Assembly: GCA_965214965.1 (NCBI GenBank)
Contig: OZ244030.1
Location: forward strand, 266,239-330,238
Length of the DNA stretch: 64,000 nucleotides
Origin: Mycoplasmatales bacterium
Lineage (GTDB): Bacteria > Bacillota_I > Bacilli_A > CBDATW01
Direction: 5' to 3'
Position 1 is the first letter of the stretch, and each line of letters begins with the position of its first letter. The position numbers and the translations under genes were made by a program. The notes under the pieces are model-generated. The model ran no database searches. It saw only the letters and a program-made list of their open reading frames with translations, and was not told where the DNA came from. Positions 1-64,000 of this stretch are shown in pieces.

Positions 1-1
1 A

Positions 2-1519
2 TTGATGTCAATTATAAAAGCAAAAAATGCAATGTCTTCAGAAGATGCTTTCTTATTGTTTAACTCATTTGGCTTTCCAATTGAGTTAACAAAAGAAATT
101 TGTGAAGAAAAAAATATCAAAGTTGATATAAAAGTATTTAATAAATTATTTGCTGAACACAAAGCTAAAGCTAAGTCTTCATACAAAAAAAGCACACAAA
201 TGGCTATTCAATCAGAAGCTATATCAAAATTGAATGTAAAATCTATATTTGATTATCACGCTGAAGATAAAAATTCAAAAGTCGTCGCTATTATTAAGGA
301 TGATAAAATCGTGGATAAAGCAACTGGAGAAATGTGACTAGCATTTGATGAAACAATTTTTTATGTTAATTCAGGCGGTCAAATTTCGGATGAAGGAACT
401 ATTTCTGGATTAGAAGTTATTGAAACAATAAAATCACCAAATAAAATTCATTTGCATAAAATCAAAACAAATAAAACAATTACTGTTGGCGATGAAATGC
501 AGTTAAGCATTTGAAACCAAAGACCCCAATTAAAAGCCCATCATTCTGGCTCTCACATAGTTCACCAAGCTGTTAAACAGTTGTTTGGGGATAATGCAAA
601 CCAAGCTGGTAAATTTGTTGGAAACACAAGATTAAGATTTGATTTCACAACAACTCAAAAACTTACAAAAAGAGATGCTGATAAAATTGAATCACTTGTT
701 AATGAAATAATTGCTGAAAATAATGATTGTTTCATTAAAGAAATGCCTTATCAAGAAGCTATTGATCAAGGTGCCATCGCTTTATTTACCGAAAAGTATG
801 CAAATGATGTAAGAACAGTAAAAATGGGGGGATCATTTGAACTTTGCGGAGGAACCCATGTTAACAACTCTTCAGAAGTTGAAAGATTTATTATGACTTC
901 TTTTGAATCAAAAGGTTCAGGAGTATATCGTATTGAAGGTATTTGCTCTAAAACTCTTTGTGATGAATATGATAATCAAAGAAATAAGCAATTAAAAGAG
1001 CAAGCACAAAAAGAATCAAGTAAATATGCAAAAAAAGCATTTTTTAAAGAAGTATCATTAATTTCGGATTCATACAAAGAAAACTTAGTTACATTTAATT
1101 CTTGAAAAGAATTAATGATAGATGAAGCTAAGAAAGAACAAAAAGCTTTTGCAAAAGAACTATTTACTCAATTTAGCAACATGGATAAATCTGTTAAAGA
1201 AATTAATGGAATAAATACTTTGATTATTTCAGGAAAAGCTCCAATAGCGACCGGTAAAGAGTTATCAGATCATTATCAAAACAAATTAGAAAACTTAATA
1301 TTTATTTGATTGGGAACATTTGAAAATAAATCTTCTGCCCTTGTATCTGTTTCAAAAGAATTACAAAATAAAATATCAGCCAAAGAAATTTTGAATAAAA
1401 TTAGTATGAAAACTAGTATGAAGGGTGGAGGGTCCCCAGCTTTAGCTCAAGCTGGAGGTGATGTGATAGAAGATGTAAAATCACTAATCTTAGAAATTGA
1501 AGGTTTTATTAATGACTAG
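2..1519 (+). CDS. alaS: alanine--tRNA ligase, C-terminal part (5' end lies upstream of the window)
   Basis: Track ORFs 2-337, 581-1105, 1115-1309 and 1310-1519 share one frame and are separated only by TGA. Contains the AlaRS editing-domain motifs HHSGSHIVHQA and CGGTHV. Ends at TAG 1517-1519. Confidence 0.93.
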
Positions 1520-1931
1520 AGTATTAGCTTTAGATATTGGTAAAGCATCAATTGGTGTTGCAACATCTGATATCATGAGAACCATTGCTTCTCCAATATG
1601 TGCGGTAAAATATGAATATGAAAATCAAGCACAGTTTCTAGATAGGTTAATAGAACTTATTGATGAATATAAACCAGGAGATATTGTAGTAGGACTGCCT
1701 CTTAACATGGATGGGACTGAATCCTCAACTACAACTTATGTAAAAAAAGTTGTAGAATTAGCAAAATTAAAAACTAACATACCTTTTCACTTTGTTGATG
1801 AAAGATGGACATCAAAATCAGCTGAAAAATTAATTGCACAAAATAATGTGAAAAAAACAGAAAGAAAATCTAAGAATGATCAAGTTGCTGCAGCAATTAT
1901 ATTACAAACATTTTTAGAATCACAAATTTAA
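1512..1931 (+). CDS. ruvX: YqgF/RuvX Holliday-junction-resolvase-like nuclease
   Basis: MTRVLALDIGKASIGVATSD N-terminus and LPLNMDGTES motif typical of YqgF. The ATG at 1512 overlaps the alaS stop by 8 nt. Confidence 0.88.
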   Translation: MTRVLALDIGKASIGVATSDIMRTIASPICAVKYEYENQAQFLDRLIELIDEYKPGDIVVGLPLNMDGTESSTTTYVKKVVELAKLKTNIPFHFVDERWTSKSAEKLIAQNNVKKTERKSKNDQVAAAIILQTFLESQI

Positions 1932-1974
1932 TTAAATTTGATATAATTAAATAGCAAAGGAGGATTATTAGACT

Positions 1975-2445
1975 ATGGGAAAGACATTACTAACCAAAGC
2001 CGGTTTAGCTGAATTAAAAACTGAATTAGAAAACCTTCTTAATGTGCAGAGAAAACAAGTTATTGAAGAATTACAAGCAGCAAGAGAACAAGGTGATTTA
2101 TCTGAAAACGCTGATTATGATGCCGCCAGAGAAAAACAAGCACAAATTGAATCTAAAATTAAGGAATTACAATTCGTTTTAGATAACCACACAATTATTA
2201 CAGAAAAAAAGCATGCTAAAACTGATGGAGTTAAAATTGGCGACACTGTTAAAATCAAAAATGTAACTTCAGGCAAAACAGAAGAGTATAAAATTGTCGG
2301 TTCTTTTGAAGCAGATCCATTTGAAAACAAAATTTCAAACGAATCACCACTTGCTTTATCACTATTAGGTCATGAAGAAGGAGAAACAGTAAAAGTTAAG
2401 TCTGTTAAACCTTATAAAGCCAAAATTATATTAATTAAAAATTAA
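1975..2445 (+). CDS. greA: transcription elongation factor GreA
   Basis: 156 aa. Coiled-coil N-terminus with DLSENADYDAAREKQ motif. RBS AAAGGAGG upstream and an extended -10 TGATATAAT at 1939-1947. Confidence 0.93.
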   Translation: MGKTLLTKAGLAELKTELENLLNVQRKQVIEELQAAREQGDLSENADYDAAREKQAQIESKIKELQFVLDNHTIITEKKHAKTDGVKIGDTVKIKNVTSGKTEEYKIVGSFEADPFENKISNESPLALSLLGHEEGETVKVKSVKPYKAKIILIKN

Positions 2446-2449
2446 TTTA

Positions 2450-2475
2450 AAATTCCTAAAAAAGGAATTTTTTAT
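2450..2475 (+). terminator. rho-independent terminator after greA
   Basis: Stem AATTCC / GGAATT with a 7-nt loop, followed by a T-run. Confidence 0.6.
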
Positions 2476-2533
2476 TAATAAATTCATATTTTCCAATTTT
2501 TTAAGATATTTTTTATTTGAAAAGGAGCAGAAA

Positions 2534-2845
2534 ATGAGAGAACTTGAAGAATATGAGTTAGAAAATATGTATGGAGGATCCATTTTATCAGGAGCTGCAA
2601 TAGGTATTGCAGTAGTTTTGGCTGCAGTGGCTGCTTACAGAATGGTCACATCAACCAAAGCTAAAATAAAGCTGCCTAATGGAACAGATATTTCCTTTGA
2701 AAACCCAAGAGAAAAATCTGCAAGCAAAAATTCACTTCAAACTAATAATAAGGCTCAGGAATCATCAAAAATAGTATTAAATGCATTGGATAATAAAGCC
2801 CAAAGTTTTTCTTCAACACCAGGCAATTTTTTAATAAAAATTTAG
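2534..2845 (+). CDS. 103-aa peptide precursor with an N-terminal double-glycine leader and a hydrophobic Gly/Ala-rich helix
   Basis: Strong RBS AAAGGAG 7 nt before the ATG. N-terminus MRELEEYELENMYGG followed by SILSGAAIGIAVVLAAVAAY and a polar Lys/Ser/Asn tail. Insulated by the greA terminator and the rplU promoter. Confidence 0.6.
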   Translation: MRELEEYELENMYGGSILSGAAIGIAVVLAAVAAYRMVTSTKAKIKLPNGTDISFENPREKSASKNSLQTNNKAQESSKIVLNALDNKAQSFSSTPGNFLIKI

Positions 2846-2848
2846 GCA

Positions 2849-2877
2849 TTTACTTTTTAATACATTTTATGTATAAT
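2849..2877 (+). promoter_or_regulatory. sigma-70-type promoter of the rplU-prp-rpmA operon
   Basis: TTTACT (2849-2854), 17-nt spacer, then extended -10 TGTATAAT (2870-2877). Confidence 0.5.
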
Positions 2878-2971
2878 AAACAAGCTTATTAAACTATAAG
2901 CTACAACCTTTGAGAAGAGGCATTCAAGCATAGCGCCTTTATCAAGAGTCTTAGATATAGGAGGTACAAAA
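2878..2971 (+). promoter_or_regulatory. structured 5' leader of rplU (possible L21 ribosomal-protein leader)
   Basis: About 95 nt lie between the promoter and the RBS. Contains hairpin AGCTTAT/ATAAGCT and a GC-richer GAGGC...GCCTT pairing. Firmicute rplU operons carry an L21 autoregulatory leader at this position. Confidence 0.35.
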
Positions 2972-3274
2972 ATGTACGCAATTATTAAAACAGGTGGTAA
3001 GCAATACAAAGTAGAAAAAGGAAAAACAATCTACATTGAAAAGCTTGAAGCTAAAGAAGGTGACAAAGTTACTTTCGAAGAAGTACTATTTGCAAACGGA
3101 AAAGTTGGAGAACCAACAATTAAAGGGGCAAAAGTTATTGGTAAAGTTGAAAAAAACGGAAAAGAAAAGAAAGTCGTTGTTTTCAAATACAAACCAAAGA
3201 AAAAATCAACACGTAAAAAAATGGGTCACAGACAACCCTATACAAAAGTAATGATTGATTCAATCGAGGCATAA
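2972..3274 (+). CDS. rplU: 50S ribosomal protein L21
   Basis: [17 protein letters not shown] is the canonical L21 N-terminus. 100 aa. Confidence 0.95.
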
Positions 3275-3275
3275 A

Positions 3276-3593
3276 ATGACAAATATAACAATAACTCGAC
3301 ATGAAAATACAATTAAATCAATTTCAATTTCAAACCATACAATGTTTGATAAAATTGGAAAAGATATTGTTTGTGCTTCAATTTCTACACTTGCATTCTA
3401 TACTATTAATGCAATAAAAGCTTTTGGAAAAGATTGCTGTGTAAAATCACACATAAATGAAACAAAAACTATTATTTCTTTTGAAACAAAAGAAATAGAA
3501 AAAACATCACAAACATTGCTAGAGTTATTAATTAGTCATTTACTTGAACTTGAAAGACAATACAAAGAAAATATTGAAATAGAGGAGAAATAG
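3276..3593 (+). CDS. prp: ribosomal-processing cysteine protease Prp (YsxB family)
   Basis: Sits between rplU and rpmA as in Firmicutes. Has the conserved His (ISNHT) and Cys (DIVCASIS) pattern. I placed the start at ATG 3276, just after the rplU stop. Confidence 0.85.
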
Positions 3594-3595
3594 AC

Positions 3596-3886
3596 ATGAC
3601 ATTTACAATTCAATTACAACTACAATTCTTCGCTTCTAAAAAAGGGCAAGGTTCTACTAAAAACGGTAGAGACTCTGCTGGTAGGCGTCTAGGTGCCAAA
3701 GTTGCAGATGGGCAATTTTGTACGGCTGGATCAATTATTTACCGTCAAAGAGGAACGAAAATCTACCCAGGACTAAATGTTCAAAAAGGTGGAGATGACA
3801 CACTATTTGCAACAATCGATGGTGTTGTTAAATTCGAAAGATTAGGAAAATCAAGAAAAAAAGCTTCTGTTATTCCACAATCTTAA
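3596..3886 (+). CDS. rpmA: 50S ribosomal protein L27 with a cleavable N-terminal extension
   Basis: [27 protein letters not shown]: an L27 core preceded by a 12-aa propeptide ending in the FF/AS Prp cleavage motif. Confidence 0.95.
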
Positions 3887-3897
3887 GATTTGGTAAG

Positions 3898-3925
3898 AGA
3901 AGCTAAAAAAAAGCTTCTTTTTTAT
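3898..3925 (+). terminator. rho-independent terminator after rpmA
   Basis: Stem AGAAGC / GCTTCT with an A-rich loop, followed by TTTTTTA. Confidence 0.6.
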
Positions 3926-3946
3926 TTACAGAAAGGAGAATTAATA

Positions 3947-5221
3947 ATGAACTTTATTGATAAAGTGCAATTAAAAGTTAAAGCTGGTAAAGGTGGAGAC
4001 GGAATAGTTGCATTCATTAGAGAAAAATATATTCCTAAAGGTGGACCTGGTGGTGGAGATGGCGGAAACGGAGCTTCCATCATTGTTGAAGCCGATGAAG
4101 GTCTATCAACTTTGTTACATCTAAAATACCAAAAGAATGTTGTTGGTAAAGACGGTGAAAATGGAGCAAACAAAAAACAACATGGTAAAAATGCTCAAGA
4201 CACTATTGTTAAAGTACCTTGCGGAACTATAATTAAAGAAAATGGTGTAATTGTAGCTGATTTAAATACGCATGGTAAAAGAGTTAAAATCGCTCAAGGC
4301 GGTAAAGGTGGACGAGGTAATGCAAGATTTGCTACTTCTAGAAACTCAACACCTAAAATTTGTGAAAATGGTTCTCTTGGTGAAAATAAAACATTAGAGT
4401 TTGAACTAATTGTTTTAGCTGATGTGGGATTGGTGGGTTACCCTTCTGTTGGTAAATCTACAATAATCTCGGTTATTTCAAATGCTAAGCCTGAAATAGC
4501 AGATTATCATTTCACAACTTTAGCACCGAAATTAGGATTAGTTAAAGTTGATGAATTTAATTCGTTTGTAATAGCTGACTTGCCAGGTTTAATAGAAGGT
4601 GCAAGCCAAGGTAAAGGTTTAGGAATTAGATTTTTAAAACACATCAATCGCTGCCGTGTAATATTACACGTTCTTGATGCATCAAGCATTAATAACAAAG
4701 AGCTTGCAGATGATTTTAGAGCAATCAATAAAGAATTAGAACAATTTGATCCAAAACTCTTAGAGAAAGAAACCATTGTTGTAGTTAATAAAATTGACGA
4801 TCCAGTTTCTAAAGAAAAAATTGCCAAATTCAAAAAAGAATTTCCTGAAATTCAAGTTATGGAAATTTCTGCAATAAAAAAACAAGGAATTGATCATATG
4901 ATCCAAACTACATTTACCAAGTTAAAAAATATTAAAAAAACACAAATGGCAACTGAATCAAAATCAAAACACGTTGATTATTTGTTTGAATCGAAAAATT
5001 CACAAGAAATAGTAATTCATAACAAAGGCAATGGGCTTTGAATTGTTGAAGGCCAAGCAATTAATAATGCTTTGCAAAAAAATCCAATGAATACAGAACA
5101 AAATCAAAGAAGATTTTATCAATTAATAAATAAATTACGAGTTGAAGATAAGTTACTTGAAAGAGGGGCAAAAACAGGGGATACAATCAAAATTGGTGAC
5201 TTAGAATTAGAACTCTCATAA
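3947..5221 (+). CDS. obg: GTPase Obg/CgtA
   Basis: MNFIDKVQLKVKAGKGGDG glycine-rich Obg fold. G-domain motifs GYPSVGKST, DLPGLIEGA and NKID. Track ORF 3890-5041 continues through TGA 5039-5041 to TAA 5219-5221. Start chosen at ATG 3947, after RBS AAAGGAG. Confidence 0.93.
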
Positions 5222-5240
5222 AAAATAATTTAATAAAATG

Positions 5241-5269
5241 TTGTAAATGTTTACATTGTGTGTTATATT
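5241..5269 (+). promoter_or_regulatory. orphan sigma-70-type promoter overlapping a TGTAAA-TG-TTTACA palindrome
   Basis: TTGTAA (5241-5246), 17-nt spacer, then extended -10 TGTTATATT (5261-5269). No CDS follows before a terminator. Confidence 0.45.
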
Positions 5270-5275
5270 CTAATT

Positions 5276-5408
5276 AGGATATTTATATATCCTAAACAAG
5301 AAAAGCAAATAACTTAAAAATGACTAACAATTTATAATTCGTCATTCTTCTTACATACTGTCTAAATATTAATTTACTAACCAAGCACCCACAGGGTGCT
5401 ATTTTTTA
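5276..5408 (+). ncRNA. candidate small RNA (~130 nt), family not recognised
   Basis: Bounded by the promoter at 5241-5269 and the terminator AGCACCC-ACA-GGGTGCT plus T-run (5384-5408). Two internal hairpins: TTAGGATAT/ATATCCTAA at 5274-5295 and AATGAC/GTCATT at 5319-5346. No ORF beyond 5 codons. Confidence 0.35.
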
Positions 5409-5460
5409 TAAAAATTTAATATTAAATTTTATTTTGGTTATTTATTAAATAGGAGGAGTT

Positions 5461-5985
5461 ATGGAATATATAATAGGAAAAGTTATTTCGCAACAAGAAA
5501 ATCAAATTATATTTGAATCTAACAATATTGGATATTGTTTAATTGGTAATGTTTCTAAAGTATGCAAAAAACTTTTTATTCACAAAATTACTAATATTAG
5601 AACATTAGAGGTTTTTAATTATGCATTTGATTCAAGTGAGAAAAAACAACATTTTATTGAGTTACTATCTATTAAAGGTTTTGGCCCTGCTAGTGCATTA
5701 AAACTTATAAATAACAATAATACCGCCATGATTAATGATGCAAGAAAAACCGGCAATATTTATAAATTAAATTCTGAAGGAATTAAACCTTCAATTTTAT
5801 CATTGATTATTACAAAAAACGAAAAGAATATGGAAGCTGAAACCATTTTGATTAAAAAATCTTTAGAGAAATACGGGTTCGATCCCTTTGATATTACAAA
5901 TGCTATTAAAAATCACTATAAACCAAATAAAAAAATAGATAAAAACATAATTTCGATTATTAAGGCTATTAATAATGCAAAATAA
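5461..5985 (+). CDS. ruvA: Holliday junction DNA helicase subunit RuvA
   Basis: 174 aa directly upstream of and overlapping ruvB. Has the HhH segment LLSIKGFGPASALKL. RBS AGGAGG. Confidence 0.85.
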   Translation: MEYIIGKVISQQENQIIFESNNIGYCLIGNVSKVCKKLFIHKITNIRTLEVFNYAFDSSEKKQHFIELLSIKGFGPASALKLINNNNTAMINDARKTGNIYKLNSEGIKPSILSLIITKNEKNMEAETILIKKSLEKYGFDPFDITNAIKNHYKPNKKIDKNIISIIKAINNAK

Positions 5986-6889
5986 TATATTTAATTTTAA
6001 AAATTTTATCGGACAAGAGAAAATCAAGAAGCAATTAAACTTATTTATATTACCCAAACTAATTAAGAACAAAAATTGTGATCATATACTATTAGAAGGA
6101 ATAGCAGGGACAGGCAAAACAACTCTTGCATCCATTATTGCAAATGAAACAAAACAAGATTTTAAAAAAGTCATTGCGCCTGTTATTAAAAATAAATCTG
6201 ATTTAATTTCACTTTTTTGCAACATAGAGGAAGGTACCATAATATTTTTTGATGAAGTTCACAGGCTTGAAGCTTCTATAGAAGAAATGCTTTATCAAAT
6301 TATGGATGAAAACAAATTAAATATTATTGTTGGTAAAGAAGGGGACACTAGGTTTTTGACTGTTGATATACCTAAATTTACTATTATCGCAGCAACAACT
6401 CTTTCTGGTATGCTTAGCACACCTTTTAAAGATAGGTTTGGCTTTAGATTATATATGTCAGAATATAACCAAAAAGATATCCAACAAATTATCAAACAGA
6501 ATTTAGAAGTTAATTTATCTAATGAATTGCTAAAATTTTTATCAGTCCATTCTAAAAATATTCCTAGAATTGCAATTAATATTACAAAAAGAATAAATGA
6601 TTATGGAATATTTTTGGACAGAGAACTTAATAAAACCGATCTTGTTGAAGTACTAAATCTGATTGGTTTTAAATTCGGCTTAAATCATAATGACATTAAA
6701 TATTTGAAATTATTGCAAAAATCTGGGCCTTTATCATTAGAAAGTATTTCAAAGAAACTTTCAATTGAAAAAATTAATATTAAATCTGATATCGAGCCTT
6801 ATTTATTAAAACAGTCATTAATTGAATTGAGTTCAAGGGGTAGAAGCATTAGTGCCAAAGCTATAGAAATGCTAAAAGAAATATTTTAG
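5975..6889 (+). CDS. ruvB: Holliday junction DNA helicase RuvB
   Basis: AAA+ motifs GIAGTGKTTLA (Walker A) and IIFFDEVHRL (Walker B). 304 aa. Confidence 0.93.
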   Translation: MQNNIFNFKNFIGQEKIKKQLNLFILPKLIKNKNCDHILLEGIAGTGKTTLASIIANETKQDFKKVIAPVIKNKSDLISLFCNIEEGTIIFFDEVHRLEASIEEMLYQIMDENKLNIIVGKEGDTRFLTVDIPKFTIIAATTLSGMLSTPFKDRFGFRLYMSEYNQKDIQQIIKQNLEVNLSNELLKFLSVHSKNIPRIAINITKRINDYGIFLDRELNKTDLVEVLNLIGFKFGLNHNDIKYLKLLQKSGPLSLESISKKLSIEKINIKSDIEPYLLKQSLIELSSRGRSISAKAIEMLKEIF

Positions 6890-6930
6890 TTTATGTTATA
6901 ATATATTATGCTTATAGTATAAGGATTATA

Positions 6931-9312
6931 ATGAAAAAAAGTAGATTATTAACATTAGTAATATTTTTAGCAACCATTATATATGGTCTTTTTTCAAATA
7001 AAGGCCTTGTTACTAAAAATGTTAAAAAAGGCATTGAATTTTCTGGTGGTATCGAAATTCTGTCACAAGTAAAAAGCAATACTTCATCTAAAATAGACAT
7101 GGAAGGTATAGCTAACACTATTGCTAAACGTATCGATGCAGCAGGAGTTAAAAACCCACAAATTGATATTGAACAAGGAATTGATAATTCAGGTAAATCT
7201 GTACAAAAAATCAGAACAACAATTGCTGGTGTTCAAGATTCTGAAATAAAGCCTTTAACAGAATTAATAACTTCTCAAGGTTTAATTTCATTTAGAGACA
7301 CTGATGATAATTTCCTTGCTAAAGGAACTGATTTTCTTGTGCCAAACGGGGCTTCTTTAGCTTTCCAAGATGGAAAACCTATTGTTTCTTTACAAGTTGC
7401 AAAAAAAGAAGTTATTAGAGAAATGTCTAACTCAATTAAGTATATGCCAGAAGGTAAAAACAAAATGGTTATTTGAGTGGATTTTGATCCAGAAACAGAT
7501 TCTTATGCTAAATATGAACAATATATAAGGTCAGGACAATGTTATACTTCAAAAGATATTGAAATAATTAAAACATGTAATAAAGTTATTTCCGCAGCTA
7601 GTGTTAATTCTGAACTAAACGGAGATATTATTATCTCAGGTGGATTTACACCAGAATCCGCTAGACAATTAGCTTCATACATAAACTCAGGTTCTTTTGA
7701 GTACAAACTAAAAGTCGAAGAAATAAACTCGGTAGTAGGCGCATATGGTCAACAAGCATTCCAAAGAGCTATTAATGCTTCAAAAATTGCCATTGTAGCA
7801 GTTTCAGCATTTATGTTCTTCATTTATGGGTTAGGTGGGTTATTCTCAATTTTATCTCTTATCATTTATTTATTTGCTGTTCTTTCTACATTCAATTGAT
7901 TAGGTGGAGAATATGGACCAGATACTATAGCCGCCTTAATTATTGGTTTTGGTATGGCAGCAGATGCTTCAATTATTTTGTTTGAAAGATTTAAAGACGA
8001 ATTACTTAAAGGTAGAGATATTGAATTATCATTTGATCAATCAAACAAAAAATCCCTATCATCAATTATTGACTCTAACATAACAACATTTATTGTTGCA
8101 TTTATCTTGTTCCAGTTCGGTTCAAGAACAGTTAAGGGATTTTCTATTATGCTTTCAATTTCTATTTTCTGGACAGCTGTTATTATTGTTGGTATAACTA
8201 GATTTAATTTAAATATGATTATCAAATCAGGAATTATGGAAAATAAAAAACATTGATTTGGTGTTAAGAAAAAACACATTCCTAAATCTGTACAAAGAGA
8301 AGCAACTTATAAAGGTCTTTGAAACAAAATTGATTTTATAGGTAAAGCCAAAAAACTAATCGCCATTTCACTTATGGTTATAGGCCTTGGTCTAACAGTT
8401 GCTGGATCAAAAGGAACAAATAATTCTATTCAGTTTACTGGTGGAACAAGAGTATCGACTCATACAACTATTGACTTTGGTCAGGAAAAAGAAATTGTAA
8501 ATATCCAAAAAGATATTGCTTCAATTATCTCTTCTACAGGTGCGAAAATTTCTGAAAAAGAAATTAGACTTGGTAAAAATAACGATAAAAAATACACAAT
8601 CACTTTCAACACAAAAAATGATATTGCTAATAATTGGCAAGATGTAAAATCAAAACTTGAAGCAAAATATCCAGACTATAAATTCTCATCATCCATTGTT
8701 TCTTCAAATGTGGCAAAAAACACATTCTACAATGCAATGAAATCAATTGGATGAGCAATTATAGCAATTATCATATATATTTCTGTCAGGTTTAAATGAT
8801 CATACTCAATTGCTGCTATTATTGCATTGGTGCATGACTCATTACTTGTTTATGCCTTATTTGCAATATTTGGTTTAGAAGTTAATGTAGCTTTCATTTC
8901 TGCCATACTAGCCATAATAGGTTACTCTATTAATGATACTATCGTTTCTTTTGATAGAATTAGAGAGAACATGAATTCAAGGCCTAGGTCAGATCTTCAA
9001 ATTGCTGATCTAAAAATCATTGCTAACAAAGCGACAAGACAGACAGTAACAAGATCATTATTTACATCTATTACAACACTAATAGCTATATTTACTTTGA
9101 TTGTGTTTGGTTCAAAAGCATCATTACTATTTAACACCGCAATGTTTATAGGATTAGTTGCAGGTACTTACTCTTCTATTTGAGTGGCATCATATTGTTG
9201 AGTTATACTTGAAAATATTAGAATTAAACGCCTAAAAGCAGCTGTTTATAAGCCTCTTCCTAAAATTGATGGAGAACCAGATGAAAATGTTTTCCCAGGA
9301 GTTAATGATTAA
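6931..9312 (+). CDS. secDF: fused protein-export membrane protein SecDF
   Basis: Track ORFs 6931-7476, 7477-7899, 7954-8256, 8374-8754 and 8827-9183 are one frame joined through TGA codons (all junctions checked). Two SecD/SecF-type 6-TM halves. Extended -10 TGTTATAAT at 6894-6902. Confidence 0.9.
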
Positions 9313-9824
9313 TGGATTTAAAAAAAATAATTAAAACAATACCAGATTTTCCAATTGATGGAATTCAATTTAGAGATATCACACCAATTTTATTAAACCC
9401 TGAAGCATTTAATTATGTTGTAAATACAATGGCGGAAATTGTTCGCAACTGAGATGCTGATGTTATTTTAGGGTCAGAATCTCGAGGGTTTATATTTGCA
9501 TGTCCAATTGCTTCAAAATTAAACATGGCATTTGTGCCTATTAGAAAACCAGGCAAATTACCCAGAGAAGTAATTTCTCAAAATTATGAACTAGAATATG
9601 GAACTAATTCCATAGAAATTCACAAAGAAGATATACAACAAGGACAAAAAGTTGTAATTGTTGATGATCTCCTTGCTACCGGGGGCACTATAAAAGCTGC
9701 TATAGATCTTGTAGAATCGCAAGGTGCAGAAGTTGTTGGTTGCGTGTTTTTAATCCGCTTAAAAGATCTTAATGGCTTGGAAAAAATAAAAAAATACGAA
9801 GTAAAAGCATTACTAGAATATTAA
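9312..9824 (+). CDS. apt: adenine phosphoribosyltransferase
   Basis: PRPP-binding motif VVIVDDLLATGGT. The ATG overlaps the secDF stop (TAATG). One in-frame TGA. Confidence 0.92.
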
Positions 9825-9829
9825 AGCTA

Positions 9830-9852
9830 AAATCTGCCTAGGCAGATTTTTG
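9830..9852 (+). terminator. rho-independent terminator after apt
   Basis: AAATCTGCC-TA-GGCAGATTT followed by TTTG. Confidence 0.6.
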
Positions 9853-9879
9853 TTATATAATATATAAAGGAGTTGAGAA

Positions 9880-11976
9880 ATGTTAGTATATTACAAAGAT
9901 TTAACCAATGTTGTAAAAAGATATCTTAATGAATCTGAGTTACAACAATTAGATAAAGCCTATTTATTTGCAAAGAAAGCACATGAAGATCAAAAAAGAT
10001 CTTCCGGTGAACCTTTTATACACCATCCATTAGCAGTTACTTTAAACTTAGCTATATTAAAAGCATCTTTACCAACACTAGTTGCTGGTCTTTTGCATGA
10101 CGTTGTTGAAGATTCTGATGTAACACTTGAAGACATTAAAACTAAGTTTGGAGAAGACATTGCATTTTTAGTTGATGGAGTTACAAAGATTAACTCTTTT
10201 ACCAACACATCAAAAACTAATGCGGCATTTTCAAGCATCAAAAAAGTTCTTCTTTCTGGTGTCTCAGATGTACGAGTTTTAATTATTAAGCTATGCGATA
10301 GAATGCATAACATTTCAACACTACAAGCACTTTCAAAAGAAAAAAGAAAAAGAATAGCTAAAGAGACTTTAGAAATTTATAGGCCGCTAGCTCTAAAACT
10401 ATCACTTTTTGATATAAACAAGGTTTTTGAAGATGAAGCCTTCAAATGAGCATATCCTGAAGAAAACAATATGATCAATAATAAAATTGCTTCTACAAAA
10501 AAACAAGCAAATAAACTTCACGGAAAAATATTATCATCAATATCAGAGGAGCTAGCAGTTAATGATATTCATAATGCCAAAGTTTTATCTCGTGAAAAGA
10601 CTAATTTTGCAATATACAACAAAATATATAAAAAAGGTAAACGTTGAGAGAAACTTTACGACATACTTGCAGTAAGAGTTGTAGTAAAAGATATGAGTCA
10701 ATGCTTTGCTGTTTTAGGTGTATTACACAAAGCATTCAAACATATACCAGGAACTTTTAAAGACTACATTACCATTCCAAAAACAAATGGCTATCAATCA
10801 TTACATACGTGCATTTCTTATGATGGATTTGTTTTTGAAGCACAAATTAGGACTGATGCCATGGATAGAAAAGCTAACATTGGTATTGCCTCTACTTGAA
10901 CATATAAAGATAATGAAAAAGAAGAAATGTCAAAAACTGTGCAAGAAGAACATAGCTGATTAATTGATGCAAAAAATATTTCAGAATCTCAAATTGAAGA
11001 TGGCGACTTCGTAGAAAACTTTTATTCAAAACTTACATCAAGTAATATTTATACACTAACACCTGATAATGAAATTATTATAATGCCTCGTGGATCTACT
11101 GTACTAGATTTTGCTTATCGTATTCATACTTGGTTGGGCGATCATTTTACTCATGCTGAAGTCAATAACCAAAAAGTTAAATTTGACCACGTGTTATCTA
11201 ATGGCTCTGTAATTAAAATATTTACATCAGATTCACCTCAAGTAATAGAGAGATGGTTGATTTCTGTAAAAACAAAAACCGCACAAGACAAAATTAAGTC
11301 CTCACTTAAAAGGCTTTCTGGAGAAATAAAGATTGATTTTGAAAAAATTGGTAAGAAAATTGTTTCTAAATTCCTCACAGAAAAACAATTTAAAAAAATT
11401 AATATTAAAAATGTCAACTCTATATTTGGTTATAAAATGATCACGCATAATGATTTATTAGAAGCTGTTGGTAGAAAAATGATTTCTATAAATGATTTAG
11501 CTAAAATTTATTTAAATCATCCTGTTTTAAAAGACAAAAACAATCTATCATCATTATTGATAATAGATGATAAAATTTTTGATGGAAAACTTAAGCGTGG
11601 TGGGTGTTGCGGACCTATCCCAGGAGAACCAATTAAAACTACAAACAAGAATAATACACTTATTATCCATAGGCAATCATGTGAAGAAGCAAAAAATCTT
11701 TCTAATATTAATGCTAGTTGAAAACCAGATCAATTTATTGACAAACTATTTGAAGTCAAACTACATATTAATTTCGACAAATCTAAATTAGGTATAAACC
11801 GAATTATTAACAGAATTATTAGGAATAGAGTTGATATCATACAAATTAAGAAGTATGCTAAAAACAATTTTATGGATATTGTAATTGCAGTTCCACACAT
11901 TAGAGTTTTAGGAGTTATAAAATCATCAATTGATTCACTGCCATATGTTCAAAATGTAATTAGACAGAAAAAATAA
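9880..11976 (+). CDS. relA: bifunctional (p)ppGpp synthetase/hydrolase RelA/SpoT homologue
   Basis: HD hydrolase motifs HHPLAV and LLHDVVED. Synthetase domain YQSLHT. TGS and ACT-like C-terminal regions. Track ORFs 9880-10449, 10693-10899 and 11083-11721 are in one frame joined via TGA (checked). Confidence 0.9.
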
Positions 11977-12046
11977 TCTAATATCTATTATGTTATAATA
12001 TAAAAGCAAAAATAAAGGAAAAATATATTTTCCAGGGATTATAATT

Positions 12047-12244
12047 ATGCAAAGAATAGAAGAAATAATTAAAAAAATCAATAAATTTAGTAAAATAGCT
12101 AAAGAAAGAGAATTAACAATAAAAGAAAAAACTCAAAGAGAAGCTTTAAGAAATGAATACAGATCTATTTTTAAAGCAGGTTTTGAACAAAGGCTTCAAA
12201 ATATTAAGTTTTTTGATGAAGAAAAGGATAATCAAAATGATTAA
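12047..12244 (+). CDS. UPF0291/DUF896 (YnzC-like) small protein
   Basis: 65 aa with ELTIKEKTQREALRNEYRSIFKAGF, typical of DUF896. Extended -10 TGTTATAAT at 11991-11999. Confidence 0.7.
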   Translation: MQRIEEIIKKINKFSKIAKERELTIKEKTQREALRNEYRSIFKAGFEQRLQNIKFFDEEKDNQND

Positions 12245-13460
12245 TAAACCAAAAGGAACACAAGATATTTATTCAAAAGCATGACTATACCGTTTTATTG
12301 AAAATAACTTTGTCTATACAGCAAGCAATTTTGGTTATAATGAAATTATGACTCCTATTTTTGAAGAAGCTAAACTTTTTAAATTATCAATTGGTTCAGA
12401 TACAGATATAGTTAAAAAAGAACTATATCAATTCGAAGATAAAGCCAACAGAGAATTGGCATTAAGGCCTGAAGGAACAGCTCCAATAGTTAGAGCTTTT
12501 GTAGAAAATAAAATGTATGTAGAGAATAGTTCTGCTAAATTTTTTTACATTGGTAGTATGTTTAGATATGAAAGGCCTCAAAGAGGTAGAAAAAGAGAAT
12601 TCAGGCAATTAGGTATTGAGCAAATTGGAATTGTAAACGAATTCACAGTTGTAGAATCTATATTACTAGCTAAACAATTCTTGAGTTCCATCGGAATTAA
12701 TAATTACAAAATTACAATTAATAATCTTGGTCTAAAAAAAGATAGAGAAAAATACAAAGAAGAACTTAAAAATTATTTCAAAACAAAATTAGAAAATTTA
12801 TGCTCAGATTGCCAAGTAAGATTTAAATCAAACCCATTAAGATTACTAGACTGCAAAATTGATAAGACAACAAAAAACGTACCAAATATTTCATCTTTTA
12901 TTTCCAATGAATCTAAAAAAGAATATGAAGAAATTAAAAAACTACTAAATAATGCAAATATTAAATTTGTAGAAGATCAAAACCTAGTAAGAGGACTAGA
13001 TTATTATTCAAACACTGTATATGAATTTGTGCCTTTACAAGAAGAAGGATCACAGTCTACGATTTTAGCAGGAGGACAATATTTTGATTTGGTCTCCAAC
13101 ATGGGTGGGCCAAATATTAAAGGTGTAGGTTTTGCATCAGGCATTGAAAGACTTATAAACATTATAGAACCTCGAGTGCAAAAACCAAACATTCCAAACA
13201 GCGTATTTGTAATTTCAGAAAAAGATAATGCTACTACAGCTTTTAAAATTATAAATAAATTAAGATCTGCTGATATATTTTCTGAATTTGATCCTAACTT
13301 TAGTAGCATAAAGAAACAATTTAAAAAAGTATCTAAATTAAGATTTAAATGAGCAATCATTTGTGAAAATGAAACACTGACTTTAAAAAATCAAAAAACT
13401 TCTGAAAACTACACAGGAACCATTGAAGATATAATTAAATATATAGAGGAGAAAGAATAA
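12237..13460 (+). CDS. hisS: histidine--tRNA ligase
   Basis: Class II motifs RPEGTAPIVR and FRYERPQRGRKREFRQ. ATG 12237 overlaps the upstream gene. Extends through TGA to TAA 13458-13460. Confidence 0.93.
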
Positions 13461-15184
13461 TGTCATTTAGAACACATAGCTGCGGGCAACTAAGAATTGA
13501 TAATGTTGGTAATAACGTTATTCTTTCTGGGTGAGTACAAAAAACTAGAAGAATGGGTCAGATTGTCTTTGTTGATTTAAGAGATAAAAAAGGTATAACA
13601 CAAATTGTATTTGCAGCAGATTCTCCTTTTGCAGAGCAAGCTAATGCATTGAGATCAGAATATGTAATTAAAGTTACCGGAAAAGTTATTGAAAGAAAAT
13701 CAAAAAATCCCAATATACCCACAGGTGACATCGAAATTATTGCAAATAAATTAGAAGTTTTATCCGAGGCTAATACAACACCTTTAATAATAGCTGATGA
13801 AACCGATGCCCTTGAAGAAGTTAGAATGAAATACAGATATCTTGATTTAAGAAGAAACCCTGTAAGAGAAAATATTGAACTTAGACATCATGTGGTTTCT
13901 TCTATTAGAGATTTTTTCAATAAAAACGAATTCATTGATGTGGAAACTCCAATGTTAACTAGAGCAACTCCAGAAGGAGCTAGAAACTACATTGTTCCAT
14001 CAAGGATAAATCAAGGCAAGTTTTATGCACTTCCACAATCACCACAACTATTTAAACAACTTTTGATGATAGGTGGATTCGAAAGATATTATCAAATTAC
14101 TAAATGCTTTAGAGACGAAGACTTAAGATCTGACCGCCAACCTGAGTTCACTCAGCTTGATGTTGAAGCTTCATTCCTAACAAAAGAAGAGTTTCAGACA
14201 TTAATTGAAAAAATGTTACAAAAACTTATGAAAGAAGTTAAAGGGATTAAAATAAAAATTCCAATAGATAGAATCAGTTATCAAGATGCAATGTCGCTTT
14301 ATGGAAGTGATAAACCTGATACAAGGTTTGATTTAAAACTTTCTGAAACAAAAGATTATTTTGCTAAATCTGAATTTTCTATATTTAAAAACGCAGATTC
14401 TGTTCAAATGATAGTTTTTGATAAAGTCATTACCAAAAAAGAAATATCTGAATTAGAGTATTTTGCAAAAGAACATAGGGCAAAAGGGCTAGGTTGAGTA
14501 ATTTACAAAAACAATGAACTTACTTCGCCTATTGTAAAATTTGCTGAAATAGAAATTAAGCAAATTATTTCAGATAAAAAAATTAAAAATGATTCAACTA
14601 TTTTATTTGTGGCTGACGAAAAAGAAATTGCCCAAACAGCATTAGGAGCAGTCAGAACTGCTATAGGTAAAAAATTTGAGCTATATTCAAGAGATCAATA
14701 TAAATTTGCTTGAATAGATAATTGACCCTTATTTGAAAAAACTGACGAAGGAGGTTGGACATCATCTCATCATCCGTTTACATCTCCTGTAGAAAAACAC
14801 AAAACAACTTTTGATACTGATCCTCAAGGCGCAATTGCTCAAGCTTATGATATAGTATTGAATGGTTATGAAATTGGAGGAGGTTCTGTTAGAATATTTT
14901 CTCAAGATATTCAAACAAGAATCTTTAAAATATTAGGAATGAGCGAAGAAGAAATAAAAAAACAATTTGGTTTCTTTATATCAGCATTCCAATATGGAAC
15001 ACCACCACATTGTGGAATAGCGTTTGGAATAGATAGAATTGCAATGTTGCTTTCAAAAGATGCATCCAGCATAAAAGATGTAATTGCATTCCCCAAAAAT
15101 TCTTCGGGAATATGTACTATGACAGAGTCTCCTGGGGAAATCACTGAAGAAGAATTAAATGAACTTGGAATAAAGCGAAGGTAA
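13460..15184 (+). CDS. aspS: aspartate--tRNA ligase
   Basis: [18 protein letters not shown] and GGGSVRI motifs. TAATG overlap with hisS. All TGA junctions checked. Confidence 0.95.
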
Positions 15185-15189
15185 GAAAA

Positions 15190-17169
15190 ATGTTAAATAA
15201 ATCAAGAAAAAAAGAACTAGAAATTATTCAATCCAACTCAGTTAGATTTTTAGCTGTTGATGCTATTAATTTAGCAAACTCAGGTCACCCAGGTATTTGT
15301 TTAGGGGCAGCACCTATGATAACAGAACTTTTTACAAACCATTTAAATGCTTCGTCTGAAAATTCATCTTGAATTAACAGAGACCGTTTTGTGATGTCAG
15401 CTGGGCATGGTTCTGCACTGCTATATTCAATACTGCATCACATGGGTTATAATGTTTCGCTAAATGATATAAAATCATTTAGACAACTTAATTCAAAAAC
15501 TCCAGGGCATCCTGAATTTGGTCATACTGATGGAATTGACGCAACTACTGGACCTTTAGGTCAAGGGATTGCACAAGCTGTCGGCATGGCTATTGCAGAA
15601 GAATATTTGGCTAAAAACTTCAACACTAATGAACACAAAGTATTTAATCACTACACATATGCATTGACATGTGATGGAGATCTTCAAGAAGGTATCTCAT
15701 ACGAAGCAATGTCATTAGCAGGACATCTAGTGTTATCAAAATTAATATTACTTTATGATTCAAATGATTATCAATTAGACGGAGCAGTAGATGATGCATA
15801 CAGTGATGATCTAAAATCAAGATGCATGTCAATGAATTGAAACTACATATTGGTAAGAGCCGGAGAAAACAGAAGTGCTATTGCCAGGGCAATTAAAAAA
15901 GCTAAAAAATCTGACTTACCAACTATGATTGAAATTAAAACGATATTAGGCCATGGAACATCTATGGCAAACACTTCAGATACTCATGGGGCTCCAATTG
16001 GAGAACAAGAAAGAGATGCAGCAGCTAATTTTTTTGAATATGAAGAGGCTCCGTTTGTAATGGGTGCCGAAGTTAAAGCAACTTTTGCAAATATTATTGA
16101 TTATAAAAAAATTAAATTAGAAGAATGAAACCAAATAATGCGTTCATATCAAAATGAATATCCAAATAAATATAGAGAGTTAAAAAAATTAATTGATAAT
16201 AAAATAGAAATTGATCTAACCAAAGTCATCAAAACAAAATTTGGAGAAATTAAAGCCACAAGAAATCATTCACCAGAAATTATCAAGGAAATTTCTAAAA
16301 GACATAAAGCTTTCATTGGCGGATCTGCAGATCTTAAAAAATCTACAAAAGTATTTGGCATAGGTGAATATTTGGCCAATAGAGGATCCAACATTAATTT
16401 CGGTGTTAGAGAATTTGCTATGGCAGCAATCAGTAACGGTATTGCTCTTCACGGTATTGCCAGGCCGTTTATTTCTACGTTCCTTATATTCTCAGATTAC
16501 GCAAAGCCTGCAATTAGATTAAGTGCAATGCAAAATCTTCCTATAATATACATATTTACTCATGATTCTATAATGGTAGGAGAAGACGGCCCAACACACC
16601 AACCAATTGAACAACTATCATCATTAAGAACCATTCCTAACCACAATGTTATTAGGCCAGCAGATCACATAGAAACAATTCTTGCATATAATGAAGCAAT
16701 AAATTCCAAAACAACACCTACTTCAATTGTTCTTACAAGACAAAATCTAGAAAATGTTTCTGAAGTAACTGCAACTAAATTCAAAAAAGGTGCTTACATA
16801 ATAAAAGATAGCATTAACAAAACTCCTAAATTAACCGTTGTTGCAACAGGTTCAGAAGTTACGCTTGTATTAGACGCTTTAAAAGAGATGAATTCAAAAG
16901 ACACTAATAATATCAGGGTAGTTTCTATGCCTTCAACGTTTATGTTTGATAAACAATCTGATAAAGTAAAAACATCAATTATTCCCGATAAATCAAAAAC
17001 ATTATTCGTTGAAATGTCAGATGGATCATTTGGTTATAAATATGCTAGATATGTTTACTCGCTGTTTAACAAATTTGGGACATCAGCACCAGGTGATCAA
17101 GCAAAAACTGAGTTAAAATTCTCTAAAAATGATATTATTAAAGAGATTAAAAAATTAATTAAAGGATAA
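15190..17169 (+). CDS. tkt: transketolase (copy 1)
   Basis: SGHPG, GHPE, TGPLGQG, DGDLQEG and [10 protein letters not shown] motifs. Four track ORFs in one frame. TGA at 15370 falls on the conserved Trp of W-x-x-RDRFV. Confidence 0.93.
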
Positions 17170-17177
17170 AATAAATC

Positions 17178-17390
17178 ATGAACTTTATTACAACGTTATT
17201 TATTGTATTAATTTCAGGGGTAATTGGCTTCTTTATTGGAGCTCAATATAGCAAAAAACAAACTGAAAAATATTTAAAAGAAAACCCACCAATTTCAGAA
17301 AAACAAATTAGAGCAATGTACCTTTCAATGGGTAGAAAACCATCAGAAGCTCAAATACAAGCAACTCTAAGAAATATGGGATTAAAATAA
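17178..17390 (+). CDS. UPF0154 (YneF-like) small membrane protein
   Basis: N-terminal TM helix, then KYLKENPPISEKQIRAMYLSMGRKPSEAQI, characteristic of UPF0154. Confidence 0.8.
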   Translation: MNFITTLFIVLISGVIGFFIGAQYSKKQTEKYLKENPPISEKQIRAMYLSMGRKPSEAQIQATLRNMGLK

Positions 17391-17419
17391 AAAAAATAGG
17401 AATATTCCTATTTTTTTTA
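17391..17419. terminator. bidirectional terminator between the convergent yneF-like gene and plsY
   Basis: Palindrome AAAAAATAGGAATATTCCTATTTTTT, which overlaps the plsY stop codon. Confidence 0.6.
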
Positions 17420-18025
17420 TTTTCCACTTGAGTTTTCAGTGCCTGACATTCATCTCTGGAAATTTCCAATATGTTTTATCATAACGATTATATATAAGAA
17501 TATAGTGTAATATAATGCAGAACCTTTAGCAAAGCTAAATATAATACTTGAATTTGAAAATGCCGAACCTATTAAAATAGATGTAGTTACAATCAATGTC
17601 GCTAAAATCATTAATTTTAACTTCTTGTTAATATAAATCATTAACATACACAACCAAAAAGGTATTCAAAAATTTTGTGTACAAAATGCAAAGCCGATAA
17701 AAGATGCCACACCTTTCCCGCCTTTAAGTTTGTTTCACCAAGGAAAAATGTGGCCAATCACAGCAAATACTCCTGCCAACATAGTCGTTTGCACATCTAG
17801 TTTTAACAATTTGTTGCAGAGCAAAAAAACTATAACTGTTTTAACAGCATCAAGAACAGCTGGTACAATAGCTATTTTTCACCCAACTGCTCTTGAAAGG
17901 TTAGTTGCCCCTAAGTTTCCTGAACCAATTGAAGATAGGTCTACTTTAAAAATCTTTGCTGTTAATACACAAAATGATATTGAACCTACAAAATACCCGA
18001 TTAAAATTCCTGTTATTGTTGTCAT
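17417..18025 (-). CDS. plsY: glycerol-3-phosphate acyltransferase PlsY
   Basis: MTTITGILIGYFVGSISF..., GSGNLGATN motif and C-terminal HIGNFQRW. Merged across several TGA codons. The + strand track ORF 17730-18047 is its antisense. Confidence 0.88.
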
Positions 18026-18100
18026 ATATTCTCCTAAGCACCCATAATCATAACATAATAACTCATAGTTTTTGATATAATTTTATTAAGGTAAATATAT

Positions 18101-20005
18101 ATGTCACAATATAGCGCAAGTTCAATTAAGATTATCAAAGGTTTAGACGCCGTTAGAAAAAGACCAGCAATGTATATTGGTTCAACTGATAGCAAAGGAT
18201 TGCATCATCTTGTCTGAGAGATTGTCGATAACTGTATCGATGAATCACTTTCAGGTTTTTGTGATAAAATTACAGTAATTATTAATAAGGATAACTCCAT
18301 TACAGTTAAAGATAATGGAAGGGGCATCCCTGTTGAAAAACATGAATCAGGTAGATCAACACCAGAAGTTATTTTTACTGAACTTCATGCTGGTGGAAAA
18401 TTTGATTCTTCAAATTATAAAACAGCTGGTGGCCTTCATGGAGTAGGTGCATCTGTAACAAACGCTCTTTCAAAAAGACTATATGTAGAAATTAAAAGAG
18501 ATGGAAAAAAATATGCTTTGGAATTTATAAATGGTGGAGAAGTCTCTCAGCCACTTTCAGTAATTTCTGAAGCTAAGGGCACAGGGACATCAGTTACATT
18601 CTTGCCAAGTGATGATGTTTTTTCAACAACAGAATTTTCACATGCCAAAATTGGTGAAAAATTAAAAGAAAAAGCCTACCTAATTCCAAACTTAAAAATC
18701 ACGCTCATTGATGAAGTCTCTTCAACAAAAGAAGAGTTTTCATTTAATAATGGTTTACTAGATTATTTAAATGATATTTGTTTTGCAGATAAAGAAGTTC
18801 ATAAAGGAGTGATTTATACAGAAAAAATCCCTGGAATTGAAATGACTTTTGCATTTAAATATGTAATGGCAGAAACAGAAAAAATATTATCATTTGCTAA
18901 TAATGTTAGAACATTAGATGGAGGAACACACGAAACTGGCTTAAAAATAGGTTTCACAAGAGCAATTAATGATTTTGTATCAAAACATAAATTAGCCAAA
19001 ACAAAATTTACTGGTGAAGATATAAGAGAAGGTATTGCAATTATTATATCTTTAAAAATAACAGAAGAATATTTAGAATTTGAAGGTCAAACTAAATCAA
19101 AACTAGGAAGCCCAAAAGCTAAATCAGCAGTAGAAAATTTTGTATATAAAAAATTAGATTCATTTCTAACAGAAAACAGAGCTACTGCAATTAAAATAAT
19201 TAATAAGATTATTCAGGCCAGAAAATCTAGAGACGCTGCTAAAAAAGCTCGTCAAGAAGCAAAAGTAACTAAAAAAACTCTTTCCAAAGATAGAATACTT
19301 TCAGGGAAGTTAACACCTGCACAATCCAAAGATCCTAAAAAAAGAGAATTATATATTGTTGAGGGTGATTCTGCTGGCGGATCTGCCAAACAAGGTAGAG
19401 ACAGAAAAACACAAGCCATACTACCATTAAAAGGTAAAGTTCTTAACGTTGAGAAGCTACCATTATCAAAAGTAGTTCAAAACGAAGAAATTGCCACAAT
19501 TATTTCAGTTATTGGTTCTGGTATTGGTAAAAACTTTGATATTAAAAAAATTAAATACAACAAAATAATCATTATGACTGATGCAGATAATGATGGCGCA
19601 CATATCCAAACTTTAATCCTAACATTCCTATATAGATATATGACCGAAGCAATTAGAGCAGGACATGTCTTTATTGCACAACCACCACTTTACAAACTTT
19701 CAACTTCTGGTAAATCTCAATATGCTTGAGATGAACTAGAGTTAAAAAAACTTAAAGCTAATATAAACACAAAATACAATGTACAAAGATATAAAGGTCT
19801 TGGAGAAATGAATCCGGATCAACTTTGAGAAACAACAATGAATCCTAAAAATAGAAAAATTGTTCAAGTGACAATAGAAGATTCAATCACCGCAGAAAAT
19901 AGAGTAGCAACTTTAATGGGTTCAAATATTGAGGCTAGAAGAACTTGAATCAATCAAAATATTAATTTCACTCTTGAAGATAATTTTGTGAAAGGAGGTA
20001 TATAA
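18101..20005 (+). CDS. parE: DNA topoisomerase IV subunit B (type IIA topoisomerase B subunit)
   Basis: GHKL ATPase N-terminus ([13 protein letters not shown]). TOPRIM motifs [15 protein letters not shown] and DADNDGAHI. Called ParE because it is paired with a ParC-like A subunit. Confidence 0.85.
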
Positions 20006-22497
20006 TGTTTGAAAAAGTATTAATACCACTTGAAGATGTGATAAGTGATTCTTTCGGTAAGTACTCTAAATACATTATTCAAGACCGTGCTATTCCTGAC
20101 GCAAGAGATGGTTTGAAGCCCGGACAACGTAGAATTATTTATGCAATGTTTAAAGAAGGTAACACAAATTTGAAACCATATCGTAAATCTGCAAAAACTG
20201 TGGGTAACGTAATTGGTAATTATCACCCACATGGTGATACTTCGGTTTATGATGCCATGGTTAGAATGTCGCAAAATTGAAAATTAAGATATCCACTAAT
20301 TGATATGCATGGTAACAATGGTTCAATCGATGATGACCCAGCAGCTGCAATGCGTTATACAGAATCTAGAATGTCTAAAATCGCATCAATGTTAGTTGAA
20401 AACATTAATGATGAAACGGTTCCATGATCATATAACTTTGATGATACAGAATTAGAGCCCGTAGTTTTAACATCGAAAATACCCAACTTACTTATTAACG
20501 GCGCTTCAGGTATTGCTTCTGGTTATGCAACTGAAATTCCACCACACAATTTACAAGAAGTTATAGATGGTGCAATTTACATAATCCAAAATCCAAAATG
20601 AGAATTAAATGACCTAATGAAAATCATCAAAGGGCCTGACTTTCCGACTGGAGGTATAATTTCAAGTGTTTCAGGTATTAAAGATGCCTTTGAAACAGGT
20701 AGAGGAAGAATTATGCTAAGAGCCAAAACTTCTCAGTCAGATAAAGAAATTTCAATTACTGAAATTCCTTTTGGCGTACATAAGTCAGCTTTGGTAAGAG
20801 AAATCGAAACTGCAATCGTCAACTCATCAATTATTGGTGTTTCACATGTCAGAGATGAATCAGATAGAACAGGTCTAAAAATTTCAATAGGCCTAGATGG
20901 TAAGGTAGCTGCTGAAACAATTTTAAATTTTCTATTTCAAAAAACTAAATTACAAACTTGATACAACTATAATATGGTTTCAATTGTAGATAAAAAACCA
21001 ATGTTAGCAGGTGTTGGAAAACTTATTGAAAAATTTGTTAAACATCAATTAGAAGTTTTTGTTAATAAGATGAAATTTAAAAAATCAAAACTTGAAGTTA
21101 AAATTCATATATTAGAAGGTTTGGTAAAAGCCGCAGAAAATATTGATAAAATAATTATGTTGATTCGCTCTTCAAAATCTAAATCAGAATCAAAACAAGC
21201 AATTATAAAAGAATTTAATTTTACCGAGCAACAAGCAGAAGCAATTGTTAATTTAAGACTTTACAGACTTTCTGCAACAAATGTTGACGAATTTAAAAAA
21301 GAGCTAACTTGTAATAAAAAAGACTTAGCAAACATTATTGAAATAATTAACTCTGATGCCAAGATTAATCAAGAATTGATTAAAGAACTTGAAGTAATTA
21401 AAGAAGAATTTGGAGATAAAAGAAGAACCAAAATTAAAAAAAGTGTCGAAATTTCAAAAATTGAAACAAAAGATCTCATCCAAGCAGAGGATGTTTGAGT
21501 TTCTGTTTCAAAAAATGGTTACATTAAGCAATCTACTCCAAAATCTTACAAATCATCTAAAGGCGTTTCATTGAATAAACAAGATGCATTAATTGGGGAA
21601 TTCCAAGCAAGTACATTTTCCCACCTAATAACATTTTTTGATGATGGCACTTTTACATCAATTCCAATTCATGAAATTAAATCTACAAAATGGAAAGATA
21701 AAGGCCAGCACATATCATCTCTAATAACACTTCCTGCAGAAGCTTCTATTATTAAAACATTTATTTATTCAGAAGGAGATGATTTCCTTCTTGCGTTGGG
21801 TACTTCTTCTGGTATGGCAAAAAGAACTGCAATAAATGACTTCATACTTTCAAGGTGAAAAAAACCATCAGTTGGTATAAAACTAAAACCTTCTGAAACA
21901 CTAATTGGTGTTCACAAAGAAGTTAAAAGTGGTTTTGCAGGATTTATTTCAGAATCAGGGTTTATGAACAAATACCCAATTACTGAACTTTCAATTTCTG
22001 GCCCAAAAGCATCGGGAGTTAAAGGAATTAAACTCGCTAATGAAGAAGCGATTGGATTTATAGTTTGTTCTGGTGATAAACAAATTATGTTTGTTACAGA
22101 TAAAAACCAAGCAAAAAGAATTGCATTTGAAAAAATTCCAGAATCATCTAGAACTGCAAAAGGAACAAGAATCAATAAACTCATCAAGACCTCACCACAA
22201 TATATAATTTGAATGTCTTATGTTACAGCATCACAAAAAATTCAAATTACTACTGAAGAAGCAACTTTTGATTTTAATGTTTCAGAAGTTCCGCTTCTTG
22301 ATATAAATTCAGGCAATAACAAATTTATAAACAAAAAAGATATAATTTATTCAATTAATAAAAAATCAGTAAATGAAAAATCAATAACCAAAAAATCTCC
22401 TGCTGCTAAATCACCAGCAAAAATTAATCTAAAAGAAACAAAAACAAAAGAAGTATCAAACCAAATGGATCTATTTGATATATTGGATGAAATTTAA
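20005..22497 (+). CDS. parC: DNA topoisomerase IV subunit A
   Basis: [15 protein letters not shown] and HPHGD motifs. No GyrA-box seen. Six track ORFs in one frame. TAATG overlap with parE. Lys/Ser-rich C-terminal tail. Confidence 0.85.
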
Positions 22498-22498
22498 A

Positions 22499-23032
22499 AT
22501 GAAAAAAATACTAACACCAACACACTATGTAAATAGTGTTTATGATATAAACATTGATTACTTAGTTAAGCAAGGAATCAAACTTGCTATTTTTGATTTA
22601 GATAATACATTAGCATCCAACGACCAACACAAACCATCTGCAAGAGTAAAGAAGCTTCTTAAAAATTTTAGAGCAGCAGGAATTGAAGTGATGATTATTT
22701 CTAATAGTTCCTCTAAAAGAGTTGAGAAGTTTTGCCAAAAACTTGATATCTTCAGAATTAGTTTTGCTTTCAAACCCCTTGGTATATCATTTTTAAAAAC
22801 CATAAAGCATTTCGGGATTAAAAATAGAAAGTCAGTAGTTATGATTGGGGATCAAATTATGACAGATATCATTTTTGCCAACACTAATAGAATAAGATCC
22901 ATTTTGGTTAAACCAATATCAATTGCAAGCGATGCAAAAGTAACTGGTTTAAACAGAAAATTAGAGAGCAAAACTTTATCTAAAATTTATAATAATGAAG
23001 CAGTAGATAAGGTCAAAATATTGAAAGGGTAA
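22499..23032 (+). CDS. YqeG-family HAD phosphatase
   Basis: HAD motif I FDLDNTL and motif GDQIMTD. Conserved yqeG-yqeH-nadD-yqeK gene order. Confidence 0.8.
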   Translation: MKKILTPTHYVNSVYDINIDYLVKQGIKLAIFDLDNTLASNDQHKPSARVKKLLKNFRAAGIEVMIISNSSSKRVEKFCQKLDIFRISFAFKPLGISFLKTIKHFGIKNRKSVVMIGDQIMTDIIFANTNRIRSILVKPISIASDAKVTGLNRKLESKTLSKIYNNEAVDKVKILKG

Positions 23033-23037
23033 TAAAA

Positions 23038-24087
23038 ATGATTTGTTTTGGATGTGGAGTAAAATTACAAAGTTATAATGAAAATTTGTTAGGTTTTGTA
23101 CTTGAAAAAAAACTTGCAGAAAAACAACCATTATGTAAAAGGTGTTTTTCAATAAAGCATTATTCAAAATCTATAAATATTGAATCAGAATCATTTGATC
23201 CTGTATCTAAAATAAAAAATATGAATATAAAACATTCAGTTATTGCAGTTGTTTGTGATATTTATTCTATTTCATCAATTGGAAGAATTTTTAAACAATT
23301 CAATGATATTATCAAAGATAACAAGGTATGGATTATTATTAATAAAATTGACTTACTACCAAAATCAGTTAATCACAGAAAAATTAGAGATTCACTTGTA
23401 AATAATTTAAAAGTTAAATATAAATTTGATGATATTATATTTCTTTCATCATATAAAAAGATAAATATTGATCTTTTTCTAAAAAAAGCTAACAATTCTG
23501 GAAGAAATGTTTATTTAATTGGTTACACAAACTCAGGTAAGTCATCAATTGCAAATGCTATTTTAAAATCATCTGGTGCAGATGACTCAGAATTAATTGT
23601 GAAATCTCATATTCCCAATACAACAATATCAAAAATAGAGATACCAATTTCAAAATCACACAAACTTCTAGACCTTCCAGGACTCAAGTCAACAATTAAA
23701 ATTAAAATGGATGATAAAAACATTAAAATAATCAATGTACTTGATGAACAAAAAGCTGTTACATATCAGTTAGAGTCAGGGCAAAAAGTTTATTTAGATA
23801 ATATTGCATGCATTGATTTTGTAGAAGGAGAAAAAACTAACTTCACTTTCTATGTAAATAATGATATTAAATTACATAGAGCTAAATCATCTAATAATAG
23901 TCCTAAAATCAACGGTAATATAAAATTAATCACTGATAAAAAAGAAGTATCAGAAATGAATTTTAAAGACAAAAAGTATGTTGATATAGAGATACCATAC
24001 ACTGGATTTATTAGATTTAAATCTAATAATCAAAAACTTAAAATCACGTCTATATTTACTCCAAGTGTAAGAAATTCAATTTTGTAA
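23038..24087 (+). CDS. yqeH: ribosome biogenesis GTPase YqeH
   Basis: N-terminal zinc finger CFGCG...CKRC. Circularly permuted G-domain NKIDLLP ... GYTNSGKSS. Confidence 0.8.
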   Translation: MICFGCGVKLQSYNENLLGFVLEKKLAEKQPLCKRCFSIKHYSKSINIESESFDPVSKIKNMNIKHSVIAVVCDIYSISSIGRIFKQFNDIIKDNKVWIIINKIDLLPKSVNHRKIRDSLVNNLKVKYKFDDIIFLSSYKKINIDLFLKKANNSGRNVYLIGYTNSGKSSIANAILKSSGADDSELIVKSHIPNTTISKIEIPISKSHKLLDLPGLKSTIKIKMDDKNIKIINVLDEQKAVTYQLESGQKVYLDNIACIDFVEGEKTNFTFYVNNDIKLHRAKSSNNSPKINGNIKLITDKKEVSEMNFKDKKYVDIEIPYTGFIRFKSNNQKLKITSIFTPSVRNSIL

Positions 24088-24099
24088 GAAAGGTAAAAA

Positions 24100-25164
24100 A
24101 TGAAAGTATTAATTTTTGGTGGAAAATTCAACCCAATTCATAAAGGCCATAAAGCAGCAATTAAAGAGATTGTATCTAAGACTAATTTTGATCAAGTCTG
24201 AATTATGCCAAATGGTTTACCTAAAGAAAAAAAATTCATATCAGAAACTACTAGAAAACAAATAATAGAAAAGTTTTGTATAAAAAATAACTTCGTTTTA
24301 TTTGATTGAGAAATTAATCAAAATAAATATATTGATACAATTGACACTATCAGATATATTAATAATACTTACGATCATGATTTTTCTTTTGTTATTGGAG
24401 CAGATCAATGCAACAAGTTTCATCTTTGACCAAAGTTTGAAGAACTATCAAAAGAAATTAAATTAATTGGTGTAACAAGAAAAGGATTCCCATTTTCTAA
24501 TAAATATAATGAAAAATATTTCAACAGTTTTATAGAAATAGATGCTCCTGAAGCATCTTCAACTTGTTTAAGATCAGGATATTTAGAAGTAATAGATAAA
24601 GAAGATTTGAAACTTTTATCACAAGATTTAGGGTTTTGAAAACAGTATCTTTCACAAATTATGTCTAAAAAACGCTATATCCACTCATTAAATGTTGCAG
24701 ATAGAGCCAAACAACTAGCTTTACAATATCTGCCAGAAAAAACTGAAAAAGCTTACTTAGCTGGACTTTTACATGATATTACAAAAGAATTTGATGAAAA
24801 TTTTCAAAAAAGTATGGTCCCAATAAAATTTTTTGAAAATGAATCATCAAAAACATGACATCAATGATCAGGTGCACAATTAATAAAAGAAATTGGTATT
24901 CAAGATGAAGAGATTATAAATGCAATCGCAAGACATACAACTACTGATTTTGAAATGTCAACTTTTGATAAAATTGTGTTTTGCGCTGATAAAACATCAG
25001 TTGAAAGAGAATATAAAGAAGTTCCAGAGATTTTAAACGCATGCAATATATCATTAGATAAGTGTTTCGACCATTGTTTCCAAGCAGTTATAACATTTTT
25101 GCATAAAAATAATATACAAATAACTGATAGAACACAAAAATTAATAGATAAATGAAGCAAATAG
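24100..25164 (+). CDS. nadD: fused nicotinate-nucleotide adenylyltransferase NadD / HD-domain hydrolase YqeK
   Basis: N-terminal GGKFNPIHKGH (HxGH). C-terminal HD domain KRYIHSLNVA...GLLHDITKE. A single frame translated by hand from 24100, interrupted only by TGA. Confidence 0.85.
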
Positions 25165-25185
25165 GTCTAACCTATTTGTTTTATG
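25159..25185 (+). terminator. terminator after nadD-yqeK
   Basis: AAATAGG-TCTAA-CCTATTT followed by GTTTT. Confidence 0.5.
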
Positions 25186-25238
25186 ATATAATCATAAATG
25201 TTAATAACAAAAATAGTTTAGTACAAGGAGAAAATTAA

Positions 25239-26108
25239 ATGATTACAAATGCAAAACAAATGGTTAAAGATGCTTTTGCTAGAGGATATGCTGTTCCTCA
25301 GTTTAACGTTAACAACTTAGAATGAGCAAAAACAATTTTAGAAACTTGTGAAGAACATAAGTCACCAGTTATTCTTGGTGTTTCAGCAGGTGCTGCTAAA
25401 TATATGGGGGGATATACTGTAGCCAAAGAAATGATAGGTGCATTAGATAAAGATTTAGGTATTACAGTTCCAGTCGCAATCCACATGGATCATGGACATG
25501 ATGATGATTGTGAAAAAGCGGTAGCAGCTGGTTTTACATCACTAATGTTTGATGGCTCACACCTGCCATTAGAAGAAAATCTAGAAATCACTAAAAAATG
25601 AGTAGCAATTTCTGCTGAAAAAGGTTTGTCGCTTGAAGCAGAAGTTGGTTCAATCGGTGGAGAAGAAGACGGAATTATTGGCACAGGAGAACTGGCATCA
25701 TCTGAACATTGTAAAATGATGCTTGATTTAGGAGTTGACTTCTTAGCAGCTGGAATCGGAAACATCCATGGACCATACCCAGAATCATGAGAATCACTAT
25801 CTTTTGAAACTTTAGAATCGCTTAAAGAAGGTACAGAAGGTAAAATGCCATTTGTTCTACATGGGGGATCAGGAATCCCAGCTGATCAAATAACTAAAGC
25901 AATTGAATTAGGAGTTGCTAAAATTAACGTTAACACAGAATTACAACTTGTAAATGCTTATGCACTAAAAAAATACTTTGATGCAAACAAACATGCTGAA
26001 GGTAAAGGTTTTGACCCAAGAAAAATCAATGCCGTTGGTATTGCTGCTATGAAAGAAGAGCTAGCTGCAAAAATCAAACTATTTGGTTCAGAAAATAAAG
26101 CTAAATAA
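25239..26108 (+). CDS. fba: class II fructose-bisphosphate aldolase
   Basis: Motifs HMDHG, GNIHG and LHGGSG. Three track ORFs in one frame via TGA (checked). Extended -10 TGATATAAT at 25184-25192. Confidence 0.93.
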
Positions 26109-26187
26109 TTTGCAATAATACTTAAGTATTGTTATAATTTATCAGCATTGAAAAATTATTAATAAAAAATACTAAAAGGAGATAAAT

Positions 26188-26394
26188 ATGGCAAAAGCAA
26201 ATCTGCATCCAAAATACCAAAAAACAAATGTAACATGCACATCATGTTCATTTTCATTTGAAACTGGTTCAACATTAAAAGAGTTAAAAGTTGATACATG
26301 TTCAAATTGCCACCCATTCTTTACTGGTGGACAAAGATCTCACTCACAAGATTCAAGAGTTGAGAAGTTCAAAGCTAAATACGGAATGAAGTAA
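26188..26394 (+). CDS. rpmE: 50S ribosomal protein L31 (Zn-ribbon type)
   Basis: LHPKY..., CTSC ... CSNCHPFFTG. Extended -10 TGTTATAAT at 26130-26138. Confidence 0.93.
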   Translation: MAKANLHPKYQKTNVTCTSCSFSFETGSTLKELKVDTCSNCHPFFTGGQRSHSQDSRVEKFKAKYGMK

Positions 26395-26428
26395 TTTTTG
26401 CTGCATTTACTTTTCAAAACAATAGTAT

Positions 26429-26455
26429 AAAAACCACCCGATGGTGGTTTTTATT
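26429..26455. terminator. bidirectional terminator between rpmE and the MATE gene
   Basis: AAACCACC-CGAT-GGTGGTTT flanked by A- and T-runs. Confidence 0.65.
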
Positions 26456-27788
26456 ATTTTTTAAATAATGCTAGGTGTTTGTATTTGTCTTTGTTTATTT
26501 GCTGAGAAACATATCATTTAGTAAATAATGCTCCGAACAAATCAGAAGTTGGTAAGGCAATTAGTAAAATACGTAAATCATTCAAGAGAGAAAAAAGAAT
26601 AACTATTGGAATAAAAATAATAACATTTCTTATTAAAGAAATAGTAACTGTTTGCTTTGCTAATCCTGTGCTTTGAAAAATTGTTCCTCAAATAATTGGG
26701 TGAGCCACAAATATAATACCCACACCAATGGTTCTTATAATATAGGTAGCATTACCATATGCTGAAACATTAAAAACTTTTAATAGTGTAGTTGGAAAGA
26801 TAATCATTAAAACAAACGCAATTAAGAAATATCTCTGGAGTATTTTGAATTTATACACAGAAATATCTCTTAATCTTTCGTAATTTTTAGAACCAAAGTT
26901 ATAACCAATCATAGGCCCGCCTGCAGCTGCGATCCCAAATACTGGAATTAAAATAGTTATTCACGCTGTTCTTGCAGCAGAATAAGCAATAATATCGTTT
27001 TTAGTTCCAATTTTGGTTAGAAAAAATGTAAAAACAAAAATTTTAATACTCAAAATTATGCTCTCTGTCATTGCGGGTATACCCATTTTAAATATTTTTT
27101 TAACATTGTTATATTTAATTTTATATTTAAAAATATTTAACAAAAATTCTTTTCTTACAAACAGCACATATATAAGTATTAGCAATAAGTTAACATACAT
27201 GGAAATTGTAGTTGCCCAAGCAGCTCCTGCAATTCCTCATTGCAAGTTTTTCATAAAAATAACATCTAGTAAAAGGTTTATAATTTGTGCTGCAAGTGTA
27301 AACTGCATAATAATTTTAGTATATCCTTTTGCTTGGAAAACACTTTCAAATAGATAGACAATAGATTGTGCGAAAACTCCAATTGCAAAAACTTTATAAT
27401 AATCTGAAGCAAGATTTGCAAGTTCTTTTGGCGCATTAAATGCCACCCCTATTTTTGGCCCTAAGTTATATGTCAAAAACATTAGAAAAATCGCTGCTAG
27501 TATCATTAGTAAATATGAATTTGAAAGAAGAGAATTCACTTCTTTATTTTCTTTTTTACCAAGCATGATAGAAAAATTAACTTTGGTTCCAACAGCTACA
27601 ATTGTTGAAATAGCAGCGATTAAGTTAGCACTTGGCCCAACATACTGCATTGCTCCCATGCCTTCTGGACCCACAAATCTTGAAATGAGAATTCTATCAA
27701 TCGTTATATAAGCAGACATAACTAAAAAAGTAAAAATGGAGGGCAATGCTAATTTTCACAAAGCTTTTTTATAAGGCATTTTTCCCAT
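26454..27788 (-). CDS. MATE-family multidrug/toxin efflux transporter
   Basis: About 12 hydrophobic segments. N-terminal LALPSIFTFLVMSAYITIDRILISRFVG is typical of MATE. Merged across TGA from track ORFs 26688-26912, 26961-27200 and 27237-27746. An alternative start lies at 27809. Confidence 0.8.
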
Positions 27789-27801
27789 TATGTAATCAGT
27801 T

Positions 27802-28590
27802 TTAATCATTTATAACTCTTTTTTCCAATCTTTGCATTTTATATTTAGCTATATGAACATATATTTGGTCAGGTCTTTGATCGTACAACATATTAGCTCA
27901 GGCACATCACATTAGATTTTGGAAATCATTTCACAAGTCGAGATCCCCTTCATTATATTTTTCATTTTTAAAATATTCATTTAAAAAAATTCTCTTGTAT
28001 TTTGTATCATATAGATCATTCTCATTTAAAAAACTTACAACATCAAAAATTGGATCATTCATACCGGCATATTCTCAATCTATTAAATATAGCTTATTAG
28101 GAGTAAAAAGAAAATTCCCAGGAGTTAAATCATTGTGGCAGAGAACTTTATCTTTTTCGTCACAATAAATTTTATTAATTTTATCTATCAAAAACATAAA
28201 TTTGTCATAATCATACATAGGATTAACTATATTATCCAGGTAATCCTTTATTACTTTTCTTGGTTCGAATGTGATATCTGTTTTTATTTTTTTATCATGT
28301 AATTTTTTAATTATATTTGCAATTTGCCTCACTTTAACTTCATTGATTGGATCATCTTCTAAAGTTTTAGCTTCTTTAATAAATTTAGCTATTTTAACTT
28401 CCTTATTAATTGTTTTAATTTCAACATCAAAATCTTTAACCAAACTGTGAAGTTTAACCTCGTTGTTAGCAACTAAATTAGAATATTTTTTAACAATATA
28501 ACCATTACTTGATAAGTAATTGTAATTTGTAATCCCTTTATTTAGTTTTTGAAAAGTTACATTTTCATCAAAGTATTTTTTAAATTCCAT
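27802..28590 (-). CDS. choline/ethanolamine-kinase-like phosphotransferase (LicA/APH fold)
   Basis: Brenner motif LCHNDLTPGNFLF plus IDWEYAGMNDPIFD. The track ORF extended through TGA to TAA 27802-27804. Confidence 0.75.
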
Positions 28591-28952
28591 AATATTTACC
28601 TACAAAATATTATAACAAAAGTGTTAGAATATAATTATAATAAAAGAGGTAATACGCAAAGTTTTTTGTTAACATCGAAGCTAAAATTTTTTATATCGGT
28701 TGATAGTATAACAAAAGATAATGCTGAGATTATCACTACCAGTAAAATTGAAAAAAACACGAAACCCTGAATAGGTGCCAAAAATAGTTCTTATCAAAAC
28801 CAATAGATTTATTATTAAAATAGATGAAAATCAAAATTAGAGTTGATTGATAGTAAGGTTTTGCAAATAAATTTAGCTAGATAAAAATACCCAAAACAGA
28901 AACAGTAGTAATTAGCACTATTTCAACTATAATATAGAAAAGGATTTACCAA

Positions 28953-29189
28953 ATGAAAACAATCACTAAAAAACTAACATTATTATTACAAACAGTTATA
29001 TCAATAACAACAGGAGTATTAGCTGCATTTTTTGCTTTATTAATTAAAATGCCTAACCAATTTAACATTTTTATCATTTCATCACTTTCTTGTTTTATAG
29101 CCATTTCATTCACTATTTGAAATATTAAAAGAACATTTAAAACTAATTTTTATCAATTCAATAGTAAAAACTTCTTCGATCAAGGTTAA
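28953..29189 (+). CDS. 78-aa two-helix membrane protein, unknown function
   Basis: RBS AAAAGGA. Hydrophobic stretches VISITTGVLAAFFALLI and IFIISSLSCFIAISFTIW. One TGA. Stops 4 nt before the next gene. Confidence 0.45.
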
Positions 29190-29193
29190 ATTT

Positions 29194-29601
29194 ATGAAAA
29201 AATATGTTTCTTTAGAACAAATATACAAAAAAATACGAAAAAGAGGCTACAAGGTTTCGAAAGCCAGAGCACAATTAATACAGATTTTATTAAAATCTGA
29301 TGAGTATTTAAGTATTAACAAAGTTGCAAAAAAATTAAAACATCCTAATGTTTCGTCACTTTACAACAATATTTGGTTTTTGGAAAAACTAAAAATTGTA
29401 GACATAATTTCTCACAACAATACTAAAATGTTCCAAATTCCATATGATCCAGATAATTTCTCATCCAATTTTACTGGTTATTATGTTACGAAAAATAATA
29501 AAATTAGATCATTTAATATTGATGAAGAACTCAAATCAATTCGAAATAAATTAAGTGATTTAAAAATCGAAAAAGTTAAAATAATTGTTTCTGAAAAATA
29601 A
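29194..29601 (+). CDS. Fur-family-like winged-helix regulator lacking the usual metal ligands
   Basis: YKVSKARAQLIQILL...SSLYNNIWFLEKLKIV resembles the Fur wHTH (xTxQRxxIL ... TVYRxLxxLxxxGLV). The C-terminal half has no Cys and lacks the HHH/CxxC clusters. Confidence 0.55.
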   Translation: MKKYVSLEQIYKKIRKRGYKVSKARAQLIQILLKSDEYLSINKVAKKLKHPNVSSLYNNIWFLEKLKIVDIISHNNTKMFQIPYDPDNFSSNFTGYYVTKNNKIRSFNIDEELKSIRNKLSDLKIEKVKIIVSEK

Positions 29602-29669
29602 AATATAGACAATTGCTTAATTTATTTATATAATAAACTAGCAAAATATAATAAAAGGTGGTGAAATTA

Positions 29670-29858
29670 ATGTCAGAAGTTATTGTAAAAGATGGTGAAA
29701 GTTTGGAACAAGCTCTTAAAAGGTTCCAAAGACTATCAGCTGGAAAGAAAAGACAATTAAGAGCTAGAAGAGAATATTTAAAACCAGGTGTAAAAGCTAA
29801 ACTAAAATCAAAAGAAGCTAGAAAAAAAGCTGCCAAAAGAAACAAAAGAAGACGTTAA
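29670..29858 (+). CDS. rpsU: 30S ribosomal protein S21
   Basis: MSEVIVKDGESLEQALKRFQR...REYLKPG is the canonical S21. RBS GGTGGTGA. Start at ATG 29670 inside the track ORF. Confidence 0.93.
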   Translation: MSEVIVKDGESLEQALKRFQRLSAGKKRQLRARREYLKPGVKAKLKSKEARKKAAKRNKRRR

Positions 29859-29941
29859 TTTAATTAATTTAAATTATTAAATAAATTATAAAAAAAGAAA
29901 AATTATAAAAAAACTATTCACACTATAGGAGGCATTAAATT

Positions 29942-30235
29942 ATGTACATTAACCTAAGGTACGGTGATAACGAAGCTATTATGAACTACATGGAAGCAGA
30001 AGAAGGAAAATTAAACCTGCTTTCAAATAAATATTCAGATAAAGTAGAAATCATCAAAGAAGACCAAAACAATACAGCAATCCTTATTAAAGATGGGGAA
30101 GAATTTGATGTTACAATTGAATGGGTTGAGTCAGAAGCAGATGTTCAAGCAATTTGAGATGCTTTTGAAGAAGAAGGAGTAAATTACTTTGCTTCTGCTG
30201 AAGATTTAGTCGGAATGGTCTTAACAATTAAATAA
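29942..30235 (+). CDS. 97-aa highly acidic hypothetical protein
   Basis: RBS TAGGAGG. The ORF continues through TGA 30155 to TAA 30233-30235. Rich in Glu/Asp. No recognisable motif. Confidence 0.55.
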
Positions 30236-30275
30236 AAGAGGTTTAAGCCTTTTTTTTATTTAAACCTCTTTTTAT
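30234..30275. terminator. bidirectional terminator between convergent genes
   Basis: Long stem AAAGAGGTTTAA ... TTTAAACCTCTTT around a T-rich loop. Confidence 0.55.
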
Positions 30276-30277
30276 TA

Positions 30278-30880
30278 TTAAAATTTATAGTTTTTCATTA
30301 ATTTTACATATCTACGCTTAAAGAATTGATTATAAGATTTAATTTGTTCTAATTTTAGCTTATTTTCTTTAATAAATAATTTAATTTTCAAGTAATGTGA
30401 TTCATTTCTGAAATCAGCTATCTGTACTAGTTCATATAATTCGAATATTTTTCTAGTTTCCGAGTTAATTGGAATTTTTGTTGGTTTAATCTCAATATTT
30501 CCATGTTTCTTAGCTCTTTTAACTAAATTTGAATAAATTACAAGTTTTTTTGGAAATTCATTCAAAAAACCATGTTTATTCCATAATCATTCTTGTGCAA
30601 CAAATCCGTTATCATTTTCACAATAAAATTTTATTACAGAACCCCAATTATTAAAATCAACTTGAATATATGATTCGTCATTTGTAAAAATTCCTCGTTC
30701 TACTTTTTTGATTTTATTTTCTTTTCACAATATATGCAAAATAACTGTTATGTAATTTAGAGATTTTTTCTTATTATAACTTTGGCTGAATAAAATCATA
30801 TTTTTAAGATAAATATCTTTTGCTGAAAATTTACCTTCAAAATTCAAAATAATTTTTGCAATTGTACTTTTCCTTATCAC
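30278..30880 (-). CDS. 200-aa hypothetical protein with an N-terminal AbiEi-like winged-helix
   Basis: Track ORF 30278-30565 extends upstream through two TGA codons to GTG 30880, with RBS GAGG 6 nt upstream. N-terminus IAKIILNFEGKFSAKDIY...LHILWKENKIKKVERGIF resembles wHTH domains ending in the RG-hydrophobic-aromatic motif. Confidence 0.6.
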
Positions 30881-30890
30881 TTTATACCTC

Positions 30891-30948
30891 TATACTACAA
30901 TATGTATTATATTATTATTTATAATAATATAATACTATATGTAGTATA
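30891..30948. repeat. 58-bp imperfect inverted repeat (28-nt arms, 24/28 complementary)
   Basis: TATACTACAATATGTATTATATTATTAT-TT-ATAATAATATAATACTATATGTAGTATA, located between the stop at 30964 and the start at 30880. Confidence 0.7.
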
Positions 30949-30963
30949 AAAGTCAAGTATTTT

Positions 30964-32466
30964 TTATTTTTTTTCTTTGAAAAATAAAAAAATACTAATG
31001 AATACTATTCCAGCGGCCAATCAAGAAAAAAAGGTTTTTTTAGATTTTATTTCATTTTTTAGCATATTTTTTACTAATATACTATTTGAGTTTTGATAAA
31101 AATTTGATTCCAAACCCTCTTTATAAATAGTAAAATTTTGCTTAAAAGCTTCTTTTTCTTTATTAATTTTTTCTGTTTTTTTAGTTTGTTTTTGTTTTTC
31201 TGCAGCAATGATTTCTTGTTGTTTTTGGAGTTCTTTTTCCTTTCTGAGATTTTGATTTATAATATTTTTATAAGAAATTTCAAAATTATAATTTTTTATG
31301 GTTTTTTGATCTTTCATGGTAATTGTTAAGGGTTGGATCTCGTTGTTTTGCCTTTTTTGACCTCAATCCACCTTAATTTCTTTAAAATTATTAGAAAAAA
31401 CATTAAATCCAAAGTAATTGTTAGATTTTAATATGTTTCTCACTATTAAATTATCATCTGTTTCATCTACAGACAGTTTTTTATTAGAAAATTCAGCATA
31501 TTTTATAAAACCATTGGCAATATAGGGTTTAATATAAATACCTTTACCAAAACTTCAATTTTTGTAAACAGCCCTTGGATTATGAATTTTTTTAATTTTG
31601 TAATTCCCTGAAGTTCTTAAATTATCAATTTCAATTTTATCACCAATTTTATAAGGTATTCTAATAAATTGATCTTCTATATAGGGTTTTTTATTACTGA
31701 TAAGATCAATATATCCTGTAGCGTCAATAAATTGATTGTTTAGAAAAAACATTTTCCCTAATTGAAAATCACGTGTCAAATCAACTTCTAAAGCCTCTTT
31801 GTTTAAATACATTGCTCATTCTGTAGATTTGCTTTCATTTTTATCGCAAAAAAGCTTTGTATTAGGCACATATATTGGTTTTCAAATACTTTTTAGCTCA
31901 TTTTGTCCTTTAGTTGGTATTTTGAGCTCTATAAGCCAAGAATAACCATTAGAAAAATGAAAATTTGTTTCTTTAACCTTACAATAGTAATTATTAGTAT
32001 TTTGATATACACCATCTAGATAGGTATCCTGTTTATATTTTTTTAAAAATATAATTTCATCACCTTCACTAATTGTGTTTTTAATTTGGTTTCAGGGGTC
32101 ATTTTGATACACTCCATTTACAATGGCATACATTTCATAGTCTCTTTGACCAGCGTTGTTTCAGTTAGTTTGAGTGGGATCAAAGTGTGTAAAATTTTTT
32201 AACTCTTCTCCATTAAATTCCATCCCTTCTACTAAGGCTTCATTAATAGAATCAACATTATTAACATGCAAATATGTTTGTTTCCAATCAAATTGCTGCT
32301 CACTACTTTCTGGAACATCACTAGGATTAGGCAATTGATAAAATCTATCTTCAGAAAAAACTAAAGGTTTATCATAAATTATTCCTTTATTAAAATTATT
32401 ATTAAAAAATATAAATGATGCATTAAGCATAATTATTAAAGCATTTATTATTTTCAAAATTTTCAT
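30964..32466 (-). CDS. 500-aa surface protein with an N-terminal signal/anchor, a Lys/Glu/Gln coiled-coil stalk and a C-terminal TM anchor
   Basis: Track ORFs 32161-32466, 31555-31812 and 31021-31317 are one frame. I translated the whole interval and found only TGA interruptions. N-terminus MKILKIINALIIMLNASFIFF. C-terminus WLAAGIVFISIFLFFKEKK. Confidence 0.7.
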
Positions 32467-32539
32467 ATTAATACCTCCTTATATTTAATAAATATCCAAA
32501 AATATCCAAATATTGATTTTTATATAAAAAAACTCCTAT

Positions 32540-32953
32540 TTAGGAGTTTGCAATTTTATCCAATATAGCATTAATATACTTTTTAGAATCACCATAACTA
32601 AAAATTTTTGATAATTCTAGAGCTTCATTAATAGCTACTTTATTTGGAACATCTTGATGTTTAATTTCATAAGCTGCAAGTAATAGTATAGCTTTATCTT
32701 GAGAGTCTAAACGATCAAAACTCCAATTCTCTTTAGTATATTTATTAATTAAAATTATTAATTCTTCTTTGTTTTTCAAAGAATTTTCTAATAATGTTTC
32801 GGCATATGAGCCTGCATAATAAAATTCTGATATTTCAAAAAGGTTTTTCAAAAATACATCTATTTCTTCTTGCAGAATTAATGATGCACAAATGTATTGA
32901 AAAGCAAAAACCCTGCAATCCCTCCTCTTTTTAAAATCAAATTTTATTTCCAT
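32540..32953 (-). CDS. nusB: transcription antitermination factor NusB
   Basis: RRDCRVFAFQYICA ... AILLLAAYEI ... VAINEALELSK are typical of NusB. Start placed at ATG 32953, because the upstream part of the track ORF overlaps efp. Confidence 0.85.
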   Translation of the reverse strand: MEIKFDFKKRRDCRVFAFQYICASLILQEEIDVFLKNLFEISEFYYAGSYAETLLENSLKNKEELIILINKYTKENWSFDRLDSQDKAILLLAAYEIKHQDVPNKVAINEALELSKIFSYGDSKKYINAILDKIANS

Positions 32954-32960
32954 TATTTTT

Positions 32961-33518
32961 TTATCCTCTACCTGAATATTTACCATCAGCAGTTGAAACT
33001 TCAATAGTTTCACCTTCTTTAATAAATGCTGGTGTATATAGTTCAAAACCTGTATCTGTTTTAACTTTGATTTGAACGTTAGTAGCAGTATCACCTTTTA
33101 CTGCTGGTTCTACCTCTGCAATTGTTAGAATCATTTTTGGCTTAAGTTCAATACCTAAAATTTCTTCCCCAAAAGTTCTTACGTAACAAGTTGAGCCTTC
33201 TTTTAAGAAATTAAGTTCTCATTCAATTTGAGACTTAGGAATTTCAACTTGATCAAAAGTTTCATTATTCATAAACACAATTACATCCCCTTGATCATAT
33301 AGATATTGCATTTCTACTTTTGTAATGTTAGCTTTTTCAAATTTATCGCTTCCTCCAAAAGTCGTAGTTGTAATTGTCCCTGTCCTTAGGTTTCTCATTT
33401 TAACTTTAATATTTGCTGCAGCTCTTGCAGTTTTATTATGGCTAACTTCCATACAAACAAAAATATCTTTTCCATTTTTAAAAGTCATTCCTGGTCTTAG
33501 TTCGTTTGATAAAATCAT
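32961..33518 (-). CDS. efp: translation elongation factor P
   Basis: MILSNELRPGMTFKNGKDIFV... The track ORF continues through TGA 33219 to TAA 32961-32963 (translated by hand). 185 aa. Confidence 0.93.
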
Positions 33519-33588
33519 TTTACCCTCCTTGTATTAATTTTATCAAAAAACTACTTGTAGTAGCCTTTGTATAATAAATATTTATTTT
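33519..33588 (-). repeat. intergenic element copy A (hairpin plus U-run plus RBS region)
   Basis: TTAATTTTATCAAAAAACTACTTGTAGTAGCCTTTGTATAATAA is nearly identical to 34285-34330. Confidence 0.6.
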
Positions 33589-33623
33589 CTTGTGTTTTTA
33601 TCTTAAAAATTTTTGGTATTAGA

Positions 33624-34265
33624 TTATTGTATAAAGATTATTATTGTTGCTATAAGATTATTGAAAAAGTGAAATGTAATATTTTTTCCAATATCTTCAT
33701 GCTTATAGTAATAATAACAAAACAAAAATGACATCACACCATATGGGAAAAATTGAATAACCAAATTTAGAATGCTAGCCCCAGACATCAAACTAGGTCC
33801 TATGTGGATAAAAGCAAATGTTAACCAAGAAATGAAAAATCCAATTTTTTTGTTTATTTTACCAACATATTCTTGTATAAACCCTCTAAAAACAAGTTCT
33901 TCAACTATTGGCGCCCAAATTAATAACATAAAAATAAAAAAATATGTTTTTCAACCACCATTCTTCAACGAATCTACAATGTTATTTTGATTAGTTGAGA
34001 CTGTATCTAATTTTAAGCTATATTTTATCAATAACCCCCAAACCCATTGCAGAATTATAGACACAAATAGCAAAATAAAAATTTCTTTTAACTCTTTTTT
34101 GTTGGTTTTTGGGCTAATTCATCTTTTAGAAAAAATGAATATTGCAAATACTGCAGCTATTGTAACTAAAGCCGCCACATGTTGTTCAAGTATTTTTGGA
34201 AGACCCCAGTAAATTGTAGCAATAAGCAAACCATCTAATAATGAAATTTTAGTAATTTTTCTCAT
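33624..34265 (-). CDS. CPBP (CAAX/Abi) family intramembrane metalloprotease, copy 1
   Basis: Motifs EELVFRG, FAFIH and HFFNN. Merged across TGA to ATG 34265 with RBS GAGGAGAG. Confidence 0.85.
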
Positions 34266-34336
34266 TTTACTCTCCTCTTTTGTTAATTTTATCAAAAAAA
34301 ACTACTTGCAGTAGCCTTTCTGTATAATAATTATTT
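34266..34336 (-). repeat. intergenic element copy B
   Basis: TTAATTTTATCAAAAAAAACTACTTGCAGTAGCCTTTCTGTATAATAA. Overlaps the rpmG stop. Confidence 0.6.
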
Positions 34337-34480
34337 CTTTTCTTTGTGAGTAGTTTTAGCATTGCATCTTGAGCAATACTTTAGAATTTCCATTTTTTCT
34401 GGATGCTCTTTTTTATTCTTTTTACCGATGTAGTTTTCTTCTTTGCAAGTTATGCATCTAAATTTGATTTTTACCCTCAT
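34331..34480 (-). CDS. rpmG: 50S ribosomal protein L33 (Zn-ribbon form)
   Basis: [49 protein letters not shown]. Too short for the track. RBS CAGGAG. Confidence 0.9.
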
Positions 34481-34544
34481 AATATAGTCTCCTGTTTTTA
34501 AGCATTAAAATTATAACACAATTCCAATAATGTGTTGTTATTTT

Positions 34545-35198
34545 TTAGCTTAGTATAATAGGTAAAAAGACCAATATAGTCGCTACAAAGTTATTTATAA
34601 AGTGCAAGATTATGTTTTTTCCAATATTTTCGTACTTGTAGTAATATCAACAAAAAATAAATGACAGGACTCCGTAAGGCACAAATTCAACTAATAACTT
34701 AATAAGTGTTGTATCATTTCTTAAACTAGCTATTAAGTGAATAGCTGCAAACAAGAATCATGAAGCAGCAAAACCTACTCTTTTATTTTTCCCTGTGTAT
34801 TCTTGAATTCACCCTCTAAAGACTAATTCTTCCATAAAAGGCGCATTTATAAGAACACCAAATAACATAAATGCAGTATTTCAGCCACCTTGCTGTAAAA
34901 TTTTCACAATTGTGTTTTGGTTTTCAGAATCTGAACTTATTTTTAATATTTCAGTTGAAAATATCCCTCATATAACTTGGAAAACAAGAGCTAATAATAT
35001 TATTCCAAACATTTTCAAAACTTCTTTTTTAGAGACTTTATAATCTATTCTTCTACCAGCCATTCTAAACATCATGATAGTTAGAGTCACTGTTGCTATT
35101 TCTGCAAGACCCACAATTCAAATTGAAAAAGGCAAAAATATTCATAACAAAAATGCAATTAAACCTTCCCTTTTAGTTATTTTTTTAATTATTTCCAT
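34545..35198 (-). CDS. CPBP (CAAX/Abi) family intramembrane metalloprotease, copy 2
   Basis: Not in the track because of many TGA codons. My hand translation gives 217 aa with EELVFRGW, FAAIH and HFINN. Confidence 0.8.
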
Positions 35199-35199
35199 T

Positions 35200-35835
35200 T
35201 TATTTTCCTTTCACCATAAGGTTATTATTTATTTCGTGATTAATTGTTGTTGGTTTTCCATGTCCTGGCATAACAATTACATCATCGTTTAAAGTATACA
35301 ATTTATTTTTTATTGATTCCTTAATTTCTTGAAAACTTCCTTTTTGAAAATCTGTTCTACCAATTGTTCCTTGAAAAAGTGTATCACCAGTAAAAACTGT
35401 GTTTATTTCTTTAAAGAAATAACATGTAGATCCTGGGGTGTGCCCTGGCGTTTTAATTGTATTAATTTCTATATCTCCAAAATTTAATATTTCACCATCT
35501 TTTGTAGATGCATATTTAAAATCTAAATTTAATTTTAGTCCAAAATTAGTTTCTGGTTGATTTAAAGGCCCAAATGGATCTTCTAGATAGAAATGATCTT
35601 CTTTACCAAAAAACACCTTGCAGTTGTACTTTTCTTGAAAGTATTTAACACCTCCAGAATGATCAAAATGACCATGAGTTACCAAAATAACATTAGGAAC
35701 CAAGTTATTTTCTTCCAATCAAGAATTTATTTTATCTATTTCAAAACCAGGGTCAATCAAAATATTTACATTATTTTTAGAAATTACAAATGTATTATTT
35801 TGCAAAAAACCCGTAACTATTTTATGTAATTTCAT
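35200..35835 (-). CDS. MBL-fold metallo-hydrolase (glyoxalase II-like)
   Basis: THGHFDHSGG motif plus downstream HTPGS and GHG. Extended through TGA to ATG 35835, which overlaps the nfo stop. Confidence 0.85.
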
Positions 35836-36689
35836 TATTTTCCTCTTAAAATTTTGATTTCTTCTTTATATGGCGCATGCCCATTGATATACGGTGTTTC
35901 TAAAATTTTGACAATACCATTTAATTTTGGATGGTTAACAATTTTGATTAGAGTTTTTTCTCCAATAAAACCTTTGCCTACGTTTTCATGCCTATCTTTC
36001 CCAGAACCTAGTTCATTTTTAGAATCATTAATATGCAAAACAGATATTTTATCCAAACCAATAATATTATCAAATTCATCCAAAACAGAATCAAAATCAG
36101 ATTTTATGTCATAACCAGCATCGTGAACATGGCAAGTATCAATGCAAACACCAATATATGCTTGTTTTTCAACACCATCAATCATATATTTTAGTTGCTC
36201 AAAGTTTATGCCTATTTCTGTGCCTTTTCCAGCCATAGTTTCAAGAGCTATAATAACTCCTAATTCTGGCTGAATAATTTCATTTAACCCTTTGATAATT
36301 CAATCCATGGCTTTTTTGTTTGTTTCTTTTAAATGGTTCCCTGGATGAAGCACCATAATTTTTGAACCAAACTCCGCAGTTCTTTTATATTCTTCTTTTA
36401 AAAATTCTATTGCAAACCTTCTCTTCTGAGCATTGCCATTAGCCAAATTAACTATATAAGGGGCATGAATAATAATAGATTCTTTCTCAATATTATTTTC
36501 TTCCATAAGTTGATGCGCTTCACTAATCATCATATCGCTTGTAGAAACTCTTTTTGTATTTTGCGGAGCACCAGTATAAATCATCAATGCGTTTGCATTA
36601 TATGACAAAGCTTCTTGGACAGCCCCAAGAAGATATTTTTTACCTTTAGACATAGATACGTGTGAACCAATTTTTAAATTGTAACTCAT
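35835..36689 (-). CDS. nfo: endonuclease IV
   Basis: [21 protein letters not shown] and LHINDSKN motifs. Two track ORFs joined via TGA 36300. Confidence 0.92.
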
Positions 36690-36692
36690 CTC

Positions 36693-37019
36693 TTATTTAA
36701 CTTTCTTTATTTTAACTTCAAACACTACCTCTTCCCCAGCAAGGTGTTTTGCATGATAGTCTTCAGGAAATGTTACAAATACTTTTACTGCATCTCCCTT
36801 TCTATAACCAATTAGCTGATCTTCAAATCCCGGAATAAATGTTCCTGAACCTAGTTTCAATGAATAGTCTTTGGCAGTTCCCCCATCAAAAGCAACTCCA
36901 TCAAGGAATCCTTGAAAGTCAATAACAACTGTAGAACCTTTTACAGACTCTTTATTTGAACCGCATGCCCCAAATGTAGTTGCAGATGTTAATGCTAATA
37001 ATGATCTTAAAAATTTCAT
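36693..37019 (-). CDS. lipoprotein consisting of a trigger-factor-type FKBP PPIase domain
   Basis: Signal peptide [19 protein letters not shown] with a lipobox Cys19. The rest ([41 protein letters not shown]...[25 protein letters not shown]) matches the trigger-factor PPIase domain. Confidence 0.8.
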
Positions 37020-37074
37020 ATTTTCTCCTTATCCTAAATAATTATACAAAAAAAAGATAATGTTTTCTCTTTTA

Positions 37075-38052
37075 TTACCACAAGTGGTTTTCTAACTTAT
37101 CTTTTTTAGAAAGTTTTATTAACAAAGTTTCTAATTCTTTTATATCTTTAGTATTTAAATATTGCGATGGTTTTACTGGTGAATATTTATTATAAAGATC
37201 AATAAAGTTATTTCAATATTCAATTGCAGTTTTACCTTTGAAAGTTTTATTTCCTAATTTCTTATTTTGAACTTGAATATAAATCGAATCACTTCCAAAT
37301 TTTGTAGATACCTGAACTAATGTTTTTTCTTGAGTTTTGCCTCAAATATCTCTTGCTATCTCATCAGCAATTAATTTCATAGTTTTATCACCTTTAGTTA
37401 AGTCTTTACCTGCGAAGGCACCCCCTCCATGAGCAACCCCGTTACCATGTCTTTCGGCAATAAGTTTTCTACCCACAACTCCTGAATCAACATTAGCTCC
37501 AGATTTTTTAAAGATTGTAGGGTTAGTAACACCTAGTTTACTTAGGCCTTCTTCACTAATGCCTTCTTCTATAGAAATAGTAGTTTTATCATCAAAAATA
37601 ATTAATTTACCATCAGGTAATTCTTTTGAATGTTGCAAAGTTATTTGTTCACCCAACTGCACTAATTTTTCATGGGCGTCAGTAATGTTTTTTCCTGATG
37701 CTGAACAAAATCCATATGCTATAGTGTTATCTCCTCATCCAGATATTGAACCTTCATAAATTTCTGGTGATTGTTTTTGTCACATATGGTGTACTTTGAT
37801 AGTTTCTTTAGTTTGTTTTGAAAGTATTTTTAGTGCAATTCAATCAACTAATTTGGAAAATGCTTTATCTGAAAGTGAAGTTTTAAATTCTCCACCTACA
37901 ACAAAATTATTTCCAACATATAAAGCCTCCACAGCAGATCTTCCTTCTAAACCATCAACATTAAAGATCGCCATTGCAATTGTTTCTGCAATTCCATCTG
38001 TAATACGGTCAGGGTGGCCTTTTAATACATATTCTGTATTATTAAGTATCAT
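37075..38052 (-). CDS. metK: S-adenosylmethionine synthetase, short divergent form (325 aa)
   Basis: GHPDRITDGIAE, VVGGEFKT, GRKLIAERHG and HGGGAFAGKDLTKGDKT match MetK signatures. The central and C-terminal regions are shortened. Merged across TGA. Confidence 0.8.
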
Positions 38053-38124
38053 ATACTTCTCCCTTAAATTATAGTTATGCTTGTTTTGGTTTTATCATGC
38101 ATTGTATAGATTATAGCACGAATA

Positions 38125-38148
38125 AAAACACTTCTGTAGAAGCGTTTT
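38125..38148 (-). terminator. rho-independent terminator (minus strand) upstream of the metK promoter
   Basis: Minus strand reads AAAACGCTTC-TACA-GAAGTGTTTTTATT. Immediately followed by an extended -10 TGCTATAAT for metK. Confidence 0.55.
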
Positions 38149-38155
38149 ATAATTA

Positions 38156-38335
38156 TTAAATAACTGCCAACGAAAGAATCGCGCTTAACACAAATAGGTA
38201 CATTCATGTCTGTTTAGGTTTAAATCACCTACCTTGTGAAACAAAATACTTTTTATTTATCATTTCAACTATAGCGATAGTCATTAAAGTAGAAAATAAA
38301 ATAAAAATTCCTCTAGCCGGCGTTAAGTTTGGCAA
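38156..38335 (-). CDS. possible 59-aa two-TM peptide (TTG start), or the frameshifted remnant of a 66-aa gene starting at ATG 38355
   Basis: Open frame LPNLTPARGIFILFSTLMTIAIVEMINKKYFVSQGRWFKPKQTWMYLFVLSAILSLAVI. An RBS-preceded ATG at 38355 is out of frame by one nt at an AAA tract. Own extended -10 TGTTATAAT (38377-38385) and terminator. Confidence 0.3.
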
Positions 38336-38409
38336 TAATTTTAAAATAATGTTCATAATAAACCTTTCCACAAAAAAATTATAACATATTATTGTATAAT
38401 ACTTATATT

Positions 38410-39234
38410 ATGAAAAACTTTTACTACATAGATAAAAAATCAAGTCAAACACTCATTTTTATGCAAGGAGGACCCATTGGTTATAACTTTATGAAAGAAG
38501 ATGTTGATAAAAGCAAAGTTAATCCAATGTTTTGACTGTACATAAATCTTGTTAAACAAATACCAAATTTATTCAGTGAATATAACATCGCCTCTGTAAA
38601 CCAAGAACAATATAAAAATCCAGAGAATATAATAACTTCTCAGGAAGAGGGGCAACAACTTCTTAAAAAAACACTTCAAACATTGGATAGAACAATTGAC
38701 CATTTTAAATCCTTGGGGCATAAAACACTTTTATTAGGGCATTCATACGGTGGATACTTAATTTCTGAATATTTAAAAGAACATGGCAATGATAAAGTAG
38801 ACAATATTATTATTGCTAACTCTAGAATAAAGACCCCTACTCTTTTCTATGACATTATTGTTAATAAAAAAGAAATCCCTTTTGTTAATGAGAATGATGA
38901 ATTCTTAGGTTTTAGAAATAACGCTGCCGATCCATTTGGATTGAAACTAATAATGGCCCACACTATGAAAAGAGATTATTGCCAAGAATTGAATAACACA
39001 GATTTATCTAATGTCATTTATTTATCGTCTTATCCAGATAAATGATTAGGAATATTACAAAAAAATGAAATAACTTGAGCAAAATCAAAAGGTGCACAAG
39101 TTATAGAAACAGGATTAGCAGAACTTGAAGGTTTTAAAGAAGTTGTCAAAATAAATTTAAAAGCAGATACTCTTTCTCATAATTCTATATTTTTTGCACC
39201 GATTGCTAATAAAGTAAAAAAATTAATAAAATAA
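38410..39234 (+). CDS. alpha/beta-fold hydrolase (esterase/lipase-like)
   Basis: Nucleophile elbow GHSYGG. ATG 38410 is in frame with track ORF 38683-39045 through TGA. Extended -10 TGTATAAT upstream. Confidence 0.75.
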
Positions 39235-39260
39235 AAAAACCTAATTTTAGGTTTTTTTAA
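39233..39260. terminator. bidirectional terminator between the hydrolase gene and ald
   Basis: AAAAAACCTAA-TT-TTAGGTTTTTT. Confidence 0.6.
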
Positions 39261-39265
39261 AATTT

Positions 39266-40378
39266 TTAAACTAGTGTTGCAGGATCTACATATTTACCTT
39301 TGCATATTTTGGCTACTGGCGCTAATGTGTAGTGTCCTTTTGCTGTGTTTACCCCATCTCTTAAGTATGGATCTTCTTTTATAGCTTTTTCTCAACCCTT
39401 TTTAGCAATATCAATTGCATATCTAATTGTTGTGTTTGTTAGTCCAATTGTTGATGAGCGAGCAACTGTTCCTGGCATATTTGGAACACAATAGTGAATA
39501 ACTCCTTCTTCTACATAAATTGGATCTTCATGTGTAGTTAGCCTTGAAGTTTCTGAACATCCACCTTGGTCGATAGCAACGTCTACGATTACTGAACCTG
39601 GTTTCATTGATTTAACCATTTTTCTCGAAATTAGTTTCGGCGTTGCATCACCTCTTACGGCTAGAGCTCCAACAACTAAATCAGCGTCTTTAATAAGTGT
39701 AGCAATGTTATCTTCAAATGCCATTTCTGTTCTAACAGATGATCCGTAAACATCCTCAATTGCTTTAAGTGTAGGTATTCATTTATCAACCACCGTAACT
39801 TTTGCCCCAACTCCAACAGCAAGTTTAACAGCTCCTTTCCCTACATCTCCTCCACCAACAATAAGTACTCTACCTCTTGGAACTCCAGGAATTCCTGAAA
39901 GAAGTGTTCCTGATCCTCCTGCAGCTTTAGTTAGGAATCACATACCAGTTTGGATGGCTAGTCTACCAGCAAATTCTGACATTGGTCTGTTCCCTGGTGT
40001 CCCTCCTCCTGGTTCTGTAATGTTTTCATAAGCAATAGAAACAACTCCTTTTTCCATCATTTCTTTAGCCAACGTAACATTAGCAGCCAAGTGCATGTAT
40101 GAATAAATAATTAGATTTTTTCTAAAGTATTTAAATTCTGATTTTAGTGGCTCTTTAACTTTCATGATCATATCTGATTTTTCTCAAACAGATTTTACAT
40201 CAACCATTTTTGCCCCAGCTTCTCTATAATCTTTATCTGAAAATCCTGCTGAAACTCCAGCTCCTTTTTCAATTAAAACTGAGTTTTTCTTATTTTTTAG
40301 AAGTTCTCTAACTCCTGTAGGTGTAACACCAACTCTGTATTCACCGTTTTTGATTTCTTTTGGTATTCCAATAATCAT
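39266..40378 (-). CDS. ald: alanine dehydrogenase
   Basis: [21 protein letters not shown]-terminus and a Rossmann region. Three track ORFs in one frame via TGA. Ends at TAA 39266-39268. Confidence 0.9.
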
Positions 40379-40390
40379 TTTAACACCCCT

Positions 40391-42325
40391 TTATATTAGT
40401 TTTTTAATTACCCTTGCAATGTTTTTTGGTGTAAATCCAAATCTTTCAAGAACATCCGGGCCTTTACCACAAGTTCCAAATGAATCTTCAATTGCATAAA
40501 CGTGTTTTGCAAATTTATAACCATATATACCATCTGAAGCCTCAATAAATAACGATTTGTCTTTGCATGGTATAACTTCTTTTTGAATATTTTCTGATTG
40601 CTCAATAAATAATTGTGTTGATGGCATTGACACAACCCTAATACTATTGTTACCAATTAATTCTACAGCTTTCAGAGTTAATGATACTTCAGATCCAGTA
40701 GCAATAACTGTTAGCGCAGGTTCTTTTCCTGACTCTTTTTTAACAACATAAGCGCCTTTTTTAAAGTCCCCATATGTCCCGTTTGTAACTTGATCAACAG
40801 CTTGTCTTGTCATTGCAAGAACTGTAGGCCTCTTTTTTTCGTTAAATGCGTGGTGGAATGCATACATTGTTTCTTTTCAATCGGCTGGTCTCATCACATT
40901 AACATGAGGTATTGATCTCAAACCAGTTAACTGTTCAATAGGCTGGTGTGTTTCACCATCCTCACCAACAGCAATTGAATCATGAGTAAACATCATTATA
41001 ACCGCTAATCTTTGTATAGCCGAAATTCTTAGTGCTGGTTTTAAATAGTCAGCAAATGGCAGATATGTTCCTCCATACGGAATAAATCCGCCATGTAATG
41101 CTATACCATTGCATGTTGAGTTCATAGCAAATTCTCTAACACCATAGTTTAGGTTGTTGCCCACAGGGAAGTCATCACCATAGTATTTAACTCCAGTAGA
41201 TTTTTTAACATCACCCGACCCACCTATAAGTAGTCTTGAATTTTGTGAAAGTCATTCTAAAATTCTTCCACCAGATACTCTTGTGGCTTCTTTTCCTGGT
41301 TTGAAATCTTGAAATTGACAAATAACATCAAGATTATAAGTTCTATCCACAGCTTCAACAAATGCTTTGTGTTTTTCTGGGAATTTTTCCTTATATTCTT
41401 CTGTCATTTTCTCTCATTTAATAAATGCTTTCTCTTTCTCTTTTTTAAGTTCTTCAATTTTATCAAAAACTTCTTTTTTGAATTCAAATGGTTTTTCTAT
41501 GTGGTCAAAGTATTTGGCAGCAATACCACGCTCTTCATCTCCAAGTGGTACACCATGTGTATCAGGAGTATTTGCTTTCGTTGTACCTTCACCAAGTATA
41601 GTTTTAACTTCTATAAATGAAGGTTTATCTGTTACTTTCTTCGCTTTATCAATTGCGTTAGCTATTTCTTTGGTATCATTTCCATCATTAACTTTGATGT
41701 AATGTCACCCACAAGCTTCTACTTTCATCTTTAGATCATCTATAGATGCAAGTTCAACTTTCCCATCTAACTGGATGTCGTTTGAATCAAGAAATGCAAT
41801 CAACTTACCTAATTTCATCTTTCCTGCTAATGAAAGAGACTCGGCGAATATTCCTTCTTGTAAATCGCCATCAGAGCACATCACATATGTGTAGTGGTCT
41901 ATTATTGGGAAACCTTTTTCATTAAAATCTCTTGCCATAAGAGTTTCAGCAGTTGCTATACCAACAGCTTGTCCAAACCCTTGACCTAGAGGACCAGTTG
42001 TTGCATCAACACCTGGCGTTAGCGTAGACTCTGGGTGTCCCGGTGTAATTGAGTCGATCTGTCTAAATCTTTTTATTTCATCTAATGGAATATCAAATCC
42101 AGCATGATGCAAAATTGAATAAAATAGGGCACTTGCATGTCCACACGACATAACAAAATAATCTCTATTAATTCATTTCGGATTTTTAGGTGAGTAATTC
42201 ATATGGTTAACATATAATTCACTGACTAAAGGCGCAGCATCTAAAACAACACCTGGGTGTCCGGAATTTGCTTTGTTAATCATATCAACGCCTAGAAACC
42301 TAACCGAGTTAATATAATCTTTCAT
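40391..42325 (-). CDS. tkt: transketolase (copy 2)
   Basis: NSGHPG, GHPE, TGPLGQG, DGDLQEG and EDGETHQPIE. The whole 41165-41704 gap between track ORFs, translated by hand, contains only TGA. Confidence 0.92.
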
Positions 42326-42365
42326 ATTTGTTTTCCTTTCATAATATATTATATATATTATTATA

Positions 42366-42389
42366 AATAATGTAAATATTTACATTATT
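42366..42389. promoter_or_regulatory. perfect 24-bp palindrome upstream of tkt copy 2 (candidate operator overlapping the -35)
   Basis: AATAATGTAAATATTTACATTATT. On the minus strand, TTTACA plus a 17-nt spacer plus TATAAT precedes the tkt start. Confidence 0.5.
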
Positions 42390-42396
42390 ATAAATA

Positions 42397-42419
42397 AAAA
42401 CACCATAAATGGTGTTTTA
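42397..42419 (-). terminator. terminator after tpx
   Basis: Minus strand reads AAAACACC-ATTTAT-GGTGTTTTTATTT. Confidence 0.6.
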
Positions 42420-42420
42420 A

Positions 42421-42897
42421 CTATTTAATTCCTAAAAATTCAAAAGCTTTTTCATAATCAGGATGATCTGGAACATTTTCACAAATTTCCAAATACTCAA
42501 CTTTATTTTCTTCATCCAATATAATAACAGTTCTTCCTATCAATTCTAATCCTTCCAATTTAAGTCCGAATTTTTCTGAAAAATCATGATATTTGTAGTC
42601 AGATAACATTCTAATGTTATTAATTTCTTCTGAACAACATCATTTATCTTGTGCAAAAGGCAAATCTAACGAAATAACTATTAACTCAATATTGGGATCT
42701 TGATCAATTTTTTCACTAAATGTTTTCGACTGTATGTCACAAACCCCTGTATTAATAGATGGTACAGAAAGAATTACTTTTCTTTTTGCTTTAATATCAT
42801 ATAATAATACATCATTGATATCTTTGTCTACAGCTTTAAAATTAGGTGCTGTTTCTCCTAGTTTAATTTGTTTATTACTTGTAAATACCTGCTTCAT
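42421..42897 (-). CDS. tpx: thiol peroxidase (Tpx)
   Basis: Peroxidatic Cys in PSINTGVCD. Two track ORFs joined via TGA. The start at ATG 42897 follows RBS GGAG. Confidence 0.88.
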
Positions 42898-42963
42898 ATT
42901 TATCTCCAATCGTATTTAATTTTATTTTAGCATAAAAAACACTTCTTATATAATTTTTTATAA

Positions 42964-43407
42964 TTAAAGTGATTTATCTAGATCTAATACTTTTAGGCCG
43001 CATGCTTCTTCAAATTTGCGTTCAACGTGGTTGTCATAAGCAGTTAATTTGATTTCTACTGTAACAGCAACTTCTCCATGGAAAACATGAGCTAGAATTG
43101 GCACTAAATTGTTATTTTCATCTAATTTAGATCATGTTGCATGTGAATGGACTACTAAGTCTCCATCTAAAAACGAAATATTTCCGTTTATTGAAGTTAA
43201 TTCACATAAATCTTTTTCAAAAAATCTTACGTATTCACCATTCTCAAATATTCCGTATTCAAAGTTTCACATAGCTCCAATACCTGAAAATTCTGCAAAT
43301 TTAATTTCTTTTTCTTTACAGAATCGTAAAATTGAAGAATAAATTTCTTCGCCTTTTTCGATTCTTAGCATATATTCTGCTACTCTATTTAATTTAATTG
43401 ATTTCAT
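42964..43407 (-). CDS. PPC-domain (DUF296) protein
   Basis: 147 aa by hand translation: MKSIKLNRVAEYMLRIEKGEEI...GNISFLDGDLVVHSHATW...FHGEVAVTVEI, the pattern typical of PPC/DUF296. The + strand track ORF 43109-43342 is antisense. Confidence 0.7.
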
Positions 43408-43417
43408 ATTTATTTCT

Positions 43418-44800
43418 CTATTTTATAATTAGTTTTAATTTTGATTGTTTTTCTTTTGCTTTTTGCTTTTTAATTTGTTTAATATTTTCTTTGATTGCAG
43501 CTCTAACTTTCTTGCGTTTAATTTTCTGTATTTCTTTTTTCATTTTCTTTCGATAGCCAGGTTTAACTCCTTTTTTCTTCATTTTAGATTTTGTTAATGC
43601 AATAACTGCTAAAACCCCCGTATCTTCTTCTGATTTAGTTTTGTTTCCAAATTTAGGTATTCTAATTTTTTTCTCGACAACTTTATTTTCTTTAATTTCA
43701 CTATGTTTAAATGAAATGTTATAGGATGATATTTTATTAATAGCCTTACTATCATCAGTAGAATATAGCAAGTAAGAAAATCCAGTTTTTCCAGCTCTAC
43801 CAGTTCTACCTGCTCTGTGCACATAATATTCTGGATCAAAAGGTACTTGCACAGAGTAAACATGAGAAACATCTTTAATATCTATCCCTCTTGCAGCAAT
43901 ATCTGTTGAAACCAAAATGTTAAATTTTTTTTCTTTAACATTATTAATAATGTTTTTACGTATTCTGGCCTCTAGTTTTCCGTGTAACCCCACAACAGAT
44001 TTATTAATAATTTTGATTTTAGAAACCATTTTTTCAACTTCATCTTTATTATTTACAAATACAATAGCTAAGTATGGTTTTTGAATTTCAATTATTCTAG
44101 TAAGCAAATCCAACCTTTCTTTGTGTTTTGTATTCAAAAGATGATGCTCTACATTTTTATTGTTATATGATGCATTTTGTATTTCTATAACATTAATATC
44201 TTTTACAAATTTTTTAATATAGTCTTTTAGCACTTTAGGAATTGTAGCTGAAAACAACTGGAAACATGCTTTTTTAAGAGATGAAGTAATTGATCTAACT
44301 TCTTCAGAAAACCCTAAATCAAATACCATATCTGCTTCATCAATGACCAACGCTTTTACATGCTTCATGTTGAAAGCGTCATTCTTTATAAATATATCAT
44401 TAATTCTACCTGGAGTACCAATGATCATATCTGGAGTATTTTTTATATATTTATTAAAAGAAGATTGTTTATCCGTACCACCAACTGCTAATTGAATGTT
44501 TGAATTATTTGAAGAAAATTTCTGTAATTTTTTTGCTTCATCTCACACTTGCCTTGCTAGTTCTCTTGTCGGACATAAAATAATGTATTGTATTTTATTT
44601 TCAGCAAATATATTATTTATTATAGGTATTAAAAAAGAATGTGTTTTACCAGTTCCGGTTTGCGATACAACTATTAAGTTTTTAGACTTTAATGCCAAAG
44701 GTATAACTTTTTCTTGAACTTGTGTCATATCTTCAAAACCAATACTTTTAACAGCATTGAGTAAATTCTCTTGAATATTTAACTGGGAAAATTTTGCCAT
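43418..44800 (-). CDS. DEAD-box ATP-dependent RNA helicase
   Basis: SQTGTGKTHSF (motif I), VIDEADM (DEAD), SAT and HRAGRTGRAG, with a Lys-rich C-terminal tail. Confidence 0.9.
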
Positions 44801-44810
44801 AACAAACCCC

Positions 44811-45668
44811 TTATTTTTTTGGTAATTTTTGCGCGCCTAATTGACCTACTGATCATGAAGAGTTTTTAATTGCTTGTTTAATAGATTTATCTAGCGTCAT
44901 ATCGTTTACTAAGCAATATGCTAAAGTTGCAGAAAAAGTGTCTCCTGCTCCAATAGTTGAAAAAACTTTCTTTTTAACAGCTTTATATTTTTTTGTTGTA
45001 CCATCTTGTTTATATCAAGTCGCGCCTTCCCGACCCAAAGTTTGAATGATTTTGGTTTCAGTATTTTGGACCATTCAGTCAATTTCTTCTTTGGACATTT
45101 CATTTCTATTGGGCGTAATGTATTGGAACTGTGCAAATAATTTTTTATCAAATTTAATTTTGGGATCTGGGTTTAAGATAATTGGAATATTTAATTTATT
45201 ACAAATTTTAGCTAAATACTTTACTACTGATAGTGGAGTTTCTAATTGTGTTAAAACTAAATCTGCTTTTTTTATAAGATCTATATTATCATCAATATAT
45301 TTTTTTGTTAATTGAGTGTTTGCCCCTGGCGAAACAAAATATCTTGTTTTTTCTTTTATGTCTCTTATTGTAATTATTGATGTGGGTTTAGTTTTAGATT
45401 TTAAAACCCTTGATACATCTACACCTTGTGATTGTAATACACCCAATACTCAGGAACCCATTTCATCATTACCAACAACTCCTAGCATATAAGTTTTTGC
45501 TCCAAGTCACGATGAAACTGCAGCTTGGTTTGCCCCTTTACCTCCGGGCAAGATAAATGTATCCATTAATTCTGAACGAGGACAAACAGCCCCCTTATAT
45601 TTCTTTTTGGGTTTAATATTAAATATATCCACGTTAATTGATCCTACTACAATTATTTTGTTTGCCAT
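44811..45668 (-). CDS. PfkB-family sugar kinase (ribokinase-like)
   Basis: N-terminal VVGSINVD...GGKGANQA and C-terminal GAGDTF motifs. Translated by hand through several TGA codons to TAA 44811-44813. Confidence 0.8.
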
Positions 45669-45669
45669 A

Positions 45670-46431
45670 TTAAACCGCCTTTATGATATTTTTTCTTGGC
45701 ATATCAACAATCTCAATTGGAATATCTTTTTTTATTATTTCTTTAACTTTTTTTGCATATATACTTTCCATGTGGTGCCCAACCAACAGGAAATCTTGAT
45801 TTATTTCTTGGGCATGAAGCATCGAACTATGCTTAGTTTCCCCTGTTATTAATAAATCAACTTTATGTTTTTTAGATAAGTCAATAGTTTCTACACCGTG
45901 ACTGCCACTAGCTACCATTACAGAAGATATTTTATTTTTATTTGAATTTGTAATTAAAGAACCAATTTGAAATTCTTTTTTACACTTAGAAACAATAGAT
46001 TTAAAACTTACTGGTTTTTTAAAGAAACCAATTTGAACTAAATCTTTTTTCAGCCATTTAATTTTATCTGCTTTTAAAAGTTGTAAGTATCAACGATTTA
46101 AACCGTTTTTTGCTCCATCTACTGCTGTGTGAGGTGAATAATGTGTGATCTTGTTTTCCTTCAACCTTTGATAAATTCCATTAATAATTGGATTTGATTC
46201 TAAAATTTCTTTCTTAGTTCCATCTCAATACATAGGGTGGTGAGTAATTATCATATTACATTTTTTTGCAACTGCATAGTCAACTACTTTATTACTCATT
46301 TCAAAAGCTATTAAAAGTTTTGAAATATTTGTGTTAGCAGATCCTGAGCCGTATCCAATATAGTCCCAATCTAATGCATATTTTCTAGGAAAATGTTTAT
46401 ATATAATTTTTATAATGTCTTTTGCTTTCAT
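45670..46431 (-). CDS. Nif3-like dinuclear metal-centre protein (YqfO family)
   Basis: DWDYIGY...IITHHP N-terminus and the C-terminal GHHMES pattern. Conserved position next to trmK-sigA-dnaG. Confidence 0.82.
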
Positions 46432-47090
46432 TATTCATTTATAAATTTCTTCAAAATTTTAATTTCTTTAGAAATTTCTTCCCTTTTATTCTCTTCTTTT
46501 ATGTTATCAACAAATTGTTCTAAATGTTTTATTCTTTTAATTATTTTTCTATTATGAAGGTCTGATTTGTCTCTTTTTAAAATTGGCCCTATATAAACAT
46601 CAATATCCTCTTTAATTTTTTTACCTGTCTTTTCCACAGAAATTATTGTGTAAACAAACCCGTTATCTTCGATTAATATTTCATTTAGAATATTGAATTT
46701 ATGATTTTTAAGATATCTCCTTAAAATATACTCATTTTTTTGCGGTTGTAATATTAATTGTTTTTCTTTTAGATCATTTCTTTGAGATAATATTTTACAA
46801 ATAAGTTTGCCACCCATTCCAGCAATTGCTACTGCATCAAAATCTTCTTCGATATCTAAAAAACCATCAGATATTTTTGTTTCAATATTTAAGTCAGCTG
46901 TTTGCTTAATGTTTAATTTGCAAGACTCTAAAGGCTCTTTATTAATATCACTGGCAATTGCTTTTTTTACTTTACCATATTTTACTAAAAAGATAGATAG
47001 TCAGCAATGATCACAGCCTATTTCTAACAGTGTATTACAAGGTAATATCTGATCATAAACAGTTTGCAATCTTTTGGATAACTTGTTCAT
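46431..47090 (-). CDS. trmK: tRNA (adenine22-N1)-methyltransferase TrmK
   Basis: LLEIGCDHCWLSIFLV and ASDINKEP SAM-binding motifs. Classic trmK position downstream of sigA. Confidence 0.82.
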
Positions 47091-48607
47091 TACAGATTGA
47101 TTTTAACAAAATCATTAATTCTTTTTGCAATAGCTGGGCCTCTAAGTTTCTTTATTGCTTTGGCTTCGATTTGTCTAATTCTTTCTCGGGTTACACTTAA
47201 TTTGGTTCCGACTTCTTCCAATGTGTAATTTTTAGGATTTTTTAAATCGCTAGATGCAAGTCCGTTTTTCTTTGCGTATGGATGTAGAATTTCTGGTACA
47301 TGTAGTCCATATCTTAACGCAAGAACCAATGCTTCTCTTTCCTCAAGGCCTTCTAAAAGTTTCCCCATTTCTCTTTTTAGTGAGTCTTTTTCTGAATTTT
47401 CAGTAGGAGTATCAATAGTGCTGTCAGCAATGAAGTCCCCTAATGAAGAATCATTTTCCTCACCAACTGGTTTTTCAAGCGAAGTTATTGGCACATCAAT
47501 TTTTTTAATTTTATTTACCTTGTCAACATATTCTTTAATCAAAACTTTTCTTCTCTTTTCTGATCTTGCTCCTTCAATATCATCTTTACCAAGTTCTAAT
47601 GCTATTTCTTCGGCTGATGGTTCCCTTCCTAGCACCTGAATAAGCTGCCTTTGAATTTTATTAACTTTGTTAATAGTTTCAACCATGTGAACTGGAATTC
47701 TAATTGTTCTTGCTTGATCTGCAATAGATCTTGTGATAGCTTGCCTAATTCATCATGTAGCATATGTGGCAAATTTAAAACCTCTAGTATAATCATATTT
47801 GTCAACTGCTCTTACCAAACCAATATTTCCTTCTTGAATTAAATCAAGAAATGAAAGGCCACGGTTAACATATTTTTTAGCATTTGAAACAACCAATCTA
47901 AGGTTTGACTTAACAAAAACCATTTTTGCCTCTTGGTACATTTCCTCACCTTTTAAATATTTAGCTTTAGCATCCTTATATTTTTTAGTTGTTTTGGATT
48001 TTGAAGATTCCATTACTTTCATTGCTTCATGCATTAATAATTTGCCTTCTTCAAGAACTTTAGCCCATTTGTGCTCATTTTTAATAGATTTAAGCATACC
48101 AGACTTAGCAATTTCTTTCAGATATCTTTTAACAGGGTCTTCAATTTTAACTTTGTCAGATAGAGACATATCATGATCATAATATTTTTTATGGTTAGCA
48201 TCATCTTCATCTTCATCAATTTGATCTAATTGCGAGAACATAGCTTCTTCATCTAATTCTTCAGAAATTATTTTGATTTTTTTACTTTCCAAAAACTTTT
48301 GAAGTTTTTCTGATGACTTATCATCAATATCAAGCCTTTTAGTTGCGACCTCTATATCTTTAAATTCAAGTTTATTATCTTGTTTTTGAGCTAATCTTAA
48401 TAAGTTGTTTTTGATTTCTTTAAGTGTAGCAATTCCACCCTCTTTATCTGTATCTAAAGTATGCCCATCAACTTTTTTATCAGATGTAGCGGTTAAAATA
48501 GCTGCAATTGTTTTTGGTTTGGTTAATGATTTAATACCAAGTTTTTTAGCAATCTTAGCAATTTTGTCAACTTTCATTTTATTTAATTTTTCTTTTGTGT
48601 ATTTCAT
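47090..48607 (-). CDS. sigA: RNA polymerase sigma factor RpoD/SigA
   Basis: Region 2 ([33 protein letters not shown]) and region 4.2 ([28 protein letters not shown]). Confidence 0.93.
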
Positions 48608-48610
48608 ATT

Positions 48611-50344
48611 TTATCCTTTTTTAATACTGTGAATTTCTTGCAATATTTTGGCTTTTTCTATAGGTTCCTGAACTAATTCCATTTTTCTTTCAAGATCTTT
48701 TATTTTAACTTTAGCGCTGATAGAATTTTTGATCTTTTCTATTATGTCTTCTACTTCATTTTGGCTATATTCAATGTGTGAATCAAGTTTCATTATACTT
48801 GCATACTCATCATATACTTCTGGGACAGACTTGATCACCTGTGCAAAAGTATCTGTATTAAATTCTGAATTAGTTTCCCAATACTTAACTATGTAGCTGG
48901 CAAGCAGTTTTCTAATCTTAGTTGGTAAGAAATTTAATTTGGTTTTGTATAATTTACTGGCTTTCCTATCTTTTAGCATTAATAATAATATTTTTTGTTC
49001 TGACCTAATATTTTTTAGTTTAAATGTACCAGATTTATGAACTTTCTTTTCCATTTGTATTTTTATTTCTTGCTCAGGCTTATTATTTTCAATAATAATT
49101 CCCAGCTCCTCTTTAATAATATTTTTAAAAATATTAGCTTCTTCTTTACTTTTGTAATCTTGAATTAACCCTGTTACAAATTTTTTAAATTTAGTAACTT
49201 GCTCAATGTTATTTTTATCAATTTTTTGAACCGCATTGTCAACTAAATATTGAAATATTTTTTTTGATTCCTTTACTATGGATTGTAATTTATCTTCTCC
49301 AAGGTTTTGGTATATATCATAAACATCCATATTTTCAACAGACTCAACTATCTTGACTTCAAATCCGTATTTGACAGCTAATGATGCTATTTTAAGAGCG
49401 GCACTTTGTCCTGCTTGGTCAGAATCCATAAATATATTTAAAGTGTTTGTATACCTCTTTAAAGTTTTAATTTGATCAATTCCAAATGCTGTTCCCATTG
49501 TTGCTACTGCATTTTCAAAGCCAGCTTTATATAATCCGATAACATCCATAAAACCTTCACAAACAATAATTTCGTAATTTTGCAAAAGCACTTTTTTTGC
49601 ATTACTCAAATTATAAAGAATTTTGCTTTTGGTAAAAATTTTAGTTTCTGGTGAATTAGAATATTTTGCTCTTTTGTCTTCCGATTGATAAACTCTTCCT
49701 GAAAATGCTATTGTGTTATCTTCTTCATCGCTGATAGCAAAAGTAATTCTGTTAGTGAAGAAATCATAAAATTTATCATTTCTTAAAGAAAATAATCCTG
49801 AGTCAGCAATTTCAATTTCTTCATAATCTCATGTTTTTACCAATTTTAATAAATGATTATCATTTGGTGCAAAGCCAATTTTGAATTTTTCAATAATTTT
49901 ATTATCAATCCCTCTGCTCATTAAGTATTCATAAGCAGTTTTTCCTTTCTCACTTTTCAAACAAAGTGAAAAAAAATCATTAGCTTTGTTGTTGATTTCT
50001 ATTAATTTTAACTGATGATCAGTTTTTTGAGGTTTATTTTTTTGGTTATAGGTTTTAATATCAACATTCACATTTGCAATTTCAGCAATTTTTTTCAATG
50101 CTTCAATATTAGAAGAGTTATCCATATGCCTGACAAAACTAACTGCATTACCCGCGGCTCCACAAGAAAAGCATTTATAAATTTGCTTTTCTTGTGAAAT
50201 AGACATAGAAGGGTTCGAATCATTGTGAAATGGGCATACAGATCAAAAGTTCTTCCCTTTTTGGCTAACATCAATGTAATTTGAAACTATGTCAATAATA
50301 TTTACTTGTGACAATACTTGGTCAAATATAGAAATGTTATTCAT
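48611..50344 (-). CDS. dnaG: DNA primase
   Basis: Zinc finger CPFHNDSNPSMSIS...CFSCGAAGN and TOPRIM EGFMDV. Overlaps the glyQS stop by 8 nt. Confidence 0.9.
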
Positions 50345-51686
50345 TTATTTCAATGGCCTTTTGAATTTTTTCTAGCGCTTCGTCAATCCTTAGTGTTTCT
50401 TGCGTAGTATTATCTCTATATCTTATAGTTACAATATTATTTTCAAGTGTTTGATCATCAATAGTTATACAAAATGGTGTGCCGATTTTGTCTTGTTTCT
50501 TATATCTTTTACCAATAGTTCCAGTTTCCACAAATTTAGTATTAAATTTATCTGCAAAAGTTATATATATTTCTTTTGCTTTTTCTGAATGTAGTTTTTT
50601 TATTAGAGGCAGAATCGCAACCTTAATAGGAGCAATTGCTGGTTTAAGTTTAAGCATTTCTCTTTCACCATCATTTTTGTAAGATGAGATTAGTGTTGCT
50701 AACATTAATCTTTCCACACCAATTGAAGGTTCAATTACCGAAGGTATTATTTCTTGATTTGTCTCAATGCTTCTTATTGACTGTTTTTCTTCGGCGAATT
50801 TATTATGAGCCTCGATATCAAAAGTTCCGCGGTGTGCTATTCCACACAGTTCTTTAGTTCCAAATGGAAATTTAAATTCAAAGTCATACGTCTTAGAAGA
50901 ATAATGAGATAGTTCATCTTCTCCATGTGCTCTTTTTTCGACTAGTTGCGGATCAATTCCAACACTAAATAGAAAATCTTTTGTTTTAGACACATAGTAT
51001 TTAAACCAATCTGTTTTATCATTTTTAGCATCAAAAAAGAATTCTAATTCCATTTGCTCAAATTCTTTAGTCCTAAAAATAAAATTTCCTGGTGTAATTT
51101 CATTTCTAAATGATTTGCCTATTTGACCTATACCAAATGGAAGCCTTTGGTTTGAGGATTTTGCGATATTTGAGAAATTAATAAAAATACCTTGAGCTGT
51201 TTCCGGTCTTAGATATGCATTGTCATCAACACCTGTAATAGACATATCTAGTTTAAACATTAAATTAAAATTTCTAATATCAGTATAATTAAATTCACCA
51301 CATTTCGGGCAATTAATTTTGTTTTCCTTCATATACTCTTCAATTTTAGAAAATTCTCATCCTTCAACTAATTCCCCTGTTTTATCTTCTATTATTTTAT
51401 CAGCCCTATGTCTTGTCTTACATTTTTTGCAATCAACTAGAGGGTCAGAAAAATTATCCAAGTGTCCAGAAGCTTTTCAAACTTTAGGGGCTAAAATGAT
51501 TGAAGAGTCCAATCCTTCAATATTAGCATCCTTTTGAACAAATTCCTTTCATCAAAAATTTTTAATATTTCTTTTCATTTCCACACCCAAAGGTCCAAAA
51601 TCCCACGAGTTAGCCATGCCACCATAAATTTTTGATCCCTGATAAACGAATCCATTCTCTTTCAAAAATACTATTAGTTTTTCCAT
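50337..51686 (-). CDS. glyQS: glycine--tRNA ligase (homodimeric GlyQS type)
   Basis: [35 protein letters not shown]-terminus. Class II core [25 protein letters not shown]. Confidence 0.93.
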
Positions 51687-51900
51687 ATTTACCTCTCAAG
51701 TAAGTATGATATTACTCCACACAACTCCAAAAGTCAAGACACAATGAGTGTTTTAATTTTTATAAAAACACACATTTCTTTAGCCTCAAAGCAGTACCCA
51801 TGTTTCTTCATTTACTATCTGGTTTTATTACTAAATGTGTTTCTAAAATTATTTACCCTCTTCTACTTTATCTTTTACTATTTGTTTTAAACAATATTTA
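51687..51900 (-). promoter_or_regulatory. long structured 5' leader of glyQS (possible degenerate T-box)
   Basis: About 210 nt lie between a TTGATA/TAAAAT promoter (51907-51934) and the RBS. Contains AGTAGAAGAGGGTAAA, a GGGTACTGC segment (51791-51799) and a long-range AAACACATTT/AAATGTGTGTTT pairing followed by a U-run. Confidence 0.3.
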
Positions 51901-51945
51901 TTATAAATTTTAAATAGAACCTATTTCCTATCAAAAAAACATTTT

Positions 51946-51972
51946 ATAAAAAAACGGCTTATTCATAGCCGT
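51946..51972 (-). terminator. terminator after era
   Basis: Minus strand reads ACGGCT-ATGAATA-AGCCGT followed by TTTTTTT. Overlaps the era stop. Confidence 0.65.
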
Positions 51973-52843
51973 AAATTTTTATAATATCTTTTCCAGACTT
52001 TCACTTTTTTTTAACTTTAACAAATAACTTTAAATAAACATCTTTTTTAAGATGGAATTTAATTTTGTATCTGGAATTTTTTGAAATAGCAGAAATCATT
52101 TTACCTGCCCTACCAACAATGATTTTTTTATGAGAATTTCTTTCAACAAAAATTATGCCAGAAATAATTCACAGATCTTTTTTGCGATCAAATTTCATAG
52201 TTTCAATCATTGTAGCCACACCATGAGGGACTTCTTGCTCTGTTTTATGCAAGACCTGCTCTCTTATAAACTCAGCTAACAGGAATTCAGTTTCTTGGTC
52301 AACAATAGTATCATTATCAAAATACTGTGGCCCTTCAGGAATCATTTTAAGAACTTGTTCAATTAATACATCTATATTTTTACCTGTTTCAGCTGAAATT
52401 GGAATAACTTGATCTACTCCTTGTATTGAATTGAATTCGGTAAGTTTTTCTAACAACACTTCAGTCTTTAACAAATCAATTTTATTTACAACAAGAAATA
52501 CAGGCGTTTTTTTATTTTTAACAATTTCTAAAATTCTTTGGTCTCCTGCACCAAATTTTGAATTAGCTTCCACCATGAAAAGAATTAATTCACAATCTTT
52601 TATTGATTCCATCGCAGAAGAATTCATCATTTCTCCAAACTGCTCTTTTGGTTTGTGAATTCCTGGAGTATCAACAAAAACTAGTTGGTGGTCATCACCA
52701 TTAATTATCCCTCTAATGTTATTTCTTGTAGTTTGCACTTTACTCGATGTAATAGACACCTTAGAACCAATAATTTTATTTAAAAATGTTGATTTTCCTA
52801 CATTGGATCTACCGACTATAGAAATAAAACCCGACTTAAACAT
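51959..52843 (-). CDS. era: GTPase Era
   Basis: GRSNVGKST, DTPG and NKID motifs plus a C-terminal KH domain, reached through TGA 52169. Confidence 0.93.
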
Positions 52844-53231
52844 CTAGGTTTTCCTTTCCAAATGCAAATGGTAATAGTTCTGAAATAGTTATTTTAAATT
52901 CTTTTGAACCATTTGTAATGATTAAAGGAATATTTCCAGGAATGATTTCTGTTAGAACTTGCCTGCATATTCCACAAGGTGAGCAAAGAGCTTTCTCTTT
53001 ATTGTAAACAGTTACTGATTTTATATCTTTGGGTTTTAAATCACTAGAAAGTAATGTGCTTATAGCACTTCTTTCTGCACAAGTGGTAGCACCATATGAA
53101 GCATTTTCAATATTAGCTCCTTGTACAAAATATCCAGTATTCATTTCGATTGCACAACCTACTTGAAAGTTTGAATATGGTGCATAAGCTTTTAAAGAAG
53201 CCTCTTTAGCTTTTTCAATATGTTTTTTCAT
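52836..53231 (-). CDS. cdd: cytidine deaminase
   Basis: Zinc motifs CAERSA and PCGICRQ. Confidence 0.92.
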   Translation of the reverse strand: MKKHIEKAKEASLKAYAPYSNFQVGCAIEMNTGYFVQGANIENASYGATTCAERSAISTLLSSDLKPKDIKSVTVYNKEKALCSPCGICRQVLTEIIPGNIPLIITNGSKEFKITISELLPFAFGKENLDV

Positions 53232-53232
53232 T

Positions 53233-53694
53233 CTATCTCCTAATTCCTAGTTCATCCAAAATAAGTTTTTGCAAACCAAACATCTCTTCTTCTTCTTCTT
53301 TTGTTTTATGTACATATCCAAGAATATGAAGTAGTCCGTGCAAGAACAGAAAGCACATTTCTCTTCTTTGGCTATGATTATAATCTTTTGCTTGAGATTT
53401 CATTTTGTCCACAGAAATTATTATTTCTCCTAAACACAATGATTCTATATTAATTTTTTCAGTTCCTTCATCAAAAGCAAATGAAATTACATCAGTCGGT
53501 TTATTTTTAAATCTATATTCTTTGTTAATTTTATTAGAAATATTATTGTCAACAAAAACTACTGATATCTCTCTTGTATTTTGGATGTTTAATTCTTTAT
53601 ACAAACATTGCAAAATTGCACTAAAATCTGATTTAAATCTTGTGTAAGATCAATTCTTGTACAAATTTTTATACTGTATTGTATTTTTCTTCAT
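53233..53694 (-). CDS. ybeY: rRNA maturation endoribonuclease YbeY
   Basis: HGLLHILGYVH metal motif. Extended through TGA to ATG 53694. Confidence 0.9.
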
Positions 53695-53701
53695 AGAAAA
53701 A

Positions 53702-55489
53702 TTATAACACAATGTTTAATTGATTAATTTTAAGTTCAACATCATGGTCAACAATTAATATGGTTTTATCACGGTATGTTTTTAAAATATATTTATATAT
53801 TTTGTTTCTTACACCTAATACAACAGAAGACATAGCTTCATCCAGAACCAAAGCTTCAAAGTTTGTTTCTAAAGCTAACAAAACATTTCTTATTTGTCTT
53901 TGGCCATCAGAAACTTCTTTTTGACTTAAATTATATTTTTTAAGATTTATAAGATCAAAACTTTTATCTTTAGGTTTTTTAATTACATTTGTGGTAGAAG
54001 AAATATAAATTTTTCCTGGGTTTGTTTTTGAAAATAATCCACAAAATATTTTCAAATAAGTCGATTTACCAGATCCATTGTCTCCTGTTAATTGAAAATG
54101 ACCTTTAATACCTTCTAATTTATTAGTGTATTCATTTTTTCCGTCATAACTAATAGTGTTGTTATTTTCCTCAAAATATACAACAAAATCTATAAATTTA
54201 TTGTAAGAATCAATTTCAAGTTTGTAATTAAAGATATAACCTCATATTTTTACTAAATTTGTATATAGCATTGTTGCGATTGTAATAAGATAAATCCCAC
54301 TAGATATAGATATTTCCTTATGAATTATTCATATGAAAATATATGCAGATACTATCATGTTAAAAATATATGAAACAAATCCAAAACTTAATAAAACCCA
54401 GTTATTAAATCTCCCTTTTTTATAATTCAAACTAATATTACGGTTTAAATTAGCACTCATAATCTTTTCATATGAAGATTTTTCAAAACCTGAAGAAGTC
54501 TCTATGTTGTCAAATAATTGTAAAAAATTATTTGCAATAGAAATTTCGTTTGTCCTAACTTTTTCATTAGTTTTGAATGTTTTATCTCTAAACATAACTG
54601 TTAAAATACTTGAGAAAACAAATAATGATATTACCGGTATTATCACAATTTTATATTCTGAAACTAATATTATGATCGCTGCAATAGATAGCATAATTGC
54701 ATGTGCAAAATCTGTTTTAGATATTAAATTAAACTGTATAAAATTAACACCTTGCTCCAAAGCGTTGAAAACATGCATTTTAGTGAAATGGCATTTTAAT
54801 TTTGAGTTTTGATCAAGTAAGTAATTAAAAAAATATTGATAAATATCCGAAATTTTCTTCCACAATCTTTTATTTATAAAAATATTTTTTAAATAAGTCA
54901 CCACTAAAGTTATAAGACCAATGATAGCAAATATTAAAACTATTTCTTTTAATATAAAAATATTCTTACTTTCTACAGCAAATAATGCATATTTAAAGTA
55001 AAAACTAATTGCAAATATTAAAGATACCTCTAATATGTTCAATCCCATTAAAGAAATAAATTCCTTCTTATTGCTTTTAAATGGGAAGTTATTTTTTCAT
55101 TCAAATGGTTCCGTATACTCTATGTCAATTAATATAATTTCAGTATCAAGCTTATAATTCTTGATCTTACCTTTTGCAGGGTCAAAACATACAAAGTTAT
55201 TACCAATTCTTTTAATAACTATATAATGTAATCCATAATTTGCTTGAACCATTAAAATAAATAATTTATTTTCAGGTATTTCATTTTTTTGGGCATAGTA
55301 TATTTTGCTTTTCCAACCTAATTTATCTAACCCTGATTTAACTGCTTTTAGTGAGACCCCGTTATTATTAAAGTAAAAATAATCTTTAATTATTTTATCT
55401 GGAATATATTTTTTATATTTTTGATAATAAAAATATTGAAAAGCTCCAATAAAACATTCGTTCTTCATCTTTTTAATTGCTGATAACAT
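53702..55489 (-). CDS. peptidase-C39-domain ABC exporter (PCAT-like), 595 aa
   Basis: Track ORFs 55097-55489, 54329-55048 and 53702-54055 are one frame joined by TGA (junctions checked). N-terminal Cys12 (NECFIGAF), His88 (GLHYIVI) and Asp103 (CFDP). Multiple TM segments. NBD with GDNGSGKST, VSDGQRQ, LVLDEA and VDHD. Confidence 0.8.
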
Positions 55490-55674
55490 AATTACTTCCT
55501 CCTATTTCGTATATAGGCATAAAAACAAAATTTATTAAAAAAAAAGATCTTACTATCTTATTTTTTATTAATATCTTTATATTTAATATAATTAAATATC
55601 CACAAGAAGAATCTTAAGTGTTCAAAAATAACATTAGCAAAAGGCCAAATTCAAAACCATGCAGCAAATCACCT

Positions 55675-56283
55675 TATTTTTATGCTATCTTTCTTTGTAA
55701 TTTTAGAATTGCTAGATAAATAATTAACAATTTTTTGATGAATATATGTAGTTGTTATTGCTCCAAAAAAGAAAACTCAAAGAAACATTACAAAAACAAT
55801 CCCCAAGTATTCAACTTTTTGAAACTCTTTCAAACCAATATATCAAAATAACATAACATAAACCATTGCAAACGCCATGGAGTTTGATATAAATCTTAAG
55901 CCTAAAACGAAATTAGGTATAACTCATTTCTTATCTTTTTTTCAAAGTGTATATTCTGCTCATCAAAATGCTTCCAAAATAGAATACATATTATATCTAT
56001 CTAGTAAATAATACGGAATAATTTGTTTGTGCTTTTTTGTAATTGGAATATAAGGAGTTATAACAAAAAATGCAGGTTTAATTTTTTTTGTAATAATTTT
56101 ATTAGATTTGTTAATGTCTACAACAAGTTCTTGGGAACTAATAGACTTTATTCTAGTTATCAACATAATTAAAAATGAAAAAATAGTAAAAGTAATGCAG
56201 AAAATAATACCTATTTGGTATTCTTTGGGTAATTCAATAAAATTAATTTTTAAAATATTATTTATCATTTTCATAGTTTTCAT
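55675..56283 (-). CDS. 202-aa multi-pass membrane protein, unknown function
   Basis: Track ORF 55963-56283 continues through six TGA codons to TAA 55675-55677 (hand translation). It has 3-4 hydrophobic segments and a Trp-rich region (WWAEYTLWKKDKKW). Confidence 0.6.
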
Positions 56284-56289
56284 ATTATA

Positions 56290-56937
56290 TTAGAGTTTTG
56301 ATAGCTTTTCAACAATTATTGAACATAAATGTTGAGAGGCTTCCTTTTTGTTTTGCTGATACTGCTCAATATTAACATGATTCTTTACGTTGTCTGAAAT
56401 TACTCTTAAAACATCTCATTTAATATTTAGTTTTGAAGCTACTTGACCAAAAGAAGCAGATTCCATATCTACGGCAACAGCCATAGGGAAATCTTTTTTA
56501 ATTTTTTCTATATCACATGATGTTACAAATTTATCTCCAGAGACAATTTGCCCATGTATTATGTCATTAAATATATTTAAATTTGGAATAAAAGATAAAT
56601 CACAACCTGGTACTTGCCCAATGTTATAACCAAATTCTTTTAGGTTAAAATCATGGTGTATTACTTCGCTTGCTAATAAAATATCTAAGGGTTTTATTTT
56701 TTCTGACAATGATCCTGCCACGCCGATATTGATTGCATTATTTATATTAAATTTTAAATGTAAATAAGTAATAGCATAAGCAATATTTGTTTTACCAATA
56801 CCTGAAACCATAATAAAAATTTCTATATCGTTAATTTTAGAAAATCAAATTTTTTCTACTAACAACTCAGCACTAAGTATGTTGATTAGTGGTTTTATTT
56901 CTAATTCCATAGCTGATATTATAGCGATTTTTTTCAT
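56290..56937 (-). CDS. mtnN: 5'-methylthioadenosine/S-adenosylhomocysteine nucleosidase
   Basis: MKKIAIISAMELE..., SGIGKTNIA and AVDMESASF motifs. Confidence 0.88.
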
Positions 56938-57001
56938 TACAACTCTCTTTCTGAAATATACTTTAGCAAATAAAAAGTGGGTATACCACTTTTAAAAATT
57001 G

Positions 57002-58135
57002 TTAGGCATTAAATGTGTCTGTAGCTTTTTCGGCTGCTGCTGAAATCTTAGAATCTTCTTTAGCAAACTCATATTCACTATTTGCCATTTTGTTATCACC
57101 TGAGTTTGCAAGACCTAGTAGTTCATTAGCCATTGTGCCCTCTGTTACTTTTCCAAGTCCGTAATCTTTGTCTTCTTTATCTCCAAGAATAACTTGGATA
57201 GCATTGTAAGATGCTATATCCATTTTTTTAAGAATTGATGTAAAGAATCTATCTTCATGACCTTTGTATTGTGTAACTTGGTCAGTGTCAACACCAATAA
57301 CAAGAGTTATTGCACCTTTTTCTTCAACAACCTTTAGAGTATCTAGCGTTTGAGGACCAGCAACCGGAAGGATCATATCTGCACCTTTGTTAACTAATTT
57401 TTCTGAGATAGCTTTACCTCCACCAGCTCTGAAGTTTCCTGAGAAATATGATTCTGCCGAACTTCCTAATTTAATAAACTCAACTTTTGATTGGTCATCT
57501 TTAATATTGGCATTTCAGAATTCTACACCTTGTTGGAATCCCCCCATAAATGCTGTAACAGGCTGAATATCCATCCCCCCATATGTACCTACCTTAAGTC
57601 CTTCTGAGCCTTTAACATCAAAATCTGTTTTGTTATCTGATAGGTATTTTGCTGACAGATATCCTGCATAGAATGCAGCTTCTTGAGTTTTGAATGTAAT
57701 TGAGTTTATATTTCCTGACTCAACAATACCGTCAATATAAACAATACCTCTATTTGCTTCAATAGATCCACAGAATGCTTCTAGAGCATCCTTGTGTTGG
57801 TAACCCCCAAGAACTAGAAGTTGAGTATCGCTAAGAGCTTTTTTATAAACTGTTTGACGATCTTTAGCGTTTGAAGCTGTCGGTATTATGTAGTTATTTG
57901 ATCCAGTTCCAACATATTTTTTAACACCATCTCAAATTGAGTTGTTGAATGATTTATCATCTATTGATCCACCATCAGTAATCATTTTAGCTGATTTTAG
58001 GTTCGTATCTCTTTTGATTATGACAGTTGATGTTGGGCAAATTGCTGTTGTTTTTTGTGTTGGAGTTTCTTTTTTAGTTCCACCACATGCTGCTATAAGT
58101 CCTGAAGCAGCAAATACTGTAAGTAATTTTTTCAT
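57002..58135 (-). CDS. BMP-family (PnrA/Med-like) nucleoside-binding lipoprotein of an ABC transporter
   Basis: Lipobox LIAAC at Cys17. DGGSIDDKSFN and YGGMD motifs. The 57377-57931 gap, translated by hand, contains only TGA. Confidence 0.85.
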
Positions 58136-58198
58136 TATATCTCCTAATTAATTTGTTACTCTTTAATTATAGTTATATATAACTATAAAAGCAAATGT

Positions 58199-59194
58199 TT
58201 ACATTTTTTCTATCTTTAATAAAACCTTTTCTTCTTCAGTAGCAAAAGATTTTTCTACAGAGTCGTTATATATTTTTAGGTACTCATCTTTTGTAAGTCC
58301 AAACACTTCAAAGGCATGCTGCACTTCTGAGTTCATGTTTGTGTTTGATAATGTTCTATTATCTGTGTTTAAGGATAATTTTATTCCTAAATCAAAAAAT
58401 TTTTTAAAAGGATGTCTGGAATAATCATACTCTAAACGCTTAACATTAGATGTAAGGCAAATTTCGATAGAAATATCATGCTTGATAATTAGGTCAATCT
58501 GCTCTTTATCACCGTCTATCATGAATCCATGGCCTATTCTTTCAGTTTTTAGTAGTTCTATGGCTTTTTTTACATTTTTAGAAATCAACATTTCACCAGA
58601 GTGTATAGTAGTTTTAAATCCGAGTTTTTGAGCATATGCAATTTGCTTGATTCACTTATTAGCAAACCCATCTTCTTCAATACCAACTAGATCAACAGCT
58701 ACTATTCTTTTATCTAAAAACTCAGATGCAATGTCCAAAACCTCTTTTACATCACTATTATCATATGAAGCCCTAAAGCAAATTATCCCATTTGCAACTA
58801 TATCTAATTTTTTATTCGCATCTATTAAAGCGCTAGAAAATGCATCTAGTACATCTTTTAACACAAATGATTCTGTCACATGCAATCTAGGAGCAAATCT
58901 AATTTCCATATATTTAACATTTTCTAAAACTGCATCTTCAAGAAGTTCATGTACTGCTCTTTTTAGGTTTTCAGGGTACTTCATTATATCAATAGCCATT
59001 TGAAATTTTTGTTTATGTCATTTTTCAGTATTTTTAACAATGCTAATTTCTTTATAAAAATCACCCAATTTTTTAGGGTTATAAGTAGGCATATCGACAT
59101 TATATTTCTTACCTAACTCACACATAGTTTCAAGCCTCATTGAACCATCTAAATGACAATGCAATTCCACTTTTGGTAATTTTGCATAGTTCAT
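58199..59194 (-). CDS. add: adenosine deaminase
   Basis: LPKVELHCHLDGS N-terminus and C-terminal SLNTDN motif. Merged through TGA. Confidence 0.88.
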
Positions 59195-59195
59195 A

Positions 59196-60083
59196 TTATT
59201 CTATTTTCTTCCCTACAGCTTTTGGTACTTGGGTGTTTTTTGAGAATAAAATAAGTGCTATTAATGAAATAACATACGGCATTGCCACTTGGATTGATCT
59301 TGGGATGAATTGCAGAGCTTCCAAATCATAATAAGCTACAGCGTTAAATCCTGAGAAAATAAATGAAGCAAAAATTATTGATTTAATTCTTCACTTACCA
59401 AATATCAGAACAGCCAAAGCCACAAACCCAGTACCATAAACAGAACCTCTGTAAATATGCGAAATGTTTGCTGTAAAGAATGCTCCGGCTAAGGCAGCGA
59501 ATATACCAGAAAGAATTAATCCAATTCACCTCTGTTTATTAGCAGAAATACCAGCAGCTTGTAATGCTGAAGGATTTTCACCAGTAGTTACAAATCGCAA
59601 ACCAATTGTTGTTTTATTAATTATGAAGTGCGCAATATAAAGTATAATTATTGCAACAACAAAATATCAGTTTATAGCTGAAAGAATTCCACTTTTTGCA
59701 AATTTAAGTGTTGAATAACCTGTAGATATGTACCCAAAACCTTTTGAGGCCACTTTAACTACAAAAGGAGCTGCTCCTCCCACCAACAAGTTCAATGCAA
59801 CACCAGAAACAATATGGCTCGATTTCATTTTGATAGTTGTAAAAGCATGAACCAAAGAAAGCAAAATTCCAGCAATCATAGCTGCTACAAAAGAAAGATA
59901 CATAGGCAGTTTTATCATTCCTGCTAAAGCAAACACAAGAGCACCTATAGACATTTGTGATTCAATTGCAATGTTTACAATACCTACACGTTCAGATACT
60001 AAGCCCGCAAGTGCTCCAAGAGATAAAATAGAAAATAATAACAACATCTGGCTAATTAAATCAAAATATGTTTGTGAGTTCAT
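59196..60083 (-). CDS. nucleoside/sugar ABC transporter permease
   Basis: Polytopic membrane protein of the RnsD/NupQ type, adjacent to the BMP lipoprotein and a duplicated-NBD ATPase. Confidence 0.8.
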
Positions 60084-61111
60084 TATTTCTTACCTCCCTT
60101 ACCCTTTTCTTTGTAATTTCAGTTGTCTGTTATGGCTATCATATACATCATAAGACCGAATGCTAAGGAAATTAATTCTGTAGATGATTGCATACCTACA
60201 GCTGCAATATAACCTCCAAAATGAATAGCTGCAAATATTGTGGCAATTGGTGCAATTAGTAATGGGTTTTTAAATGATACCAATGATACAACGATGGCGT
60301 TAAACCCAATAGCATCAAGCTTATCAAATATAGGCACAAGATATTGCCCTGTATATGATCCATAATACATTACACCTGCTAATCCTGCAAGACCACCAGA
60401 AATTGCCATTGTAAGAGTTTGAATTTTTTGTGTTGAGTATCCAGCATAATCTGACACACTCGGCTGATTGCCCACCAGCGATATTTTGTATCCTAACTTT
60501 GTTTTTTTAAATAAGTACCAAATTACATAAATTAAAATAAATGAAATAAATATTGAAATTATAGTATTAATTTGATGGTAATTTTGCCAAACTTTCGATC
60601 CAAGCCCGGCAGTAGTTTTGTAGGTTTCTTTTGAAAATATTGCTTTACCGATATAAAATATAATTCAGTTCATCATAATAGTACCAATAACTTCATGAAC
60701 ATTAAATTTAGCTTTCAAAAAACCAGCCAAACCTCCTACAAATGCCCCTGCAAAAAAACCAATCACCAAAAATATGAAAGGCAGACCAGGTATGTTATTG
60801 CTAAATCTTAAAGTATGTGCTGCAAGCATTGAAGGGATTATTGCTCCTGCAAGCATTTGCCCTGGCACTCCAATGTTAAATAATTGAGCTTTAAAAGATG
60901 TAGATACAGCCAATGCTACAATTATATATATAGAAATTAATTTCCCTAACTCAAATACGTGTTGTGAACCAAATGGTTCTATAAATATAGCTTTTGATAA
61001 TAAAGTTAAAGCGGAAGGTTGGACTAATGTTGCAACCAGAAAAGCGGTTGCAAAACCAAATGCTACAGCAATTGTAGATTTTCTTAAATTAAATAAATCT
61101 CTTTTGTGCAT
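60083..61111 (-). CDS. nucleoside/sugar ABC transporter permease
   Basis: Polytopic membrane protein of the RnsC/NupP type. Its stop overlaps the next start (TAATG). Confidence 0.8.
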
Positions 61112-62661
61112 TATTTTTTACCTCCTTTTTTCGCAGTTAATAATTTCCCTATTTTATTTTTAGTAATTTGATTTTTGGTTAATTCACCAATAATTTCACC
61201 AGAGTTCATAACTAAAACTCTATCTGCAAGAGTGATAACTTCTGGCAATTCATATGACACCATAAGAATACCTTGCTTACTTGCTTTTGCTTTGAGAATT
61301 TGTTCATGAATATATCTTATAGATCCAATATCCAAACCTCTAGTAGGTTGGGTAATCATAAGCATTTTTGTTTCTTTTCTTGTAATTTCCCTACCCACCA
61401 CAAATTTTTGTTGATTACCACCAGAAAGGCTTGAACAAAATATTTCTGGATTTTTAGCCCCGCGAACATCATATTTTTTGATTATTTCTTTTGCCCTAGT
61501 TATAAAAGCGCTTCTATTTATATTTACTCCTTTTGAATAAGGGGGGATATCAATGTCTTGAATAACGGCATTATCTACAAGTGGCATTTGCATTAGAATG
61601 CCGTGCTTTTGTCTATCTTCTGGTATATGAGACATACCCATTCTATATCGAGATTGGGCTCCCATTTTTGTAACATTTTCACCTTGGAATCAAATTTCTC
61701 CAGAGTTAATAGGCGTCATTCCTGAAACAGCTAAAGCAAGTTCTTTTTGACCATTTCCTTCAACTCCAGCGACAGCTACAATCTCACCTTCTTTAATTTT
61801 TAATGAAACATTTTTAAGAGCTGGTATTTTTTTAAATCCAATTTTATCAACATTAATCTTTTTCATTTCAAAAATAATTTTACCTGTTTTTGTCGTTTTC
61901 TTTTTAATTTTAGAAATTGTTTTCCCGACAATTGCCTTGGTTAATCTTGTTTCTGTTAACTGTTTCTTAGTAAAATTATCTACAACCTTACCATGTCTAA
62001 GAACAGTAATTTCGTCAGCAAGTTTTTTAATTTCATCAAGTTTATGCGTAATAACAATAATAGTTTTACCTTTTTTCTTAAATTCTTTTACAGTTTTGAT
62101 CAAACTTTCTATTTCACTAGGCGTTAAAACAGCTGATGGTTCGTCTAAAATAAGAATCTCAGATTCTCTATAAAGTAATTTAATGATTTCTAATTTTTGT
62201 TGTTGCCCTACAGTTAGTTTTTCTACTGGTAAATCAATTGGAATATGAAGATTAAATTCTTTCATATTTTTATTAATTATTTCTTCAGCAGCTTCTCTAT
62301 CTATTACATATTTGCCTTTAGTAGGTTCGCTTCCTAATATAATATTTTCTAATCCAGTAAATATATCAACAAGTTTAAAATGCTGATGAACCATTCCTAT
62401 TTTTAAATCATTTGCATGTTTTGAATTTTTAATTTTAATTTCTTTACCGTTCAAAATTATTTTTCCAGAATTAGGTTGATAAAGACCAAAAATCATATTC
62501 ATAAGAGTTGATTTACCAGCTCCGTTTTCTCCAGCAATAGCATGAATAGTGCCCTTTTTAACTTTTATTGAAACATTGTCATTGGCTGTAATGTCACCAA
62601 ATGTTTTAGTAATATTTTTTACTTCTAAAATAATGTTATTTTTTGTCATTCTCTCTCTCAT
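61111..62661 (-). CDS. ABC transporter ATP-binding protein with two NBDs (nucleoside/sugar import type)
   Basis: Walker A GENGAGKST. Signature and Walker B LSVGQQQKLEI...ILILDEP. Second NBD with LSGGNQQK. An alternative start lies at ATG 62649. Confidence 0.88.
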
Positions 62662-63385
62662 ATCTTATTGCTGCTTCTAATCCCAGTTTAATCATTGTCT
62701 CTAATTGCGTTTGTCTTTCGATCGGAGACATGTTTTCTCCGGTAATTATATTGTCTGAAATAGTCATAATAGCTAGCGCTCTTTTACCAAGTTTTTTAGC
62801 GTTAGTATAAATTGCAAATGCTTCCATTTCAACTACATCAATACCCATAGCTTTATATTCATTTTGATCGCTATCTCCATAAAATGCATCAGATGTGTGA
62901 ATCAATCCTTTTTTATAGTCTATTCCTAGGTCTTTTGCTGTTTCTACAACTAGTTTTAATAATTTGGGACATGCATTCATGATTTTTGGTTTATCTGTTT
63001 CAACCTTCATCATCATTGCATATGTAGATTCAGAATATGCAGAAGAACCAATTATTAACCCCCCAACTGACAGTTCTGATTTATAGCCACCACAAGTACC
63101 AATTCTTATAATGTTATCTACATCATAAAAATCAAAAAGTTCATAAGAATAAATTCCAGCAGATGGTATACCCATTCCAGAAGCCATAACTCCAATTTCA
63201 ACTCCTTTATAAACACCAATATAACCTAACATCCCTCTAATCTCTGTAATTTTTTTTGTGTTTTCAAGAAATGTTTCAGCGATTCATTTTGCTCTTAGAG
63301 GATCCCCAGGAAAAAGAATAGTTTTAGGAAATTCCCCCTTTTTTGCGCCTATGTGCGGCGTGCCGATATAATTATTTTTAGCCAT
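62636..63385 (-). CDS. deoD: purine nucleoside phosphorylase DeoD type
   Basis: MAKNNYIGTPHIGAKKGEF..., GMGIPSAGIY and VEMEAFA motifs. Confidence 0.9.
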
Positions 63386-63487
63386 TTTAAACTCCTTTGT
63401 AAATAGTTAACAATATGATAACATAATTAGAAATTAAATATTATTCATTTATACTATTTGTTATAATTAGCATAGTGGGAGAAAATT

Positions 63488-64000
63488 ATGGATTACAAAA
63501 ATAATTTAGACTTATGATTAAATTCATCAATTGATGAAAAATATAAAAAACAAATACGAAATATGAGTGATTCTGAAAAAGAAGATTCATTTTATAAATT
63601 TTTGGAATTTGGTACGGCAGGCATTAGAGGGCCTAGAGGTTTAGGAACAAATCGTCTTAATATTTTTAATATAAGAATGTATTCTTTGGCATATGCAAGA
63701 TATATGATTGAAAATACAAATGTTTTAGAAAATGGTGTTGCAATTGCATATGATAACAGACATATGTCAAAAGAGTTTTCTATAGAATCAGCTAAAGTCT
63801 TTGGCAAGTTAGGTATTAAAACATATCTTTTTACAGAACCAAGACCTACCCCGCAACTATCTTGAATAATCAGAGAGATGAACTTATCAGGAGGGTTAGT
63901 TTTAACAGCGTCGCATAATCCGCCACAAGATAATGGTTATAAAATTTATGATGATGAAGGTTGTCAAATTGCTCAAGAAAAATTTGAAATCTTTGAAAAA
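63488..64000 (+). CDS. phosphohexomutase-family enzyme (phosphopentomutase/phosphoglucomutase-like), N-terminal part
   Basis: FGTAGIRG and the active-site loop [13 protein letters not shown]. Continues past the window end. Extended -10 TGTTATAAT at 63459-63467. Confidence 0.85.

What the first reader, a model, noticed from the sequence alone, without database searches (positions are those of the whole stretch)
2534..2845. Stand-alone peptide gene with a textbook double-glycine leader in a Mollicute
Seen in the sequence:
- A 103-codon ORF with a strong RBS (AAAGGAG, 7 nt before the ATG). It is insulated by the greA terminator upstream and the rplU promoter downstream, so it is probably monocistronic.
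- The N-terminus is MRELEEYELENMYGG/S. Counting back from the GG, hydrophobic residues sit at -4 (M), -7 (L), -12 (L) and -15 (M), with Glu at -8.
- The predicted 88-aa mature part opens with a Gly/Ala-rich hydrophobic helix (SILSGAAIGIAVVLAAVAAY), then a Lys/Ser/Asn-rich tail.

Established knowledge: that spacing defines the double-glycine leaders cleaved by C39 peptidase domains of ABC exporters. It is established for class II bacteriocins and for competence and quorum peptides of Firmicutes.

Context in this window: a C39-domain ABC exporter (53702-55489) and two CPBP/Abi immunity-type proteases (33624-35198).

Inference: this is a GG-leader secreted or processed peptide, either bacteriocin-like or a signal peptide. 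I am not aware of a characterised GG-peptide/PCAT system in mycoplasmas.
Basis: partly seen in the sequence, partly recalled or inferred. Interest (0 to 1): 0.8.

Follow-up and report, generated by a model that had tools for sequence, protein, structure and literature searches.

The report
Conserved double-glycine-leader peptide beside rplU
A small membrane-protein gene in a wall-less bacterium (a Mollicute) starts with the signal that a class of cleaving export pumps recognises; it is conserved, always next to the ribosomal gene rplU, so it is the first concrete candidate cargo for the substrate-less pumps of this kind in mycoplasmas rather than a typical toxin gene.

Summary
The 103-codon ORF (2534-2845, +) is real, and so are its RBS and its leader MRELEEYELENMYGG|S. 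It is not an orphan. Exhaustive HMMER found seven relatives in uncultured, partly coral-associated Mollicutes. A leader-level homologue exists in Williamsoniiplasma lucivorax (WP_028126515.1). Every copy lies directly upstream of rplU-prp-rpmA, although the upstream neighbour varies.

The leader is the best conserved region (56% pairwise identity). L-12 and E-8 are invariant. G-2 is Gly in eight of nine copies, and one short copy has Pro-Gly instead. The N-terminal 37 residues pass the cut-off of NCBIfam TIGR03949, a class IIb double-glycine bacteriocin family. Shuffling or reversing the leader abolishes the hit.

The 595-aa product of 53702-55489 has a Pfam C39 domain with conserved Cys12, His88 and Asp103. 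Its orthologue shares a 259-kb contig with a peptide orthologue.

Classical bacteriocin features are missing: there is no linked transporter, immunity gene or partner peptide. The mature part has a strong transmembrane helix and two conserved motifs, and the gene is inherited in synteny.

Best reading (about 0.5): a conserved membrane protein processed and exported through its double-glycine leader by the unlinked C39 ABC transporter. Main rival (about 0.35): an uncleaved single-pass membrane protein.

The parts
2449..2474 (+). Intrinsic terminator of greA: stem AAAAUUCCU/AGGAAUUUU with a 5-nt loop, followed by a U run
   Evidence: -8.4 kcal/mol, z = -2.1. Relatives have similar hairpins upstream of their copies.
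2521..2527 (+). Ribosome-binding site AAAGGAG, 6 nt before the ATG
   Evidence: Strong AGGAGG-type sites also precede most orthologues.
2534..2845 (+). 103-codon gene for the double-glycine-leader small membrane protein (P0001)
   Evidence: Relatives P0004, P0006, P0007 and P0010-P0013 score E 2e-40 to 1e-5 against the family profile.
2534..2578 (+). Leader, residues 1-15: MRELEEYELENMYGG, with predicted cleavage after Gly15
   Evidence: The TIGR03949 hit depends on the leader in its native order. The leader is the most conserved region, at 56% pairwise identity. L-12 and E-8 are invariant and G-2 nearly so.
2579..2638 (+). Gly/Ala-rich hydrophobic helix, residues 16-35
   Evidence: Hydropathy is 2.3 over 19 residues. 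The sequence varies (25% identity) but stays hydrophobic in all members. AlphaFold2 predicts a helix over residues 3-39.
2639..2704 (+). Conserved juxtamembrane motif, residues 36-57: RMVTSTKAKIKLPNGTDISFEN. Family consensus: YK..T[SA].E[AG]K[IV]K[LI]PGGT[ED]ISFE
   Evidence: 55% pairwise identity. K46, P48 and G50 are invariant. A beta-hairpin at 42-46/52-56 is predicted with low to moderate confidence.
2774..2842 (+). Conserved C-terminal motif, residues 81-103: ...LNALDNKAQSFSSTPGNFLIKI
   Evidence: 43% pairwise identity, after a variable linker at 17%.
2849..2877 (+). rplU promoter (TTTACT-17-TATAAT), directly after the stop codon
   Evidence: A conserved extended -10 element is present in all clade loci.
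2895..2961 (+). L21-leader-like RNA upstream of rplU. It marks the downstream border of the peptide gene's transcription unit.
   Evidence: Rfam RF00559 scores 29.7 bits, below the gathering score of 36, with E 6e-4. The sequence is conserved in the clade loci.
53702..55489 (-). 595-aa C39-peptidase-domain ABC protein, the inferred processing and export partner. It lies 51 kb from the peptide gene.
   Evidence: Pfam C39 32.3 bits (cut-off 22) plus ABC_tran. NF045998 'Mbov_0121 family peptidase domain-containing ABC transporter' scores 128 bits, below its cut-off of 500. The orthologue P0008 shares a contig with peptide P0011.
55085..55489 (-). C39 peptidase domain, residues 1 to about 135, with Cys12, His88 and Asp103
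   Evidence: The three residues are invariant in three orthologues. His88 and Asp103 align with ComA His96 and Asp112. Cys12 matches ComA Cys17 by register. The position of ComA Gln11 is Lys6 here.

Best explanation
The gene encodes a precursor with three parts: a 15-residue double-glycine leader, a hydrophobic helix, and a 66-residue tail.

Proposed mechanism (inferred):
1. The leader forms an amphipathic helix. Its hydrophobic face (M-15, L-12, L-7, M-4) and Gly14-Gly15 are recognised in the cytoplasm by the C39 domain of the ABC protein encoded at 53702-55489.
2. That domain cuts after Gly15.
3. The transporter moves the mature 88-residue protein across or into the membrane. There its hydrophobic helix anchors it and its conserved motifs bind a partner.

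The gene is not a typical strain-variable bacteriocin. It is a vertically inherited, core-like gene of a Mollicute lineage, kept immediately upstream of rplU and unlinked from its transporter.

Shown: the gene, its conservation, its leader-specific similarity to double-glycine leaders, and co-occurrence with a C39 ABC protein. Inferred: recognition, cleavage, export, and the final location.
For: - TIGR03949 (class IIb bacteriocin, lactobin A/cerein 7B family) is the only family hit repeatedly, by 5 of 9 members. P0011 scores 21.5 bits, which equals the cut-off, and the window protein scores 20.4.
- The N-terminal 37 residues score 22.8 bits (window) and 25.2 bits (P0011), both above the cut-off. 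The mature parts alone give no hit, and neither do shuffled or reversed leaders. The weaker secondary hits are all double-glycine-leader families: VP1 pheromone, lactococcin G-beta, lacticin 481 and plantaricin C.
- Across the orthologues, L-12 and E-8 are invariant. Position -7 is Leu in all but one (Cys). Position -4 is always M/L/V/F/I/T. Position -2 is Gly in 8 of 9. Position -1 is Gly or Ala.
- The leader is the most conserved region, at 56% identity against 25% for the helix.
- The W. lucivorax protein shares only the 15-residue leader (MRQLTQQELKSTDGG), a hydrophobic segment and the position upstream of rplU. Its mature part is unrelated.
- The C39 domain passes Pfam's threshold and keeps Cys, His and Asp.
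- Peptide and transporter orthologues lie on one 259,357-bp contig about 47 kb apart, much as in the window.
- No other double-glycine candidate was found in the window or in about 150 kb of related loci, and none lies next to the transporter.
Against: - The short orthologue P0013 has Pro-Gly where the others have Gly-Gly. Gly at -2 is regarded as essential for C39 cleavage (my own knowledge).
- The helix is hydrophobic enough (2.0-2.6) to be inserted co-translationally. In the window protein the flanking charges (-4 before the helix, +4 after it) predict the N-terminus outside, out of reach of a cytoplasmic C39 domain.
- The peptide gene and the transporter gene are 51 kb apart.
- The transporter orthologue on a 601-kb contig has no detected peptide partner, and the peptide on a 715-kb contig has no detected transporter. 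Both searches had limited sensitivity.
- The C39 domain has Lys at the position of the oxyanion-hole Gln.
- The ATPase domain has only about 50 residues between Walker A and the signature motif, so full activity is not assured.
- The structure model of the transporter was unusable, with a mean pLDDT of 44.
Confidence: 0.5

Rival explanations
1. The product is an uncleaved single-pass membrane protein. YidC or Sec inserts it with the short acidic N-terminus outside and the basic tail inside. The N-terminal amphipathic helix and the Gly-Gly (or Pro-Gly) break are structural or partner-binding features that merely resemble a double-glycine leader. The conserved tail motifs act in the cytoplasm.
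For: - The segment is strongly transmembrane, and the window protein has a -4/+4 charge asymmetry across it.
- P0013 keeps the helix periodicity but has Pro-Gly, an equally good helix breaker.
- The gene behaves like a housekeeping gene: it is syntenic next to rplU in all members while the upstream neighbour changes.
- The juxtamembrane and C-terminal motifs are conserved.
- There is no linkage to the transporter.
- AlphaFold2 runs one helix through residues 3-39 (low confidence).
Against: - It does not explain why the invariant residues fall exactly on the double-glycine consensus positions, nor why the leader in its native order reaches the bacteriocin-family cut-off.
- It does not explain why the leader is the only part shared with the W. 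lucivorax protein.
- The charge bias is weak in four members, with an N flank of 0 and a C flank of +1 or +2.
- It leaves a C39 domain with an intact catalytic triad without any candidate substrate.
Confidence: 0.35
2. The product is a classical class II bacteriocin or a secreted signalling peptide: an accessory weapon or pheromone made against competitors or for quorum sensing, with the CPBP proteins as immunity factors.
For: - The leader-plus-helix region is similar to class IIb bacteriocins.
- In two relatives (L089, L091) a 59-61-aa two-helix membrane ORF lies directly upstream of the peptide gene, as small immunity genes often do.
- CPBP genes are present in the window.
Against: - The gene is inherited in synteny across genomes whose transporters are only 56% identical. 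The peptide diverges at a similar rate (48-50% identity), not faster.
- The mature part is 88 residues with conserved motifs.
- The window has no partner peptide, no adjacent immunity or transporter gene, and no two-component sensor nearby.
- The CPBP genes are 31 kb away, and the small two-helix ORF is absent from the window.
Confidence: 0.1
3. The ORF is a chance open reading frame in the greA-rplU spacer and makes no protein.
For: None beyond its small size and the lack of any annotation or Pfam family.
Against: - It spans 103 codons in 29% G+C DNA and has a strong RBS.
- Eight further members are conserved at the amino-acid level, with in-frame indels and conserved start and end points.
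Confidence: 0.01

Closest known systems
Class IIb bacteriocin precursors of the lactobin A/cerein 7B family (NCBIfam TIGR03949)
   Same: A 15-residue double-glycine leader with L-12, E-8, L-7, a hydrophobic -4 and GG, followed by a Gly/Ala-rich hydrophobic stretch. The N-terminal 37 residues score above the family cut-off.
   Different: - The whole protein scores 20.4 bits, below the 21.5 cut-off.
- The mature part is 88 residues with a true transmembrane helix and two conserved tail motifs.
- There is no partner peptide, immunity gene or transporter gene nearby.
- It is a syntenic, core-like gene next to rplU.
Double-glycine pheromone and bacteriocin systems with peptidase-containing ABC transporters (ComC/ComA, BlpC/BlpA, CtA/PCAT1; PDB 8hf4, 3k8u, 4ry2)
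   Same: The leader matches the consensus, and the same genome encodes an ABC protein with an N-terminal C39 domain carrying Cys, His and Asp.
   Different: - Substrate and transporter genes are 51 kb apart.
- The C39 domain is too divergent for sequence search against solved structures.
- It has Lys at the Gln oxyanion position.
- The ATPase domain is unusually short.
- No sensor kinase or response regulator is linked.
Mbov_0121 family peptidase domain-containing ABC transporters of mycoplasmas (NF045998), and the JCVI-syn3A gene 0401 discussed in PMC6609329
   Same: Both are Mollicute ABC proteins with a C39 domain and no neighbouring substrate gene. The window protein is a distant relative at 128 bits.
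   Different: The score is below the family cut-off of 500 bits. For those proteins no double-glycine peptide has been reported. Here a candidate exists.
Small N-out single-pass membrane proteins inserted by YidC, such as the Pf3 coat protein (comparison from my own knowledge)
   Same: A short acidic N-terminal tail, one hydrophobic helix and a basic C-terminal flank.
   Different: Those proteins have no double-glycine consensus and no similarity to bacteriocin leaders. There is no sequence relationship.

Membership tests
Double-glycine-leader peptide (substrate of a C39 ABC transporter) | Gly at -2 and Gly/Ala/Ser at -1 | tested here: met
   The window protein has G14-G15. Seven of the nine family members have GG, one has GA, and one short distant member has PG.
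Double-glycine-leader peptide (substrate of a C39 ABC transporter) | Hydrophobic residues at -4, -7, -12 and -15, and an acidic residue at -8, in a leader of about 15-30 residues | tested here: met
   The window protein has M-4, L-7, E-8, L-12 and M-15 in a 15-residue leader. L-12 and E-8 are invariant across the family. The hit to leader-containing HMMs is lost when the leader is shuffled or reversed.
Double-glycine-leader peptide (substrate of a C39 ABC transporter) | A C39-domain ABC transporter encoded in the same genome | tested here: met
   The window has 53702-55489. A second genome carries both genes on one 259-kb contig. Other relatives could not be assessed because their contigs are short.
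Double-glycine-leader peptide (substrate of a C39 ABC transporter) | Genetic linkage of the peptide gene with its transporter (usual, but not obligatory) | tested here: not met
   The genes are 51 kb apart in the window and about 47 kb apart in the relative. The transporter sits in a bmp-PNP-unknown-transporter-ybeY-cdd-era block.
Double-glycine-leader peptide (substrate of a C39 ABC transporter) | Cleavage after the Gly-Gly, concomitant with export | not testable with these tools
   This needs N-terminal proteomics or an in-vitro cleavage assay.
Class IIb bacteriocin, lactobin A/cerein 7B family (TIGR03949) | Whole-protein HMM score at or above the curated cut-off of 21.5 bits | tested here: not met
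   The window protein scores 20.4 bits. P0011 scores 21.5. Residues 1-37 of the window protein alone score 22.8.
Class IIb bacteriocin, lactobin A/cerein 7B family (TIGR03949) | Two-peptide organisation with an adjacent partner peptide and immunity gene, and a short mature peptide of about 30-50 residues (from my own knowledge of the class) | tested here: not met
   The window has no second double-glycine ORF. The neighbours are greA and rplU. The mature part is 88 residues.
Peptidase-containing ABC transporter (PCAT), for the product of 53702-55489 | N-terminal C39 domain with a catalytic Cys, His and Asp | tested here: met
   Pfam PF03412 scores 32.3 bits against a cut-off of 22. C12, H88 and D103 are invariant in three orthologues and in register with ComA C17, H96 and D112.
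Peptidase-containing ABC transporter (PCAT), for the product of 53702-55489 | Oxyanion-hole Gln six residues before the catalytic Cys | tested here: not met
   That position is Lys6, invariant in three orthologues. ComA has Gln11.
Peptidase-containing ABC transporter (PCAT), for the product of 53702-55489 | Six-helix exporter membrane domain and a complete ATPase domain | tested here: inconclusive
   Walker A (GDNGSGKST), signature (SDGQ), Walker B (LVLDEA) and the His loop are present. Only about 50 residues separate Walker A from the signature. Pfam ABC_membrane is not detected. The AlphaFold2 model has a mean pLDDT of 44.
Mbov_0121 family peptidase domain-containing ABC transporter (NF045998) | HMM score at or above the curated cut-off of 500 bits | tested here: not met
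   The score is 128.4 bits, E 2.7e-37, covering residues 10-497. This is a distant relative, not a member.

The most novel reading that the evidence does not exclude
This family is the long-missing natural substrate of the 'orphan' C39 ABC transporters of Mollicutes. In wall-less, genome-reduced bacteria a bacteriocin-type export machine would then have been retained to process and place a conserved, vertically inherited membrane protein. Its gene is fixed next to the ribosomal rplU operon from marine-invertebrate Mollicutes to Entomoplasmatales. That would be a housekeeping use of the double-glycine pathway rather than warfare or signalling.
Probability: 0.35. Interest if true: 0.75.

Novelty: new variant of a known kind. 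Interest (0 to 1): 0.62.

Why it matters
C39-domain ABC transporters occur in many mycoplasmas, including the minimal cell JCVI-syn3A. No double-glycine peptide has been identified for them, which led modellers to propose unrelated functions (PMC6609329).

A conserved candidate substrate with a fixed genomic address, directly upstream of rplU, makes the question testable. One can look for the same small gene in cultivable relatives such as Williamsoniiplasma lucivorax, map its N-terminus, and test the C39 domain on it.

If confirmed, it would show a double-glycine export system serving a conserved cellular protein. It would also give annotators a rule for finding such genes, which are currently labelled hypothetical or not called at all.

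Tried and rejected
- **Word-index protein search with the peptide:** it found only the query itself. The exhaustive HMMER search was needed.
- **Genome-contig scan with GreA:** generic GreA patterns saturated it. The best hits were 57% identical or less, and the source genome and its clade were not recovered. Only one of 80 loci (L026) contained rplU, and that one was informative.
- **Two metagenome-contig scans, with the peptide profile and the transporter profile:** no relatives, so the clade is absent from that collection.
- **Solved-structure sequence searches with the transporter and its C39 domain:** no C39 hit, because the domain is too divergent.
- **Profile-profile comparison with ComA:** it gave the expected register but a low probability.
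- **AlphaFold2 model of the transporter from three sequences:** mean pLDDT 44, so no fold search was run.
- **AlphaFold2 model of the peptide:** mean pLDDT 55, giving secondary structure only.
- **Pfam and PHROGs scans of the family:** nothing.
- **Literature searches for Mbov_0121, MMSYN1_0401, and C39 or double-glycine terms combined with Mollicutes:** no characterised system. Dirix et al. 2004 is not held.
- **Considered and rejected:** a type IV prepilin-like signal (no G|F-T-L-x-E motif; the pilin-like hit was E 0.06 on the helix only); a regulatory leader ORF of the rplU operon (rplU has its own conserved promoter and leader RNA downstream of the stop); and CPBP proteins as dedicated immunity factors (unlinked).

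Full report
**What is in the sequence.**
The window is 29% G+C DNA that reads TGA as tryptophan. alaS and many other genes are intact only under table 4. It comes from a 538,537-bp contig with no close relative in the protein collection.

The ORF at 2534-2845 (+) has an ATG start, a TAG stop and 103 codons. AAAGGAG lies 6 nt upstream of the ATG. It sits between greA (1975-2445) and rplU (2972-3274).

greA ends in a 9-bp hairpin followed by a U run (-8.4 kcal/mol, z = -2.1). After the ORF's stop codon come a TTTACT-17-TATAAT promoter and an L21-leader-like RNA. That RNA scores 29.7 bits on Rfam RF00559, below the gathering score of 36. No hairpin terminator follows the ORF. The gene therefore has its own upstream insulation, but its transcripts may run into the rplU leader.

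Residues 16-34 form a strong transmembrane-type segment, with a mean hydropathy of 2.3.

**The gene is real and belongs to a family.**
The indexed protein search found only the query. An exhaustive HMMER search of 1.84 billion representatives found four relatives. A profile search raised the family to eight members of 60-110 residues (alignment A3).

These members come from long-read metagenome assemblies, a coral metagenome (DRR066340) and a large assembly (GCA_040777325.1).

A ninth protein turned up in the only unrelated locus in hand that contained rplU. It is Williamsoniiplasma lucivorax WP_028126515.1, 117 aa, annotated as hypothetical. Its GTG start gives MRQLTQQELKSTDGG|R....

**The genomic address is fixed.**
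Every member lies on the same strand immediately upstream of rplU-prp-rpmA. The upstream neighbour varies:
- greA in the window, L081-L084, L089 and L091;
- a 395-aa unknown protein in L088;
- rpsU in L085, where radC is inserted between the peptide gene and rplU;
- valS in L090;
- a methyltransferase-like gene in W. lucivorax.

rplU keeps its own conserved promoter and leader RNA between the two genes. This is the behaviour of a vertically inherited, core-like gene, not of a mobile bacteriocin locus.

**The leader is specifically double-glycine-like.**
- NCBIfam TIGR03949 (class IIb bacteriocin, lactobin A/cerein 7B family) is the only family hit repeatedly. Five of nine members hit it, with P0011 at 21.5 bits (equal to the cut-off) and the window protein at 20.4.
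- In a control scan, residues 1-37 scored 22.8 bits (window) and 25.2 bits (P0011).
- The mature parts alone gave no hit, and neither did the full protein with a shuffled or reversed leader.
- The weak secondary hits were all double-glycine-leader families: VP1 pheromone, lactococcin G-beta, lacticin 481 and plantaricin C.
- For W. lucivorax the match is confined to residues 3-17.
- Within the clade the leader is the most conserved region, at 56% mean pairwise identity. The other regions score 25% (helix), 55% (juxtamembrane motif), 17% (linker) and 43% (C-terminal motif).
- The invariant or near-invariant residues are L-12, E-8, L-7 (Cys once), a hydrophobic -4, G-2 and G/A-1.
- A strict pattern for such leaders matches about 5 in 10,000 candidate starts in unrelated DNA. 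One occurrence could be chance. This pattern of conservation cannot.

**The candidate partner.**
- The 595-aa product of 53702-55489 (-) passes Pfam's Peptidase_C39 threshold (32.3 against 22 bits) and has ABC_tran. It is a distant relative of NCBIfam NF045998, 'Mbov_0121 family peptidase domain-containing ABC transporter' (128 bits, cut-off 500).
- Cys12, His88 and Asp103 are invariant in three orthologues. They are in register with ComA Cys17, His96 and Asp112.
- The ComA Gln11 position is Lys.
- The ATPase domain has Walker A, SDGQ, Walker B and the His loop. Only about 50 residues separate Walker A from the signature motif.
- The gene sits in a conserved block: bmp, PNP, a 240-aa unknown membrane protein, the transporter, ybeY, cdd, era. 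No double-glycine ORF lies next to it.
- Its 56%-identical orthologue P0008 lies on the same 259,357-bp contig as peptide orthologue P0011, about 47 kb away.
- Co-occurrence could not be judged elsewhere, because the contigs are short or the searches had limited sensitivity.

**What speaks against simple cleavage and export.**
- The 60-aa orthologue P0013 (L090) keeps L..QEL..I but has Pro-Gly instead of Gly-Gly.
- The hydrophobic segment is a bona fide membrane anchor. In the window protein the charges (-4 before it, +4 after it) predict the N-terminus outside. That orientation would hide the leader from a cytoplasmic C39 domain.
- The mature part carries conserved motifs: K[IV]K[LI]PGGT[ED]ISFE, predicted as a hairpin, and a C-terminal ...NFL[IV][KQ][IY]. 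These suggest a conserved cellular partner rather than a fast-evolving toxin.
- The CPBP genes are 31 kb away and unlinked in relatives.

**Conclusion.**
The double-glycine-leader reading is supported at the sequence level and by conservation. The bacteriocin or pheromone framing is not.

I put about 0.5 on a conserved membrane protein that the unlinked C39 ABC protein processes and exports through its leader. I put about 0.35 on an uncleaved single-pass membrane protein whose N-terminus only mimics such a leader, and about 0.1 on a classical bacteriocin or pheromone.

The papers held here report C39 ABC transporters in mycoplasmas without any candidate double-glycine peptide (PMC6609329; no counter-example). 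This family is therefore a new variant of a known kind, and it is a directly testable lead.

Noticed in passing
window 2849-2961; also L081, L083, L085, L088, L089 and L091 upstream of rplU: A conserved extended -10 promoter and an L21-leader-like RNA precede rplU in all clade loci. The RNA scores below Rfam's gathering threshold (RF00559: 29.7 bits against 36), so standard annotation would miss it.
   Followed up: partly
window 55558-56283 (-); L086 9234-9950; L087 7035-7772: A multi-pass membrane protein of about 240 aa, with no Pfam or NCBIfam family, lies directly upstream of the C39 ABC gene in all three genomes. It may be a functional partner of the transporter.
   Followed up: partly
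window 53702-55489 (-), protein residues 440-595: The ATPase domain of the C39 ABC protein is unusually short: about 50 residues between Walker A and the SDGQ signature, where typical ABC ATPase domains have more (my own knowledge). The oxyanion Gln of C39 peptidases is Lys. Both features are conserved in the orthologues P0008 and P0009.
   Followed up: partly
L089 5797-5982 and L091 9792-9971: In two relatives a 59-61-aa ORF with two hydrophobic helices and its own RBS lies between greA and the peptide gene. Its position resembles that of small bacteriocin immunity genes. It is absent from the window.
   Followed up: partly
L090 10001-10183: This is a short (60-aa) family member that ends just after the KLPGGF motif and has Pro-Gly instead of Gly-Gly. 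Genes in this locus read through under the standard code, so it may come from a lineage outside the TGA=Trp Mollicutes.
   Followed up: partly
L087 9289-11077: The C39 ABC orthologue on the 601-kb contig is split by a frameshift near 'HFTKMHIY'. The assembly has about 7x long-read coverage, so a sequencing error is as likely as a pseudogene.
   Followed up: no
L082 4228-4542: P0005 is a frameshifted version of P0010. The true C-terminus (...NTYFSQNENFLVQY) is readable in another frame. The contig has 1.7x coverage and greA is also broken.
   Followed up: yes
window 3255-3886: The prp (ysxB) gene and an rpmA gene with an N-terminal extension ([12 protein letters not shown]|ASKKG) are present. 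This is the known Prp-processed L27 arrangement of Firmicutes and Mollicutes (known biology from my own knowledge; no domain scan was run on these window ORFs).
   Followed up: no
window 17178-17390 (+): A 70-aa ORF has an N-terminal hydrophobic helix (MNFITTLFIVLISGVIGFFIGAQY...). It is another small membrane protein and has no double-glycine leader.
   Followed up: no
window 33624-35198 (-): Two tandem paralogous Rce1-like/CPBP intramembrane proteases lie here. Their best NCBIfam similarities are to ABC-permease/CPBP fusions and to Mrt/MroQ-type processing proteases. They are not linked to the peptide gene or the transporter gene.
   Followed up: partly

What the first reader, a model, noticed from the sequence alone, without database searches (positions are those of the whole stretch)
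53702..55489. C39-peptidase ABC exporter (PCAT-like) heading the ybeY-cdd-era operon
Seen in the sequence:
- Three track ORFs are one frame interrupted only by TGA, giving a 595-aa protein.
- Residues 1 to about 125 follow the papain-like C39 pattern: Cys12 in NECFIGAF, His88 in GLHYIVI and Asp103 in CFDP (His-to-Asp spacing 15). The catalytic triad is therefore retained, unlike in inactive C39-like domains.
- The oxyanion Gln expected 6 residues before the Cys is a Lys.
- A multi-helix TMD and an unusually compact NBD follow: Walker A GDNGSGKST, degenerate signature VSDGQRQ, Walker B LVLDEA and H-loop VDHD.
- The gene ends 7 nt before ybeY. It has its own upstream hairpin-terminator and promoter region.

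Established knowledge: exporters of this architecture process and export GG-leader peptides.

Inference: this is the exporter for the 2534-2845 peptide, or for other peptides outside the window. It is embedded in a housekeeping operon rather than in a bacteriocin island.
Basis: partly seen in the sequence, partly recalled or inferred. Interest (0 to 1): 0.75.

Follow-up and report, generated by a model that had tools for sequence, protein, structure and literature searches.

The report
Shrunken peptide-cleaving exporter in a mycoplasma
This gene encodes a real but unusually shrunken peptide-cleaving ABC exporter that mycoplasma-like bacteria keep just upstream of the housekeeping gene ybeY, and this genome also holds a credible, unproven candidate for the cargo peptide that has not been found for this transporter in mycoplasmas.

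Summary
The protein-level observation holds. Window 53702-55489 (-) is one 595-aa ORF, with TGA read as Trp three times. It has a C39 peptidase domain that passes Pfam's threshold and a six-helix exporter membrane domain. Its ATPase domain is only ~156 aa, against ~241 aa in canonical relatives. The AlphaFold model (pLDDT 83) matches PCAT1 best. Cys12, His88 and Asp103 sit in the catalytic columns and are invariant in all relatives; the oxyanion Gln is Lys.

This is not an oddity of one genome. The nearest family is the annotated Mycoplasma "Mbov_0121" C39-ABC family (M. genitalium MG_390 and JCVI-syn3A 0401 look like counterparts). Every mollicute relative I could place lies immediately upstream of ybeY. 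The closest full-size relatives in low-GC, standard-code (probably Bacillota) contigs carry class IIb double-glycine peptides right beside the transporter; mollicutes have lost those.

The window's clade is a rare, further reduced variant. It lacks the Q-loop, most of the helical subdomain and the D-loop Asp.

The 2534-2845 ORF looks like a genuine double-glycine peptide gene, but it is a singleton 51 kb away, so the substrate link is only plausible. The "own terminator and promoter" claim is not supported.

Verdict: a new variant of a known kind, of moderate interest.

The parts
53702..55489 (-). 595-aa peptidase-containing ABC transporter (reduced PCAT), read with TGA = Trp
   Evidence: Table-4 translation; Pfam C39 and ABC_tran; AlphaFold pLDDT 83; best fold matches are PCAT1 at TM 0.72-0.77
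55100..55489 (-). C39 papain-like peptidase domain (aa 1-130). Cys12 = 55454-55456, His88 = 55226-55228, Asp103 = 55181-55183, Lys6 in place of the oxyanion Gln = 55472-55474
   Evidence: Pfam PF03412 at 37 bits against a cutoff of 22; catalytic columns invariant; His and Asp aligned to the solved GG-protease domains 6mpz and 7n87; codon coordinates
54170..55069 (-). Transmembrane domain, six long helices (aa 141-440), exporter-type fold
   Evidence: AlphaFold secondary structure; Foldseek matches to PCAT1, HlyB, TM287/288 and McjD; no Pfam ABC_membrane hit at sequence level
53702..54169 (-). Minimal nucleotide-binding domain (aa 441-595, ~156 aa). Walker A Lys475, signature Ser527/Gly529, Walker B Asp550-Glu551 and H-loop His582 are kept. 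The Q-loop, most of the helical subdomain, the D-loop Asp and the C-terminal tail are lost
   Evidence: Inter-motif residue counts against 9 Mbov_0121-family and 37 canonical proteins; alignment
55498..55503 (-). AGGAGG ribosome-binding site, 8 nt before the ATG
   Evidence: Read directly
55558..56283 (-). 241-aa polytopic membrane protein with no family hit. It sits immediately upstream of the ABC gene in the four clade loci examined and is probably co-transcribed
   Evidence: Synteny; alignment at 17-33% identity; no Pfam or NCBIfam hit; best promoter-like site at 56312-56284
53233..53694 (-). ybeY (rRNA maturation RNase), ATG 7 nt after the ABC stop codon
   Evidence: TIGR00043 at 147 bits; junction sequence
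52836..53231 (-). cdd (cytidine deaminase)
   Evidence: Table-4 ORF; the orthologous genes in L001, L002, L004 and L005 hit dCMP_cyt_deam
51959..52843 (-). era (GTPase), followed by a terminator-like hairpin at 51972-51954
   Evidence: Table-4 ORF; terminator scan; orthologues hit MMR_HSR1 and KH_2
2534..2845 (+). 103-aa candidate substrate. Double-glycine leader MRELEEYELENMYGG (L-12, E-8, L-7, M-4, GG), then a GxxxG-containing hydrophobic helix and a ~60-aa polar tail
   Evidence: Only full-score GG leader in the window, against 0.1 expected per shuffled window; TIGR03949 class IIb bacteriocin model at 20.4 bits against a cutoff of 21.5; in-frame coding score of 0.30 equals that of real genes; own RBS; no homologues

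Best explanation
The gene encodes a strongly reduced member of the mollicute lineage of peptidase-containing ABC transporters (PCATs).

Shown:
- It has the PCAT architecture: a cytoplasmic C39 cysteine-protease domain with an intact Cys12/His88/Asp103 triad, a six-helix exporter membrane domain, and an ATP-binding domain.
- The ATP-binding domain keeps the Walker A, signature, Walker B Glu and H-loop residues.
- The lineage sits immediately upstream of ybeY in every mollicute relative examined.
- The closest full-size relatives, in low-GC standard-code contigs, have class IIb double-glycine peptides next to the transporter.

Inferred mechanism:
- A homodimer docks a double-glycine leader on the C39 domain.
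- The domain cleaves after Gly-Gly.
- ATP binding and hydrolysis then move the mature peptide through the membrane domain.

Inferred transcription and cargo:
- The gene is probably transcribed with the upstream 241-aa membrane protein and with ybeY-cdd-era.
- In this genome the best candidate cargo is the 103-aa peptide at 2534-2845.
- Its mature part would be released or left anchored in the membrane.
For: - Architecture: Pfam C39 and ABC_tran both pass their thresholds. The AlphaFold model has pLDDT 83 and pTM 0.73. The top 12 PDB matches are all PCAT1, peptidase domain included, at TM 0.69-0.77.
- Catalytic and ATP-site residues are invariant in relatives down to 25% identity, and all three domains are 54-60% identical between P0001 and P0002, which argues for purifying selection.
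- Synteny with ybeY holds in L001, L002/L003, L004, L005, L008 (Metamycoplasma buccale) and L009.
- Adjacent GG peptides occur in the full-size relatives L006, L012 and L013, and they hit TIGR03949 at 15-27 bits.
- The window's peptide hits the same model at 20.4 bits, has the full leader consensus, and codes like a gene.
- Literature: MG_390 is annotated as putative peptide secretion, and it can be deleted (PMC4446450, PMC6105099).
Against: - The peptide is a singleton with no homologue in 5.8 billion proteins.
- It lies 51 kb from the transporter. Its 88-aa mature part, with a long polar tail, is unlike typical class II bacteriocins.
- A chance GG-leader ORF is expected at about 0.1 per 64 kb, so roughly one per genome by my extrapolation.
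- No GG-leader ORFs were found in the fetched mollicute loci. Published work reports none in mycoplasmas that carry the transporter (PMC6609329).
- The oxyanion Gln is Lys, and the Gly after the Cys is Phe.
- The NBD lacks the Q-loop, most of the helical subdomain and the D-loop Asp, so normal ATP-driven coupling is not assured.
- No accessory protein of the ComB/LcnD type is evident.
- One relative (L002/L003) has a frameshifted copy.
Confidence: 0.55

Rival explanations
1. The transporter serves a conserved mollicute function unrelated to bacteriocin-like peptides, and the 2534 peptide is incidental. One example would be processing or secretion of another protein class, or a role tied to recombination and gene transfer as hinted in M. 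genitalium.
For: - The lineage and its position next to ybeY persist across very reduced genomes, while the adjacent GG peptides seen in the full-size low-GC standard-code relatives are gone.
- MG_390 and MG_389 belong to the sigma-20 recombination regulon, and deleting MG_390 lowers recombination-dependent transformation ten-fold (PMC4446450).
- syn3A keeps 0401 with no GG peptide known (PMC6609329).
- The window's peptide has no homologues in relatives.
Against: - No sigma-20-type promoter occurs in the window.
- Deleting MG_390 does not affect sigma-20 activation (PMC6105099).
- No alternative substrate is known.
- The invariant triad and PCAT1-like fold fit leader cleavage best.
Confidence: 0.25
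2. It is a decaying relic. The truncated ATPase no longer drives transport, and the protein is either non-functional or acts only as a membrane-tethered cysteine protease. It would be kept mainly because it lies inside an essential transcription unit.
For: - The NBD has lost about 85 residues, including the Q-loop, most of the helical subdomain and the D-loop Asp.
- The oxyanion Gln is lost.
- One relative has a frameshifted copy.
- The orthologues in M. genitalium and syn3A are dispensable.
- NBD pLDDT is lower, at 59-89.
Against: - Intact ORFs of conserved length occur in five lineages. An intact 595-aa version of the frameshifted copy also exists.
- Walker A Lys, signature Ser and Gly, Walker B Asp-Glu and H-loop His are invariant at 25% overall identity.
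- The NBD is as conserved as the C39 domain between P0001 and P0002, at 59% against 60%.
Confidence: 0.15
3. It imports a lipoyl-lysine or lipoyl-peptide and transfers the lipoyl group to PdhC through the Cys protease domain. This was tentatively assumed for JCVI-syn3A 0401.
For: Proposed as a modelling placeholder in PMC6609329. It rests only on the covalent-catalysis chemistry of the C39 domain and the absence of lipoyl transferases in syn3A.
Against: - There is no experimental support.
- The fold is that of an exporter, and the best structural matches are peptide exporters.
- The closest full-size relatives have GG peptides next to the gene.
Confidence: 0.03

Closest known systems
Mbov_0121 family peptidase domain-containing ABC transporters of Mycoplasma (NCBIfam NF045998), e.g. 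Metamycoplasma buccale WP_412031633.1. M. genitalium MG_390, M. pneumoniae MPN571 and JCVI-syn3A 0401 appear to be the same kind; I did not compare their sequences here.
   Same: - It is the best NCBIfam hit (E 2.7e-37).
- Same domain order and the same invariant triad.
- Same position immediately upstream of ybeY-era.
- The Q-loop Gln is already absent and the D-loop Asp is already variable in that family.
- No GG-leader ORF was found in the fetched flanks of either.
   Different: - It scores 128 bits against the family cutoff of 500 and shares only 18-21% identity.
- It is ~80 residues shorter, with ~66 of them missing from the NBD, ~13 from the C39 domain and ~4 from the membrane domain.
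- Gln-6 is replaced by Lys, and Cys-Gly by Cys-Phe.
- It has a conserved ~240-aa upstream membrane protein instead of the small downstream single-TM protein seen in L009.
PCAT1 of Clostridium (Acetivibrio) thermocellum (PDB 4RY2, 6V9Z, 7T54, 9AZL)
   Same: It is the best structural match over the whole chain, at TM 0.72-0.77. It has a C39 triad, a six-helix exporter domain and an ABC ATPase.
   Different: - Only 14-16% identity.
- PCAT1 has the oxyanion Gln, a full ~240-aa NBD with Q-loop and D-loop, and a cognate substrate (CtA) that was used in the structures.
ComA, LagD, SunT and LahT-type bacteriocin or pheromone exporters of Firmicutes, and the unnamed full-size relatives in loci L006, L012 and L013
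   Same: - The C39 profile aligns to the LahT150 protease domain (6mpz, E 3e-4).
- The full-size relatives are top hits of the mollicute profile.
- L006 lies upstream of rpsU...ybeY-dgkA-era and L013 lies beside rpsU. L012 lies elsewhere.
   Different: Those systems carry one or two GG-leader peptides, and usually an accessory protein, right next to the transporter. Here nothing of the kind is adjacent.
C39-like domain (CLD) ABC transporters such as HlyB
   Same: An N-terminal papain-like domain fused to an ABC exporter. HlyB is a lower-ranked structural match.
   Different: CLDs have lost the catalytic Cys and bind substrate without cleaving it (established knowledge). Here the Cys is retained in every relative.

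Membership tests
Peptidase C39 (Pfam PF03412) | Profile match above the gathering score | tested here: met
   32.3 bits for the full protein and 36.8 bits for the domain alone, against a cutoff of 22
Peptidase C39 (active bacteriocin-processing type) | Catalytic Cys, His and Asp in the conserved columns | tested here: met
   Cys12, His88 and Asp103 align with the invariant C, H and D of 50 relatives. His and Asp align to 6mpz and 7n87. In the model, Cys sits at the N-terminus of a helix, and His and Asp sit on adjacent strands.
Peptidase C39 (active bacteriocin-processing type) | Oxyanion-hole Gln six residues before the Cys | tested here: not met
   Lys6 here. The position is K, K, K in three clade members, R in fragment P0011, Q in P0005, and Q in all 46 other sequences.
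Peptidase C39 (active bacteriocin-processing type) | Cys and His side chains juxtaposed in 3D | not testable with these tools
   Model coordinates are not exposed. Only the fold-level match to PCAT1 is available.
PCAT (peptidase-containing ABC transporter) | Six-helix exporter-type membrane domain after the peptidase domain | tested here: met
   Six long helices spanning residues 141-440, and the whole chain matches PCAT1. At sequence level Pfam ABC_membrane is not detected.
PCAT (peptidase-containing ABC transporter) | Complete ABC ATPase: Walker A, Q-loop, signature, Walker B, D-loop and H-loop | tested here: inconclusive
   Walker A, signature Ser and Gly, Walker B Asp-Glu and H-loop His are present and invariant. 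The Q-loop segment, most of the helical subdomain and the D-loop Asp are absent. The NBD is ~156 aa against ~241 aa.
PCAT (peptidase-containing ABC transporter) | Cognate double-glycine-leader substrate gene | tested here: inconclusive
   None is adjacent. One credible candidate lies 51 kb away at 2534-2845, but it has no homologues. The rest of the genome was not available.
PCAT (peptidase-containing ABC transporter) | Leader cleavage and ATP-dependent export activity | not testable with these tools
   Requires biochemistry.
NCBIfam NF045998, Mbov_0121 family (equivalog) | Score at or above the curated cutoff of 500 bits | tested here: not met
   128.4 bits, E 2.7e-37; it is the best hit but far below the cutoff.
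NCBIfam NF045998, Mbov_0121 family (equivalog) | Shared genomic position (my criterion, not NCBI's) | tested here: met
   Family member P0008 (named by NCBI) and P0007 both lie upstream of ybeY-era, as the target does.
C39-like domain (CLD) transporters, HlyB type | Catalytic Cys replaced, so the domain is inactive | tested here: not met
   The Cys is retained in the target and in all relatives.
Class IIb bacteriocin, lactobin A/cerein 7B family (TIGR03949), for the 2534 peptide | Score at or above the cutoff of 21.5 bits | tested here: not met
   20.4 bits, E 3.3e-4. Peptides encoded beside the full-size relatives score 15.2, 19.1 and 26.8 bits; a fourth did not hit the model.

The most novel reading that the evidence does not exclude
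The orphan mollicute C39-ABC lineage descends from a class IIb bacteriocin locus of a low-GC Firmicute-like ancestor that lay beside the rpsU...ybeY-era cluster. In this rare, further reduced clade it still works as a leader-cleaving exporter using a ~156-aa ATPase that has no Q-loop, almost no helical subdomain and no D-loop Asp. The 2534-2845 peptide is its cargo. If so, this would be the first cognate double-glycine substrate identified for the transporter that mycoplasmas, including the JCVI minimal cell, retain without a known substrate. It would also be an unusually small working ABC motor.
Probability: 0.3. Interest if true: 0.65.

Novelty: new variant of a known kind. Interest (0 to 1): 0.5.

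Why it matters
C39-domain ABC transporters have been annotated in mycoplasma genomes for a long time, and one is retained in the JCVI-syn3A minimal cell. No substrate has been found for them: Breuer et al. 2019 say so explicitly, cite Dirix et al. 2004, and fill the gap with a speculative lipoate-import role.

Three results here make that question more tractable.

1. The gene's position immediately upstream of ybeY is conserved across distant mollicutes. A close full-size relative in a spore-former contig sits just upstream of the same rpsU...ybeY-era cluster. This points to vertical descent from a bacteriocin locus.
2. The full-size relatives still carry class IIb GG peptides. That indicates what kind of cargo to look for.
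3. This genome has a specific, testable candidate peptide.

Separately, an ATPase domain cut to ~156 residues with all nucleotide-contacting motifs preserved is a natural experiment on how little of an ABC motor is needed.

None of this overturns current understanding, and the key functional links remain inferred.

Tried and rejected
- Pseudogene reading: rejected. The three 'stops' are all TGA in a genome that uses TGA throughout its genes, and the frame is conserved in relatives.
- Inactive C39-like domain: rejected, because the Cys is retained everywhere.
- Own terminator and promoter in the 68-nt gap: not supported.
- Sigma-20-type promoter (TTGTCA-N18/19-ATTWAT and TTGGCR-N18/19-ATTYAT): none in the window.
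- Homologues of the peptide: none.
- BLASTP of the window peptide against the L012 peptide: no alignment. The resemblance holds only at profile and leader-consensus level.
- Further clade members: one species representative in GTDB genomes and none in JGI metagenomes. The exhaustive HMM search found only four representatives with E < 1e-30.
- Exact look-up of the window's own protein on contigs: not on record.
- Rfam on the whole window: no hits.
- Family searches on the 241-aa neighbour and on the 53-aa Cys-rich ORF of L002: nothing significant.
- Literature searches for JCVISYN3A_0401, MMSYN1_0401, and sunT with mycoplasma: nothing useful.
- GG-leader scans of the mollicute loci L001-L005, L008 and L009: no candidates near the transporter.
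Full report
**Organism and reading frame.**
The window is 24-35% G+C and its genes are interrupted only by TGA, so it comes from a mollicute that reads TGA as Trp. Under table 4, 53702-55489 on the minus strand is a single 595-aa ORF, with TGA at codons 131, 387 and 416. An AGGAGG site lies 8 nt before the ATG. The exact protein exists in public collections on a 538.5-kb contig, unnamed. The only GTDB species representative with a relative is an uncultured 'Mycoplasmatales bacterium' MAG.

**Checking the observation.**
- Pfam places residues 22-111 in Peptidase_C39 above the gathering score, and detects ABC_tran. It does not detect ABC_membrane.
- The Pfam match does not reach the Cys, so I aligned the N-terminal domains of the target, its relatives and canonical C39-ABC proteins. 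Cys12, His88 and Asp103 fall in the invariant C, H and D columns. They are conserved in all 13 mollicute sequences, and across the 37 canonical ones except for a single Asp-to-Asn.
- A profile of the domain aligns His88 and Asp103 to the catalytic His and Asp of the solved double-glycine protease domains 6mpz and 7n87.
- The oxyanion Gln six residues before the Cys is Lys in this protein. It is Lys or Arg in its close relatives, Gln in the most divergent clade member (P0005), and Gln in all others. The Gly after the Cys is Phe throughout the clade.

**Structure.**
An AlphaFold2 model built on a 51-sequence alignment is confident (mean pLDDT 83.3, pTM 0.73). It shows the papain-like domain, six long membrane helices (residues 141-440) and a small alpha/beta domain. 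Its twelve best PDB matches are all PCAT1 in various states, aligned over the entire chain at TM 0.69-0.77. HlyB, TM287/288, McjD and ComA follow. Model coordinates are not exposed, so I could not measure the Cys-His distance.

**The compact ATPase.**
I counted residues between conserved motifs. In each row the three numbers are the target clade, the Mbov_0121 family and canonical relatives (medians).
- End of TM6 to Walker A Lys: 35 / 52 / 56.
- Walker A to signature Ser: 51 (37 in P0005) / 96 / 99.
- H-loop to C-terminus: 14 / 19 / 31.

The signature-to-Walker-B and Walker-B-to-H-loop spacings are unchanged. The domain is therefore ~156 aa instead of ~241. It lacks the first strand, the Q-loop segment, most of the helical subdomain, the D-loop Asp and the C-terminal tail. 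Walker A Lys475, Ser527, Gly529, Asp550, Glu551 and His582 are nevertheless invariant. Between the window protein and its 56%-identical relative, the NBD is as conserved as the peptidase domain (59% against 60%). That argues against decay.

**Transcription-unit claims.**
- The stop codon lies 7 nt before the ybeY ATG. ybeY is confirmed by TIGR00043 at 147 bits.
- cdd and era follow, and a terminator-like hairpin overlaps the end of era.
- The 'own hairpin-terminator' upstream is an A-U-only stem followed by U9. It folds no better than shuffles (z = -1.1).
- No promoter-like site lies in the 68-nt gap. The best one (TTGAAA-17-TATAAT) sits immediately before the upstream 241-aa gene.

So the ABC gene probably does not head the unit.

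**What family it belongs to.**
- The best NCBIfam hit is NF045998, the 'Mbov_0121 family peptidase domain-containing ABC transporter'. The E-value is 2.7e-37, but the score is 128 bits against a cutoff of 500.
- An exhaustive HMMER search of 1.84 billion representatives found only four with E < 1e-30. Scores then drop to ~50 bits for a set of ~670-aa proteins. NCBI names one of these as an Mbov_0121-family protein of Metamycoplasma buccale.
- The target therefore belongs to a small, divergent, shortened sister clade of an already annotated Mycoplasma family. The clade was seen in five assemblies and is absent from JGI metagenomes.

**Conserved position.**
In every mollicute relative whose context I could fetch, the gene lies immediately upstream of ybeY.
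- L001: pfs, 238-aa gene, ABC, ybeY, cdd, era.
- L002/L003: the same arrangement, with a frameshifted copy.
- L004 (29% identity): 213-aa gene, ABC, ybeY, cdd, era, recO, glyS, dnaG.
- L005 (25% identity): ABC, ybeY, dgkA, cdd, era, recO, glyS, dnaG, rpoD.
- L008 (M. buccale, complete genome): ABC, ybeY, era.
- L009: rpsU, ABC, 122-aa gene, ybeY, dgkA, era.

An intact 595-aa version of the frameshifted gene exists in another assembly.

A full-size 679-aa relative lies on a standard-code contig that also encodes sporulation genes (L006). It sits between spoIIIAH and rpsU-yabP-yqfD-ybeY-dgkA-era-recO. Another full-size relative is next to rpsU (L013). A third (L012) is elsewhere. Embedding in the housekeeping cluster is thus an old, conserved feature of the lineage, not a peculiarity of this genome.

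**Where the substrates are in relatives.**
The full-size relatives carry textbook double-glycine peptides right after the transporter.
- L006 has two uncalled ORFs, MKILEKNELEKVKGG|VLGS... and MSNTELKEIYGG|AFNL....
- L012 has two, ...KELMNVEGG|GFSAAIAAGIGAG...RPLKCR and ...KELMNIEGG|AGFSAT....
- L013 has one.

Three of the four I scanned hit the class IIb lactobin A/cerein 7B model TIGR03949, at 15-27 bits. Each locus also has a ~135-aa single-TM protein after the transporter, in the position held by the 122-aa gene of L009. No GG-leader ORF was found in the fetched mollicute loci.

**The candidate peptide in the window.**
- ORF 2534-2845 begins MRELEEYELENMYGG. It matches the leader consensus at -12, -8, -7, -4, -2 and -1.
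- A GxxxG-containing hydrophobic helix and a ~60-aa polar tail follow.
- It is the only full-score hit in the window, against 0.1 expected per shuffled window.
- It has its own Shine-Dalgarno sequence.
- It scores 20.4 bits on TIGR03949 (cutoff 21.5), within the range of the peptides encoded beside the full-size relatives.
- Its in-frame codon log-likelihood is 0.30 per codon. That equals the mean of real genes (0.30 +/- 0.08) and exceeds all 51 shadow ORFs, whose maximum is 0.17.

Against it: no homologue exists in 5.8 billion proteins, BLASTP finds no pairwise similarity to the relatives' peptides, it lies 51 kb away, and its mature part is atypically long. I rate it a real GG-leader gene at roughly 70%, and the cargo of this transporter at roughly 40-50%.

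**Literature.**
- Breuer et al. 2019 (PMC6609329) state that JCVI-syn3A gene 0401 is a C39-domain 'sublancin transporter' homologue with no double-glycine peptide in the genome. They say the same holds for other mycoplasmas (citing Dirix 2004). They tentatively model it as a lipoyl-peptide importer and list it as removable.
- Torres-Puig et al. 2015 (PMC4446450) show that M. genitalium MG_390 ('ABC transporter, protein/peptide secretion (putative)') and MG_389 are driven by a sigma-20 promoter. They also show that delta-MG_390 is viable, with ten-fold lower recombination-dependent transformation.
- The 2018 follow-up (PMC6105099) lists MG_390 as sunT and finds that its deletion does not affect sigma-20 activation.
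- That MG_388 and MG_387 are ybeY and era is from my memory, not tested here.
- No sigma-20-type promoter occurs in the window.

**Conclusion.**
The protein is a PCAT by architecture and by its catalytic and ATP-site residues. It is a reduced variant of a known mollicute family whose substrate is an acknowledged gap. The most likely mechanism is leader cleavage after Gly-Gly coupled to export, with the 2534 peptide as the best available cargo. The cleavage, the export, the competence of the minimal ATPase and the peptide link are all inferred, not shown.

The main rival is a conserved but different mollicute function. A lesser one is a decaying relic. I rate the finding as a new variant of a known kind and of moderate interest.

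Noticed in passing
window 55558-56283 (-); L001 7234-7950; L002 5035-5772; L004 7305-7946: A ~213-245-aa polytopic membrane protein with no Pfam or NCBIfam match sits immediately upstream of the reduced ABC gene in the four clade loci examined (17-33% identity). It may be a clade-specific partner, for example an accessory or immunity-like protein.
   Followed up: partly
L006 10095-10241 and 10238-10393; L007 6490-6788: Two overlapping double-glycine-leader bacteriocin-like ORFs, not called by the source annotation, lie between a full-size C39-ABC gene and rpsU on a standard-code contig that also encodes sporulation genes. A strong hairpin terminator follows them.
   Followed up: yes
L012 9503-9819; L013 5599-5763: Class IIb-type GG-leader peptides (one above the TIGR03949 cutoff) and a ~135-aa single-TM protein follow the full-size transporters. 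The small single-TM protein holds the position of the 122-aa gene between the ABC gene and ybeY in L009.
   Followed up: partly
window about 26000-32000: Gene orientation switches from the + strand to the - strand, and GC skew changes sign from positive to negative around 26-30 kb, beside an AT-rich stretch (GC 0.24). This is the pattern expected where replication forks converge, so the window probably spans the replication terminus.
   Followed up: no
L002 5848-7288: One relative has two extra genes inserted between the ~245-aa membrane protein and the ABC gene: a 389-aa lipoprotein-like protein and a 53-aa Cys-rich ORF with no GG motif. Its ABC gene is split by a frameshift near codon 240, whereas an intact 595-aa version (P0271) exists in another assembly.
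   Followed up: partly
L005 (NCBI GCA_040777325.1, contig JBEVUR010328521.1): The most divergent clade member (553 aa, with the oxyanion Gln retained and an even shorter NBD) comes from an assembly with more than 328,000 contigs. This may be a mollicute symbiont or contaminant inside a eukaryotic host genome project.
   Followed up: no
window 56284-56312 (-): A near-consensus TTGAAA-17-TATAAT promoter-like site ends directly at the annotated ATG of the 241-aa gene. This implies either a leaderless transcript or a start at one of the downstream in-frame ATGs (Met4 or Met6).
   Followed up: no
window 17178-17390 (+): A 70-aa small membrane-protein ORF scored 4 of 5 in the first GG-leader scan. 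It has GA rather than GG and a hydrophobic N-terminus, so I did not treat it as a substrate candidate.
   Followed up: partly
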